Part shown: piece after piece, positions 1 through 64,000 of the stretch
Position numbering within the stretch: the stretch's first letter is position 1
How the letters are laid out: every line of letters begins with the position of its first letter
Source of the DNA: Fistulifera solaris
Lineage: Eukaryota
Reading direction: 5' to 3'
Length of the DNA stretch: 64,000 bases
Assembly (NCBI GenBank): GCA_030295235.1
Contig: AP026144.1
Span: 310,001 to 374,000, forward strand
Translations under genes and position numbers: made by a program
The notes under the pieces: model-generated
Seen by the model: only the letters and a program-made list of their open reading frames with translations
Database searches by the model: none
What the model was told of the DNA's origin: nothing

Positions 1-590
1 GGCCGCTATGGGGCGCGGTCACACCCGCGAAAAGTATCTTTATATTGTGGAGAGGATTCGATCCGTAAGTTCTCTGTGCGGTGTCGTATTTGCTGCGGTC
101 TTTTGATGTGAAGACAAATCTCACCGTGTATTCTCTTTCATTGCAGGTAATACCCGACGCATCCATCACAGCAGATGTTATAGTTGGTTTTCCGGGCGAA
201 ACAGAAGAAGATTTTCAAGAGTCATTGGCACTCATGGAAGAAGTGAGATTCGATAACGTCCACACCGCCGCGTACTCCCCACGACCGAACACACCGGCCG
301 CCACCATGGAAGATCAAGTTCCGGATCATGTGAAGAAAGATCGTCTCAGTCGAATCAATGACGTGAACAAGCGTATTGCTGTAGAACGCCGAGCGGCATT
401 GGTGGGTAAGACATTGGAAATTTTGGTAGAGGAGCGCAACATCCGAAATCCAATACAAGTTCTGGGACGAACTCGTCAAGGATTCACTTGCTATATGACT
501 GGGGATATTGATGAATTACGCGGAAAGACGGTACAAGCGGAAATAACGTCCGCTAAAAACTTTCATCTTGTGGGTAGAATAGTTGTTTGA
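1..590 (+). CDS. miaB: MiaB/CDK5RAP1-family tRNA methylthiotransferase, 3' part (exons <1-64, 147-590)
   Basis: Spliced translation AMGRGHTREKYLYIVERIRS|VIPDASITADVIVGFPGETEEDF...YSPRPNTPAA, followed by a C-terminal TRAM-like domain. GTAAGT...TTGCAG intron at 65-146. The 5' end lies outside the window. Confidence 0.9.
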
Positions 591-761
591 TAAATGCTCA
601 GCTTTCTACATTTACGTTGATTGATAATAATTCGAATGAGGGTCTAGAACCCTTTTGCTCTTGCTAGTTTCTGTACAAGTGGTAAGATTTGTTTGTTCAA
701 AACAATCATGACGTCAAAGCACGTTGAGTACTTGAAGAGAGCTCATCACCAGAGCGAGTGC

Positions 762-783
762 GTCTCTCTCTCTCTCTCTCTCT
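762..783. repeat. (CT)n microsatellite
   Basis: Run of tctctc... directly after the Myb stop codon. Confidence 0.9.
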
Positions 784-1653
784 TACATGGGCAAGTCCCC
801 ATAGTGCGCCGTCCACAACTGAGGCGTGGGAAGTGCACCCAGCGGCTGTAGCGGATGAGACGTCCCAGCCGCAAAGAACGAAGCCGCTAGAGCGGACGGC
901 AACGTGACGGATGTCGGATCGTACACTTCTGATTTCGTCGGAGGTCTCGGCGGAGCAGCCAATTGACATAGCGCCGATGCTGCAATGATGTGCTCTCGTC
1001 CTTCCGGGACGGTTTCGGTCGTTTTTTGACGTTTGCGACGAGACGATGTCGGAGATGGCTCGGGGTTCGTATCGAACACGCCAGCTTGTATTATTTTCGG
1101 GTCCAATACTTCATTGAAACCGGTCAGAAGCATTTGCAGTCGACCAACATTTTCTTCTAAACGACGAAACACGTGCTCTCCTTCTTTCAATCGCTTGAGA
1201 ACCTTTTGAGCGTGTGATTTGATTTGCACCAGTGATCTTTGAGGAAGAGAACATGACAGTTTATGTGAGAAAGTGATTGATAAAAACATGAAGGAAACAA
1301 ACGTTTGACGAAAGCATAACAGCTATCGCTAGACAAGGTGACTTACCGATCAGGTAGATAATCACTCATCTTCTTCCATCTAAAAGAGAGAGAAAAAAAG
1401 CATCGTGTCAGTTTCTTCACACTATAACCAGCCAGAATATTCAACAACACTCTTTGTAGACGTACCGTCCCTTGCCATATTTGCGCAAACCATACAAAAA
1501 CAATATCTTTTCATCCAAAGTCCAACGACCGGTACGTTTGGCCACCGTGTTTTGCGCCATCAGAGAAGCCGACAATGCTTCAATGGTAGAAATCGACGTG
1601 TCCTTTTCTATATTCGACAAGGCTAACGCCGAAAACGAATTCGGATTGAACAT
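783..1653 (-). CDS. Single-repeat Myb transcription factor, SHAQK(Y/V) class (exons 1653-1466, 1379-1347, 1236-783)
   Basis: Splicing two GT-AG introns gives RTGRWTLDEKILFLYGLRKYGKGRWKKMSDYLPDRSLVQIKSHAQKVL. Confidence 0.88.
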
Positions 1654-2472
1654 GTTGCCGGCGCTAGTTTACTATGAATGAATCGGCGTTTTGAAAAGGA
1701 CGAAATGATGAATGTCAATCTCCCAAAATTGTGAAGTGAATGCTTCTGATTGTGTCCGTCGGAATAGGAATAATTGAAACCACTTTGAACTGCACATGCA
1801 AAGTGATCAACAAAGGTGTTTGTGAGATGGTTTGTTTCTCAAAGCTTCGTTTGCTTACTAGTTGGCGAATCAATATTTGCAGTCGTACCTGGTAGTTTTT
1901 TGATGTATGCGCCTCAATGGCAAGGATACCTTCTACCTTCCTCACCGCGGCCGCCGGGGGTATCTTTCATCTTTCTCTCTCTCTCGTTGGAGGAGAACCC
2001 ATTTCGGTCGACGGACTATAATGTTGAAAGTACACTACAGGAGTGAGTCAGTCGAAAACATCCTTCGGCAGCGCCCAAGTACTTTTTCTAACTATACACT
2101 GAGTCAGTTCCGACACGGGGCTCGGAATTCCCTGCCGATGCCGTCAGCTTCGGGAACATGCGTACGTCATTTCGAAGAAACGAAGGTTGTGGTACTATCT
2201 CGAATACAGTGAGGACCGTCATTGCCAACGTCATTACCACGTCACCAAGAAAGCGAAAGGATGCGGCTGCAATTCATTCACGGTTGATGCATCATGGGTC
2301 CCTTTTATGACATCATCGGAGGATTCATCAAGTTGAAGTTTACGAGCGGTCTGTCTCTCTTCGACATCCTCGTCAGGACAAACGCGACGATCCTTGGCTT
2401 CATTCACATTCTCTCTTCCTTGTCAAGTAGAGAAGCACCAATTCACTCTCAAACGACAATTTGCATCTCTAC

Positions 2473-2520
<48 letters not shown>
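2473..2520. repeat. (AGCA)12 tetranucleotide microsatellite in the chlM 5' leader
   Basis: Perfect repeat ending 2 bp before the ATG at 2523. Confidence 0.95.
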
Positions 2521-2521
<1 letters not shown>

Positions 2522-2522
2522 C

Positions 2523-3299
2523 ATGAGAGTTATTCTAGCATTCAGTCTTTTCTACAGCGTCGCCGCGTTCGTTCCGTCACAACGGTCGGCTTTTGGTGTC
2601 ACACACTTGGCATCGACGACACAAGACGACAAAACCGAAGTCCGTGAGTATTTCAACACGGAAGGTTTCAATCGATGGAATAAGATATATTCTGATTCCG
2701 ACGATGTCAATAAAGTACAGCTCGATATTCGCAACGGGCACGACCAAACCATTCAAAAAATTTTGAATTGGTTGCAAGCGGATGGCACCGTGCAACAACA
2801 GACTTTCTGCGATTGCGGGTGCGGTGTTGGTAGTCTCGCCATTCCCCTGGCACAAATGGGAGCCAAGAAAGTGTCCGCGAGTGATATTTCCGATGCCATG
2901 GCGAATGAAGCCAAACGCCGCGCACAAGCCTTGGGGATTCGGAATGCCGAATTTTACACGTCCGACCTGGAGTCGGTCACGGGCCAATACGACACAGTGA
3001 CATGTGTCGATGTCGCCATTCATTATCCGGATGAAAAAATGGTTGAAATGATTGAACATTTGTGCAGTTTGTCCAAGGACCGTGTCATGATCAGTTTTGC
3101 GCCCAAGACGTGGTACTATGTCTTTTTGAAGAAAATTGGTGAATTGTTTCCTGGACCCAGCAAGACCACACGAGCGTATTTGCACGAAGAATCGATCATT
3201 CGTGATGCGTTGACCAAATGCGGCTTCGCAGTGCAAAGAGAAGAAATGACAGCGACGAACTTTTACTTTTCGCGACTGCTCGAAGCAAAGCGAGTCTAA
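2523..3299 (+). CDS. chlM: Mg-protoporphyrin IX O-methyltransferase, plastid-targeted
   Basis: Motifs DDKTEVREYFNTEGFNRWNKIY, CDCGCGVGSLAIPLA, VAIHYP and FPGPSKTTRAYLH. Signal peptide followed by VAA-FVP, an ASAFAP-type bipartite presequence. Confidence 0.95.
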   Translation: MRVILAFSLFYSVAAFVPSQRSAFGVTHLASTTQDDKTEVREYFNTEGFNRWNKIYSDSDDVNKVQLDIRNGHDQTIQKILNWLQADGTVQQQTFCDCGCGVGSLAIPLAQMGAKKVSASDISDAMANEAKRRAQALGIRNAEFYTSDLESVTGQYDTVTCVDVAIHYPDEKMVEMIEHLCSLSKDRVMISFAPKTWYYVFLKKIGELFPGPSKTTRAYLHEESIIRDALTKCGFAVQREEMTATNFYFSRLLEAKRV

Positions 3300-3420
3300 G
3301 TCAGCAATTCAAAAAAAACAAACAAATACCAAAAGCAATAAAAAGAACCAAAGTATTTTCAAGTAGTCAGTTTATATCATTCTTATTGTATTTCATTTCA
3401 AAACGAGTCTTGCTCCTTGC

Positions 3421-4401
3421 TTACATGGGTGGAGGCAATGCTAAATGCTGACCCCGGAAGTGAAAGAGTCCGACCGCCCCAAAGAAAATAAGATAATTCT
3501 TGGCAATGGGAAACGTACGACGCAACAAGGAATCTGGCCCGAGCGTCCGATTGTACCATTGCGTCATTTTCGCCACCATTCCTTTGGGTTTTTCGAGCGA
3601 ACGGCTGTTCAAAAAACCGGACGAGACCGCGGGTGGCTTTTGGACAACGCCCTGTTGCATCTGCTGTCGACTCGCTGCCAAGGCTACTTGGCGCAATTCT
3701 TCCACAGCGGCTGCCTTCTGGCGTGTCTCGACATTCAGCTTCTCGTATAATTGATCTCTTTGATCCTTCACCGAAGGCTGGAAGGAGAGGCGCAACGTCA
3801 ATGTACACACGGGTTCCGTCACCACGTCTCCTTCTTGGGCATTCGCGGGCAAAATAGCGACGGGTAACTCAACTTCCACGGGATTTCCGGACGCATTGTC
3901 GACAGCTATAATGGTCGATAGATCATAGGATATCGAAGATCCCAAGGGAATATCCGCATCGACGACCGAAACCGTCAATGTCGACGTGGAAGTATCCACA
4001 GCATGAAAAACAATTTGGGTAGTATTTTCAGCTCCTTCACCGGCGGATGGATTAAAGATCTGATTCAATTCCTTTTCTTCGACGGGAGAGGAGAGTTGTA
4101 TCTTTAACGCCGGCTGTGCTGCTTCCGGAAGTCCTTCGGTCTTGGGAAGTAAAAATAGGAGAGGTTAAGAATGAGAAAGGAACAGAGATTCAGAATGAGA
4201 ATGAAAGGATCGTCTTATTGATAAACACAAAATAGTAGTAGGTGCGCTCACCTGCAACCATGCCACCCCGAGCGAATTCGCTGGAGCATTTTCATCCGGC
4301 GGACCGAGAGATCGCAATTGTCCCCGGATCTCGGCAATATTCTTTTCGTGAAGCATAATTTGTGCTTTGGCTCGCTCGGCGCTTGCTGTAGGATCACTCA
4401 T
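3421..4401 (-). CDS. Hypothetical protein with a C2-like beta region, coiled coil and C-terminal hydrophobic anchor (exons 4401-4252, 4140-3421)
   Basis: A GTGAGC...AAG intron joins the two ORFs in frame. Confidence 0.65.
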
Positions 4402-4899
4402 GATTTATGACGTTGTTGATAAGGAACTTTGATGTTAAATGAAAATGAGTCAATGTTTATGAGTCTATTTGGAATACCAGTAGTGTTTTGTCTCTTCCTT
4501 TCGACTCGCAATCATGGTGCAAAAATGTCGTCCGTCGTCCGTCGTCCCTCGTTTGCGTTCAATCGGTAAGACGAACGGACGCTTTAGGCGAATGATGAAT
4601 GATTAACCGACAACCGACCAGTGACAGACGATCGGTACTTCTCAACATTCGTGATTAAAATGACGAGTGACTGAAAAGGATGAGCGTCAACGATGGGAAG
4701 TGTCACATTTCATTCCGACGCGATCCTTTTTTTCGTTTCGTGTTGTCGTTTTTTTTCTTTGTCCCTTTCCATCGCCCTGCACGAAAAAACGTGTCACGTC
4801 GAAAACGAAAAACAGCGGAAGACGCAAAGTATTCTTTCCATGGGTTCCCACAAATCATCATTGACCAGCGTAGCATCCTCAACAAACAGCAACAATACA

Positions 4900-5924
4900 A
4901 TGAGTGACTTTCAATCCGAAGCAAGCGATTTGCTTCCATCGATATCTTCCAATGTCGCAGGCGAGCCGTCACGTACTGTCAAACAGCAACCCCAACGTAA
5001 GGAAATGTTGTTATAGCCTTTTTCGCTTCGGTCGCTTATTCTCACACAAACGTACTTTTTCCTTCTCTCTAGCCGAATCGATGCTCAAAAGTTTTCTGGC
5101 GGGCGGTGTGGGTGGTGTTTGCGTCGTCCTCGTTGGACATCCCCTCGATTTGATCAAAGTGCGCATGCAAACGGGTGTCGGAGGATCGGTCCTGGGCATG
5201 TTTGCCGATACTTTCCGACAACAGGGTATTCGGGGGTTGTATCGCGGTGTTTCGGCTCCGTTGATTGGTGTCAGTCCCATCTTTGCGTTGAGTTTCTGGG
5301 GTTACGATGTCGGACAGAGATTCGTGCGATGGTCGACGGGTCATGAAGGAGAATTGACTTTGACACACAAATGTATTGCCGGTGGGCTTTCGGCCATTCC
5401 CACTACCATTGTCATGGCTCCTGTCGAGAGAATTAAATGTTTGTTGCAGACCAGCTCGGCGGGACAATACAGGGGTTTTTCCGATTGCGCCGCGTCGGTG
5501 TATCGATCGGGTGGTGTGACCAGTTTGTACCGTGGAACGATATTGACTCTATTGCGAGATGGGCCCGGCAGTGTGGCTTGGTTTGGCATGTACGAATTCA
5601 CGAAAAAAGCCATGATGCAGGCGCAAGGCATGGAGGATACGTCCCAGTTGTCCCCCATTGCCGTCTTGACGGCCGGAGGTTTAGCCGGTATTGCCAATTG
5701 GTCCATTGCCATTCCACCCGATGTACTGAAAAGTCGTTTTCAATCGGCTCCTGATGGTACTTATAAGAACATTGCCGACGTGTACCGTCAATTGGTACAG
5801 AAGGAAGGTCACGGTGCATTGTTTGCGGGTCTCCGACCGGCCATGTTGAGAGCTTTCCCCGCGAATGCGGCTTTGTTTCATGGGAATGGAAGTCGCACGA
5901 AAGGCTCTCAGTTTTATGGACTAA
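4900..5924 (+). CDS. Mitochondrial carrier, carnitine/acylcarnitine translocase-like (SLC25A20 type); intron 4997-5072
   Basis: Three PxD/ExxK motifs (GHPLDLIKVRMQ, APVERIKCLLQ, IPPDVLKSRFQ) and RAFPANAA. Removing one extra T near 5873 restores the C-terminus ACFMGMEVARKALSFMD*. Confidence 0.9.
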
Positions 5925-6154
5925 CAAATTGAAGTAGATCGAATGAATGAGACGATGAAACATACAAATCATCAATAAAGAGGACCACCTTTGAAAAGCC
6001 GTTCACTCCGTAGCATCCGCATCCGTATTGTGAACGGTCGATATCATACAAAATGGGATCGACATAAAATGAGAAAATGAATTTGATCTAGAACGTAGGA
6101 AACGTTTTTGTCCTTTTATGCAACAGCAAGCTGCTAGTGTAGTGTCGATATTTC

Positions 6155-6409
6155 TTACACTAATTGGCGGTGCGATCGACGGACCGCACGAAAGCATTCC
6201 TTGACCGCCGCAAATTCACTCGCACAAGCATCTTTCGAAAGAACACCTTCATCTTCATTTTTCTTCAAAACACAGGCTGCATAGGCATGAATAGCGTCCG
6301 GACACACTTCTTCTTTCATAATGCTGTAGTACTTTGTGAATCGATTTGGGAGTTGTTGGGTTGATCGTTGCGGCACGCTCGACGCAAACGTTCGTATTGA
6401 TCGATTCAT
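6155..6409 (-). CDS. NDUFAF8: Twin CX9C protein, complex I assembly factor NDUFAF8-like
   Basis: CPDAIHAYAAC...LSKDACASEFAAVKECF contains two CX9C motifs and matches the NDUFAF8 pattern. Confidence 0.75.
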   Translation of the reverse strand: MNRSIRTFASSVPQRSTQQLPNRFTKYYSIMKEEVCPDAIHAYAACVLKKNEDEGVLSKDACASEFAAVKECFRAVRRSHRQLV

Positions 6410-6530
6410 GAATTTAGATGCTCCGATAAAAAAATAATGATGAACAGAATAAGTAAATACAAGCTTAATTAATCCTCGTTCATTTTTTGACGTGGAAAGG
6501 CATTATCAACAAAAAAATTTAGTAATTCCG

Positions 6531-6608
6531 GAAACGGCGTTAAAATTCTGCCTCTTCGTAGACGCTACGTAGAATCTTGTAGTGGAGGCAGAATTTTAAC
6601 GTCCTTTC
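6531..6608 (+). mobile_element. ~79-bp hairpin MITE, copy 1
   Basis: 24-bp imperfect terminal inverted repeats (core CGTTAAAATTCTGCCTC) flank a 30-bp spacer. Three more copies occur in the window. Confidence 0.85.
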
Positions 6609-6680
6609 CTGTATAAGGATATAGCTCAAAAACGAAAAAGTACTCCGTAAAAATAAATAAAACTCCATTTGTCCTTTTAG

Positions 6681-7068
6681 TCGGCTATCCTCCCTTTTTG
6701 ATAACGATCAATCGGTTTTGTTTAAAAAGATTCGAAATGGCGAATGGGAATTTAAAGAAAAGGATTGGAACCACATTTCTCAGCCAGCAAAAGATTTTGT
6801 GAAGGTGTTGCTGCTCGTCAACCCGAAAGAAAGATGGTCAGCCAAAGAATGCTTGATGCGCTCGGAATGGCTCAAGCAAGAACCGGAAACGCTTTCTCAA
6901 GTATATTTAGATGGGTCTGTACGCAATATTCGCGAGCAGCGACATAGACTTCAAACTATCGTAAAGGCGATTATGTGGCTTGACGCATCGTCTAAAACCA
7001 CTGCGGAAATCGTTACGCAAGCTCAGGATGTGGTCCTTGATTGCACCCCACCCGCACCTAAAACTTGA
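6681..7068 (+). pseudogene. Orphan 3' exon of a CaMK/CDPK-like Ser/Thr kinase
   Basis: After the acceptor ttgtccttttag the sequence reads GYPPF.DNDQSVLFKKIRNGEWEF...WNHISQPAKDFVKVLLLVNPKERWSAKECL..EWL (subdomains IX-XI). No N-terminal kinase exons are visible upstream. Confidence 0.65.
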
Positions 7069-7474
7069 ACCTAGTATCAGGAATTGGCTCGCACTCTCTC
7101 TTTTCATTGTCCATGGCTGCTTGATCACTACGGAGTAACGTTTTACAATTGTGAATGTGAGTCCTTAGTTGCGTATCGGGTTTGAATCATCAGTTCTTCA
7201 TTTGTTTTCACATTGATGGAAGCAAAAAACTCGGGAAAAAGAGTTACCACGGTGCACGAACTGGGGCGACCTCTGAAGAAGAGCTACAACGTTTCGCTCT
7301 CCTCGCCGCAATCGATGTACACTTCAGACACATCCAGCTCGTAGTCTTAGGTTTCTAAAAAAGAAAAGCGCCGTCAATTGATGGTTTTGGTTGCTCTCGT
7401 CAATGACAAACCGTAAGACTTTCGCTCATTTCCGACGAATCCCACAACTTGATTACAATCGCTTTATTGCGCTG

Positions 7475-7800
7475 ATTGCTAATCTTGCTCCTTCTGGTAC
7501 TTTGAAGAAGCAGCAGCACGGAGTTGTACAATCTGCGACCTTACTTCGTTCCGGACCTTTTGGAGTTGTCCAAGCTGTTGCGCTAGCTCATCGCGGGTTT
7601 TCTTTACGGCGGCGGGCCGCTTGGAAAAGATCCTGTACGTCTTCCATTGCGAACGATTCGTCTCGAGTCTTTCTGCCTTTCAGACGCGTCAGGAAGAACA
7701 AAACAATCAACAGGGTCGCAACGCATGCGCCGAAGGTTGCAAGGAACGGGTTTTGGCTCGAGTTAATGTACAAGTAAGCACTTGACGCTGCCTCACCCAT
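7475..7800 (-). CDS. Small hypothetical membrane-anchored coiled-coil protein (frameshift near 7600)
   Basis: TM segment FLATFGACVATLLIVLFFL. The shifted frame continues as TRDELAQQLGQLQKVRNEVRSQIVQL. The 3' end is approximate. Confidence 0.4.
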
Positions 7801-9011
7801 TCTTTCTTCTCACATTCAAGCTAATTGATAGCGTGATTCTTTCATCGAATGCATGTCTATTGTGGTTTATTGACATATCGGATCTATGTTGCTGAGTGTT
7901 TTTGTGACATTTGTGTCAAACACAGCCGCTCAACGAGCGCTACCATACCAGAAACAATATCCGGGTACTCCCCTGTCGATGGATTTCCCTACTCTCACGT
8001 ATCGACGGACAGAAACAGAAATTCTGTCAACCAAGTCGCTACGTTTCGCAACAACAGAAGAGGAAGTATCTGGTAGAGCTAAGACGATAAACAGTCAAAG
8101 TTTTCCAAACAACAATATTATGAAGCCTTTACAAATCCGACAAATGAACAAGGTGGAATCTCACTGGGTGATGGTTCCGCCGAGAATGTCACTGCCATCG
8201 GACTAGGTCTTGTTTTATCTTGAAATTCTGAGCTCACGTATGTGGCTCTAACATTCTTGTATCGCGTTGCTTGCAAATCTTTCACGCCTTCACGATCAAC
8301 CCAAATCGTGCAAAGACCCTTGGGCCTCGCCCAAGAGGTTACATTCCGGATGCTTCCGATTTGGGGATCGGAATTCGCATTAGGTCGTGCGGCCATATTG
8401 GCTGAGTCCCTAGTAGTCTGCCCGCTATCCGCATTTCCGTGACACCTACGAGGCCAACGTTTAATTGACGTAGACATTTCAAACCGATGCATCATTCGTT
8501 TATTCTACGGTTTGCATTCGGTTTGCTGTCGTTTACTGCTAAATGACCTAAGACAATATGTCGGTAAATATTGCAATGGCAATCCAGGAAAAGACACTCG
8601 TAAAATAAAGATGATGTCGAAAGACCTAGTATCCGGGTTGTTCTACATCGATACATTTCCTATGGTACCGGTACCAGGCCTACGTGAGAGCCAAGTAGTC
8701 AATCAGAACGTTGCATCTTTGCTTTTTCAAGGTCTTTCATTCGAATTTGTTGGTGAATGTTGCAAAGACATTTATGGCTAAAAAGGAACCTTGAAAGCAT
8801 GATTAATTAATGAAGAATCATCATCGTTGTGAAAAGCAAAATCCGGGTTGTGCCACAACAAAGAGAAAGAGGAAAACTGCTATTGACGTTGCGGTACTTG
8901 CTACGCCCATAAACAAACCGTCGTCCGGCGTCCATCGAAATTTTCGTAATTTTCTTTGATAGGCAAGGCAACAAGGTGTCTTCACATCGATCCTGTTCAG
9001 ACTATGATATT

Positions 9012-10017
9012 ATGACGAAAGAAGTTATGAAGTCCGTAGATAAAAGAAGAACAGTTATAGGAAGAAAGAAGACTCTTCCAAGCGTCCTCACAAAGGACCT
9101 GTTACGCACAACAAGAAACGAAAAGAGCCGCCCGGCAACAAACAGGAGAAAAGCAGCGAACCAGTATGGAGTAAAAGTAAGAAGAAGCGTATGCGTGGAT
9201 TGAAGGCCAAGCAAGCGAAACAAGAAGCTTCTGCTTCGTCTCCTTCGGAGTCTTTGCCGAAGGCCGACCATAAAGACAGTACGGCCGAACCAAAGAAACA
9301 AGACCAAACGATGTCGACATTGCAAAAATCGTTCCAAGATCGGTTGTCTGGTTCACGTTTTCGTGTACTGAATGAAGAATTGTATACACAGCCCTCATGG
9401 GAAACCTTTCAGAAATTTCAAGCCAACCCGGAACTCTTTGATCAGTATCATGCCGGGTATCGCAAACAAACGGAACAATGGCCAACCAATCCGGTTCACG
9501 TCATTTTGCAGAAAATACAAAATTACTCATCTCAATCGAAATCAAAAACTCCCTTGGTGATTGCCGATTTAGGGTGTGGTGATGCCGACATTGCGCAGCG
9601 TTTACGGGAGGACACAAACTTTCGCGTGCATTCGTTTGATTTGGTGGCGAAAAGTGAGCTCGTGACGGCATGTGACATGTCTAAAATTCCCTTGGAGTCA
9701 CAGACGGTCGATCTTGCGGTATTTTGCTTATCTCTCATGGGCACAAACTTGGCCGATTTTGTTCGAGAAGCCTTTCGTGTGTTGAAACCAACGGGGCAGT
9801 TGTTTGTCGCCGAAGTCCGATCACGTTTCGAGTCGAAAGAGTCCAAAGACGACTTGTTAGAACACTTTTACAAGTCATGGAGAAGTTGGGATTTACTTGT
9901 CGGAAAACTGATCGAAAGAATAAAATGTTCTTCTTGATGGAATTCGAAAAGAATGGCAATAGACCCGATCCGAAGCTCGAATATACCGCCAAGGCATGTA
10001 TCTACAAACGTAGATAG
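9012..10017 (+). CDS. RRP8: Ribosomal RNA-processing protein 8 (rRNA m1A methyltransferase); apparent frameshifts near 9190 and 9870
   Basis: Motifs RLSGSRFRVLNEELYT, YHAGYRKQTEQWPTNP, IADLGCGDA, VFCLSLMGTN, AEVRSRF and C-terminal ACIYKRR. Confidence 0.93.
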
Positions 10018-10090
10018 GTGAGGATAATACGTCTAGGATCTAACATCGTTTTTACACACGAAGCATCTATTAAGATATTGGGTATCTCCT

Positions 10091-11872
10091 TCATGTCCAC
10101 ATCTTGATCACTCCATCCCAACCACACGTAAAAACTGTCGAGGGTTCACGTGGATGCCACGCACAGCAAATAGCAGGACCTCTGCTGTGCGCTTTGTATC
10201 GTTGCAAAATCCGGTGCTTTTTCCAGTCCCAAATGAACAAGCTCCCCGTTCCATCCCCACTCACGAGAAATTGTCCGTCGGTACTAAACGCCATTTCACA
10301 AGCATATCCGGATACTACATGACCCGAGAACTTCCGTTTCTTTTGCAATGAAAACCGATTACCCGCTTGAAAGACAGTGATCGTATTGTCTAGACTTTGA
10401 CCCACAAAGAATGGCTCAGTGGGGTGCAACACCAGACAGGGCATAGAATGCATGGTGGGATCCGAAATGTATTTGACCGGAACACCAATGTCCCATTCCC
10501 AAACCAAAATCTTTTTATCATCACTGCTCGTGACCATTTTGGTCGTTCCTTGATCTTCGACAAAGACGATAGCATTGACAGGAGCCAAGTGGTGGTTGTA
10601 TTCCTGTGTTATCTGGCCCGTTGTCACATCGTAGGTGACAATCTTGTTGTCACTGCAACCGACAACAAAAAAGTTATCATCGTGAGGATAAAACTGTACA
10701 ACGTACGGAACTTTCTTGTTGGTAAAGGTGTTAAGAACTTGACCACTTTCCGTGTCCCATAAACGCAAGTATCGATCAAAGGATGCCGAGACGAATTTAT
10801 TGCCATTGTGATTAAATTGAACATCCCGAACTCCCGCCGAATGGCCTTCATAAGTTCTCATCAATATTTTCTCGGTTACGGACCATACCATGCATTTTCC
10901 ATCCAGACCGGCCGAAAGAAGTAAATGTCCTGTTTTAGGGAACAAGCGTATACGGTGCACGCCCTTACTGTGTCCCATGAATCGATGCGAACATTTTTTC
11001 GGTACAAAACATCTTGGTGCATCGGACGTACTCTGTCCCGCCGGTGGAGCGATCCAAGATCGTCCCTTATAATCATATTCTTGAGCCGCATGGAACGTCG
11101 TACACGGATCGATGGGTGTTTCTTGAAATTTTTGCGGAGGCAACAAATGTGCCATTTTGCGTTCTACCAGCCGCTCGAATGCATTGGTATTGTCTTGTGC
11201 TTCTTCTTCTAAGCCGCGTTGTCGATTCCGTTCTTGAATATAAGCACGTTCCGCCAATTGTTGAGGCGCCAACGGTTCTCCCTTGGCCATATCCGACAGT
11301 TGATGCTCGGTCATCCATTCTTCTTCCACGCCCGGTGGTCCCCATACACCATATTCCGCTTCATCATCGGATCCTTGGACTAAAACATCATCTTGTTTGG
11401 CGGCAATTTTGGGCCGTTTCGTTGTTTGTTCTTGTTGCACCCATTGTTCGAGACGATGCGCATCGTATCCCAGTGTGGTGCGGACCATGACGTGCCCCTC
11501 CGGAGCGAGTGCCTGACCCGTTCGTGCAAATGTTGTGCGCTGTTGTTGAAAGGCAGTGTTATCAAATGCGACGGTCGTCTTGTCGTTGGCTTGTTGTTGT
11601 TGTTGTTGTTGTTTGTGAGAAGCAGTCGGATCGATCGGACCTTGTAGAGGTTGATACAGCACCGATTTCTGTGGATTGTCGTAAAGAATCAATTCACTTT
11701 TCTTTCGTTTGTTCGTAGTAGTGCTATCAGTGCGAAGATGAGGCACCGTGAGAGCCGTAGATTGTACAGAGGGAGCAGCATTCAAGTAACGACGATCGGG
11801 TCGTTGCAACGAAGGTCGATCGTTCGTTTCTGCGTCTTCTTCAACAGAAGAAGCATCGTCCAGTAGGTCCAT
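10091..11872 (-). CDS. CDC40: Pre-mRNA splicing factor CDC40/PRP17 (WD40)
   Basis: DYKGRSW, CFVPKKC..GHSKGV, seven WD repeats, QEYNHHLAPVN, MHSMP, GHVVSGYAC and TCGWDGVIKMW. Confidence 0.95.
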   Translation of the reverse strand: MDLLDDASSVEEDAETNDRPSLQRPDRRYLNAAPSVQSTALTVPHLRTDSTTTNKRKKSELILYDNPQKSVLYQPLQGPIDPTASHKQQQQQQQANDKTTVAFDNTAFQQQRTTFARTGQALAPEGHVMVRTTLGYDAHRLEQWVQQEQTTKRPKIAAKQDDVLVQGSDDEAEYGVWGPPGVEEEWMTEHQLSDMAKGEPLAPQQLAERAYIQERNRQRGLEEEAQDNTNAFERLVERKMAHLLPPQKFQETPIDPCTTFHAAQEYDYKGRSWIAPPAGQSTSDAPRCFVPKKCSHRFMGHSKGVHRIRLFPKTGHLLLSAGLDGKCMVWSVTEKILMRTYEGHSAGVRDVQFNHNGNKFVSASFDRYLRLWDTESGQVLNTFTNKKVPYVVQFYPHDDNFFVVGCSDNKIVTYDVTTGQITQEYNHHLAPVNAIVFVEDQGTTKMVTSSDDKKILVWEWDIGVPVKYISDPTMHSMPCLVLHPTEPFFVGQSLDNTITVFQAGNRFSLQKKRKFSGHVVSGYACEMAFSTDGQFLVSGDGTGSLFIWDWKKHRILQRYKAHSRGPAICCAWHPREPSTVFTCGWDGVIKMWT

Positions 11873-12565
11873 TGTGTCGTTTACAGTCCAATGTGAAAGA
11901 AAAAGATAAGCAACTGCAAGAGACTGCTGCAGTTAGTTCATAAAGAAACAATAAAGACGATTGATAAACAAATAAATAAAATGCAACGAAATTTGGCCAT
12001 TGTCGCGACGAAATCATCGTCGCCCTTATATTTTTCTCACACACGGACGACGACGTACGACAGCAGTGAGTCACGTACGTGTAACCTTCTTAGTAGTTCA
12101 CGTAAGAACAAAAGGGGTGCGTTGGACCCAAAGTTTCAATTATGAGCCTATCTTATTCCACAATATCATCTTCAACATTAGACTAAAGCTGGTCTGACGA
12201 AAAAATGAATTATCATTCATAGTTTTCAGAGACGGATTCGACCATTTCTCATCACCCACAACGATTGGGCTCGTGACTGCAATCCAGTCCTGGCAAAGTG
12301 GGGCCTACATTTTGGGTCTAGAGTCAACCTGGGGAAGGACATGCGGTCATTTGTGTCATGCGACGACACAGTCTAGAGTCATTCACGAATGAAGTGAAAA
12401 AATTCGAAATTCGAATGGACACAATGACGATGACGATGACCATCATTTCCTTTCAACACAAACAACAGAACGACCAACTGGTCTTGAACTTGAAAGCCAA
12501 GGAATAATTAGAAACGCATAATTATGGAATGAGAAGAACCTCTGATCCTTGTTCTTAAGTGAAAA

Positions 12566-13748
12566 ATGAAGATACAACGACGCAAACAGTTTTCGCCGTA
12601 CGTGATCCATTGTACAAGACAACAGAGGCGCATCTTTGGCTCTTTATTGACCATCCTGGCATTCGTCGCCTACACGACAACTATCTGGGCGCCCATGGTG
12701 GCACAAGATCATGCCTGGGTCGGACTTCGAACCATACAACGAAAAAATGGATCTCAAATTCGGCGCAGCCCTTTGTACGTTTTTCCAAGTTGTCCTCGTA
12801 CGCATTTGTTCTCTCAAATAATGTCCTCACATCTCATATTCTTACTTTTTCTTGTTTACAGAATACCGGCGGCCTCGCGAGTTCCGCCAAAAATCTCATT
12901 ATCGTGGCTGGTCATTCCGTTACCATATCGGGGCATTTGGAAGATGCGAATCAAGACGAGAATGACTGGTTTCTGCTGGATTATCAACGGCATCGAGGAT
13001 TGCCGGAAGCTATTGTGGGGCACATTCGAGCCGGTATCGCGGCGGCGCAAAAGGATCCGACCAGTTTGTTAGTATTCAGTGGCGGTGAAACACGGGCGGC
13101 GACGGGTCCCGAAACGGAAGGGGCAAGTTATTATCGGGTGACGGATGCCATGCAATTATGGCCATCGCAATCGACTGTGCGGGCGAGAACGATTACAGAA
13201 GATTTTGCGACAGATTCATTTGAAAATTTGTACGTGTCGTCTTCAATATATCGTTATTGGATGCTGTATGTGTGTCATACTCACCCACTTCTCTCTTTAG
13301 AATGTTCTCGATATGTCGCTTTCGAGAAGTCACAGGATCGTATCCGGACACTATTACCGTAGTATCTTTCTCATTCAAACAAACGCGATTCCAGACTATG
13401 CATGCGAAAGCATTGCGATGGCCACCGAATCGTTTTCAATACATTGGTGTCGATCCTTCAGCATCCACGGGGTTTGTATTGGAAGAAGCCATGAAAGGCG
13501 AGCTCGAAAACTCAGTCAAACCTTTCCAATCCGACCCGTACGGATGTCACTCCAAAATTTTGCAAGAGAAACGCAAGCAGCGAAACCCCTTTTCGCGCAC
13601 CCCGCCCTACACCTTGTCGTGTCCGGAGATGAGTGACTTGCTCCGATTCTGCGGGTCCGATTTGATACCTTTGGACAAAGTGCCGTGGGGCAAAGGAAAT
13701 AATGATTGTCAGCCTTGCATTTTGACGGCCGGTTTTGTTAAAATGTGA
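12566..13748 (+). CDS. DUF218-like conserved protein (YOR238W/C57A10.07 type) with N-terminal anchor; introns ~12775-12861 and 13230-13300
   Basis: Motifs NLIIVAGH, LLVFSGGETR..GP..EG.SY and TEDFATDSFENL|MFSICRFREVTGSYP..ITVVSFSFK..RF. The frame of exon 1 is uncertain. Confidence 0.75.
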
Positions 13749-13888
13749 TTGTTAATGATAAAACTGACAAAGCAATTTCATAATGGACTAGGATTTCTCA
13801 ACTAGCCATTCTTTTTGTAGAACACAATCAGATTTTTAGCATAAGCACCCATACCCTTGATACGCATCACCAACTATCGTGTTGAGAC

Positions 13889-14519
13889 TAGTGAATGGAC
13901 TCGACTCGGTTCGGTTGGACCAACCGAGTATGAGTCGAGTATACCTGCCAACCGAGTAGAGTCGAGTATGTACTCGATTGAATGACGTCATAGATGCTAC
14001 TGTATACATAACAGTGAATGGGATCTTCGCACTTCGCCAGTTTTGGCGAAGAACCAAGAATTGGTTATGGCTGATGGCCGATGGCAAAGGCCGATCGTAT
14101 CAGAGTAAGAACAGAAGCAGCAATTGGTTACATATTCTCTTTTATCTGTTTATCTGTTCATTATTCATGTCTGAAGATAGCCCTGATATAGAAGTTATCC
14201 TTGGGGACAGGGACGAAGATGGGATGTCGACCACCCCGCCACAAAAGCGCCCAGCCTCTTCTCCTCCTGAAGCTGAACCAAACGCCATACACAATGAAGT
14301 GATTAATCTAATTTAATTGTTAAGCTATAGTTTATAGAGCGTACTTCATTGATTTAATTATTTCGTCGTTCCGTGATGCACATAGCACATAGCACGTTAG
14401 TACAATGGGCTACTATAGTACTCGGTTCAACCGAGTAGTAAAGTATTGGAACCGAACCGGGCTGAACCCGACTCGACTCGGTTGTACTCGGTTCGAAGTC
14501 GAACCGAGTCCCATCACTA
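13889..14519. mobile_element. Non-autonomous hAT-type DNA transposon (631 bp)
   Basis: TIRs TAGTGAATGGACTCG / CGAGTCCCATCACTA. 8-bp TSD GTTGAGAC (13881-13888) versus GTTGAGCC (14520-14527). Dense subterminal ACTCG/AACCGAGT repeats at both ends. Confidence 0.88.
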
Positions 14520-14765
14520 GTTGAGCCGTTCTCTGAGAGCAGGTTTTGTCTTTAAGTTATAGAGGTCTATAATCTCAAAATTTTATTTCCTCGCACCGTC
14601 GTCGGGTCCACACTTTTGTCGCGAACCTTTGAATCCCCCTAAGACCTAATCCTAATGCTATTTGCTGACCGTCGCCCCAATGCTTTTTACTCCGTACTTT
14701 AGATTCATCGGTCATGGGTCATGGCGCATGGCGCAATAAGTTACCACCGGTAGCGTACAGTACCG

Positions 14766-14844
14766 GGAACGGCGTTAAAATTCTGCCTCGTCGTAGACGC
14801 TACGTAGAATCTTGTACTGGGAGGCAGAATTTTAACGTCCTTCC
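14766..14844 (+). mobile_element. ~79-bp hairpin MITE, copy 2
   Basis: GGAACGGCGTTAAAATTCTGCCTC...GAGGCAGAATTTTAACGTCCTTCC with CCG on both sides, a possible 3-bp TSD. Confidence 0.88.
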
Positions 14845-15910
14845 CCGGTACCTGGTAGGATCCTACAAATAATATACTTTGTAGTCATGAGTCGTGGTCG
14901 TGGGACGACGGGACGACTGCCCTTTCGGTGTTGCTGTCGTGTCTTGATTGTGACCACTAATTTCTGTACTCGCAAAGATCGCAATGTTAATTATTAATTA
15001 GTACCCTTTAACCAATAAAGAAAAGATTACAGCACGGTTAGCGTTCGGCGAGTTCGGCGTTGAATGAGAAAACTGTGGAAATGTAGCAGTAAAAAGTTAG
15101 AGCTAACGATTAGTGGTTAGAAACAATGGAACATTTAGTATTACATCATTGACAGATCCCTTATACCTCTACCATACTACACTGAATTCTCTAGTCAAAA
15201 TATTATCGTTCTGAAACACTGACATCATTTCCACTTTTACTTTCAGACTGGAGCAGCGAACAGGATTCTACGTGGCTTCGTTGCTTCTATTTGTGTTCTA
15301 CACTAAGTTTCGTATGCGGCGTCTTCATTTACTACAAAAAATGTTGCCGTGTCGAATTCATTCTGCACTGACGTGGTCCTCCACGTAAGCACAAAATCGA
15401 GAAAATTAGCTACGTTCGCAAGACTTCCGGAATCGGAGTCCCAGATTCAGTTCTGAATGGCAATCGCACTATCCAGGTTTTCTACTGTTTCCTAGTGGGA
15501 TTTGTCCTATGTCTACTTTTCATTCCTAGCAAATAGCCCTTAATATCGCTTTGAATGTAGTCTTTCAACCGCCCCTCGTATAGCCCCACTTGTAGCCGCC
15601 GATGTCGCCGTCTTCCATCTTCATTCATTATTTATGCTACAGAAACGTAGATTTCAACGTAGTGGAAGTACCGGAAAACGAGTTGTCTGCTTTGTTGCTG
15701 CAGTCGAAGACAAAGGTCAGTTGCTTTTACTGCTCGCAGTTTTTTCGTGCTCAACCTGGATGGAAGCGTTGTTTGCGAGATTGGATTAGGTTGTATAAAG
15801 GGGCGTTGACTTCATTTACTCTGCCCATACTCCTTCCAGTTTCTCTACATTTAATTAGATCCGCCCCACCGATTGGACTGCTTTGTGTTGCTCGAGGTAT
15901 CGCGCTCACA

Positions 15911-16719
15911 ATGACCGAAATTAGTCTCAACTCAAGATCGACCGAGTCCGCCCCGATATCGCCTACCGCCAGCGGACAAAGCGATATTCCCTTTTGAATC
16001 TCAAGAAGCGATCGAATAAGAACGATTCGAAACGTGTTGTCCTTGCCTCGGTAAACTCTGCTTTCTTAGACGGCTTGTTTGCGGATGTCGCCCAGGCACA
16101 AGGAGATTCATTTTCGGATGAATCCAACAGTTTTTGCTTCGACGAATGCGATACGCGCAGTGACCCCTCAAAGTCTTTTAAGAAAACACGTCTCTCTAAA
16201 ACAAAGTCTATGACGCGTTGCGGGAAGTCATATTTACAGCTAAATATGCCAGAGGCATCGACTGTTTCGAGCGAGTTCGATTCGATGTTCTCTTCCACTG
16301 TTTCTCCCTACGCAGCACAACGAAGCGACTCTCTTGAGTTTCAGCTCAGTTGTGTTTCTGAATCTTCTTGTGATAACGTCGCTGCTCGCAACACGGCAAT
16401 CTCTACAACTGCTAAGCTTGCATTTCCGAGGCTTCTTTCGGTATCTACGTGTGCTAACTCCTCTAGCACTCTGCTACCTCGAAAGGTATCCGATCTACAA
16501 TCACTTGTCACTGAAGACTCGTCCCCCAAAGAGAGCTACGGATGGTTTGTTGAAATGGACGATGACCACTACAATAACTCATCGGACCTTTACAAGGCCT
16601 CTACAGGCACTCTTGCATTTTCTGCACCTACCGCGCCCAAAGCTGCTAACTTCGATGCCGAAGTCGAATGGGCAAAGGCCGCCGATACGGTTGATGATGT
16701 CCTCGGGGACTTCTTCTAA
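15911..16719 (+). CDS. Ser-rich hypothetical protein (frameshift near 15992)
   Basis: Long ORF with motif-like blocks VNSAFLDGLFADVA, ESYGWFVEMDDD and EVEWAKAADTVDDVLGDFF. The likely ATG is at 15911. Confidence 0.7.
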
Positions 16720-18602
16720 AAAGTTTCCACACTTTCACGTCTCCCATCTATCTACGCGCTACGCTACATACATTTATCTATCCTTCCTACTACCATCCAT
16801 CTCACACCACCTGTGATCAAACCTTTTCATTGAATACATTCTTTGGATTTTAAGATATCAGACATATGTTTTGTTCTGAAATCAACGCCGACAGATTGCA
16901 CCCAAGACTTTAGCTCTTAGGATAATTTAGCACTCAGTCTTTTCACACACTAATGTCTTTCGCTAGAGTGCCGATGTCGTCAGCCATTTTTCATCACAGA
17001 TTGCATGTAAAAATGAATGGAGAAGCTCATATAAGTCTACCTGGTATGGAGAATCGATGAAAAGAACAAGCCACAGCTAGATCTTAAAAAAATTGGTTTC
17101 GTTTCGAGTTTCGAGAGATCCTAGCCCACGGTCACGGAGTATCTTTGCGTGCGAAATCGAGAACGCTAAAGAAGTCAATTCTCGAAAGGTCGCTGACGTA
17201 CACCGTACATCCGCTATCCGTACATTTCGCCTTTCTGCCGCGTTGTACTTTACTGAGTCAAAACGTGAAACCGCAACGGTACACACACCACGAAATCCGT
17301 TCGCTTGGACAACAGAAACTCGTGGCTGACGTACGTGATCTCCTTAACCCCCACCCTGGTGAAGTAAAACGAAAATTCTTCCGCCAAACAGATTGTTTTC
17401 TTTTGGTGATCGCAGAAGATTGTTTTATTGTTTAACGCCTCTGTTATTTGTGTATTGTTATCTTTGTGGCGAATTTTCGCAGAAAGCGATGAACGATGAA
17501 CTATGAACGACACTGCAATTATACATGATGATGTTCTTGACTAGCAATTCTTGACCGACGACGACGATGCTCAGTCAAATAATTCTTTTTCATCTCTTCT
17601 GGTATTCTCTCCTTGCAAATCTTTTCCTCTTTAGAAGAATTGCTAATTGATGGCTGGTTATCGTTCTAGATTATGGCGCATGAGGTCATGTGAATTGATT
17701 TGTGGACAGGATATAACAAGTCTGTCTCGAATCAAACAGCGTATTGATGATTTGAAGATTCAACGACGGAGGCATCGAAAACCAATGAATCTCATTCAAC
17801 CAGACGAAGCTTAACTAAACCGATGTGAGCTTCCAAAATAGAAGCACCACGTCGGTTACTGCATTTTACCATCCCGTGCCCACATCGATGGGTGGTTAAT
17901 CATAGCTTCTGAGGTCATGGAGCGCTGCTACCGACATCATACGGAAAATCTATACGACGAGTCGTCGACTATGGAAAGAAAAACCGTGGAAGTTGCCGAC
18001 AGACGAGAGCTCTTTGACTAAGGTCTGGCAATAGAATGGATCGAAACCGAACTCTTGTGCGACTATTTGGTGCACATGTCGCACATTCCTGCTCGTCCTC
18101 TTGAAAAGAAATCAAAAAAAAGACGTTTATCGATCGAATAGGCTTCACCGGAAAAGTCTTTGTGCCATAAAAATGAACTCTTCGCATTCATGATGGACGA
18201 CGAGAATTCGTCTGTGAACAAAAAAGTGGATCATTTATTTTTGTTGTGATGGCAATCGGCTTTCTTGGAATTTTCCTACGGGTTTCTTTTACGTGGCATT
18301 TGTACTAGGGAATAAGAACCCTTGAAGTTCACCTGCCAAGTAAAGATCGAAAAGTCGCGCCTTGTTTGGTTCTAAGCGCTCCATACATCATTACCGGTAC
18401 GACGCTATACCGTGTCTCGCTACAATGTGCACCACGACTTTCTGACTTCGTCATCTTCCTTTTGCGGTGATGCTACTGCAACCACGTTTTTGTTTCGTTT
18501 TCTTGTTCTCCTGTTCTGCAAACATGCCATACATTCGAAACGAACGAATTAGAGTCAGATTCCTTCGCTTGCCATATTTATTAACGCCTTATAAAAGACA
18601 AT

Positions 18603-19190
18603 ATGATGCGGTCGATTCGCTTTGCCGCCGTCCTCATTTTGGGGACACTTACCCTTTCTTGCTCATTCGGTGTTTCGCCGAACGTGCTGACACGAGTACG
18701 CCGATCCATTTCGGCCAGATCCGCCGTTTCGACACCAGATACTGCTCGACGCGATCAGTCAGAGTCAAACGAAAACACCACCAATTCATGGATCCCCACT
18801 AAGGAAGGAAACTTTCTTCCCAATTTCGAACGAAATCGAATCATCCGAGTGAATACTTTGGAAGAATACAGGCGCCACGTCGGCGAAGAACAACATCGCA
18901 TGGTCTGTGTTCGCTTCTTCTCGCAAACTTGTCGGGCCTGTAAGGCAGCCGAGCCCATGTTCCGACGTATGACACTGGAATATCCCTCGATCAAGTTTGT
19001 CGAAGTTCCCTTGCTGGAACACAACATGTACATGCTGAAAGGATTGGGCGTCCCGTCGTTCCCTTATGTGCATTTGTATTATCCGGGTGCTGGATTAGTC
19101 GAGGAGAGTCGTATCAATCGCAAAGTGTTTGCGGATTTCCAAGCTGTCTTGCAACAGTATGTGGACGGATACTGTCGCGTAGAACTCTAG
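18603..19190 (+). CDS. Atypical thioredoxin-like protein (CRAC site), probably plastid-targeted
   Basis: VRFFSQTCRACK and LGVPSFPYVHLY. Signal peptide ending SCS-F. Confidence 0.8.
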   Translation: MMRSIRFAAVLILGTLTLSCSFGVSPNVLTRVRRSISARSAVSTPDTARRDQSESNENTTNSWIPTKEGNFLPNFERNRIIRVNTLEEYRRHVGEEQHRMVCVRFFSQTCRACKAAEPMFRRMTLEYPSIKFVEVPLLEHNMYMLKGLGVPSFPYVHLYYPGAGLVEESRINRKVFADFQAVLQQYVDGYCRVEL

Positions 19191-19280
19191 TTGAGGCGCC
19201 TTTCCTTCACTTTGCATCATGTACATAATTGTAAAATAGAAATCAAAAATTTCATACGGGGCTTTACTGTTACATTGTTT

Positions 19281-20620
19281 TCACTCAACCCGAGCTTTCT
19301 TATTGGCTGACTCGGTAACCTCCGCTGGTAGATCGAGTGGAGGGACAGTACGGACCGCTTCGGGTAGATGAAACGACACGCAAAGCATATTTTTCGTCGG
19401 CGAGACATCCCGTACAATGTGTATATCGGCTTCTTGTATAGTACAACGCAGTGCTTCCTCACAACGCAAAATGGCTTCTTGGTGGTCGTCGGATTCCGAA
19501 GATTTGGGACAAAAGCAATGAACGTGCACAACAGGGCATTTGGAAAGTTTCCATCCACGGAATGCATCGAGAAATTCGGGTGCCGAGGCGGGTAGATTCA
19601 TAATGACATGATCCACTTGTTCGATTTGATTTTGAATTTCCTGTACCAACAAACGGGCGTCTGTATTGTAGCAAACTAGATTCTCACACTTGTTGTCCGA
19701 AGCATTGATTTGTAAATACCGAAAGGATTCTGGATTTAGATCATTGGCAAAGACGCGAATGCTGACATGAGACGGAGCTTTGGATTTGTTGCCTTGATGT
19801 GAACGAGCTGTCAAAGGAACCGCAAAGGGCCTACTCCGGCCATGAGATCCAGTACGGTGGTTGTCTCACGCTGGGACTCCTTGGCTTCTTTCCGAATGAC
19901 ATTCACGAGTCGTCGATGCTCTCCTCCGAGTCGGCTGTTCCAATACACAGTTTGAAAATCCAATTGAAACGTGCAATTTTCTTCCTTCACGGTGACTTCG
20001 GACCATCCCTTTGCACTACTTCCCGCAATGACTTCCATTCCGAACGTCCGATATTCCGTTTCAATGGTACCGACTTTGTTCACGACTGTTTTGATTCTAG
20101 GATGATGCTTGTCGAGTAGTACTTTTCCAATCCAGTATTTGTACGGCAAGAGTTCCTCGCGTAAATTGATGTGAATGAGCGACCCGACTGTTTCAAATGC
20201 GGAAGGGATTTCTTTGGTGTCCGGGGGAAGAATTTTTCGCAGCAACTCATCGGCATCTAGATCGTCGTACGTGATTCGCACGGTTCGGACTAGTTGGCGT
20301 GCATCATTATTCGTATCGGCTAGAAAGGATTGGACCACTTCATGTTCGAAAACATTCTTGTTAGAATTCTTTTGAAGAAGGAGGATCCGACGCCTCGAGT
20401 CTTCCGGATCTTCCAAGACGGTCTTCATTTTGGGCCGGTAAAACAGTACAGAGCTCAGCAGACGTCTCGCTTCGGCTGTCTTTTTGGCCGGAATCGAGAG
20501 AGCGGGAAAATCGGATGTTTCTTCAAGCGTTTTTACAGAGGGAAAGGCATCCAGTGGATAACATGATTGTTGATCGCTTTCTTGTTTGTCATGGCTCTCA
20601 GATATCGATTTTTCGTACAT
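19281..20620 (-). CDS. TRM5: tRNA (guanine37-N1)-methyltransferase TRM5 (frameshift near 19825)
   Basis: Motifs IPSAFETVGSLIHINLR, KTVVNKVGTIETEYRTF, VYWNSRL, DLMAGVGP, ANDLNP and HVIMNLP. Confidence 0.93.
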
Positions 20621-20897
20621 TTTGTTTTGATATACGAGTGAACAGAATACGAGCTATTAAGTTATTTCTCACTGCTTTGTTTAAAAAAAGTAATGGTCAA
20701 AGTAAAGTATCTTGGTAATGATAAACGAAAAGGTTGAAAATAAATAATGAACGATCGGCGGATCGCGAAGGAGGAGAAACGTGTAACCGTGCAATCGTAT
20801 CCGGTACTCGGGTGACGGACAGAGTGACGAAGGTGCCGAGTCCGAGTGCCTACAAATTTAGGGTTACTTTGTAGGTTGGCTTACTTCTTGCACTTAC

Positions 20898-20967
20898 GGA
20901 AGGACGTTAAAATTCTGCCTCCCAGTACAAGATTCTACGTAGCGTCTACGACGAGGCAGAATTTTCC
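20898..20967 (-). mobile_element. Hairpin MITE, copy 3 (reverse orientation, 9-bp deletion in one arm)
   Basis: Reverse complement of copy 2 lacking AACGGCGTT. Confidence 0.85.
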
Positions 20968-21291
20968 CAGAACTTCGACTGTAGAGGATTTCGGGTGACC
21001 AAGTAAAAGTAGCCGTTGCTTAGATTCCAACTAAACCAAAAACGAGATTCGTGGTTACCCCTTATAAGGACGTGTAGATACTTCATATAATGTGTTTAAA
21101 GAAATATTGACGTTGTGTTCTCGATATCATCGTTGCAAAAGCGCATGCCGCATTTGAAGGCATGTTTGAGCCGGGAAATAGAAGCACCATTACAAGGGTG
21201 TACCAGGTATTTTGAATACTTTTCTCTATTGTCACAAACCTTTGTTTACAAACAAATACCCTCAAGAAGTATTCATAGCGAGCAAAGAAGA

Positions 21292-23563
21292 ATGAGGGGT
21301 CTGGTGTTTTCTCGATATTATGTTTCCTGCACGCTGATATTTCTCGCTTCGACCACCACCGCTTTCCCTGATGCTCCTATGATACAACGACAAGAATTCA
21401 TTGCCGCCATGCAACGTATCGACGATGAGCAAATTGTAAATCAACAGCAACAGGAAATACAGCAAAGACTGAGAAGTGCCGCAATTCGAGTCACTCCGGA
21501 TCATCGCGAACTATACAATCAAAATGGAAATCAATACAACGGAGCGAACGAATACGCCAACAAATATTACAATTACCAAGGAGGACAGAACTATTACGAG
21601 CCAGTGGATTTGTCAGAATTCGCCTTCAAGTACGTCGGCTGTCAAGATATCGCTACGTGGAGTGACAATCACGCGTCGGCGGGTCAAACTCCCACGGCCA
21701 TGCGTCGCTTCGTCACCTTTCGTCTGTGTGAAGCCAATACGTGCTCGACCTACAACAAATATGGCTGCAATAATCACTATGGAGAGTACGTGATCCCCAT
21801 GGAAGACTATCTCGATATCATGACAACCTATCATTTCAAGCAATACAGTCGCTACTGCCAAACTTGTGAGGCGTGCAGTAAGTTTGACTACACGTTGTAT
21901 CTCAATAAAGTGGCCGCCTATCAGTCGTATGTGAATCAAATGAATAAGCGGAACCAAAATAACAACAAGAACAATAATAATAATAGTAATGGCAGCAGTT
22001 CGAGCAGTTCCACCAACGATGATACGGCCGCCGACGATGCATCGACGAACGCCGATGATGCGGTCGCCACCGACGATGCCGCGGCGACTGATGATGCCAC
22101 GACCGATGACACAATGCAAGAAGCTCCAAGCGATGATGGTCATGTGACGTACGACGATGCACTCGGATACAAGTACGGGGCTTACGGTTACAACTTTTAC
22201 GATGATGCCTTCAAATCTTACGCCGGGTCGGACGATGATACTTCGAATCAAATCGGAGATGATTTTTGGAATCAATACGTCTGGCACTACGGAGGGGCCA
22301 GCAGCAACGACGACAACAACAATGGAGGAAGGAGGCTTTCTTATTCGTCGAATAGTTATTCCAACAATGGTGCGTCTGTTTACAACAAGAATTTTGGAAA
22401 TTACGTGAGTGGAGGTTATTATGGGGGTAACATACCAGCGCCGAAGTTACCCTGGTACATTGCTTCGGACGGAACCTGCTTATTCAAGTCGGCGTGTCAA
22501 AATTTCAAGGGTGCGTGCCGAGCGTATAACGCAAATGCCACCAACTACATACCATATTTTTCATGCCGGGCATTCCAAATGGGAAACGCGGTAAGCTATG
22601 TTGGTCCACATTGCCGCAGCGATGGACACACGATCGGCATCGCGTTGTACAAAGATCAATATTGCAGTTCCTATGTCGGCGACGTTTCCGAAATTGAGAA
22701 GTACACCGGCAAAAAGTTTGACGACAGTGAGCTATCCCTGTTCTACGACAAGTCATGTATATCGTGCAAAGCGTCGGAAAGTTACGCACTCGCTACATCA
22801 ACGAGCAGTAGCAGAAACAGTGGAAGTGGAAGTGGTAGTTCAACGGTACACGAAACGTACCCTTTTGTACGGTTGCGTATGACTCAAGTGCAAAATGCAA
22901 CAAGAATTTCAAATCAACCAATGCATTGGTAGGTACTTTCTTTGTTGCTCGGCCCTGGTGCGTGTCATGATATTGCCTAACAACTACTTCGATGTTTTCT
23001 AGTACGAAGATGATGAATCTCAAAGTAAAGTGTGCACATTCATAGACACACTTATCGAAAATCATTATAATGAGCGCGGTCAGATTGTTGTGAAAGAGGA
23101 TTTCCGTTTTTCAAAGTGGAATTCCGGAGCCGAATATATCAGTCTTGCGCAGAAAGCCTCTCCAATACAGCTTATATCGCTGATAACAAGTATGGCGATT
23201 TCTTTGAGTCTGCTGATTTACTCGGTGCATTTATACAAAAAGTTAATGTACCGCATGCCTTGGAGACCGCCCAAGAGTGTCCATTCTCCGACTTCTGGTG
23301 GACAGTCTGTTGCCGGCGACTATGATTTCGATACACGTGTAGAAGCAGGCAGATTATCTCGAATTAACTCCGGCATCACCGCCCTTCGATCTATCAGCTA
23401 CGATGGGCACTCCGTCTCTGCATTCTCTCAATTTCCCGCTGGCCCTCTCACCGGTCAGGCCACACAGGCACCCGGTGGCATTTTACACGGAGATTTAAGT
23501 TACAGTGGTCGTTCACGGCACGGCAATGAGGACACAGCACCTTCTGCCGGAGAATTCGCCTAG
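21292..23563 (+). CDS. Silicanin-like type I membrane protein A (intron 22929-23002; frameshift near 22862)
   Basis: Signal peptide, RXL motif (REL) and N/Q/Y-rich lumenal region. Cys framework FKYVGCQ, FRLCEANTC..GC..YGEYV, YCQTCEAC, YVGPHC..DG.TI...YKDQYC, CISC. One TM segment and a cytosolic tail. Confidence 0.8.
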
Positions 23564-23623
23564 ACCTCATGTAATTAATAATATTGTTTTCGCCCTGATC
23601 AAGTTACGCTCTATCAATCTCTG

Positions 23624-23702
23624 GGAACGGCGTTAAAATTCTGCCTCGTCGTAGACGCTACGTAGAATCTTGTACCGGGAGGCAGAATTTTAACGTCCTT
23701 CA
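23624..23702 (+). mobile_element. Hairpin MITE, copy 4
   Basis: Nearly identical to copy 2; starts 60 bp after the stop codon of silicanin-like A. Confidence 0.88.
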
Positions 23703-24154
23703 ATAGTTTGTTTACACTGTGACAAATGGTCCGTGAATCGAAACGAATCTTGAAGTACATTAAACATCTATAGAAAAAGGATGGTACTATTTCTCCTAAG
23801 TAGAAGGACACTAGAACAAAAAGAAAGATGGACATCGCCGGATCTCATCATAATTTCGAAACCTACTAAATATAATCCGTAAGATATCGTTACAACTAGC
23901 AGTAGTTCCGTTGAAGGATAGGTATCTACGCCCCAACCGACAAGATTGTTCGCCGAATCCTTAAGTAATCATGTTAATCGATGTCGCATTCCCAAGGACA
24001 CCCACTGCTTCGGCGAGATATCGCATTCGATAGCGAAAGGAAGCAAGTTTTGCCATCGCTTTTGGATACAAACTGTCGACACGAAATACAATATCCGGTT
24101 GTTCGAGCCATTCCCATCCTTTGGTTCCCCAACAATAAGAAAAGTGAATTGAAC

Positions 24155-26564
24155 ATGGCCAAGTTTTCACTTGCACTGGCTTTCTTGCTGGCCAGTGGTC
24201 CAGCAGCTGCGAAGCCGGCTTTCCCCGCCAGTTTAGTCCAAGATGCTAGAAAGACTATTGCCTTGAACCCAAAGTTGCGCGCCGAAGAGAAGAAGCGCCA
24301 ACTTGCGCTTTCTGATAAGATTCGTTCCTTAGCGAAGCCCCGTATTCTGCAAAATGGTTACAACAATTACAACTACAACAATTTCTACAGCTACGAACAG
24401 AATGCCGATGGCTATGCGAACGACTTCGACATGTGGTCGAACGAATACAATTGGAATAATGAGATGGAAGAATCAGAATTTGGATTTCAGATTTCAAACT
24501 ATGCTATCAAGTTCACTCAATGTGCGACGGTTGAGACTTTCAGCGATGAGCTTGCCGATGACGAGTTTTCCGACACCGTTCTCGCCGCTCAACGCTTCGC
24601 GATCTTTCGACTTTGCCCCAAGGACCAGTGCTCCAGTTACTCTACAAACGGCTGCACAAGTAACTACGGAGAGTACATTGTGGCGATGGACCAGTATCTT
24701 GCTGCGATTCTAGACCAAGAAGAGGCCCGTGTTGTGAATTACTGCACGTATTGTCAATCTTGCGCAGACCTCCAGGCCTACAAGGCCTTTTGGGCGGAAG
24801 TTGACTACCGCCGCCAAGCTGCTCTTGCACAAGCGCAAGCAAACTACGAGTATTGGTACCAAACGTACATCACGAACGGTCAGCAGCAGAACCAATATCA
24901 AAACATGTACAATGGAAACCAAAATAGCAACAACGGCAACAACGCGAATAACGCGAATAACGGAAACAACAACCAAGACGTGAACATCGCTCAGCGTTAT
25001 TATCAGTACATCCGAAACAAATCTAACTATGCCAACAACTACTACCAGAACAACTACGGAGCTAATGGTGGATACTCGAATCAAAACCAAATCCAGTATA
25101 AGTGGACCAATGAGGACTTTTGGATGATGCAGAACAACTATCAGAATTCCTACCAGGAGATGCAGAACTGGCAGGTGGTAGGAAGTGCAACGAACACCCG
25201 CTTTTACGGAAAACCGGTGTACAACGGATACTTTGATGGCAACGGAGACTTCATCCAAGCTTACGGATATTTCAATGATCGGGGAACCTACACCTCTCTA
25301 GAAGCTGAACTTGACAATACTCAATGGGACGCATCGCTATGGGGAGAGTTTCCATCCACTTGGCAAAACGTCGATCTTCAATCCGAGGACTGCAGTGGTG
25401 AATACGCCTCATCGTGCTCTAACCAGTACGACGCGTGCATGGTCATCCTCCAAGACGGTGATTACATGGGATACCAACAAAGTATGCACGGATATGGTTC
25501 GTACTCGGAGAACATGCGTGGCAGCAACGGTCAAACGACATATTCCTTGAAAGATTTCGTGGCTTGTACAGAGATTGAAATGTTCCAAGACGGTAACGAC
25601 TACGCGAACCAGCAGTATTACGAGCAGCAGTACATGAACAAGCAGCAGTATTTCGAGGAGCAATACAACTGTTACGACGGCGATGAGAATTGTGCTCAAA
25701 AACGAGAATACGCTATGAACCAATACAACTACGAGATGCAGCAGTACATGAACCGGCAATATTTCATCGGACCACACTGCTCTGGCGATGGTCGAACTAT
25801 TACTTTGGCCGTTTACAAGGATCAGTACTGCTCCGTCTTAGATTCTGACACCACCGTCAAGGAGTTGATTGGCTACGACCCTGTCCAACAAGTCGAGCTT
25901 GTTCCTGAGGAGTGCATCTCTTGCGGTGTAAATGCGAACGTAAGTACTCACCAAACTTTACATCTTCGCTTCTATTACTTCTATTCTCACCACTTTTAAT
26001 TCTTTCATCGTAACAGAACATGGAAAGCTTCCAATGGTACGAGAACGAAGACCCCGAAGCGTTCCAGGTTGAACCGATGTGCTCCATGCTTTACCAGCTT
26101 TCCGGTAAATGTAACAAGCAACTTACTCTCCCCACTACGAGTGCGAATCAGTATCAGGAAGCACAAGATTGGGAGCAGATTTACCAATCGCAGCAACAGG
26201 AGAAGAACGAGGAAGCTGTCTGCGCTTTTGTCGAGTCCTTGAAGTCGAAGTCGTACAACGAATACGGGCAGGTTATCTTTGGGGGCAGCTCGTGGACCGC
26301 GCAGTGGTCTTCTGAGCTCAAAGCGGAATCCAGTATGCTTTCCGGCGGAAAGAAGTTAGCCATTACCATTCTTTCCTTCGGTGTTGCCGTCATGGCTGTC
26401 TGGGCGTGCTTTTTGCATAGCACTCTTGCTCGCAAAATATCCCTTGGCGTCCACGACGCAAGCCCGGTGACTTCAACCTCGATCCGACGCACATTGCTCG
26501 TCAGAACTCGGGCATTGTCTTGGGGCGTTCTCGCAGCGGTCCTGGAAGTGCACCTTTTCTTTAA
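24155..26564 (+). CDS. Silicanin-like type I membrane protein B (intron 25940-26016; frameshift near 26436)
   Basis: Signal peptide and RIL motif. YAIKFTQC..ETFSDELADDE..TVLAAQRFAIFRLCP..C..GC..NYGEY, then FIGPHC.GDG, CISC and a TM segment. Corrected tail RKNIPWRPRR...RQNSGIVLGRSRSGPGSAPFL*. Confidence 0.85.
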
Positions 26565-26698
26565 TTGTACATTTCAGTTCTGGAGCGGGACGTTTTGATA
26601 AGGTTTTGGTGGAGAACCGTTCGTGAGTGTTGTGCCTCACTTTTAAACTATACTTGTAATTAAATTGAATGAAGGAATAAAAAGGAACTTCTATTTGT

Positions 26699-27873
26699 CT
26701 ATTTATCAGAACTCTCTTGTAAACAGACTAAGTCTGCGGCCATTAAAATATGGTCACTCGGTTCCGACAACTCTAAATTAGGGAAGGGACCTCCCGCTTG
26801 CTCGCGGTCCACAAACGGAGTCAAATTTTCCACTTTCCATTGACCTCGTGACAAGAAGATGTAATCAAGAGTATCAATAAAAGGATCGTCTTCTTTGACT
26901 CGTGCATAGTTGGTAAAGTCGGGTTCTTTGGAGAGATAGGCTACACTGGCGCTATCCATCGGCTGACAACTGGGGGTCCATTCTACGCCGTTTTTCGAAA
27001 CCGGAAAACACGGATCAGCATTATTCAGTTGTCCGGAAGTTAAGAACTTATAAGATGAGTCCGCTGGTTTAATATTGAAATCGCCAGCAATGATACAGGG
27101 CACATTGTGGCGTGTTGCTAACTCTTGTACGTGCCGAAAGCACATCTGATAAGAGCAATGATTTATGAGATACAAAAACCTGCAAAGATAGCTTTGACTG
27201 TGCTAAAACAACGTACATCCGCATGTATTGTCATGACTTGAGGGGCAAAGTAAGCACACGGCATATGGTATGTTCCGATGCAGAACGCTGTCCCCGACGT
27301 TCGATCCTTCAACGTGACACTCGCCATGACATTCATACGCTGCTCCGCATAATCCCAGGGGTCTTTTTTCTTCCTTCTTCCCCAAGAGTTTGAATGGAAA
27401 CGCAACGGCGGTTTCGAGAATATTCGACCAGAACGTTTTTTCGTCCCTCGGTGGCCAATTTCGCGTATCGCTTAGTCGGGAAATATCGACATCGATCGTT
27501 TCAAACTCTTCGGTTGGCCACGCTAAAGCGACTCCCATATAGCCATTGAATTTCCTTCCGTAGAGTCCGGTGACCATGTGGAATCCCCTGTTGAAAGTTT
27601 GTAACGAATGAGACATCGAATGTCGTTTGCGAGGAGGAGAGCTGTCTTCGTACCTTTGCGCGAAAAAAGTGTGAAATGTACCAGCCCAATCATAAGATAC
27701 TTCTTGAAGGCAGAAAACAGATCGTTTCTCTTCCTTGAGTTGACTTTCCAGCTTCTGTAGTACGATTGGTAGCGCCTCAACGGATCCAAATGATCCGGAT
27801 TTAAGGTAGTGTAATGATTTGGTGAGGACAAATGGGACGACAGAACATTGTAAGTCACGACGCGAAGCTTCAT
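26699..27873 (-). CDS. CCR4/nocturnin-like EEP-family phosphoesterase (introns 27653-27588, 27216-27146; frameshifts)
   Basis: Motifs LRVVTYNVL, FCLQEV, TYHMPC, IIAGDFN, FTNY, TLDYIF and PSDH. Confidence 0.88.
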
Positions 27874-28484
27874 TATCGAATAATCTATTTTTCTGGAGTA
27901 CGAAATAGCGCGAGCTTAATAATGAGAAGACGGTAATAAAGAGAAGAGCAAGTATTTTGGTCAAATGAATGTATCATCAAAAAAAAATAACGCAAGCATC
28001 ACAACAACAAAAAAATGGTGCTCACTGCTCACTTTCACATTGGGGAACAGGGAAATGCCTTACCGGTAATACCTATCCCTAAAAGACCCACCAAACCTGT
28101 CATAATACAATGACAAATCACGAGTCACGACTACCCGCCACTCTTTGCTGCAGTTTCAAGGCTTTTTCTATAAATGGGTCAAGACACTTGACACACAAAC
28201 AACCTACATGACAAAATTCACACCATAGAACAGTTTATTATGAAGTACACCAAAGCTTGAAACGCAACTGAATTTTTTTACTAGAGATCGGACTCTTCAC
28301 TATCTTGAAGCGATTAATGTTATAAGCGACGATTGACACCATGAAAACAGTGGACTGTGCACTGTTGATCGTGTACTGTGCGCCACACGCACTTTTACGT
28401 CTTCTAACCAAAAGATCAATAACGTGTGAAAAAAAGCGCCACCTCTATTCTATTCTCTCCTTTCGATCTGTTCGAATCTTAACC

Positions 28485-29274
28485 ATGGTGATTATATCGC
28501 CTAATACTAGAAATAATGCGAACGCCATGTGTAGTAGCGAAACAATCGATTTCGATTGCGAAAAAGTGATTCTTGTGTTTGCACCCGTCGCGAATCGGGA
28601 TGTCGGCCCACCCAAAGCAGTAAGAGGCATGGTGCGCTTTCGACCGAATGAAGCGGACATTGTTGGAACCGTACCCTTACGAAAGGACATTACGGAAGAC
28701 GAAAAGCGACAAATATGGTGGACGGCTGCGGAGTACCAGGGAATTCGATTGGGAGCCAAGTTTATTACCAAGGACCTGCGCAAGCGAGAAAAAGTCCCTC
28801 GTACGGGGAATTGAGGAAGCGTATGCTCGAGCGCTGCATTTAGCGTGTACTCTATCCGATGGCGAGTACGAGTTACTCATGAAGAACTGTGCATCGCAAG
28901 CGCTTTGCATGAAATCATGGTGTGCTCGAGATTTGTCGGCGAGAGGCCTGGAATGTTATACATCCCACAAACATCGATACGAACGAGCGGAATTCGCCGA
29001 AGAGACCCGCGTCGCTGTTCTGAAATTAGCAAGAACCAAAACAGCTACCGAAGATCAACTTTCCGTCTTTTATAAAGAGTATGCCCGTTCTGCGGCTATT
29101 TTTGCTCGATTCTGTGGCGAAATCGATTCTCATGTAAGCCCGAATGATCCGCCCGATACTCACCGGAAACAGTGTCCTGCCGGCCCTTTGAGTACCCAAG
29201 AATCACTGGAACATGTTCTCAAAAAACCCTCGCAAGGAAGGTTGATGGTCCAGCAATTAACTCAACGAAGTTAA
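28485..29274 (+). CDS. Hypothetical diatom-type protein, VRF...WW...RGLE family (frameshift near 28790)
   Basis: VRF...ITEDEKRQIWWTAAEY and ARGLE...FARFCGEID. The same motifs occur in 42143-42892. Confidence 0.65.
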
Positions 29275-29747
29275 ACTAAATCGGCGAGCAGGGAGACTTA
29301 GAGCGCGCTCACTGCATAGCGCTCTTCATTTCAGACTTATTCAAGGTTTGAATGTAAGCTCTTCCACAAGTCTCTCCGATCATTTTTATTACCAACATCT
29401 TATCAAATCGGTAAAAGCCACAGCTATCATCTTACAATCACAAGGAAACGTCGATCAACATTCTAATCACCCTGAGTAGAATGATCTTTTTAAGAATCTA
29501 TTGATTAGGAATTGTTTACATTGAAATGGGTTTACTTGAGTGCTTGGTGACCTCCTTCAATTCAAAGTGTTCTTTACCGGGCAAATTAGGTACATGCCAT
29601 CGATCTCGCAAGGGCCTGAAAGCGTTCAAATACGCTCAAACGAATGTATGCGAAATAAAACAGACTCTTAGAGTATTATTACTTTTCGTTTGCTATTAAC
29701 GAGTCCCTAGAAAGATCATAATATATGGAAAAGATTGGCCCACTTGA

Positions 29748-30953
29748 CTACATGGCATCCGCATTCGCCGCAGCTTCTTCTTCTTCCTGCTGCTTCATGA
29801 CCGACGCCGCATACTGATCGGAAACCTTGCACTGCACACCGACAAAGTTGGTGACATTGCCAGATCCATCGCGAAGAGCCGCGATAAAGAACTGATTCCA
29901 GAAGGTGGTTCCGTCGGCACGGTAGTTGAGCAAGCACACGGACATGTCGTTGCCCTGCTCGATCGCCTTGCGGATACGCTCGACGTGCTTGGGGTCGGTT
30001 TCCGGACCTTGCAAGAAACGACAGTTTCGTCCCAAAATCTGGTCCAACGAGTAGCCGGTCAAGTTCAAAAAGCCTTGACTGGCATACACGATTGGGTTGT
30101 CCGGGAGAGACGGGTCGGTAACCACAAAGTTCTGCTGGGCCGTTTGAAGAGCTTTAATGAAGGAGAAGTCCGGATCGTCCAACACCTTGTTGGCGATACC
30201 TTGGGAACTCGCCAAAAGACCGTCGATGCTCGGTCCGTTGTCTTTCTCGTTCAGCAACTGTTGGGCCTTGTCGGGTCCCAAGTGAGAACGAATCGACTGG
30301 CGAAGTTTCTCATTCTCTTCCTTGAGAAGAGCCACCGACTGCTGAAGCGACTCGAGCAAGAACTTTTGCGGATACGAGAGCGCTTGGCATGCTCACGATT
30401 GCGTTCACTGAAAAAGAAAAAGAAAGAAAAGTGTGAGTCAAGGACAGTTCATCAAATAACAGCAGCGAACACTTGATTTCTTTCGTACCGTCTCTCGGAC
30501 TTCTGCTGCTCACTCATTTTGCGATCCGAAGACTTCTTTTTCTTCGGGACCGCGTATTGCAACTGGTGACTCGCTTGCGGATTGTGGTGGAACGGAATGG
30601 CCGCCGTTGTGCCTCCGGTACCACGTCCCATGGTCAGCGCCGGTTTGCCCTGTTCTACCAACTGCGTAGTAGCAATACCGCCCGCGTTTTGCACCGCTTC
30701 CGCAGTGCCATCATCACGAAGACGAGTTGCGTGAGTGGCGACGCGATCTCCCCTCACCGGAGTTCAAAATACCCCCCTCGACAGTCTCTTCTGAGGCGAA
30801 GACGGTGTCACCATCGGGCGTAAACATAACGTCTCCGAAGATATCATCGAGGTTGAGAGCGACCGCGTTGCCGCGAGGTAACGAACGACTCGGTGCGCTG
30901 TTTCCTCCTCCAACAGAGGTGAAGAGAGGCGGGGCAACATTAGCATCCGTCAT
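29748..30953 (-). CDS. AUREO1a: Aureochrome 1a, bZIP-LOV blue-light transcription factor (intron 30488-30408; apparent frameshifts near 30750 and 30363)
   Basis: bZIP: MSEQQKSERRERNREHAKRSRIRKKFLLESLQ. LOV: FSFIKALQTAQQNFVVTDPSLPDNPIVYASQGF...GRNCRFLQGPETD...FWNQFFIAALRD. Confidence 0.95.
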
Positions 30954-31549
30954 CTTGGCAATAAGAGAGCGAAAAAGAAAGAGGAATGTATTCTTTCAGT
31001 GAGAAAGAAAGGATCCGCAGGTTTTGGAAGGGTGTCAACAGCACGGGTACGTGAAAAACACGGAAGTGACCCTTTCGACCGCGTAGAATGACTCGATAAG
31101 GGAGCCGGTCATAGTCATTCGAAGAGAGAACGCTGAAGAAACCGAAAAGATCCGCTGTCTTCAAGCTGTGGTTGGGGTTGCTCGTTGCTCCAGCTGCTAG
31201 CTGCTGCGCTGCGCTGCATGCTGCTGTTGTGCGCGGCGCGGTCTGTTCGACGTTCGATTTCGACGAACAGCGAGCAGCGTCTGGAAAATGCCCGATCCAG
31301 TTGTTCTGTGTTCCACAATCATTCGTTGCGATTTTTATAGAACTGCATGAAAACGCGATGTCTGCTGAGTATGGTACATATTGTATATTGTTGTCTCATC
31401 ATATGCAAACGAATAACGAATACACAATGTATATAGCCCCTCAAGCCTGATAATTAGACTTCACGATATTTTATTCAAGCCACTGTTTTTTAATGTTGAA
31501 TGTTTAATGGACCCGTTTATGCAATAGGACATCACGGTGATAGTCATAG

Positions 31550-31788
31550 CAAGTTTCCCTTGTCGTTAGGGCTTTACTTACGAGGATAAAGATATCTGAG
31601 AAAGATAAGAATGCAATAGATGCTAAAGCTCGTAAGGTCGTAAAAAACGTCTTAGAGTAATTGTGCGTTAAAGGCTAGCAGCAAGGTGTTGAAGAGGAAA
31701 CCCCGAAGGGACGAAAACCTCTCGGACGTGGTGAGGGAATATGCCGTACCACGACAGACATACCCGAATAGACCGCATATTTTACTTG
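31550..31788 (-). repeat. 3' LTR (239 bp)
   Basis: Identical to 37987-38224 except for one extra C in a C-run. Preceded in element sense by the purine tract GAGGGGAC (31796-31789). Confidence 0.95.
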
Positions 31789-31895
31789 GTCCCCTCAAAT
31801 CGTTCATCATCCCGTGTTGGACGATTTGTTATTCACCTCACGCCAGTTATCGTTAATAGTACGCAATATCTCCGAAGAGAGTATCACGCGTATAC

Positions 31896-34800
31896 TTACT
31901 TAATCGCCGTAAACGTGTCGGCTAGATTCTTGTGCGTAGGAATCCATATGACTTCGATGATCCCAGCCGCCACATGCCATCGTGTTAGGTGGTAAGCGAC
32001 TGAGTTGTGCTTCTTAGATAGCGTCGATGAAAACTGGGAAGAGTTCAATACCACCGAGTTGTTGTCGCAAAAGATCTTACTCGGCTCATCGTCTAACGGT
32101 ACCCCCATCATCCGTAACTTATATCGTAAACCAACAATCATCTCGATGCATGTCTTCATAGCAATAAATTCACTCGCGAATGCACTGGACTCAACTGTCG
32201 ACTGTTTCTTACTAAACCACATCGTCAACGCTCGGTTGACGAAGATCTGAATTCCAGTGTGCGACTGCCGTGTAACCTGATTACGCGCATGCGATGCATC
32301 GACATATGCAGATATGACCACAGACTTACCCCGTGGCTTCGGCATTCGTGGCGGCAACTCTTCCTTTGGCGTCTCTATAATGTTCTTTGAAGTCATCCGC
32401 CTGCCTCGTCATCTGCATTAATTCGAATTTCGGCAACTCCGGTGACATGTAGAGAGAGAACCAGTTCTTTTTTAATAAACGCGAAGATACGATAGACCTC
32501 CTGTAAATGATTCCACCTCGGCATCGCTTGAAAGGATGACAATAGTGAGACCTCGAGCAATATATCGATTCGCCCCAAGTTCCGTTGCCCATCGCGAAGA
32601 TGCCGATCAACTCTTGGAAGTGAGTGATCTCCTCTTCATCAAGCAAACGTGAGTCGTCGAGTTCAAACACAATATTACTGTTTGTCGGGTGTACTTAGCG
32701 CATTTGGTAGTTTCAATTTCTTTTCGTCCAATTGTCTTTCCAAATTTTCAACCGCCGCTTTTAAATATTCGTCGCTCGTCACAGACCATCGGGGGAACGC
32801 CGTCCAATGTGCGTTGTTTTAATGTCGCCCGAGGTACATATCTGGTTCCTTTATCTCATCGTTCTTAAACTGGAAGCTCTGACCCAATTCCTTTAACACC
32901 TTAACCGGGTCATCACTGATGCACATAATGTCGTCAACATAGCAAAGAATATATTCGTAGTATTCATCGCCATTGCCTTTCACTGCTGGTCGCATCCAAA
33001 CGTCGGGGTCCACCACACAAGGCGCGAATCCCATCTCTTCCAACTTCGTAGCGAGGTAGGCACGGAAGGAAGCCCCTGCACCACGCAAGCCATAAAGCGC
33101 CCGAACCACCAGCATCCAGAGTCCCTCTTCACTTCCAAACTCCGGACCGGCCTTTATGTAAACTTTCTCTCGGTTCGCGCGTGAGATACGCGTTTTGAAT
33201 ATCAACACACATCACTTTAATTCCATTAAGAGCCGCGAAGTAATAAACAAATGCGAACAGAGTCGCGAGACACAACAGAACTGTACGAAATCGTTGGCGG
33301 TGTCTCTACCTTGTGGCCATCGGCAACAAATCGCGCTTTTCGCCGGAAGCCTTCAGCTCAATTTGACATCGAAGATAATATGACAAGTGATCTGTTCGTA
33401 GCCAATGAGGTCTTCTAATCGCCCGTTGTAGACTTCGAACGCCCACGCCGCGTTTTTCATCTCTTTCCGTATCGCATCGTACCAGTAAGTATTGCCATTT
33501 TCTTTGTCAAGTTGCAACGCCTCTTTCATCGTCTTAGGAATTCGGATGCCGTACTTGTGAGTTCGTTCCCAATACTTTGTTTTGAGCTTTGATAAGATTC
33601 GGTCCCTCTTCTTTAACACATGCTTGTACCAATATGCAAATGCCGGCATCTCCTGCAACTCATGCTTCACTGCATATTCAGCCAGCTCGACCGGATCATT
33701 ATTCTTTAAATCTTTCAATGCTATCCAATCTGAAGAGCCGTCCTTCCATTGCACCAGTATTTCCCACCCTTTTGTCGTGATAATACGTCGTCGAGTTTCC
33801 GTCCCCGTCGTTATCCACCCTTTCTCTTTCGGGGTACCGCTTCGTCGGTCGTTCGGTGGTCGAGGATTTCGTCTAACTCACGGCTGCCATAGCCGTTATC
33901 ATCGACCTGGGATAAAATATTTTGTGCAATGGTGTTAGCAGTAAACGCCACTAGCGCCGTCAATGTACTCTACCACGTATTGGCTGGTATCGAGGGAGTG
34001 GGTTATCGTCCGGTGTCCCAAGCGGTTTGCCGTCTTCATCGGTTGCCCTTTTGACCACTCTTGCTGCTACCAATTTGCCGTCAGCGGTTTCGTTTTAAGC
34101 TAAGTCTCATATCAACATATGAGTCGTCGTTTGGTCCCATCAAATCGTCGGATCCGTGCGGCACAGCTGGTCGTCAATCACTCGTTGGAACTCGTCGAGA
34201 AAGGCTTGACTTTCCCATTCCAGCACTCCCAAACACAAGTCGTCCGGGTATGTCGTTCGGTACCTCGAGTGGCGTTTCGTCGCCAAGCCGTTCCTTCAGC
34301 TTGCATTCATAGTCGGCCATCCGTGTCTTCCACTCGTCCGTCTGCATCTCGAGCCGCGTTAACCGTTGGACTGTTGTGACTGAAATAGGGATGCCAGACT
34401 CCGGTAGGACCCAATATGCCATTAAGTTACCAACACGGTGTGAGACCCCTAGCCAGCGCCCCAGACTGTTTTCACCCAGTCCGGGCGTTGCTGCGATAAA
34501 CAACATAATCATAGAAGCCGAAGTCAGTATACTCACTGATGTCGGGCGTCTCGCCCGTGAGACATTCCAACGGGCGTCCGCCCATCGGAATACTTCGATG
34601 AGTTCACAGTTAGATTGCCGATCTCTGACACCCACTTAAGGCCGTAGTCCCAAAGCCGTCGTGGCACATTACGCTTATGCATGGCTCGGTAAAGTTTCAT
34701 CTTTAGCTGTCCGATTCCCTGCTCCACCGGGTTCTGGTTCGGTCGATCCTTTTCTGTTACGTGGGATAGGATATCATAGCGTCGCATCATTTGCTGAAAA

Positions 34801-37578
34801 CGCGTGTTAGCTCGCACTTGGGCCGCTGCACCATCATGTACTAGCCATTCAGGTGCGCCAAACTCATGACAGAAGGAATGCAATGAGTTACCAATTGAAT
34901 CACCCGTCTTATCCTTCATCGGGTATACTGCGGACAAGCCACCTTTCTTCCAATATACCTGGGGCGTACTTCATTCCTGTCAAGGACTTAACATCGGCAT
35001 GCAATGTGTCAGTGGACACTTTACCTTTTATGTGAGGTACGATATAGCGTCGGTCGGCACGATAGCGCCCGAGCGAGTGGTAAGATTGCCGATCGAGTGC
35101 CGCGTTGCTTCGTGGCCCGTAAAGTTGCTTCCGCTTGCTTCTCTCCTATGTTCCATTGCTCACTTAAATGTATTGGTGTCACCTTTGGATGTCGTTCAGA
35201 TGATTCGAATGTGCGTCGTGCGGGAAGGTCTTGAATCCAAGTCTCGGTTCCGGCGCTGAAGTCCCCTCAAATTCGGTCCCCTCAGGCCGAGCCAGCGAGT
35301 CAAACGTCAGTGGATGAAACACGGATCTCTTCATCTGCTGTGACACTGACAGAAGCGATAGCATGTTCTTTAAGAGCGACGAGGGCTGGAGAAACGTCAA
35401 ACAAGCCGGGCTCCTGTACAATATCAAAGTGCAAAGATGAGGTACGAGACAAAAGGAACATCTGGTTGCAGCGTAACGTCGCGTGGGTTCCATTCGTTTT
35501 CGTTTGTGAGATGCAAGTGGCGGCAGGTATCCAGTTCGTTTTGTGTTGGCGTGCGAGAGAAGAACTGGATCTTTGTGCCGCTAGATTCAAGTGGAACCAC
35601 CAAGTCATCTATTTGCAAAGTCAAACGGTCTTCTGATGGATCAAATGGGTTGTCGTTCACCATAACACCGTTATAACGTAGCTGATTCGGATTCCAAAGT
35701 GTATGGGGAAGCTTAGAGCCGTAATACAAGCACTCGTTCAGAACCAGGATGACTGTTTCACCAGTAACCGGATTTGTCCACGCCGTCGCGGCCGAAACAA
35801 TTGGCACGCCTCGCACCGGTTCGTATGATGCGTCATACGGATAAACATTGGCAGTGCGGTTAGTATAAGAAAGAACAACAAAGTTCTTACCGGCGCAACA
35901 CGTGTCGGCATTGGAATCACATTCATTGGCTGCCGATACACCGGGTTGCGGTATAGCACTACGCGTCGCCTGCACTGATCTGTCGTTGGCAGTGGAACGA
36001 GTCGATTGGAAATAAGAGATAGAACGATTGCCACGTATCATCGCCCTGTTCATTTCGTCCACCATGAACTGTACCAACGGGATCGGTGTTAGTTTGCGCA
36101 ACTGTAATCGTGAAACCTGCATTTGGAGATTGAGAAGCAGCGCCAGTCAATGCCGAGATCAACGTCAGCGGCGTCCATTTGCTGGTTGTTTGTGTTAGTC
36201 GCATGGATAGAACGGTTGTTCTGTCGCTGCGCTTTATATGCTGCTCGGGCGTCAGCGGATCTTCTGCCAATCGTGGGGCTGCATCTGCCGGATCTCATCG
36301 TCTGAAAAGTCATAAGATGGATGGACGTTCAACTTGTTACCATTTTTCAAAGTAATCGTATACTCGTCGTTGCGGTTGCGTGTCCCACGTCCTTTCCTAT
36401 TTTTGAATCTCGCATTTTTACCTTTAGCTTTGTGAGCGTTCTTTTCGTTGTTCTTCTGCGTTGTTGCTGACCTGATGTTGCGATTGGAAACACCTCCGGG
36501 TTTCACATGCTGTTGAACAATTTGACGGGTTAGGGCAAGAGCCTGTTCAAAGCTCATGTCAGGAACTGGCTTCGAAAGGTTAGCCATGATCATGGCATTC
36601 GTCAGCGACAAGAGGCTGGTAAGAGCCCGTCTTCTTCACCAACAGCTTCGTCATGTCTGTGTCGGAGTAACGGACGATACCATCTCCTGCGTTGGAGTTG
36701 AGAACATGAAAAGCAGTCACTAACTCTTGCTCAAATTTCGTCCAAGTGTAGCCCGCTTTTTCTCCTGCGAAGAAAGAACCATCGATGGCGCGCTCCGCGT
36801 CAAGCAACTCAACGCGGTATACGCCCGTGCCTTCATACGTCGCCTTTAATGCTGCCCAATCCGTGCGGCCGCAAGCTTTTGCCGCATGGGTGCTTACCGT
36901 TGCTTCCGCCTTTGTATTACCTGCAATAAAGCTGGCAATATAGGTGTGAACCTGTAACGTATCCGCTTTAAACTGCGGACCATCAAGAGGAGCAGCCATG
37001 ACGTAACGGTCGAGCGCGCGCTCAGGACCGAGAGTCACATCATAAGTGGGCTGCTCCATGTCACGAATGACATAGGACAAAGGAATGCCCATCGCGTTAG
37101 GAACCTGGCGCAGGAAGTTAACCACCAACGGCCGCCCAGCCCCGTGTCGCTCGACTTGAGCGGGTTCGGCTTGGCAGCCGTCGCGAGTGATCTTCGCATT
37201 TGCGATGAAAGCTGCACGTACTCCAACCAACTCGATAAGTTCCGGCGCCGCCTGCACAGGGAACACCGTCGTTGCCGGATCGAAGCCGCAGATTTCGCAC
37301 TCCTTCGCCCATGCAATGAACGCCTTCATGCAGTTGCGTGCGCGAGGAGGGACGCGAAATGGCTGCTCAGGAATCTGAGCGAGTTCGGCGAGCTCCTTCT
37401 CCAACTGCTCGAACTTAATGTTGCAAGCCTGGCGAAAGGAGTCACCAAAAATCTCCAACGCGATGAAGCGAGCAGGAGTAACCATGTTCGCATCAACAGG
37501 AGGGGCGTTTGGGATGCCACAGAGGGCCATGATCTGGGTCACGGTCTGGGGAATGGCGTCGGGAGGCAACTGTTCCAT
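31896..37578 (-). CDS. Retrotransposon gag-pol polyprotein, fragmented by many frameshifts in this assembly
   Basis: gag from MEQLPPD (37578). Protease ECDSNADTCC near 35920. Integrase LVHDGA...PNQNPVEQGIGQLK at ~34700-34900. RT RALYGLRGAG and LCYVDD at ~32930-33110. RNase H YVDASHA, SEFIAMK, CDNNSV, NLADTFT at 31896-32330. Confidence 0.92.
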
Positions 37579-37969
37579 GGTATCCTGAAATAATAAATAG
37601 ATAAATGAGTTCGTTAGTCGTTTTCGTAATCGTGTTTCGTCACGATCCATTTTGTGTGAGCATCGCATCCGGCGTAATGCATACAACACAAGAGAGAGAT
37701 AAATACTTCTCCTTTACTTCGTTTCAAGCGGCTTTTTATGGCCAGCTTCGGACAGCGCATTCTGACCGGCGTCATTGCCGGTTCGTCCCGACCGTCTTGA
37801 CCATTCCGTTGGTCTGTGACTCGCAAAGCATGCACAACGGCATGTGCTCAAGTATCGAAATACCGGTCACTTTGCACCTCTATCGGTAGATGCAACGATC
37901 GGCACATGCCAGATCGCCGTCGTCGTTTTCGTTTTTCTTTTTCGTTTCGTTGTGCTGCCGCTCCGCGGT

Positions 37970-37986
37970 GGCTGGGTCTGATAAAC
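37970..37986 (-). other. Candidate primer-binding site
   Basis: (G)GTTTATCAGACCCAGC directly follows the 5' LTR and loosely resembles internal tRNA-iMet-type copia PBSs (GGTTATGGGCCCAG). Confidence 0.4.
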
Positions 37987-38224
37987 CAAGTTTCCCTTGT
38001 CGTTAGGGCTTTACTTACGAGGATAAAGATATCTGAGAAAGATAAGAATGCAATAGATGCTAAAGCTCGTAAGGTCGTAAAAAACGTCTTAGAGTAATTG
38101 TGCGTTAAAGGCTAGCAGCAAGGTGTTGAAGAGGAAACCCGAAGGGACGAAAACCTCTCGGACGTGGTGAGGGAATATGCCGTACCACGACAGACATACC
38201 CGAATAGACCGCATATTTTACTTG
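37987..38224 (-). repeat. 5' LTR (238 bp)
   Basis: Direct repeat of 31550-31788 with termini CAAGT...ACTTG. Confidence 0.95.
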
Positions 38225-38923
38225 ATAGATCATGAATCATGAATCATGAGTCCTGACGACGACACGGGGACCAGTTGACCTGTTGACGTTCTTTGCCGTG
38301 TCTTTGTGTCAACCAATCCGTGGTTTGCAAGCTCTGATAATAAACACGACACGAGGACACTAAATATATATTATTCCTAATTTCCTAACGTCAGATTGTA
38401 ATCTTGACATTCGACTGAATTTTCCATTTTTCATCTAATGCATTTGCAAATTTCTAGCCAAAACAACCATTTAAGATCGTTGAAGGGCAAGTTAGCTTAT
38501 AAAATCTCAAAGAACCATTACTTCTGTGGTCTTGCTTCTCAAGAAGCTTACCAAAACGAATCGCGTTGCGCGGGTCCCGAATGAAATTTTCCAGTCCCGA
38601 GGCATTGTTTCTTTCGCCTCACTTTTCACGACACTCTCGTCCACTGATTTCCTTCGAAGATTTCAATGCCAGTTCATGACGAATGACTGCGCGAGACAAC
38701 CCCATGTATTCGTATTTCTGTAGGCTTGGACTCCGAAGACTTTTCATACTTAAGGACTCTGCTTTGAACCGGACTGAAACGTTTGAAAGCCGCACCGCGC
38801 TGGTCCGACGACGAGACAAGACAAACACAACACACAACAAACCAAAATAGCAGAGGACAATTAACATCATTTGTGGTCTTGTTCTTACTTTTTAATAACC
38901 CCAAAAGCAACAAGTAATCAAGT

Positions 38924-39638
38924 ATGGTATGTACTTAACTGTTTGAGATTTTTAGCGATTCAATTTGTTGAATGTAGGGACTACGTTGATTTGTCTTAGA
39001 AACGAGTGAAGCGCGGCTTGTGGACGACGGGTCATTGCTGCTATATTGTCATGCTGCTGGGTTCTCCTCGCGCCTGAGACATGTAGAATTGCAATAAAAG
39101 CTTTTTTTTGTGGTAACACGTCATAGTGAGACCTGGGCCTTGCCGTTCTCGTTCAGCGACGTTTTTTTCGTTCAAAGCCCGACTTACACGCTCTCATTGA
39201 TGTTTGCATGTACAGTCAACTGGTGTAGTAGTCGCCGACGAAGTCACTTCCACGTTCAATGCGTTCAAACTTGGACAAGGAGAGAAGTTGAAGTACATTA
39301 TCTACAAGATCGAGGATAAGAAGACGATCGTGACCGAGAAGACGGGTGAGAAGGGAAAAACTTATGACGACTTCTGTGCAGATCTTCCCGATGATGACTG
39401 CCGTTACGGTTTGATCGATCTTGACTTTACCACGGATGATGGACGACCGACCAGCAAATTGGTTCTCATCACGTGGAACCCTGACTCCGGTAGCATTCGC
39501 AACAAAATGCTCTACTCTGGCTCGAAAGAAGCCCTCAAGACGGCATTGAACGGAGTTGGCATCCATATCAATGCCACTGATCATTCCGAATTAGATTTGG
39601 AGGCGTCTATTCTGCCTATTTGTCGAAAATTCGCGTAA
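38924..39638 (+). CDS. Actin-depolymerising factor/cofilin (exon 1 coding part = ATG 38924-38926; intron 38927-39215)
   Basis: M|STGVVVADE...KYIIYKI...LPDDDCRYG..D...KLVLITWNPD..IRNKMLYSGSK. Confidence 0.93.
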
Positions 39639-40184
39639 ATGTACCAGTTTCAATGTTTGTTGTCATTAAAGGACTTTAGCAATGCATCGCATTGCTGGCC
39701 ATAAAGACTATTATTTGAGCAATGTTTACGAAGCGAAGATAACTGGGTTTAAAATGTGTTGCGTGTTTTTTATTGATATATTCCGTAGTTCGCTTCTTTT
39801 TGTACGTGTTGCTTTGGCATCAATGCAAGAGCTTTCGTTGTTGGTCTCATCGTTCGATTGCCTTGCGATTAATGATGTCCTTTCTACGAAAATTAATGAT
39901 AAACAATTACTTCCCTGCTGACGAGTCACATCCTTTCTAGGGTTGGTAGTCGGCAATTCTTCGAGTAATGGGAGCTTTCCAAAGTTTGAGATGGTGTCTG
40001 AAGTCGCTAGAAAAAACGGCAACGCCGTACTTTTTTCTAGGAAGTCGGCTCGCTTCGCCACACACAAATGAATATCTACTACCAAAAAATCACAACAGCA
40101 ATGCGCTTTCTATTCAAGAATCGTTGAGAACGTTTTGATTCCACTGAATATATAAACATGTAAGCTTATCGCTAGTGATCATGA

Positions 40185-41028
40185 TCAATTGTCCTTCTTA
40201 TCCGTCTTGTTCACCCCCTCCTCCGAGATGTCGTCGTCAATTCCAACAGTGCGATTGATTCCCAAGATACGCACGCCGTTCATGTATGGTGCCTTGGCTA
40301 GTAACGCAATGGCCAGCATGATGAAATTCGCTAAAACCGCCAAAGGCTCATAGTGCGAAAAATGACAGGCTGCGTAACACAACACAGTCGGAACAATGAG
40401 CAAAACTTGGCGAATGGCGTACGCATCCGATCCGCGCGCTTCCAATTGCTCCCATATAGTAAGCGCGTTCATTTCTCCCTGTGGGTCGAAGACGCTGCCT
40501 TTCAACCAGTGGACGTGTACAACTGTCACCGTCAAATGAATTGCATGTGTCAATGTAAGGGATGCCCGGCCCAACTGCGACTCTTCCACCGAATCACCCA
40601 TCGTTACATGAAGCAGCAGAACAACCACCAACAGAACAAAAAGAATCAGCGTTATGTACATGAAAAGGAACATCAAGACCGAAGGAGGTGAGGCGATGCG
40701 CTGCACTTCTAAGGGCAGTAAATCATCTGCTTGTCCGTATAAACCGGAATATGTGCGCGAGATATCTCTCGAGTTGATCCGATTTCGGGGCTGCAAGCTT
40801 TCACCGAAGGTTCAAGGCTATCGTCAACGGATCCCAGTGTGGAAATGCCATCCATGGATGCGGCATCGCTGTGATTTGGCTGCATTTGAAGATTTCCTTT
40901 AGTCAGCAAGTCTCGAATTCGATTGGGTGAGGATGATCGTCTTCCGAAGCGCAAAAACCTTTGCGGATTTTCTGTCCACTATTACTATCAGTATCTCGTG
41001 AAAAGATCTTTAATCCAGTTATTCCCAT
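40185..41028 (-). CDS. ORMDL: ORMDL/Orm1-family sphingolipid regulator with extended N-terminus (5' frameshifts; start uncertain)
   Basis: TLTHAIH...HWLKGS...QG....LTIWEQL, LLIVPTVL, HY and AKAPYMNGVRILGIN. Confidence 0.85.
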
Positions 41029-42142
41029 AATCTAGGTGAAGTGATGTAGAGTAGCTGACACTCGAAACGCAAATCAATCGAGAGAAATTATCAGCCAGAG
41101 TGCGTGCACGGTAGGCCTTCTTTATTCTTTTTGATAAGCGTTGGCCTCTCTTGAATGTCAATGAAAACAATAGAGGAAAAGCCAAGATGTTTTGTAAAAT
41201 AAGTGGTGTGTAATGTTTGTCAAGTGTCAATCGAAATGATTCTTTGTCATAAATTCGTGTCGATGCCGTCGTCGCCTTTCACGAACGACTTAACGAAGCA
41301 CAATGCACGAAGCAAAGCGTAAAGCGTCTTTTGAAAGACAATCAAGTACTACAAGACGAAGGTCAAATTTAACGTCAGTTAACGTTGACCTTAGCAATAT
41401 ATCTAAGTGAAAAACCTGAGGTAACTATAGATGAACAACGGCAATGCTGGATAACTAGCACAACGGACATAGAAGCTTCCGTAGTCTTTTTTCACGGGTT
41501 GTCAAGTGTCACACACTGTGTGCTTTTGTAACACGTTTTTTACGTCACTGGTCACGGGTCAATCGTCAATCTCTTTAAGTCCTCGTTAGAAATAGTACTA
41601 TCTACTATCTACAAATTGGTTGTCTGTAGAAAGAGAAAGAGAGACCCGTATGCGGGACGATGGACGATGTTCGATGTTCCATGTTCTTTGAGTAACCATA
41701 CGCCCTATAAAAAAAACACACCGATGTATCTTAAATTGCCGGCAATACCGGTTCAAGCATCTCAATTGCTAAGTTTAGGAAGTACGGAGTATTGTTCTCC
41801 ACAAAATATGTCATACTTTTAGTGAGTTTCTTCTTGTTGATGTTTCGGCTTTGGCTTCCTCTGGAATTTGAAAACCAGTGAGCAATAAAGGAAGTAGGAT
41901 TGATTACTATACAGCTATACAGCAGTGTATTAGGCCCAATCGACTATCTTAAATTCTTAAATAATTATTCCAAAGCCCACCGTTCACAGTTCACACCTCC
42001 GCCCGCAGCGAAAAACAACTTGCAACAACAAAAGCACACTGTGGGAGGGAATACGAATACGCATCAATTCTGCAATCAACCATCTCATCGCACGTAAGAA
42101 TAAATTGAATAGAAGCATTCATTGACTATCAGCGCTGCAACA

Positions 42143-42892
42143 ATGTTCGTAGACTGCAATTCATCGAAAGCAGAATCCACTCAATCCGCTGGTTACTCGA
42201 AGAAGTTAACGGCGCGATCGGATGTACCTTCCTCATCATCGAATCGCAGAAAAGCGGTTGCGTTTGTCGATGGCTTCCACACAGTAGTCACTCTACTAGT
42301 TCCGTTCTACGAACTGACCAAGGAAGAGCGCCGCACAATATGGTGGACGAAGAAAGACTTCAAGATCTTCCGACAACACGCGCAATTGCTGGCTTCGCAC
42401 GATCGACAACTGCGATGTCAATTTCAAGATCCTTGCACGCCACCTCCTTGTGAGTATCAGAGAATGAAGCACTTTGTTGCAACGAATTGTGCGACAGAAG
42501 AGGCAACAGAGAGCTTATTATCCAATTTCCGAGTAGAATTGATAGCTCAAGAACTAAGGTGTTCGGCAGTCCCCGAGTTAAGAGGTCTGGAACAGTGGAC
42601 GAGTCGTTCGTACTCGGATACCAAGAAAGCTCTCACAGAAGAACACCGCAAGACTGTGTTGAGATCAAATCGTAACGCCGTGGCCGATAAGTCGGTCGAG
42701 AAGAGTCGGGTTTGTCGGTTGTTGGCGAGATTCTGGGGTGAGGTCGATGCGCAAGTGATGCAAGAGGACACATCTGAAGGGCACGAATCATCATCGTTGC
42801 CTATGAGACCGAAGAGCCCCTCTACCATAAATGCAAGTCCACCGAAAGCCAGGCCCATCAAGTTACCGCTACAACATCGTGGAATCGCGTAG
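42143..42892 (+). CDS. Hypothetical diatom-type protein, V.F...WW...RGLE family
   Basis: KAVAF, LTKEERRTIWWTKKDF, LRGLEQW and ARFWGEVDA. Confidence 0.7.
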   Translation: MFVDCNSSKAESTQSAGYSKKLTARSDVPSSSSNRRKAVAFVDGFHTVVTLLVPFYELTKEERRTIWWTKKDFKIFRQHAQLLASHDRQLRCQFQDPCTPPPCEYQRMKHFVATNCATEEATESLLSNFRVELIAQELRCSAVPELRGLEQWTSRSYSDTKKALTEEHRKTVLRSNRNAVADKSVEKSRVCRLLARFWGEVDAQVMQEDTSEGHESSSLPMRPKSPSTINASPPKARPIKLPLQHRGIA

Positions 42893-42999
42893 ACGCGTAA
42901 CGAGATATTTTCTTTCTCGCAGGATGTAAATTTAGTTTTATAAGGAGTAGTGAATTACAAAACACAGCTACTACTTATAAAAAAAACTAAACATCGTCT

Positions 43000-44162
43000 T
43001 TAGCGAGATCTTTGAGAGGACGATCCTTTGTACTTTTGATGAATTTGGTAAAACAAGACGCCAAACACCACGGCGGCCCCGATTCCGGCCTTGAGGGCAA
43101 TCACGTGACCAAAGAGTAAGGCCGACAAGGAAATCGAAAACATTTGCCGCGTCGTCATAATTACGGTGAAAGCTATCGGCCCAAACTCTTTAATGGTGTA
43201 AAAGATAAATAACTGTCCCGTAGCGGAAGTGATGGCGGTAATAATGTTGTATCGCAGAGCCACCGGGTTGGCTTGCAAGAATTCAAAGACGATCGGTAAG
43301 TCTCCCGACACGAGCAATCCGGCTGTGGTAATACAAATCGCCGAAGTATTCACTCCCAACATCATTTGATACGGATCGACATTCGCTTTTCCGTAATCCT
43401 TGTAAATGCGGGACTGCCATTGGGATGTAAACGAATCAAACGAAATGTAGCACAGTAGGAACAGCAATCCTAGAAACTCCGTGTTGGTGTCGGTTTTGGC
43501 GTCCTTACTATAGAGAGAAAAGATGGCAACACCCGAGGTAATCAAGAAGGCTTCCACGTACTGCGACCAGGGATATAAAGATCCCTGTAAAACTTTTCCC
43601 ATGATCATGACAGGAATAATCTTGGATGATTTGAAGACTGTTTGCACGGGAAAGGAAACATACTTGAGTGACGCATACTGCGACCAGGAACTCAACGTAT
43701 TCGAAAGCGCGCACGGAGTGAACGCTAGTAACGGTGCTGCATTGTTCGCAAAGAAGGCACCGTGCTTCACTTGACTGCCACTAAAGCCACCAAGACGGCC
43801 AAGAACCGGTTCGAAAAGACACAAAAGGCGGCCGAAGGGAATTTGCCCGAAGGAACCCGTGCGGTTGGTTGAAACTTGGTGGTCATAATCAGTTCCTGCA
43901 TGTAACCCCAGATCAAATAGGAAGCCTGTAATCCGCCGAAACAAAAGGCAAATTTGACCGCCGAAGCCCAAAACGCCGCGTGTGCTTCCTTGGTCGGACG
44001 GCGATCTGAATCTACATCGACGCCGGTTTTTCGAAGACTACAAGCACGAATTGCACGTTGTGAACAACAGCTTTTGTCAAGAAAAAGAACACGCAACGGA
44101 AACACGTACCTTTCCGTCTCTTCGACTCGTACCGGTGATTTACCGGGTCGTTTGATTGGCAT
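43000..44162 (-). CDS. PAPS transporter / UAA-family nucleotide-sugar transporter (SLC35B2-like); intron near 44109-44040, frameshift near 43775, start uncertain
   Basis: GLQASYLIWGYMQE, FCVFSNRF, SNTLSSWSQYASLKYVSFPVQTVFKSSKIIPVM, FDSFTSQWQ, GQLFIFYTIKEFGP and IMTTRQ. Confidence 0.9.
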
Positions 44163-44936
44163 CGTATTCAAAATAAATCGACGAGTCGTCGAGGTTCAAG
44201 TTTCGTTGGTTTTTTATGAACACAGATAACACAGGTGTCTGTGCTGTTTACTTTCACTTTAGAATCTGGATTTGCTACAATTAATTGGTTACACTGGAGA
44301 TAAACAGTCTCTCTTGATCTTCGGAACTAAAAGAATGAAAATGACCAATGAGATGTAGTGCGCGTTGCCCAGTTGCACGTTGCGCCTTGGTTACTCTGTA
44401 CAATCAAAAAACGGCTGCCTACAACAGGATCGTATTGGTTCTCGAGCTTCATGACTGGATTTGGTCATCAGTCGTGTGTGTTTGCTATTCCTCCGGGGAA
44501 TTTTATGGAGGGCGTATTATCTTTCTTGCATCAGCGATAATCACATTCTTGATTCGATAAACGTGCTATTGCTTGCGAAAACCTATAAAGCGCATATTAA
44601 TCATCAAGCCATGCCAGAAAATCGAGAGTGAATATGATCCAAATTCAATAAAGGTCGAATAGACAACACATTATCCGGTTTTATTCGTTTCTTTTGCCAG
44701 TATAACTTAGTCTCTGTATCAATTAAAAGATATGCCTTGGGCTGCTTTTACATTTATAATCGACTACGGTGGTGGAAGTTTGCTATAGGAGTTCAATCAT
44801 GATTCATTATTGAACGGTGTCGTGGGAACTGACTAGCCTAAACACAATACCGGACCAGGTGAGGCACTTTGAAGCAATACTTCATATTTTATTCATCTTG
44901 TCTCTATACAAAGTAGCATTTGTAGCTCCCGCTGTG

Positions 44937-45666
44937 TTACATTAACTCCATCTCTGGCACCGGGCGATAGAGTGAAGCACTTGGTCCGTCAACACTGTCG
45001 TATCCTCTATTTCTTGATAGTTGCCTTGACTCTGGAAACTTCCAAACCATGACGGCAGTCGAGAACCACAAGATAGTGGCAATCCCATTGGAATCTACCA
45101 AAAATCCCCGCATATGACAAAACTTATCCACTTCGTCGTCCATTTCCTTGCTATGATCAGATGCGTTGTGAAATTCGTCCAAATGGCGACAAATCCTAGC
45201 CGTGTATACCAAGTAGGCCTCTCGTGCACAGAAATAGGCCAACACGAAGCAAAGGGTCGCCGAAACGGTCAATATACGCTCGGGGACGGGTCGAAACGTT
45301 GTCGCCATGAGAATTCCCCACGCCGTTAACGCAAATGGGCCACTGCCAAAGTCAAAAGCAACAATATTGGCGATCACTGCTAGCTTCATCAATATTATGG
45401 TCCAAATGACCGGTGGATCTCGTCCGTGGGGAAAGGAGCTGAAAATATAAAAAAGGAAAGTGATGGGAATGGTTGAGTGACGGATGGCTCAAAAGTGAAT
45501 GGATAAAGGGGAGCAGAAACAAACATCCACTACATACAAGAATTCAACTATCATGTCGATGTGCTATTTTACTATATCGAGAAGGGCCAGGAACATAAAA
45601 TAATAATAATGAGCTTTTCTGAGATACTGGTAACTGGTATGTTTGACGGTCATGCGTCGCGTTCAT
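44937..45666 (-). CDS. Hypothetical multi-pass membrane protein (probable intron near 45535-45438)
   Basis: Several hydrophobic segments in the 151-aa ORF, with an upstream hydrophobic exon. Boundaries are uncertain. Confidence 0.45.
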
Positions 45667-46486
45667 TGTTCTTTTTGGCCTGTTGTTGTGCGCGAAAAAT
45701 TTTTGCGGCGCGGTGACCGCGAGGCGCGAGCGGTTTTATCCAGTCACGAGTCATGAGATTCATTCGTGCGTTTCCTAGCTCGTCCTGCTATTTCTTGCTG
45801 ACCTTTCAATCATTCTGAAAAATCAATCAATTGCAATTGTGTTCTATGGAGCAAAAGTGACTTTATCTTCGATACAATACAGCATGCACGCCTCAAATCT
45901 TGGTGTCGAAAACCTTGCATTTGAAATGTATGACCGTTTCCACTCTCACCCAAAGTGTAAGCGACCTTTTTCCACGACTGCGTTGCAATCACGAGTCAGT
46001 ACTGTTACGAGACAGCTTGCGACACGAAAGCCATTCGTTGTGCTGGCGTTTTGTTAGCTACATTTGTCATTACTACAACGATATTACCTTTAGCTTTATT
46101 TGCAAAACACTCCAGGATTCTCAGTGTCGAACGTTGATGCGGATTGTCATCGGTCACATTGACCAGGCGAGGCCGAAGTGTTGGTTTTACGGTACCGGTA
46201 CCGGTAACACTACGGCAATTGCATTCATATTCATGGTGCAAATGGAAATCACATCAAGATATTTCCGTGCTCCGAGCTAGACTAGTAAAGATGCGGGAAA
46301 TAGTTTACTTAACGTAGGATACTGCTAAAAAGGGCGAATCTGTGCCGTCTCTACCTGCTACCATTGGTTTTTCTTGGTGGGTAAACCACATAACTCCCGC
46401 TGCAATTCAATCATAGGCCATTCTTAATTTTCGACAAAAACAACGAATAGGTTGACACAGTTGACAGTCGATACTTGAATGTCGGT

Positions 46487-46556
46487 TTATACCTCTTGCT
46501 TTCTGTGTAGATACTCATCTACTTCGTCTCCATCGTCGCCGTCTCCATCGTCGCCG

Positions 46557-46604
<48 letters not shown>

Positions 46605-47572
46605 ACTGAGTCTGCTTCCTCGGCTGCAGCGTCAACGTAATCCTCATCGCCGTCATCGTCATAATCATCAACAACACCAGGGCTCTGCTCTTGTACAGAC
46701 GTATCCATACAAGTTGGTGATGGCTGCTCCATCATGTTTGAATCCGCTTCTTCCTGAGAAAGCTCCTCCTCGGCTGCAAATTCAATCTCGTGTTCCGCTT
46801 CTCGATTTGGATCGTCGGATTCAAAGACTCCCTTCTTCTCGCTACTGTGGTGATAAAAGGATGCAACCAGCATGATCACTAAGCCCAACAACACCAAACC
46901 ACAAGCAGCAAAGGCAATCCACGCAAAAATGGTCCATACCGTCGACAGTCCCAATATGGACTCGTCCTCCTCGTCATTCGTGGACGATACCGGACTACGA
47001 GAGGGTCGTTCAGAAGTCGGTGGCTGTGTTGGAAAGAGTTCTGACAATGGAATGTTTGTGGGCGCCAAAGTGGGTATAGCCACCGGTCCGGCGGGTTCGG
47101 TCGATGGTTCCAGACAATCGGCCGCCATGGCCAATTCCATGCCACGACACAGACGCTCCGTATACGCTTCCGGGTACACTTGCAGGGGCAAGCGTATCGA
47201 TGCCGAGCCGGTTCGGTCACAACACAATGGATCAAACGAGCCGGTGGGAGGGTCCAAGGACGGATAATCCAAACAGGCGCATTGCAATTCTTCAAAGACG
47301 ATACGGAAAGAAGAGTCGGTGTTCGACGCACTTTCAATGTCGGGACAAGTCGAAAAAGGAGACAAGCGGATGGTTGCGTCGAGAAATTCTCCGAAAAATA
47401 ACATTTGATCGGTGTTAGAGTCACTGTTGGTCATGGCCAGTGCACAGTCTTCGAAGGTAAAGAACAGATAATCGCTGTCATCCTCTGCTGTTGTCAGTCT
47501 GGGAGACAAGATGAGTGTGACGACCAGAAACAGCGGAAAATTACAGAAAGGCGAATCATGTTGTTGCCTCAT
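46487..47572 (-). CDS. Type I membrane protein with a Cys-rich EF-hand-like ectodomain, P/T/S stalk and poly-Asp cytosolic tail
   Basis: Signal peptide, CALAMTNSDSNTDQMLFFGEF, FEELQCAC...CC and YPEAYTERLC. TM segment and a long (GAT)n-encoded Asp run. Confidence 0.75.
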
Positions 47573-48032
47573 TTTATGATCGTTACCAGGAAGTGAATCC
47601 TGACATTATAATACGTAGTATTCTATTGTTGTCCTGCAAAAGTGACCGTAAAGGCATCATGCATCGAAAGACCGCTCTTGTTGTGCCTTGATCTACGTCG
47701 GACGCCTTTTATCGAAACGAGAACCGCAAGTATTTCATTTATCCTACTATGATACGTGAATCGATGAAGACGGTACTCAATAGTTAGGAGCAAGCGACAG
47801 GCGCTTGCCAAGTACTGTAGGCCTCACTTTTTCGACAAAAATTGCTCACAAAAAGATGGCCGAGGACTTTGGAATCCATGAATGCATACAAAATGCCCAC
47901 TTTCTATATTAAAAACAATGAATGTTGACAGTCATTATTCTTTCTTCTTTGCTTGGAGGTGGGTTATACGTGAAAACGAGCGTGTCCCTGCCATACAAAG
48001 CAAGTCGGAATTTCAGATTGAGACCGAACAAA

Positions 48033-48975
48033 ATGAAGAGAACACAAACCGTGACACACGAGTCACGTCGTGCCGATCGATCCTATGTCTTTCGCAGTCT
48101 CTATCTTGGCATTATGGTGCTTCTTCTTTGCTCGGAGGGTAGCATTCTTGGTGCGTCATCCCATTGTGTAAAGTCATTACAAAATGCCAACACCGATCAG
48201 GACAACATTCTGACCAGAGACGAATTCAACACCGTATGGACTTCTCTGACCAATCGCTGGTGTTCCGAGACATCCAATGAGGCGGATGACGCTCTATTCG
48301 AAGATTTGTCTTGTTGGTGCATGACATTTGATGTCGGAAAGTTTGATTTGTGGTGTTGTACAAAGGTGACCTTTGCGGACTCGTGGGCCGGGATCCGTAT
48401 GCCCGATGACTTGTATCCTAGAGAATATGCGGAGTCGTTGTGTGGTCGGATCGAAGAACGGATCAAACAATCGAGTTGCAATGACAATGTGCGACCAAAT
48501 ACACCTCCTCCTCAGCCATCGACGGGTCCTACGGTTTCGCCTGTGCCGGTCTCGAATGAGAAGAACCCAATCATAACCTCCCATGAGGATGGTTTCATGA
48601 GCCAATTAGGAGAAAGTTTCCTTTTGGCTCTTTGTGCCTTTTGTTCGTTGTACCATGGGAGGGACTTACTTGAGGAGGAGTAAACGGTATGGGAACTTGA
48701 ACGAAGAAAATGAGTCAATGGCGACGAAACCAGTGCAGTCGGGCAATTCTAGACATTCTGCCGAGTCTGAGCTATCGGAACAACGTATTCCTGATGACGC
48801 TGGACGTAGCGATCCGATGAAGAATAAGCATTATCTTTTAAACCAAGCCAGTTCGAAAAGTTCGCTAGCGGAGCGCTCAGACAAAAAGTGTTACAATAAG
48901 GAACAGTTTGTCCACAAGAGAGAACAAACAGATCTACCAGCAACCTCGGACGCAGATCCGCCATTTTTCATATAA
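48033..48975 (+). CDS. Divergently transcribed paralogue of the preceding type I membrane protein (frameshift near 48640)
   Basis: CVKSLQNANTDQDNILTRDEF, FEDLSCWC...CC, YPREYAESLC, a Pro-rich stalk and a TM segment. Confidence 0.7.
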
Positions 48976-49739
48976 TCAACACTGCGTTTTATTGAGCTTC
49001 GGTGTCTAGGATTGTCGGAATGCGATCTTGAGTTTACGTATTGTTGGGAATGTTTGCATTGCCTCATTGTTTTTGCTTTGGCTCTACCTGATTCATTGAA
49101 AACCCGCACAATACTAAGATTAATAGAGAGCCGTGTGTCTGATGATGATTATTTGGCTGTTGATATTAATAAAATTATTGGTTATTTATGGAGTCTAAAG
49201 AAGGATGGCTAATAACGTCAGAGAGACTCCTATAAAATTTCCCTGGCTTACGCAATTGAATCCAACAGCAGCATCAATGATAATAACAGCGGTATCGGCG
49301 AATTCTTATTGGCTACTTGCAAATTGGTCGACAAAGAAGCTTGGCCATTTTGTTATTGTTTCATCCGTAGAGGTTCTGTAGAAGCCAAGACTCCAGTTGA
49401 GTTGAGTCACAATATGTCATCCCAACAGTTTGGCAAATAGTTATCAGGGAACGGACCGTTCATATAGAGTGAGTAGTTCTACAAATCCAACGGCTAACAT
49501 AACATTTCGCAAACCCTCTTTAGCACCGGTATGACTTCTATTGGAGGGAGACGTTGAGACGAGCGAGGGCGATGACATCCTTCCTGCGTTCAACCGTTCC
49601 TCCCCCGTTCACCAAAACCAACGATAGTGGTAGTGATAGTTGTCGTCTATTCATAGGCATTCAAGGACAATTACTATCAATCTACTCTCCTTACTAAGAA
49701 GCGTGTTCATTGCGGTTTGCATCTTTTGTATTGTTACAG

Positions 49740-52700
49740 ATGGATCCGGCGTTCAATCGTCCTTGGCGGGATGACAACGATAAACTACCTTCTCGTTATG
49801 GTCGATCGCGCTCGAAAGAGGATGTAGAGCAAAGCAATAGTGACTTTAAAAGCAATCGCAGAGCAGGATTTGTGAACGAAGCCGTGGTGGATGGTGTTGA
49901 ATCTTCTTTTCTAGCTCGTTCTCTGGGGACAGTTCTCGGGAGAAAAAATCTTCAACATCACGAAGAAAAGAGAAAGAGTTGCAAGAAGACAGAAAAATGA
50001 GAGTGTCCTCCCGGAAGGATCGTGATGATGATTTCGAAAGAAGGCACTCTTTGAAACGACGAAATTCAGACAAGAAATCACGATCGTCGACACAGGCAGA
50101 GGCAAAGATGTATGCTGAAAAGACGTCTCTTCCGGGCCTTGGTCGGTCACACAAAAACTACGATGGCTCAACGAATCTTGCAAATCGTGAAGAGCGCAGA
50201 CGGCATCGTAGTTCTGGAGGTGGAAGTCGCCAAGACCTGTGGTCCGATCCGCCTCCAAAGTCACGCGCCGAAGCTATTTCACATAGAGTTTCGTCGGAAG
50301 GTCGAAGCAGTCGCAATCCAATTCAAACCGAGGTAGACTTAGAACCATATCGCCAACAATCTCAGCTTCATGTACGTGATCGGACTTCATCAAAGGTATC
50401 TGAGACGGCTGATTCACTTCGAAACATGAATCTAGATATGTATTCCGAGGTGAATCGACCAAAAGCCATGGAAGTGGGATCCGATCGCACAACAGCGGAA
50501 ACATCTCGCGAACTTCGCACTCGCCGTCTATTGGAGCAGCAACGAGAACGTCGGAATTCAAAGCAGAGCCATGAGCAAATCGATACTTCGATACTAAACC
50601 CAAGCCCCACGCATTTTCCTGCGAGCTCGCCTGCGGTAGAGAAATACTTGTCACGAAAGAATATGATGGATGATATACAGTGCCGCTCGGGGATAGGCCG
50701 TTCCGGCAGCGGCTCCGATGATGATGAGAAGCTTCAATCTTTGCGGAGATCATCTTCCTTAACGAAAGCTTCACCGCGAGATTTTTTTGATGGCGGCTCG
50801 TTCTTCGCAAAAGGCTACGTCTACTACAGATTCGAATATGCAAAACACACAAAAAGCACCATCCTCTGGAAATGGATCTCCCGCAAATATTGTGAGAAGT
50901 TTTCAAGAGGCTAATGATGAAATCAATAAGACACTAAGTTCGGCGGTGAAAGGCTGGTCTACTTTTAACAGCCGACTTCGGCGTGCGGTCTCCCCAACCC
51001 GGGGCATTGTGACGCCTCTCTCCAAAGTGGATCAGTATTTAGCGAACCGGCACCAACAGAAACAGCAAACAGTGGACGAAAGTAAAACCAGCCAATTCAT
51101 TCGCGTTCCAAGCTTTGATACAGATGCGTATTTAGATGGGCTGCAGCAGTCTTCAGAGAGCGGCGAAGATGAGGAAGAAGAGGAAAAGGCTTTTATTGAA
51201 AGTTCAGATGATGAAGTGAAAGATGCAGCCGCTTGGAGTGTCCGTGTCTGCGTTATTTCTGCTGTGGATTTGCCCGCTAGTGTCATTCCTTCTCTGCCTC
51301 TTAGTCCTGTATTAAAACTCGGGTTGGTGTCTATCCCTGGAACTCAAGATAAGAAAGCCGGTCATCTTGAATTGTCAAAGAAAGTGGATATTGAAGGACT
51401 GGCTTCGTTTCCGAGGACAAAGATACGGTGCACCAGTTCCAGAGCCTTGTCACAGCGAGACAATGGCTCTGCTGAATTCTCACGAGGAGATGCGATGGGA
51501 CAACGTTCGACGACCTCATCAAATGGCGCTGGCTGTCGAACTTGCGTCTCGGGCTGTTTTGACGCCAGCGAATTCTCGTGAAAGTCCCGCTCACGTTGAT
51601 ACTTTGTCGTCAGGGCGTCCTGCAGGTCCTGGTACTGCTCTTCGTTTCGGTGCTATGTTCCGCAAGCAACAGAAGAAAGGTTCTAACACTGAGATGGAAC
51701 AAGCCAACGCAGCAGCTGCTCTCGCCAAACTTCTTGTCGAGGAGAATGCTCCTGCAGTGACATCATCAGGAGGCGAGCAATCGACTGAATCACAGGAACG
51801 TGGGCCGTTGTTCGACTCGCACTCATCGGTTATGCGGAGTTTAGCAGCAAATCAGAATGAGGTTGACGTTCAACTCAATCCTCGTAAACTCCAGCGAAGG
51901 CGCACGCGGGTTACAGAGGATTTAAGACTGGGATCTAGAATTATACCACTGGAAAGCCTAGACATACGGCAGGCTATTAAATCCGGATCCGTGCGTGTAG
52001 AACAGTGGATCGAGCTAGACGCGAGTCTGGACACAAACGCGCCGGATTTAGGTAGCCCGCGGCAAAGTTCGGCGAGCAAGCGAAGTCCAAGCGTACTACT
52101 GGAAGTAACTGTTGCGAGAAGAGAGGTCCTCAATGATAGTGAGGATGAAATGGAACAGGAAGAGACAGAAGCAGCTTCAATACGCCGCTCATACTCAAAA
52201 CGCGCGTCCCTTATAGTAAAAAAATCAGCTAAAACGTGAAGCCCCTGTAGCGCAGGTAAAATCTTTGGACGACCCTATACTGGAACCAGGAATTATTGAT
52301 TTTGCCTGTGTCATGGGCGCACGCGACATCGGTGACCAAAAATCAGATGATGGTGGTAGAGGATGGGTGAATTCGAATCCTGAATGCATTATCTTGGATC
52401 GCTTTCCTGCTACGGATGCTTTTCACCAAGATAGGGGACGCAAAGCTACCTTAGCGGAAAAAAATAGAATGGTTTTGTTTTCCCGAGGGAATTAGATTGT
52501 GGCGAGGTACAACTCCTCCAAATGCGGAAGAAATGAATTTGAAGCGCTTCTCTGCTTTGTCGCCTGGATCTATGTCGTCCTCTACAGCTCTTTTCGACGC
52601 CCATCTCGGATGCACTACATCATTCTCATGGTTCGTTATTGCATCAAACTCAGATGAGTATGGTTCAGAACTTGTAAAAACATATGGTGCTGTCATTCGC

Positions 52701-55700
52701 TTTTATGTCCCCGCCCCGATCGGCATAGATCCAAAGCAAGATGATTTTGCCCAATTTATAACAGACGATAAATATCAGCAATCAGATTTTGTTGAGAGAA
52801 AGCGTCTTTGGGTTCCCCTGGCAATTTGCTTGACGTCGAGTCTGCCCATCGTCGGAATAATGGAAGCGATGCTATTGCGTCTCTGTGATGCTTTGTCTAT
52901 CAGTGGCATCCCCGAGGATCTTTCATCATCTGGCATAATGAAAGAGATCGCGCAGGTTGTTGTAAATTTTCACAGACCAATTCAAGGTGTGGTGAACTGT
53001 TCTATACCATTTCTCTCCGGAGACCCATTTCACGTAGCGCTTCCACCAAGCCAAGGTTTGCCTTCGTTGCCACACGGGAATGCAATATCGACGGTTTGCC
53101 GCCTGCTTGGAGCAGATGGTCTCACCACTTTATTAGCTGCTTTGTTAACTGAAAGCAAAATCCTGTTGCACTCAGATGATGTTGCTAATCTTTGTTTGGT
53201 CGCTGAGGTAGTCACTGCGTTGATTTACCCCTTCCAGTGGTCTCTACCTTATGTACCTGTTCTGCCAGCTGCGATGATGGAGTTTATCGAGGCCCCAATG
53301 CCCTATTTGCTTGGAATCCCATCGTGCAACATGAAGCACATTGATCCAAGTGTTTTGGAGGACGTTGTCGTTGTAAATATAGACCAAGGCTTAGGTGACA
53401 TTTTTGAGAGCGAGCAGGGTAGAAATCAGATGTATAAATCACCAACACCACTTCCACTCCCTGTCACCATCAGTATTGAAAGAGCAGTAAGCAAAGTGGT
53501 TCGAGCAGGCGAGGATGCAGAAGCACCGAATGGCAACAGTCGCGTGACTGGGGTCCAAACTTTTCCGCGGATGGAACCGGAAAGCGCCATCGAAAGAGAG
53601 TTTCGACTTTCTATTGCGATTGACATTTGCGGTCTTACACGGGGATTGGAAGAATGTTTAGTCTATGCCTCGTCTTCCCAGCCGGTCTTTAATGTCGACA
53701 AGTTCTTGCAAATTGCGCCTGCAATGTTCGAAGAACAGCGTGGCTATAGCTCTAAGCTTCACTTCCGGGGAGAGCCATCTACTCAAAAAGTTGTTTCGCC
53801 AATGTCAAGGAAATTTATGTCCACTTTTGTCAACTGCCAACATTTTCACCAGTTCCTTGAATTAGTCAACGACGACCGCCTTGCTTTATTTCACGATATC
53901 ATGGAAGTTTGGAAAGCAGGAAGGTCGCAAAAGGACACTCTCTTCCAGCCACTTGACTACGATACTGTTGTTTCCCGTTTGTCGAAAACCTTGAAGAAAC
54001 GCGAGGATAAAATACCGACTTTTCGTATTTTGAAAAATATAGATGATAAAATTGAATTGGAGCCGAAGTCAGGAACCAAACGTTTTCCATTCGATTTGTT
54101 ACATCACCTTGTTGTCGACGATGCGTCTGCGAATGACGATAACCTCCCTTTGTCGGACGGCGTCAAACAGGTATCCGTTGCGTACCTAGTCGAATTGGAA
54201 AAAAATCCTTGGCGCTACCGTTCGCTTTTCAGCATAGACATTGAAGATCCAGTGGTGGCCAGGACACTTTTTATTTCGGAGAAAATTAAGCTGCGAGACG
54301 CAATTGGTGAGCGCCGTTTCCAGGCATGGCAGATGTCGAAAGAAGACGATAGTTTTAGCATGCTTTCAGAAGAGCCAGGAAATGCCTTTTCCTCTGAACC
54401 GCTCGATCTTAAAAGTCTTCTACAATACGCCGACTCATCGATTGAAAAATGTATTGCCACATCTGAACACAGTCAGAAGAGAAATGTCGTTGATGATGCC
54501 AAGAGCAGAGACGCTATTCGCCGATGCCTTCAAGATCTCGCTGCTTCCACTGGATCCGAGCATAAGATTCCCAATGAGAGTCTTGTAAAGCAGGCAGAAG
54601 ATGCTATGCGTAACCTTTCTGCTAAAAACTTCTTTCTTAACGTCTTGAGCCAGCGAAAGGGCTCGGATAGCCAGAGAGTGGACTTTAACACAAGACGCCG
54701 CACGACAGTGTTCAATACTGTGTCCTTGTCGTCAAAAGTAGAAAATGAAGCATTTGATATTCTGGTGAGGTTGGGGTGCGCTATACTTAATGACTGTGCA
54801 CAGGGCCGAGACTTTGAAACTGCTGCAGCCCTTTTGAAGCTCACTGCTGGCTTATATACATCAGTCGCGTCGAAAGAAGGCGAAAACGCAGTTGTTTATA
54901 TGACATCTCGTATAGGAGGCCACCATGTGTATGCAGAACTTGGCGTTTGGGAGTCAGTGATGAGATCTCATCTGACTGCTCGTCACGAAACGTTAAAAGA
55001 AGACAAAGCTTCGTCAGAAGAAAGTAGTGATGTTGAGGGTGGATGAGTATGAGGCAACCATTTCAACGCTATACGAAATGGTTGCGTATGGTATACCGGC
55101 AGAAGAACTAGCAAGATTTTCTTTTGGAAAAGCCAGAAAAATGGTTGGTTCAAGAGCGAGAAAGGAATGTCGCTCCTCCTACTATCAAAGAGACTGAGTG
55201 GCCGCCGGGAACAGGGCGTGACGACCTCAAGTAGTGCTACCATCAGCGATATCGATTCTTTGGGCTTATCAAAAACATTCATGGACGAACCTGTTCAAGG
55301 TCACGACTCCCAGGATAGTCCGCTCCACTGGATGGAAACAGGATGGTGCCATCCGGCCGCAAAATCTGCTCGACGACTGGGCGCTTCGGACACACACGTC
55401 AATGCCAAACGACAAGGGACACAGAATATTCTTAACCTGCTTGACGAGCAGCAAAGTTCGCAGCGGCATGAAAAGCGCATAAAGCGATCAGCTGTCACTG
55501 CTATGTCGTATGTTGGCTCGTCCGTGGTTGCAACGGGTGGGCTCGATGGTGGTGTTTTTCTTGCTCGTAGAGTTCGTACAGATCGTAAAAGTCGTACCAC
55601 AGACAAGGGCCAGCAAGACGAGAAGTGGGATACTTGCCTTGTGAGGGGGATGCATCTTGACTGGGGAAGTTCAGGTAGTCGCTTCGCCTCTGTCGGTTCT

Positions 55701-57050
55701 GCAACGGGGGCTGACGGTGAATTTGGCGTTGGAGCTGTTTCCTGCCTTGCCACCACGCGCGCTATTTCTCACACATTTGACTCTCCCACCTCAAAAGACA
55801 CGGTGGAGCCTCCAGACGAGCATGACCTTTTGAAGGAAATGGATGGATGCCGAGTTATTGCTGGGACAACATGTGGTGATTTGCGTGTCTGGTCGATAAA
55901 AGATGTATTTTCGGCTGTGTTCTTCGCAAAAGGAAATGAATCATCAAAGTTCGGTGCCAGTGGCAACCAAGGAGCTGATTTCGCTGCCGGTAGCTCCCTT
56001 ACCCGATTAAAGTTCTCGCTGCGAGGAAGGGCTCTTTCTGGGCATCGAGGCGGTGTGTCGTGCGTTGACGTCCCTTCTCCAATATTCAGACCAGATTCGA
56101 TAATTACTGGTGGCGCTGATGGGCTCATTAAACTATGGAGCTTAAGGTCGCCCAGTATATCTGGAATTGGGCAGCGCGGAGGAGAGGTGGACCCAAGTCG
56201 CATCGTCCAATCTGCCTTGCCGTCCAGTCCTCGAACAACGGCTGCTCGAAGTGGAGATGCTCTGAGCATACTATCAGGACACGGTGGCCGTATCCTATGT
56301 GTGAAAACCGCTTGGCATGGCGACCGACTTTTGTCCTGCGGAGCTGACCGCACGGTCAGAGTTTGGGACATATCGGGAAGTGGCGGGCGCTGTATAAATA
56401 CTCTGTCGGGACACTTTGGGTGGGTTACCAAAGTCAATTACTGGGGCCCACATACCATTATATCTGCTTCAACAGATCGCTCTATTGCACTTTGGGACAC
56501 TCGTATTCGAAGCACCCCGCTCTTTGCGTTACGACATCATCTGGCGCCAGTGTCCGACATTCTGGTTGGAGCTCGAACAGATCCGATTATTGTGAGTGCT
56601 GGACTGGACGGCCAAGTGGCAGCATGGGATTTTCGAAAGCTCAATGGCAGAACGAACAGCTCTACTCTCGCGACTTTGCCTGATAATAAGAAGTCACATC
56701 GTTGTATGGTAATTCGGAATCCCATCGGCAATTTGAATTTGAGAGATCATGAAAGACATCGACACGTTGCTGGTACTTTGCTATTGAGCAGAGCATCGGT
56801 TCGAGAAAGTATCAATAGTGTCTATTGTCTTGGATCCGATGGAACCATACGAGAATGGGATACTATGAGCGGGAGAATCCTCTCAGAGCATGTCACTGGT
56901 CATAGCGACGCCATCAGTGGTTTTTGTTCGGTTGGACAAGACGATTCGCTGATGGACTCGTCCATCGAAGGTACAAGAAGAGGCATGGCAACCACCACAA
57001 TTAGCGCATCATGGGATGGAACTGTTCGGTTACGTCGTCTCGTTAGATAG
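49740..57050 (+). CDS. Large DENN-domain protein with N-terminal C2-like region and C-terminal WD40 repeats (SCD1/DENND3-like Rab GEF); several frameshifts
   Basis: uDENN ILDRFP. DENN core LLAALLTESKILLHS...LIYPFQWSLPYVPVLP...IEAPMPYLLG. dDENN FVNCQHFHQF. WD40 GH...WD repeats at 56030-57050. Confidence 0.85.
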
Positions 57051-57565
57051 TCAAAGAGTTAGTGCAAATGCGCTCGAACGAATGTAGACTTAGAATAATG
57101 TAAGTTTGAAGACAATTAAGTAGTCAAATTATCTTCATCAGGCCAAAGTTTCTGTTGGGGGAGACAAAAGGGACGTCACTTTCACGTGTGTTTGGGCAAA
57201 AAACGGTGTGATCAAAATTGCATAACCTCCGGGTTCCCCCTCTGTCGATAAGGTTTCCTACGAAAGCCACGTGAAATTTGCGTACACATTCGATGCGTTG
57301 CATCTTTCATATTGTTTACATTGTGAAGTCAAGTTGATGTCAATCACCGCTATTTGTCGCGAATTATCCATGTCAAGGAAAGCGATGATGGTATTGGTGC
57401 ACAGTAGACCTGAAAAATGGCCTGACTGAAATTACACAATATCCGGGTGCCCCGTCAATACGCAGTCAACTCGAACACTCTGTTTGAAAAATCATTTCTG
57501 TTGTTGCGTACCGTATTCTTTGTCATGTGAGAGCTTTTGGTTCGTTCGTCTCAAACGCCGCAATA

Positions 57566-58309
57566 ATGGGAAAGAAATCAAATGGACTGTATTTAGCGTT
57601 CCGACACATTTACGAGGGAACATGGAGAAGACCGGCGTTCGAACTCGGTCGACAGCTCTTTTGGAGTGCTCTATTACCCGTCCTGTTCGTTACAACGACT
57701 CTTTTCTCCGTGTTACGCTTTTATTTATGGATTCGTTTACGATGGTTCGCATCGGCACGTGAATTGCATCATGAAGCGCTTTGTGCGTATCAGCAACAAC
57801 CGACCAAGAAATCGACACGCAAAGTGCACAATCTACTGCATCGGGCCATTCAACGAGACCCCACCTACCAGCCGGCGTATTTGTCGCTCGCGGCTAGCTA
57901 TTTGTACCCAGCCAACTATCCTTCGACACACCGGGATCCCGATCAAGCATTGCGAGTACTCGAGCAGTGTCGTAGTAATACAAAAGGAGGAGACAATATC
58001 ATCCGGGCTCTCGAGTTGGATTGTGAGGTTGTAAAATCAGGTCAGGATCACATGATATTGGATGCTTTGCGACAGAGTGCCTACTTAAATAGGGCTTTTG
58101 CGAGGCAAGAAAATGAAAAAGTATTGTCACACGGGACGGCCCCACCATTGGTACAAACGAATCATCACAAGAAAGCAAAAGGACAGGTAGTCATGAGCTT
58201 ATCATTGCTTATCGCTTATTTTTCGTACATTGTAAGATTACTTTTTCATTCCGTAGACTATCTATCATTCATAGTAATCGGGGTCATGGTAACGACGATA
58301 CCACGATGA
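57566..58309 (+). CDS. Hypothetical membrane-anchored TPR-like protein
   Basis: TM segment followed by LLHRAIQRDPTYQPAYLSLA. The 3' end is uncertain. Confidence 0.5.
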   Translation: MGKKSNGLYLAFRHIYEGTWRRPAFELGRQLFWSALLPVLFVTTTLFSVLRFYLWIRLRWFASARELHHEALCAYQQQPTKKSTRKVHNLLHRAIQRDPTYQPAYLSLAASYLYPANYPSTHRDPDQALRVLEQCRSNTKGGDNIIRALELDCEVVKSGQDHMILDALRQSAYLNRAFARQENEKVLSHGTAPPLVQTNHHKKAKGQVVMSLSLLIAYFSYIVRLLFHSVDYLSFIVIGVMVTTIPR

Positions 58310-59227
58310 GTACGAGCTCATGTCGCGTTGCGGCGACTGACCCTGCAGGCGACCCAAATTCTGGAATCCTCCATTTGTCGTCGTTTTCGTCGTACCTTCC
58401 CACGGTTGACGGCAATTGGGACACGTGGGATGACTGCGCTGCTGTTGCAACCAGTGAGAGATGCACTTGGCATGAAAATTGGCTCCACATTGGGTTCGAC
58501 AGTGCATGTTATCTGCCGCCGCCTCTAGCACATCAAAGCAAATCGGACAGTCTTCTTGATCCTGTCGACACGCGACTTGAGGAACAGGGTCCCGCTGTAG
58601 CTTGGCGTATTCGTTTCGTACAACCGACTTGGCTAGGACCGCTCCGCTCACTTGCTGGAACCGTTGCTCCATACAGGCATACATCTCTTCCAATTCCGTC
58701 TTGATCCAAGCTTGTTGATACACCAGTGGTGACGACGACGGAATCGCCATGACTTTGAGTAACACAAAGAGAATGTGTTTGCAAAGATTGCCTTTGGCAT
58801 GGTCCGGGCAGCTGCAATGCGGAGAGCGACGGATCGTCACTTCATAGACATTGCCCGTGGATCCCAACACCACAAACGTACATGACAAATCTTGAACGTC
58901 CGATTTTGTCACCAAGTACATGGACTGCGAAAGGGCACGATCAATGCGCTGTTGAATCCCTTTGGGAGGATTGCTTCGATAGCGCTTGCTTCGCTTCTCC
59001 GGTTTTCCGACTTCTTTCGATGACAGTGCGATGTGAGTCGTCGATGATTTAGCACCGTTCGACTGCCGAAAGCTCACGTAACGCTGTCGAAGCGTATCCG
59101 TAGTACCCGTTGCCGGTAACTTGAACGCTTTCAAAACTGTTTGGAGTTCACCACGAGACAAAATGGAAGGATCTTTTGTCATTGTAGTCGCCACGATGGC
59201 GTTGATTGGCTTGACTTGCGTCGACAT
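58265..59227 (-). CDS. SAP + SWIM + RING-H2 zinc-finger protein (ZSWIM2/MAP3K1 N-terminus-like)
   Basis: SAP LSRGELQTVLKAFKLPATG..LRQR. VLGSTGNVY, SWIM CSCPD...CKH, and RING CPICF...C..CG..FH..CI..W...CPNCR. Confidence 0.88.
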   Translation of the reverse strand: MSTQVKPINAIVATTMTKDPSILSRGELQTVLKAFKLPATGTTDTLRQRYVSFRQSNGAKSSTTHIALSSKEVGKPEKRSKRYRSNPPKGIQQRIDRALSQSMYLVTKSDVQDLSCTFVVLGSTGNVYEVTIRRSPHCSCPDHAKGNLCKHILFVLLKVMAIPSSSPLVYQQAWIKTELEEMYACMEQRFQQVSGAVLAKSVVRNEYAKLQRDPVPQVACRQDQEDCPICFDVLEAAADNMHCRTQCGANFHAKCISHWLQQQRSHPTCPNCRQPWEGTTKTTTNGGFQNLGRLQGQSPQRDMSSYSSWYRRYHDPDYYE

Positions 59228-59646
59228 TTGCGAATTGATTTGTGAGTGTAACTTGAGTGAGGAGGAGAGGAGTCGTCGTCGTTGACAACAAAGAAACCAA
59301 GCAGCGCGATCGAATTCCTTGTATTCAGCGAATGATACAAGGCAATGAATGATAGAGACAAAGATGTTTGTTTGTTATTCCCTCGAAAGGTAAAACGAAA
59401 ACAGCTTCGTAACGCCGGCGACGCGAAGCATTGGCGAGACGCGGAAGTCGAGCAAATGAGACAGACCGCTGCGACTGAACTGAGAACTGTTTCCCTCACT
59501 TCATAAGGCGCAGAAATCATTTGTGGCCCTATTGATGCGAAAGAGCGGAAGCTACAACTCCAGAACGACTGTTCGTTTTCTTGATACACTCTCTTTATAA
59601 TTTAATCACTAGTACAGTTCACAAAAATGGTGGAAGAGTGCGCGCG

Positions 59647-60801
59647 TCATCCTTTGTGAAGGTTCTTTTCGAAAAAGAGTCGCGCATCCACTTCACAAAT
59701 CCCCAAGTTCTCTGCGGACTTTTTCCAATAATCTTTTCCTGTTCCTACATTCACGGATTTCGTTCGTTTCAAATGAATGAGTCGATCACGTACATCATCG
59801 GGGATGGACTGGCAACGACCACCTTCGAAATGATTCTTCGACATGTTCTGAGCGGCTTGGTAAATCCCCTCCAAAGTCGCTGGATAATACACCGAACCCC
59901 GGGGACGGGCGTCGTACGGGACTTTGGCACAATGCACGCACATCACTCCGACCTGCCGGGCCGTAATCGGTTTGTTGCGTCCTTGCACTTTGCCTCCTTT
60001 GCGGGCACGTTCCGTTTCGACGTACACAATTTGTTGTCGTAAATAGGATTGGTATGCCGATAAGACGTGTCTTTCGTCTTCGGAAAAGACGGGTATTATG
60101 GAATCGCCTTCGCGGCAGGTTTTGGGTATTCTGCAATCGATTTGTTTGGGCGAAGGCTTTTTGTCCGGAAGAGAAGCAGACTGGATGGCGGGCGACGTGA
60201 CCGGCTTAGAAAACGGCGGTGCCGACCGAAGGCAGGCTCCTGAATCCCCGGTTAGAAATTGAGAAGCAGTGGGAAGAGATCGAAAGGACGCTGCAGCATT
60301 TGGTACTTCCAAGATATTGTTGCATCGTAAGGATAACTCGCGCAAGGAGTTGTTTTGTCCCGACAAGATGTATCGAAGCAGCTCGTTGGGGAGTGCAGCC
60401 GACGACAGCGAATTCTCTAAAGGTATAGTTTGACGAGTGTTCAACAAGTGTTGCGCAGCAATATTCGCGTGTGAGTTGGCGTTCAGCAGATTCAGCAGGG
60501 TGAGATCCGAGGGTGCCAAGAGATTCGAGCTGGGGACCGTGTTCAAGAGCATAGATTGCCACGGCACATGCAATTGATCTACGGCAGTATTGTTTGCTAA
60601 GAGAAGCCGTAACAATAAAGTTTGAACCAAACCGCGTTCGCCGCTATCAGAGGCTTGATTTTGATTCATCGAATGATGTGAAGCATGTAAAGTAGCATCG
60701 TCCATGAGATCCAGCAACCCTGATACATTCATTGAAGGCAAAGAAGACGACTGTTGACTTCCCGTCCTATTGTTATAGTAAGGATTATTTGAATCCGTCA
60801 T
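59647..60801 (-). CDS. Diatom-type protein with a low-complexity N-terminus and a conserved C-terminal putative Zn/DNA-binding domain
   Basis: LSAYQSYLRQQI, GRNKPI..RQVGVMCVHC, GSVYYP..L.GIYQAAQNM..NH...C and GKDYW..SA..LG. Confidence 0.7.
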   Translation of the reverse strand: MTDSNNPYYNNRTGSQQSSSLPSMNVSGLLDLMDDATLHASHHSMNQNQASDSGERGLVQTLLLRLLLANNTAVDQLHVPWQSMLLNTVPSSNLLAPSDLTLLNLLNANSHANIAAQHLLNTRQTIPLENSLSSAALPNELLRYILSGQNNSLRELSLRCNNILEVPNAAASFRSLPTASQFLTGDSGACLRSAPPFSKPVTSPAIQSASLPDKKPSPKQIDCRIPKTCREGDSIIPVFSEDERHVLSAYQSYLRQQIVYVETERARKGGKVQGRNKPITARQVGVMCVHCAKVPYDARPRGSVYYPATLEGIYQAAQNMSKNHFEGGRCQSIPDDVRDRLIHLKRTKSVNVGTGKDYWKKSAENLGICEVDARLFFEKNLHKG

Positions 60802-61884
60802 GGCGCGATTGTTACAAATGGTTATTGTTTTGAATCCAGGCGTAACGTCTTGTAAAAAATCCGAAGGTTTTTCGCAATACGCAGCTGTAATTTGCCGAAG
60901 GCGAAACGTTGCCAAGGACCGGAACAAGGCTCTTTCGTGGGTTGCAGTTTTTCTTTTTTGCAGATAATGGAAATGACACTGGAACTTTGTGCTCTCCATG
61001 GAAGAGTATCAAATAATCCGCGCTCCCACAGCCACAGGCTCTTCCTGCTGCAACGATGAAGACATTTTACATTGTTGTCTTTAATCGCGTTACGACAAAA
61101 GTCAGATTCATTTTCTATGAAAAGAAACTCTTTTGGACTAAAACATCTTAGGTATAGATGTGAAGGATAATCGTGAAGCAAGTTTCTAAATCCAAAAGAG
61201 CGAAGACTAAAGACGGATTCAATTACTATAGACGTACACCGTTTCTACGGTCACGGAACTGGATAGGGACTAGAGAGGGACGTTACACAGGCTTCTCGAT
61301 TTACAGAGGAGATAAGTGATAAGTACAGCAGCCAATTTTCCAACGGTCTACGGTGGGCAATTCAAATGCTCTAACCCTCTCCTTTTTGTTTTTACTATGC
61401 CCTCGGCCCAACGCCTATCACACGCAGAAACGGGACCGCCCACTATAGCAGTGGACTGCAAAGCTAATTTTTCCCACTATCACTATTGATTGCAGTTTGG
61501 ACTTTGGACCTGCTTCCGAAAGGTTCCGGCCATCTGTAATTCAGCTCTCTCCGCCAGTGCGACGAATGTCTGATGATTCTGGTTTGCACCGGGTTCTTTT
61601 GTTACTCGATTCTTGCTTTGTGCGAGCGTGCCGCGAAATTTATAGGGGCCTTTTTGGCTAAATTTGTTTTCGTAGAGGGCATTGAGTACATTATTAGCAA
61701 CAGCTATTTTTCTTGTATCTATGAATAAGTAGAGTTGGAGAAGGGTTTGCGGGCTTGCGTAGGTTGCAGAAAAGGTGCAGCGCATTGGCTTTGGCACACC
61801 AATAAAAACCCCACAAAATTTTCGACGAGCTGCTTTGCTCGTCGCTCAACAATAGTACCAGGTAACAACAACAGCTTTAGTGTG

Positions 61885-64000
61885 ATGACTGACGCGAACC
61901 GAAGCACCATGTCGCCTCCTATGCTAAGTATCCTATTGGTCGGCATCATCGCGCTGAAATCAAGCCCTTATCTGTCTGTGTTTGTGGTTCCGTTTGGTGT
62001 TACTGCGCTGTGTGTCTTCGCCTTTCTAGCGGGCGTCGTTGTCTTTGTGGACCGTTACACACGTAAAGAATTGCGTCAAAGTTGTGAGGCTACGGAGCAT
62101 CTATGTGAATTGTCAAAAGGCATTCCTCCGTCGGCGCAAAGTCTCGAAGACTTTGACAGAATCTCCAACGAGATGGGGCTTTCTGCGCTCTGGAAAAAAA
62201 GAAATTCAAGGAAACGAAAATGTCTTCAAGATTCTTCTCACCGGAGTCACCGGGTATGTCGGGAAAGCCTTCTTATTTCAACTGTTGCGAGAGATCGCTA
62301 ACGCTGAGAAGGATGCAAAGAAAAAGCTTCCTCACAAGGTCTACGTCATGGCGCGCGGCAACGCTCGCAAAAATCTCTCCGCGGCGACTCGGCTTTCGAT
62401 GATTCGCGACGAGCCAATGTTCGCTCCTTACAAGGAACAGTGGGATGCTATTGTCATGGCGGCCGAGTCGGGTGATTTGCAAGACGAAAACTGCGGCATG
62501 TCCAGCGAGACGCTTGACATGCTCAAAGCCGCCAAATTGACTCACATCGTTCACTGCGCTGCGGACGTGAACTTCAACCGCCCTATCCCCGAGGCCGCTG
62601 GAATGAATATTTCTCCAGCTCTCAAGCTGCAAAAATGTCCAAGGAATGGCCGACCTGCACTCGATTCGTTCATTGCTCCACTTGTTTCATCAACCCCGAG
62701 TGCGGCTCGGAAGACAATCCTCTTCCCGAACAGTTGTACTCGTTGGGCAAATACGATCCTCAAGACATTTATGATTCGATGCGCGGTGACCAAGAACTCG
62801 CTTTGAAGGTGAAGAAAGAATTTGACTTTCCCAACAACTACTGTTTCACGAAATGCGTTGCCGAGCATCTGGTGGCCCGCAACAACGACGACGAAAAGGT
62901 AGAGCTTCGAATTGTGCGTCCTGCCATTGTGGGACCTGCCTGGTTACTTCCTAAGCGAGGCTGGAACGGTGACAAACCCTCGACAATCTCGGGTGTATTT
63001 TTGCTTTGGGGAACGCGTGTCATTCGTTTCGCACCGGTCGTGACGTCTCCCATGCCGGTCATTCCGGTGGACGTGGTGGCTGCGTGCATCGTCAATGCCA
63101 TGGTCGCTCCATCTGTAAAAAAGGTCGCTGACAAGTACCCGCTCAGTGTAAGAAACATCATCTGGTCGCACAAGTCTCCAAAACAGTTCATGTCGGGCTT
63201 GCGGATGGCCAAGTCTGCCATTCATGCTGCCATGTCGATTGGTCATTTTACTACCACGGAAGCGTCAGTCTCCTACATGCTCTTGGACTTGGTTGTCAAA
63301 ATCCCGTTCTTGTTTAGCTTCCTCCATGCTGTATTCAACTTGGGACCCCTTTACCTGCTCAAGTTTGTGTGTTGGGTAGTGAAAACGGCAGGCATCAAGT
63401 CTGTCCTCGAAAAGGTCCCCGTCGTGCAACTATTTAAATTCTCGGATATGCTGAACTTGTACAAACCTTTCATGGGCCGCGTTTACAAATTTGCGAGTAC
63501 CATCGATGTGCCTGAAACGTTCGACAATGATTGCTACGTTGCTGGCCTAATTACGGCCACCCACTCCTTCTGGGTGAAAATGTTCCCAGGAACTGTGCAA
63601 GATCTCCGATTCCTTGAGTTGCTTCCCAAGGGCCGATTAGATTTCTGGTGGGCTATGACACAGCCGTCACAAACCTTCCAAAACAAGATGGTTGGTTTCT
63701 TGGCTTGCAAAATTCTACGAGCGACCTGCTCCAGTGCAGAGTTTGACTTTCACTCGGCGGACGAGGTGCTACACTTGATGGTACAATTGGAAAAGTCAAT
63801 GGCAAGCCAAAAGCACTCACTTTGCTTCGCTTCTACCCGCAAATCTGTTCTCGACTTCATTCTTGTCAAGTTTCTTGCCTTTAACTTGTCAGCCATGGGA
63901 TTTGACATCCCGACAGTGTTGTCCAAGACTGAGTTCGAGGATGCTGCCCTATCGAAAAAGCTCGATGTAGTATCACGGAACTACGATAGACATGCATCGG
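61885..64000 (+). CDS. Fatty acyl-CoA reductase fused to a GPAT/DHAPAT-like domain (FARAT-like); 3' end outside window; frameshifts near 62200 and 62635
   Basis: N-terminal TMs, ILLTGVTGYVGK, IVHCAADVNF, VHCSTCF, FPNNYCFTKCVAEHL, IVRPAIV and VIPVDVVA. The same frame continues to ASTRKSVLDFIL...GFDIP. Confidence 0.85.

Follow-up and report, generated by a model that had tools for sequence, protein, structure and literature searches.

A diatom Copia retrotransposon with LTR ends other than TG...CA and a 4-bp target site duplication, and the end pattern of its relatives

Structure of the element in the window

The DNA analysed here, a stretch of 64 kb referred to as the window, contains a Mg-protoporphyrin methyltransferase gene along with compact eukaryotic genes. 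On its minus strand it also holds an element of 6,675 bp (about 6.7 kb) with the parts of an LTR retrotransposon, i.e., two LTRs of 238/239 bp, a PBS downstream of the 5' LTR, a PPT upstream of the 3' LTR and a target site duplication (TSD) (Table 1). No second copy or solo LTR of the element was found elsewhere within the 64-kb window.

Table 1. Features of the element, in window positions (L032 is an intact relative)
Feature	Positions	Strand	Description
TSD, left copy ATAG	31546..31549	.	same 4 bases outside both LTR edges; next bases differ
3' LTR (element sense), 239 nt	31550..31788	-	99.58% identity with the other LTR
PPT	31789..31796	-	sense strand GAGGGGAC, abuts LTR start
RNase H region of pol	31902..32366	-	tblastn to intact L032 pol residues 1255-1408, 52% identity
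Reverse transcriptase (RT) region	32471..33600	-	frame changes and stops; Pfam RVT_2, mapping to L032 pol
Chromodomain-like module between integrase and RT	33665..33777	-	motif WEILVQWKDGS...W..LKD, from translation
Integrase (IN) region, over several frames	33996..35212	-	mapped onto L032 pol
Protease (PR) region of pol	35469..36029	-	DSNADT / VPIV motifs; 42% identity to L032 pol residues 30-216
Gag remnant, longest open frame of the element, 377 aa	36580..37713	-	without CCHC knuckle
PBS	37973..37986	-	sense strand GTTTATCAGACCCA, abuts 5' LTR end
5' LTR (element sense), 238 nt	37987..38224	-	paired with 31550-31788
TSD, right copy ATAG	38225..38228	.	matches left ATAG

On the plus strand, CAAGT opens and ACTTG closes both LTR copies, so the element does not have the canonical TG...CA ends. 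The ends read alike on the minus strand because the five terminal bases form an inverted repeat; in the sense of the element, the CAAGT start of the 3' LTR adjoins the PPT and its ACTTG end adjoins the flank. The bases directly outside the two LTRs are unlike each other (upstream g and c, downstream g and a), and therefore the LTR edges cannot be moved outward. Beyond the ATAG copies the bases do not match either (c/a on the left, a/g on the right), which sets the duplication at exactly 4 bp, and a shift of either LTR edge by one base leaves flanks that no longer repeat each other directly. On a simple reckoning, chance would give a match of 4 flanking bases in 1/256 cases and a 5-bp terminal inverted repeat in 1/1024. 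The LTR alignment and the neighbouring bases agree with an earlier note on this DNA, which had described CAAGT...ACTTG on both LTRs with a 5-bp terminal inverted repeat, a divergence immediately outside these ends, and an ATAG/ATAG duplication that is lost when the boundary is moved by one base. The two LTRs differ over their 239 aligned columns by a single indel (CCCC versus CCC near 31702). The insertion of the window copy is recent, and its coding capacity is broken.

In the sense of the element, the coding order is gag-PR-IN-chromodomain-RT-RNase H, collinear with intact relatives. Between gag and pol there is an in-frame TGA-CTN. The coding region has undergone at least six frame changes, so the window copy is unable to make its own integrase, and the integrase responsible for its insertion is not visible in this DNA. 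The gag remnant matched no Pfam family, and a CCHC knuckle (C-x2-C-x4-H-x4-C) was found neither in the gag proteins of relatives (0/8) nor in the sense frames of the window element (0/3). Pfam RVT_2 matched positions 32819-33211 at an E-value of 2.6e-6 with 27.6 bits, under the 31.6-bit cut-off, while intact relatives reached 72.3 bits (L032, pol residues 901-1108) and 82.3 bits (L001); most of the listed protein homologues carry a precomputed PF07727. Residues 370-830 of the L032 pol have a retroviral-type integrase fold (Foldseek; chains of PFV and RSV intasomes, lowest E 2.7e-10), and this fold, the position of RVT_2 and the collinearity of the window with L032 pol place IN upstream of RT, in the order PR-IN-RT-RH. 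The RVT_2 matches, indicating a Copia-type RT, and this gene order identify a Copia-order LTR retrotransposon, as had been claimed from the first reading of the DNA.

A chromodomain appears to follow the integrase, as suggested by a likeness in fold with weak E-values. The model of the L032 segment homologous to the module in the window has a pLDDT of 88, and its best PDB matches in Foldseek are, with few exceptions, chromo and chromoshadow domains (E 0.1-1, TM by target 0.6-0.72). Pfam rve and Chromo were detected neither in the window fragments nor in the intact relatives, and a profile search of PDB sequences returned RHINO alone (E 0.81), which is nothing usable.

Relatives of the element and of its flanks

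The search for protein relatives gave 600 database proteins with E-values of 1e-10 or lower. Among the matches listed, the named relatives all come from diatoms, i.e., Fistulifera solaris (80%, the closest), Fragilaria crotonensis, Attheya and Cylindrotheca, and a protein cluster (Atlas) search with gag gave unnamed clusters only, one of them with a few Bacillariophyta members. Relatives are encoded by 59 metagenome loci, 12 of which share the PBS of the window element and represent 10 distinct families. A scan of genome contigs gave three loci, none with an LTR, and a scan of viral contigs gave no matches. L062, from the genome contigs, has a 48-residue chromodomain match alone, with nothing like the PPT, LTR or PBS of the lineage downstream.

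The only sequencing run found, from a wetland metagenome (X1; share 0.15), contains, when compared at 85% likeness, a 90-95% relative of the element and of its flanks. Two contigs of this run join position 31174 or 31376 to position 38560; these joins hint at an empty site in a related organism, only roughly defined and without a readable ATAG.

Terminal sequences in related families

For most relatives the edges were taken from the PPT/PBS context and not from flanks, the contigs being circular permutations with a single LTR. In all 10 PBS-sharing families, GGGAC (once GGAGAC) is followed by an LTR start of CGAGT (once CGAAT). The LTR ends before the same PBS are ACTTG (five families), ACTCG (two), ACACG (one) and ACTTT (two), and in L032 the 3' LTR end is seen against a real flank (ACTTT/caatc, the slash marking the edge). 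With the window element counted, the first LTR base is C in 11/11 families and TG...CA ends occur in 0/11. A second sub-lineage (group 2) has the same GGGAC-type context before the LTR start. Its LTRs begin with CAAGTT after GAGGGGAC in 11/12 LTR rows, two rows show the CAAGTT edge against a flank that is not a PPT, and the six rows (five distinct loci) that reach the flank end in ...TTAACATT plus 0-3 more bases. L033 was considered as a complete element with an LTR ending in ...ACTATTA and was set aside, as other copies show that its 5' LTR is truncated, with no 3' edge and no TSD.

In a tree of the IN-RT segment with 38 rows (the window element, loci from metagenomes and five proteins from databases), the window element groups with the Fistulifera solaris protein, and the PBS-sharing metagenome families lie across the midpoint root from it, which indicates that the end pattern is old within the lineage. 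Judged by sequence comparison, termini other than TG...CA are a trait of this lineage, in a looser form than the exact CA...TG of the window copy. The earlier note had spoken of reversed termini. This description does not hold for the relatives, which have CG...TG, CG...CG or CG...TT ends; the conserved signal is instead a CRAGT...ACTYG consensus, which is no mirror of TG/CA, and given the variation among the relatives the exact reversal in the window copy is a coincidence.

The PBS motif, which can be written GTTTATCAG(N)ACCCA, directly follows the LTR end in the 12 related loci, and the PBS of the window element occurs only once in the 64-kb window. No tRNA genes were found within the window nor in the 19 loci scanned. 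The TGG is missing at the LTR/PBS junction in 5/11 families, which is compatible with a primer other than the 3' end of an intact tRNA. Two pairings were tried and rejected, i.e., the PBS as complement of an anticodon stem-loop and as tRNA 3' end with a 2-base bulge, as neither fits all families. Half-tRNA priming is described for Drosophila copia and yeast Ty5 in the available text of PMC5371799.

Joining of the ends

We consider it highly probable that the window element is a young, coding-defective diatom Ty1/copia copy of the CoDi-A kind, with features closest to CoDi3/CoDi4, whose edges lie at ...GGGAC/CRAGT and ACTYG/GTTTATCAG and which was inserted by non-CA joining with a 4-bp stagger. 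The first of these junctions sets the LTR edge on the PPT side and the second that on the PBS side. The integrase would then join a 3' end of ...ACTYG-OH (terminal G in most families, terminal T in two), not ...CA-OH, to a target cut with a 4-bp stagger. Both ends of the window copy happen to be ACTTG, which gives it its neat CA...TG look. The broken copy may have been moved in trans by an intact relative. The integrase would have a changed or relaxed end preference, and the altered end specificity put forward in the earlier note is plausible. The proposal that the lineage integrates through 3' ends other than CA with a 4-bp stagger is upheld.

A possible, although rather unlikely, variant is that the cDNA ends are ACCAAGT...ACTTGGT, a 7-bp inverted repeat, and that before joining the integrase removes the final GT at each 3' end, in contrast to the blunt joining of Ty1. 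In 11/11 families AC stands before the LTR start and GT after the LTR end, so that the inverted repeat continues for 2 bp past the edges, and 3' processing is described as required by retroviruses and Ty3, and not by Ty1, in those parts of the literature that were accessible. However, AC closes the PPT and GT opens the PBS, and both may be kept for priming alone. Besides, neither unintegrated DNA nor a 2-LTR junction turned up in any of the loci, the 2-LTR junction patterns in the loci being chance matches within coding sequence only, and the model is inferential throughout. Under joining at ...ACTYG-OH, the reading preferred here, the cDNA ends may be made blunt or may be trimmed from the longer repeat. 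A still more tentative and doubtful extension is that these elements form an environmentally abundant diatom Copia clade off the CA rule, with AGT/ACT at positions 3-5, G or T as the joined base, and an ACCRAGT...ACTYGGT cDNA from which GT is trimmed. If true, this would bring a retrovirus-like processing step into a Copia lineage, together with a joining end other than CA.

It is improbable that the element belongs to a CoDi family previously described and annotated with these very ends, in which case nothing would be new. CoDi3.2, CoDi4.2 and CoDi4.3 were reported without TG/CA in 2009 (Maumus 2009, PMC2806351, in the text available), and CoDi3/4 have a TSD of 4 bp, a similar size and short LTRs in common with the element. 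On the other hand, tables S10/S11 of PMC8147415 contain neither CA..TG nor CG..TG, the non-TGCA motifs listed there being TATA, TACA, TGTA, TTCG, TGAG, TGGA and TGAT, all T-initial, and the best 120 protein matches include no P. tricornutum or T. pseudonana names. The ends are thus new only in part: the loss of TG/CA was already known, within the accessible text of the 2009 paper, and the C...G ends are a new motif. The 4-bp TSD, which had been taken as a departure from the copia norm, is no departure for this group, being found in 21/24 of the P. tricornutum CoDi3/CoDi4 rows with a TSD (26 rows, two 'not found'), in 6/6 T. pseudonana CoDi4.5 rows (PMC8147415), and in Blackbeard, with a TSD of TTCC according to the same portion of the 2009 paper (PMC2806351).

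That the element is a canonical TG...CA one with misread edges, or with terminal bases mutated after insertion, is very hard to credit: although both flanks and a TSD are available for one copy only, the window's own, the ends are identical on both LTRs, their outer neighbours differ, the 4-bp TSD fits these edges alone, the nearest internal TG and CA lie about 11-13 nt inside the LTR edges and are unusable as alternative ends, and relatives with 48-61% protein identity show the same pattern beside PPT and PBS.

Implications for annotation

LTR ends of TG...CA are near-universal, although usual and not obligatory, and a 3' end in CA, on which annotation tools rely, ranks among the best conserved traits of integration by retroviruses and LTR retrotransposons. 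The concern that finders based on TG..CA would lose the element proved justified, and the seven plant motifs, all T-initial, would drop it too. With finders limited to TGCA or to these seven motifs, intact elements will be under-counted in diatom genomes. No paper joining 'non-TGCA' ends with diatoms was found in the literature, nor was a passage on termini in the available portion of a 2025 diatom TE preprint. Overall, the CA-end rule is relaxed in diatom CoDi elements to a greater extent than the T-initial variants in the literature imply. With its families of C...G or C...T ends, at least 11 in number, the lineage provides naturally matched integrases and termini in which the residues that recognize the terminal bases could be sought.

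Comparison with known elements

Several shared features point to the CoDi-A / CoDi3-4 group: the chromodomain fold after the integrase, a gag lacking CCHC, a size of 6.7 kb, short LTRs and a TSD of 4 bp. The window element resembles CoDi3/CoDi4 elements (e.g., T. pseudonana CoDi4.5 and P. tricornutum CoDi4.2/4.3) in its probable diatom host lineage, its PR-IN-RT-RH order and its 4-bp TSD, ATAG/ATAG having the length seen in these groups. The CoDi3/CoDi4 elements measure 6.3-7.7 kb, CoDi4.5 being 6.7 kb with LTRs of 235-236 bp, close to the window element, and several of their families also lack TG/CA; their published non-canonical ends are T-initial, whereas those of the window lineage are C-initial and mostly G-final. 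With the CoDi-A clade (Llorens et al. 2009, PMC2774666) it shares a chromodomain after the integrase, as far as the fold likeness with weak E-values goes, a gag without a CCHC array and an integrase directly after the protease, and its VPIV is close to the LPIV motif of the CoDi-A protease.

Plant Copia elements with non-TGCA ends, such as Tos17 (TG..GA), AtRE1 (TA..TA) and TARE1 (TA..CA) (LTR_retriever preprint 10.1101/137141), and the Rosaceae Copia subfamilies with TGTT/AACA ends described in the accessible part of PMC5659011, likewise have short LTRs and non-canonical terminal dinucleotides and are overlooked by motif-based finders. However, the first T is described as invariable among the seven plant motifs (10.1101/137141), in contrast to the C of the 11 families here. 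Drosophila copia and yeast Ty5 are alike in having a PBS without need for TGG, again within the available text (PMC5371799). Ty1, with blunt CA ends and no processing, and retroviruses and Ty3, which remove a 3' dinucleotide, use the same DDE integrase fold and likewise have their cDNA ends set by PPT and PBS cleavage, but the terminal base that they join is the A of CA, whereas here it would be G (or T).

LTR edges and insertion site

The two LTRs of the window element, located by direct-repeat comparison, differ only by one base in a C run, and both start with CAAGT and finish with ACTTG. Since the bases flanking the repeats are unlike (g/c upstream and g/a downstream), the LTR edges are exact. 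ATAG is present at both outer edges of the element and the next bases outward mismatch, thus the target-site duplication (TSD) is 4 bp. The CA...TG ends and 4-bp TSD proposed in the earlier note are therefore borne out, and the insertion is genuine and recent. No second copy or solo LTR was found in the window. A short repeat of three ATCATGA units (38229-38249) begins directly after the right-hand TSD.

The genes around the element point to a photosynthetic eukaryote with a compact nuclear genome. Two contigs of the wetland-metagenome run X1, which carries a 90-95% relative of the element and its flanks, join the left flank at 31174 or 31376 to 38560, leaving out the element together with some 0.5 kb of flanking sequence. 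This approximately placed junction is probably an empty site in a related organism.

Features of the window and of related metagenome loci
Feature	Location	Position	Strand	Length or basis
Mg-protoporphyrin IX methyltransferase (chlorophyll pathway)	window	2337-3299	+	
Mitochondrial carrier	window	4904-5932	+	
TSD, left	window	31546-31549		4 bp
LTR, left direct repeat	window	31550-31788		239 nt, direct-repeat comparison
PPT GAGGGGAC, before 3' LTR on sense strand	window	31789-31796	-	
RNase H	window	31902-32366	-	frames + tblastn
RT	window	about 32471-33600	-	frames + tblastn
Chromodomain-like module	window	about 33665-33777	-	frames + tblastn
Integrase	window	about 33996-35212	-	frames + tblastn
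Protease region	window	35469-36029	-	frames + tblastn
gag	window	36580-37713	-	frames + tblastn
PBS GTTTATCAGACCCA, after 5' LTR on sense strand	window	37973-37986	-	
LTR, right direct repeat	window	37987-38224		238 nt, direct-repeat comparison
TSD, right	window	38225-38228		4 bp
UAA-family sugar transporter	window	43000-44037	-	
DENN-domain protein	window	52455-55046	+	
Chromodomain-like module	L032	4053-4340		
gag-pol TGA	L001	2135-2137		
gag-pol TGA	L003	5168-5170		
gag-pol TGA	L005	4259-4261		
gag-pol TGA	L008	5684-5686		
gag-pol TGA	L010	4919-4921		
gag-pol TGA	L011	4300-4302		
gag-pol TGA	L014	5616-5618		
gag-pol TGA	L032	1818-1820		

Coding state of the element

The element was mapped from stop-to-stop frames and by tblastn against an intact relative, with the minus strand as the coding strand. 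Because its pol map (31896-37713, minus strand) contains at least six frame changes and no open frame of the element exceeds 377 aa, this copy is dead. Pfam RVT_2 matched the window fragment with an E-value of 2.6e-6, under the curated cut-off, and two intact relatives with 72-82 bits. The near-identical LTRs contrast with the broken pol, for which there are two candidate explanations: trans-mobilisation of a defective RNA, or assembly errors behind part of the indels. Short homopolymers account for just a portion of the single-base differences between the window and its metagenome relatives (X1 contigs).

LTR ends of related families

Scanning metagenome contigs for the 174-aa IN-RT fragment gave 107 matching stretches, 60 of which encode relatives, at 59 loci (identity 34-74%, mostly 48-61%). 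Among database proteins, the named relatives are diatoms without exception. When the PBS core was searched for in all 59 loci, GTTTATCAG(N)ACCCA was found directly after the LTR at 12, which correspond to ten distinct families after merging loci with identical LTRs (L002 = L036, L003 = L007). The LTR start is preceded by GGGAC in nine of the ten families and by GGAGAC in L032, and reads CGAGT in nine and CGAAT in L001. The LTR ends with ACTTG in five families (L003, L004, L008, L010, L014), ACTCG in two (L001, L002), ACACG in one (L011) and ACTTT in two (L005, L032). None of the 11 families, counting the window, has TG...CA ends.

Judged by terminal overlaps, most contigs of the PBS-sharing families are circularly permuted and contain one LTR, so their edges were placed by the PPT and PBS instead of by flanks; L032 is the exception, its 3' LTR finishing with ACTTT against an unrelated flank. 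Six whole contigs of 6.3-6.8 kb (L002, L008, L010, L011, L014, L036) overlap at their termini by 123-247 nt and carry one internal LTR; they represent either 1-LTR circles or assemblies into which several copies were collapsed.

In a second sub-lineage (L015, L023, L025, L028, L031, L033 (= L035), L040, L046, L050), 11 of 12 LTR rows start with CAAGTT after GAGGGGAC, and in L040 a T replaces the first C. This start edge stands against a non-PPT flank in two rows (L033 at 2988, L025 at 5334). In the six flank-reaching rows, from five distinct loci, likeness at the other end stops 0-3 bases beyond ...TTAACATT. L033 was rejected as a complete element because its 5' LTR is truncated, and thus yields no TSD. 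Fragments of the overall diatom Copia lineage also occur in contigs binned as Sphingobacteriaceae, Bacteroidota and Pseudomonadota MAGs (L060, L061, L062), most likely through binning contamination.

A maximum-likelihood tree of the IN-RT fragment (38 rows, midpoint root) groups the window with P0001 (94%) and a Fistulifera solaris protein (support 100/99), and the metagenome families sharing the PBS and end pattern lie across the midpoint root from it. The second sub-lineage forms one starred clade nested among the PBS-sharing metagenome families. On these placements the end pattern is ancient within the lineage, and the 3' end of the second sub-lineage changed later.

Implications for integration

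The LTRs keep a conserved terminal signal, opening with C-R-A-G-T and closing with A-C-T-Y-G, the last LTR base being G in nine of 11 families and T in two. The earlier note had described reversed termini; its CAAGT...ACTTG ends stand, but the perfect CA...TG of the window is one instance of the CRAGT...ACTYG consensus and not a mirror image of TG...CA.

Integrase would be offered two 3' ends, both ...ACTYG, and whether the G end is joined blunt seems to us evenly balanced. Blunt CA ends are joined in Ty1, and two bases are trimmed off each 3' end before joining in retroviruses and Ty3 (PMC8487063). Trimming of this kind is a rather doubtful reading of the present lineage. Because AC precedes and GT follows the LTR in all 11 families, the inverted repeat reaches 7 bp, past the integrated edges (ACCRAGT...ACTYGGT), which is the layout expected under trimming; however, AC and GT are parts of the PPT and PBS and may be conserved for that alone, and no unintegrated junction was found in the related loci. 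The practical consequence of the C...G and C...T ends lies in annotation, and the lineage raises a testable question on integrase end recognition.

Primer-binding site and gag-pol stop

The conserved PBS presumably shares its ATCAGA core with the PBS through which plant copia elements are primed by initiator tRNA. A scan of the window and 19 loci for tRNA genes found none. TGG stands at the LTR/PBS junction in just six of 11 families, which argues that an intact tRNA 3' end is unnecessary. In all eight intact relatives gag and pol share one frame with one TGA between them, followed directly by CT in seven. Judged from its sequence, this TGA looks like a programmed stop-codon readthrough site, and readthrough between gag and pol is unusual among Copia elements. 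Half-tRNA priming is established for copia and Ty5 (PMC5371799).

Comparison with known elements

The CoDi-A clade of diatom Copia elements includes CoDi2.4, 3.1, 4.1 and 4.3 (Llorens 2009, PMC2774666), and is marked by a chromodomain following integrase, the lack of a CCHC array and the PR motif LPIV (PMC2774666). The window lineage resembles it: the segment between IN and RT is predicted, with weak E-values and no Pfam detection, to adopt a chromo/chromoshadow-like fold, and CCHC is absent from gag in all eight relatives and from the window element. The PR motif of the window, VPIV, is close to LPIV.

TG/CA is described for 23 of 26 CoDi families and is missing from CoDi3.2, 4.2 and 4.3, and the TSD of Blackbeard is TTCC (Maumus 2009, PMC2806351). 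Tables S10 and S11 of PMC8147415 give motif and TSD locus by locus. For P. tricornutum CoDi3/4 there are 26 rows, 24 with a TSD, which is 4 bp in 21, and the non-TGCA motifs are TATA, TACA, TGTA and TTCG (PMC8147415); T. pseudonana CoDi4.5 (6.5-6.7 kb, LTRs 235-236 bp) has a 4-bp TSD in six of six rows (PMC8147415). The 4-bp TSD and the missing TG/CA, both pointed out in the earlier note, are what one would expect of CoDi3/4 members of the diatom Copia radiation, and neither is novel in itself. Our literature search on non-TGCA ends in diatoms found no paper. Every non-canonical motif in tables S10 and S11 has T first (PMC8147415), and the first T is the sole invariable base of seven plant non-TGCA motifs (LTR_retriever preprint 10.1101/137141). 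Whereas these published diatom and plant motifs are T-initial, those of the window lineage are C-initial, and what is new is this lineage-wide C...G (or C...T) end with its conserved AGT/ACT core.
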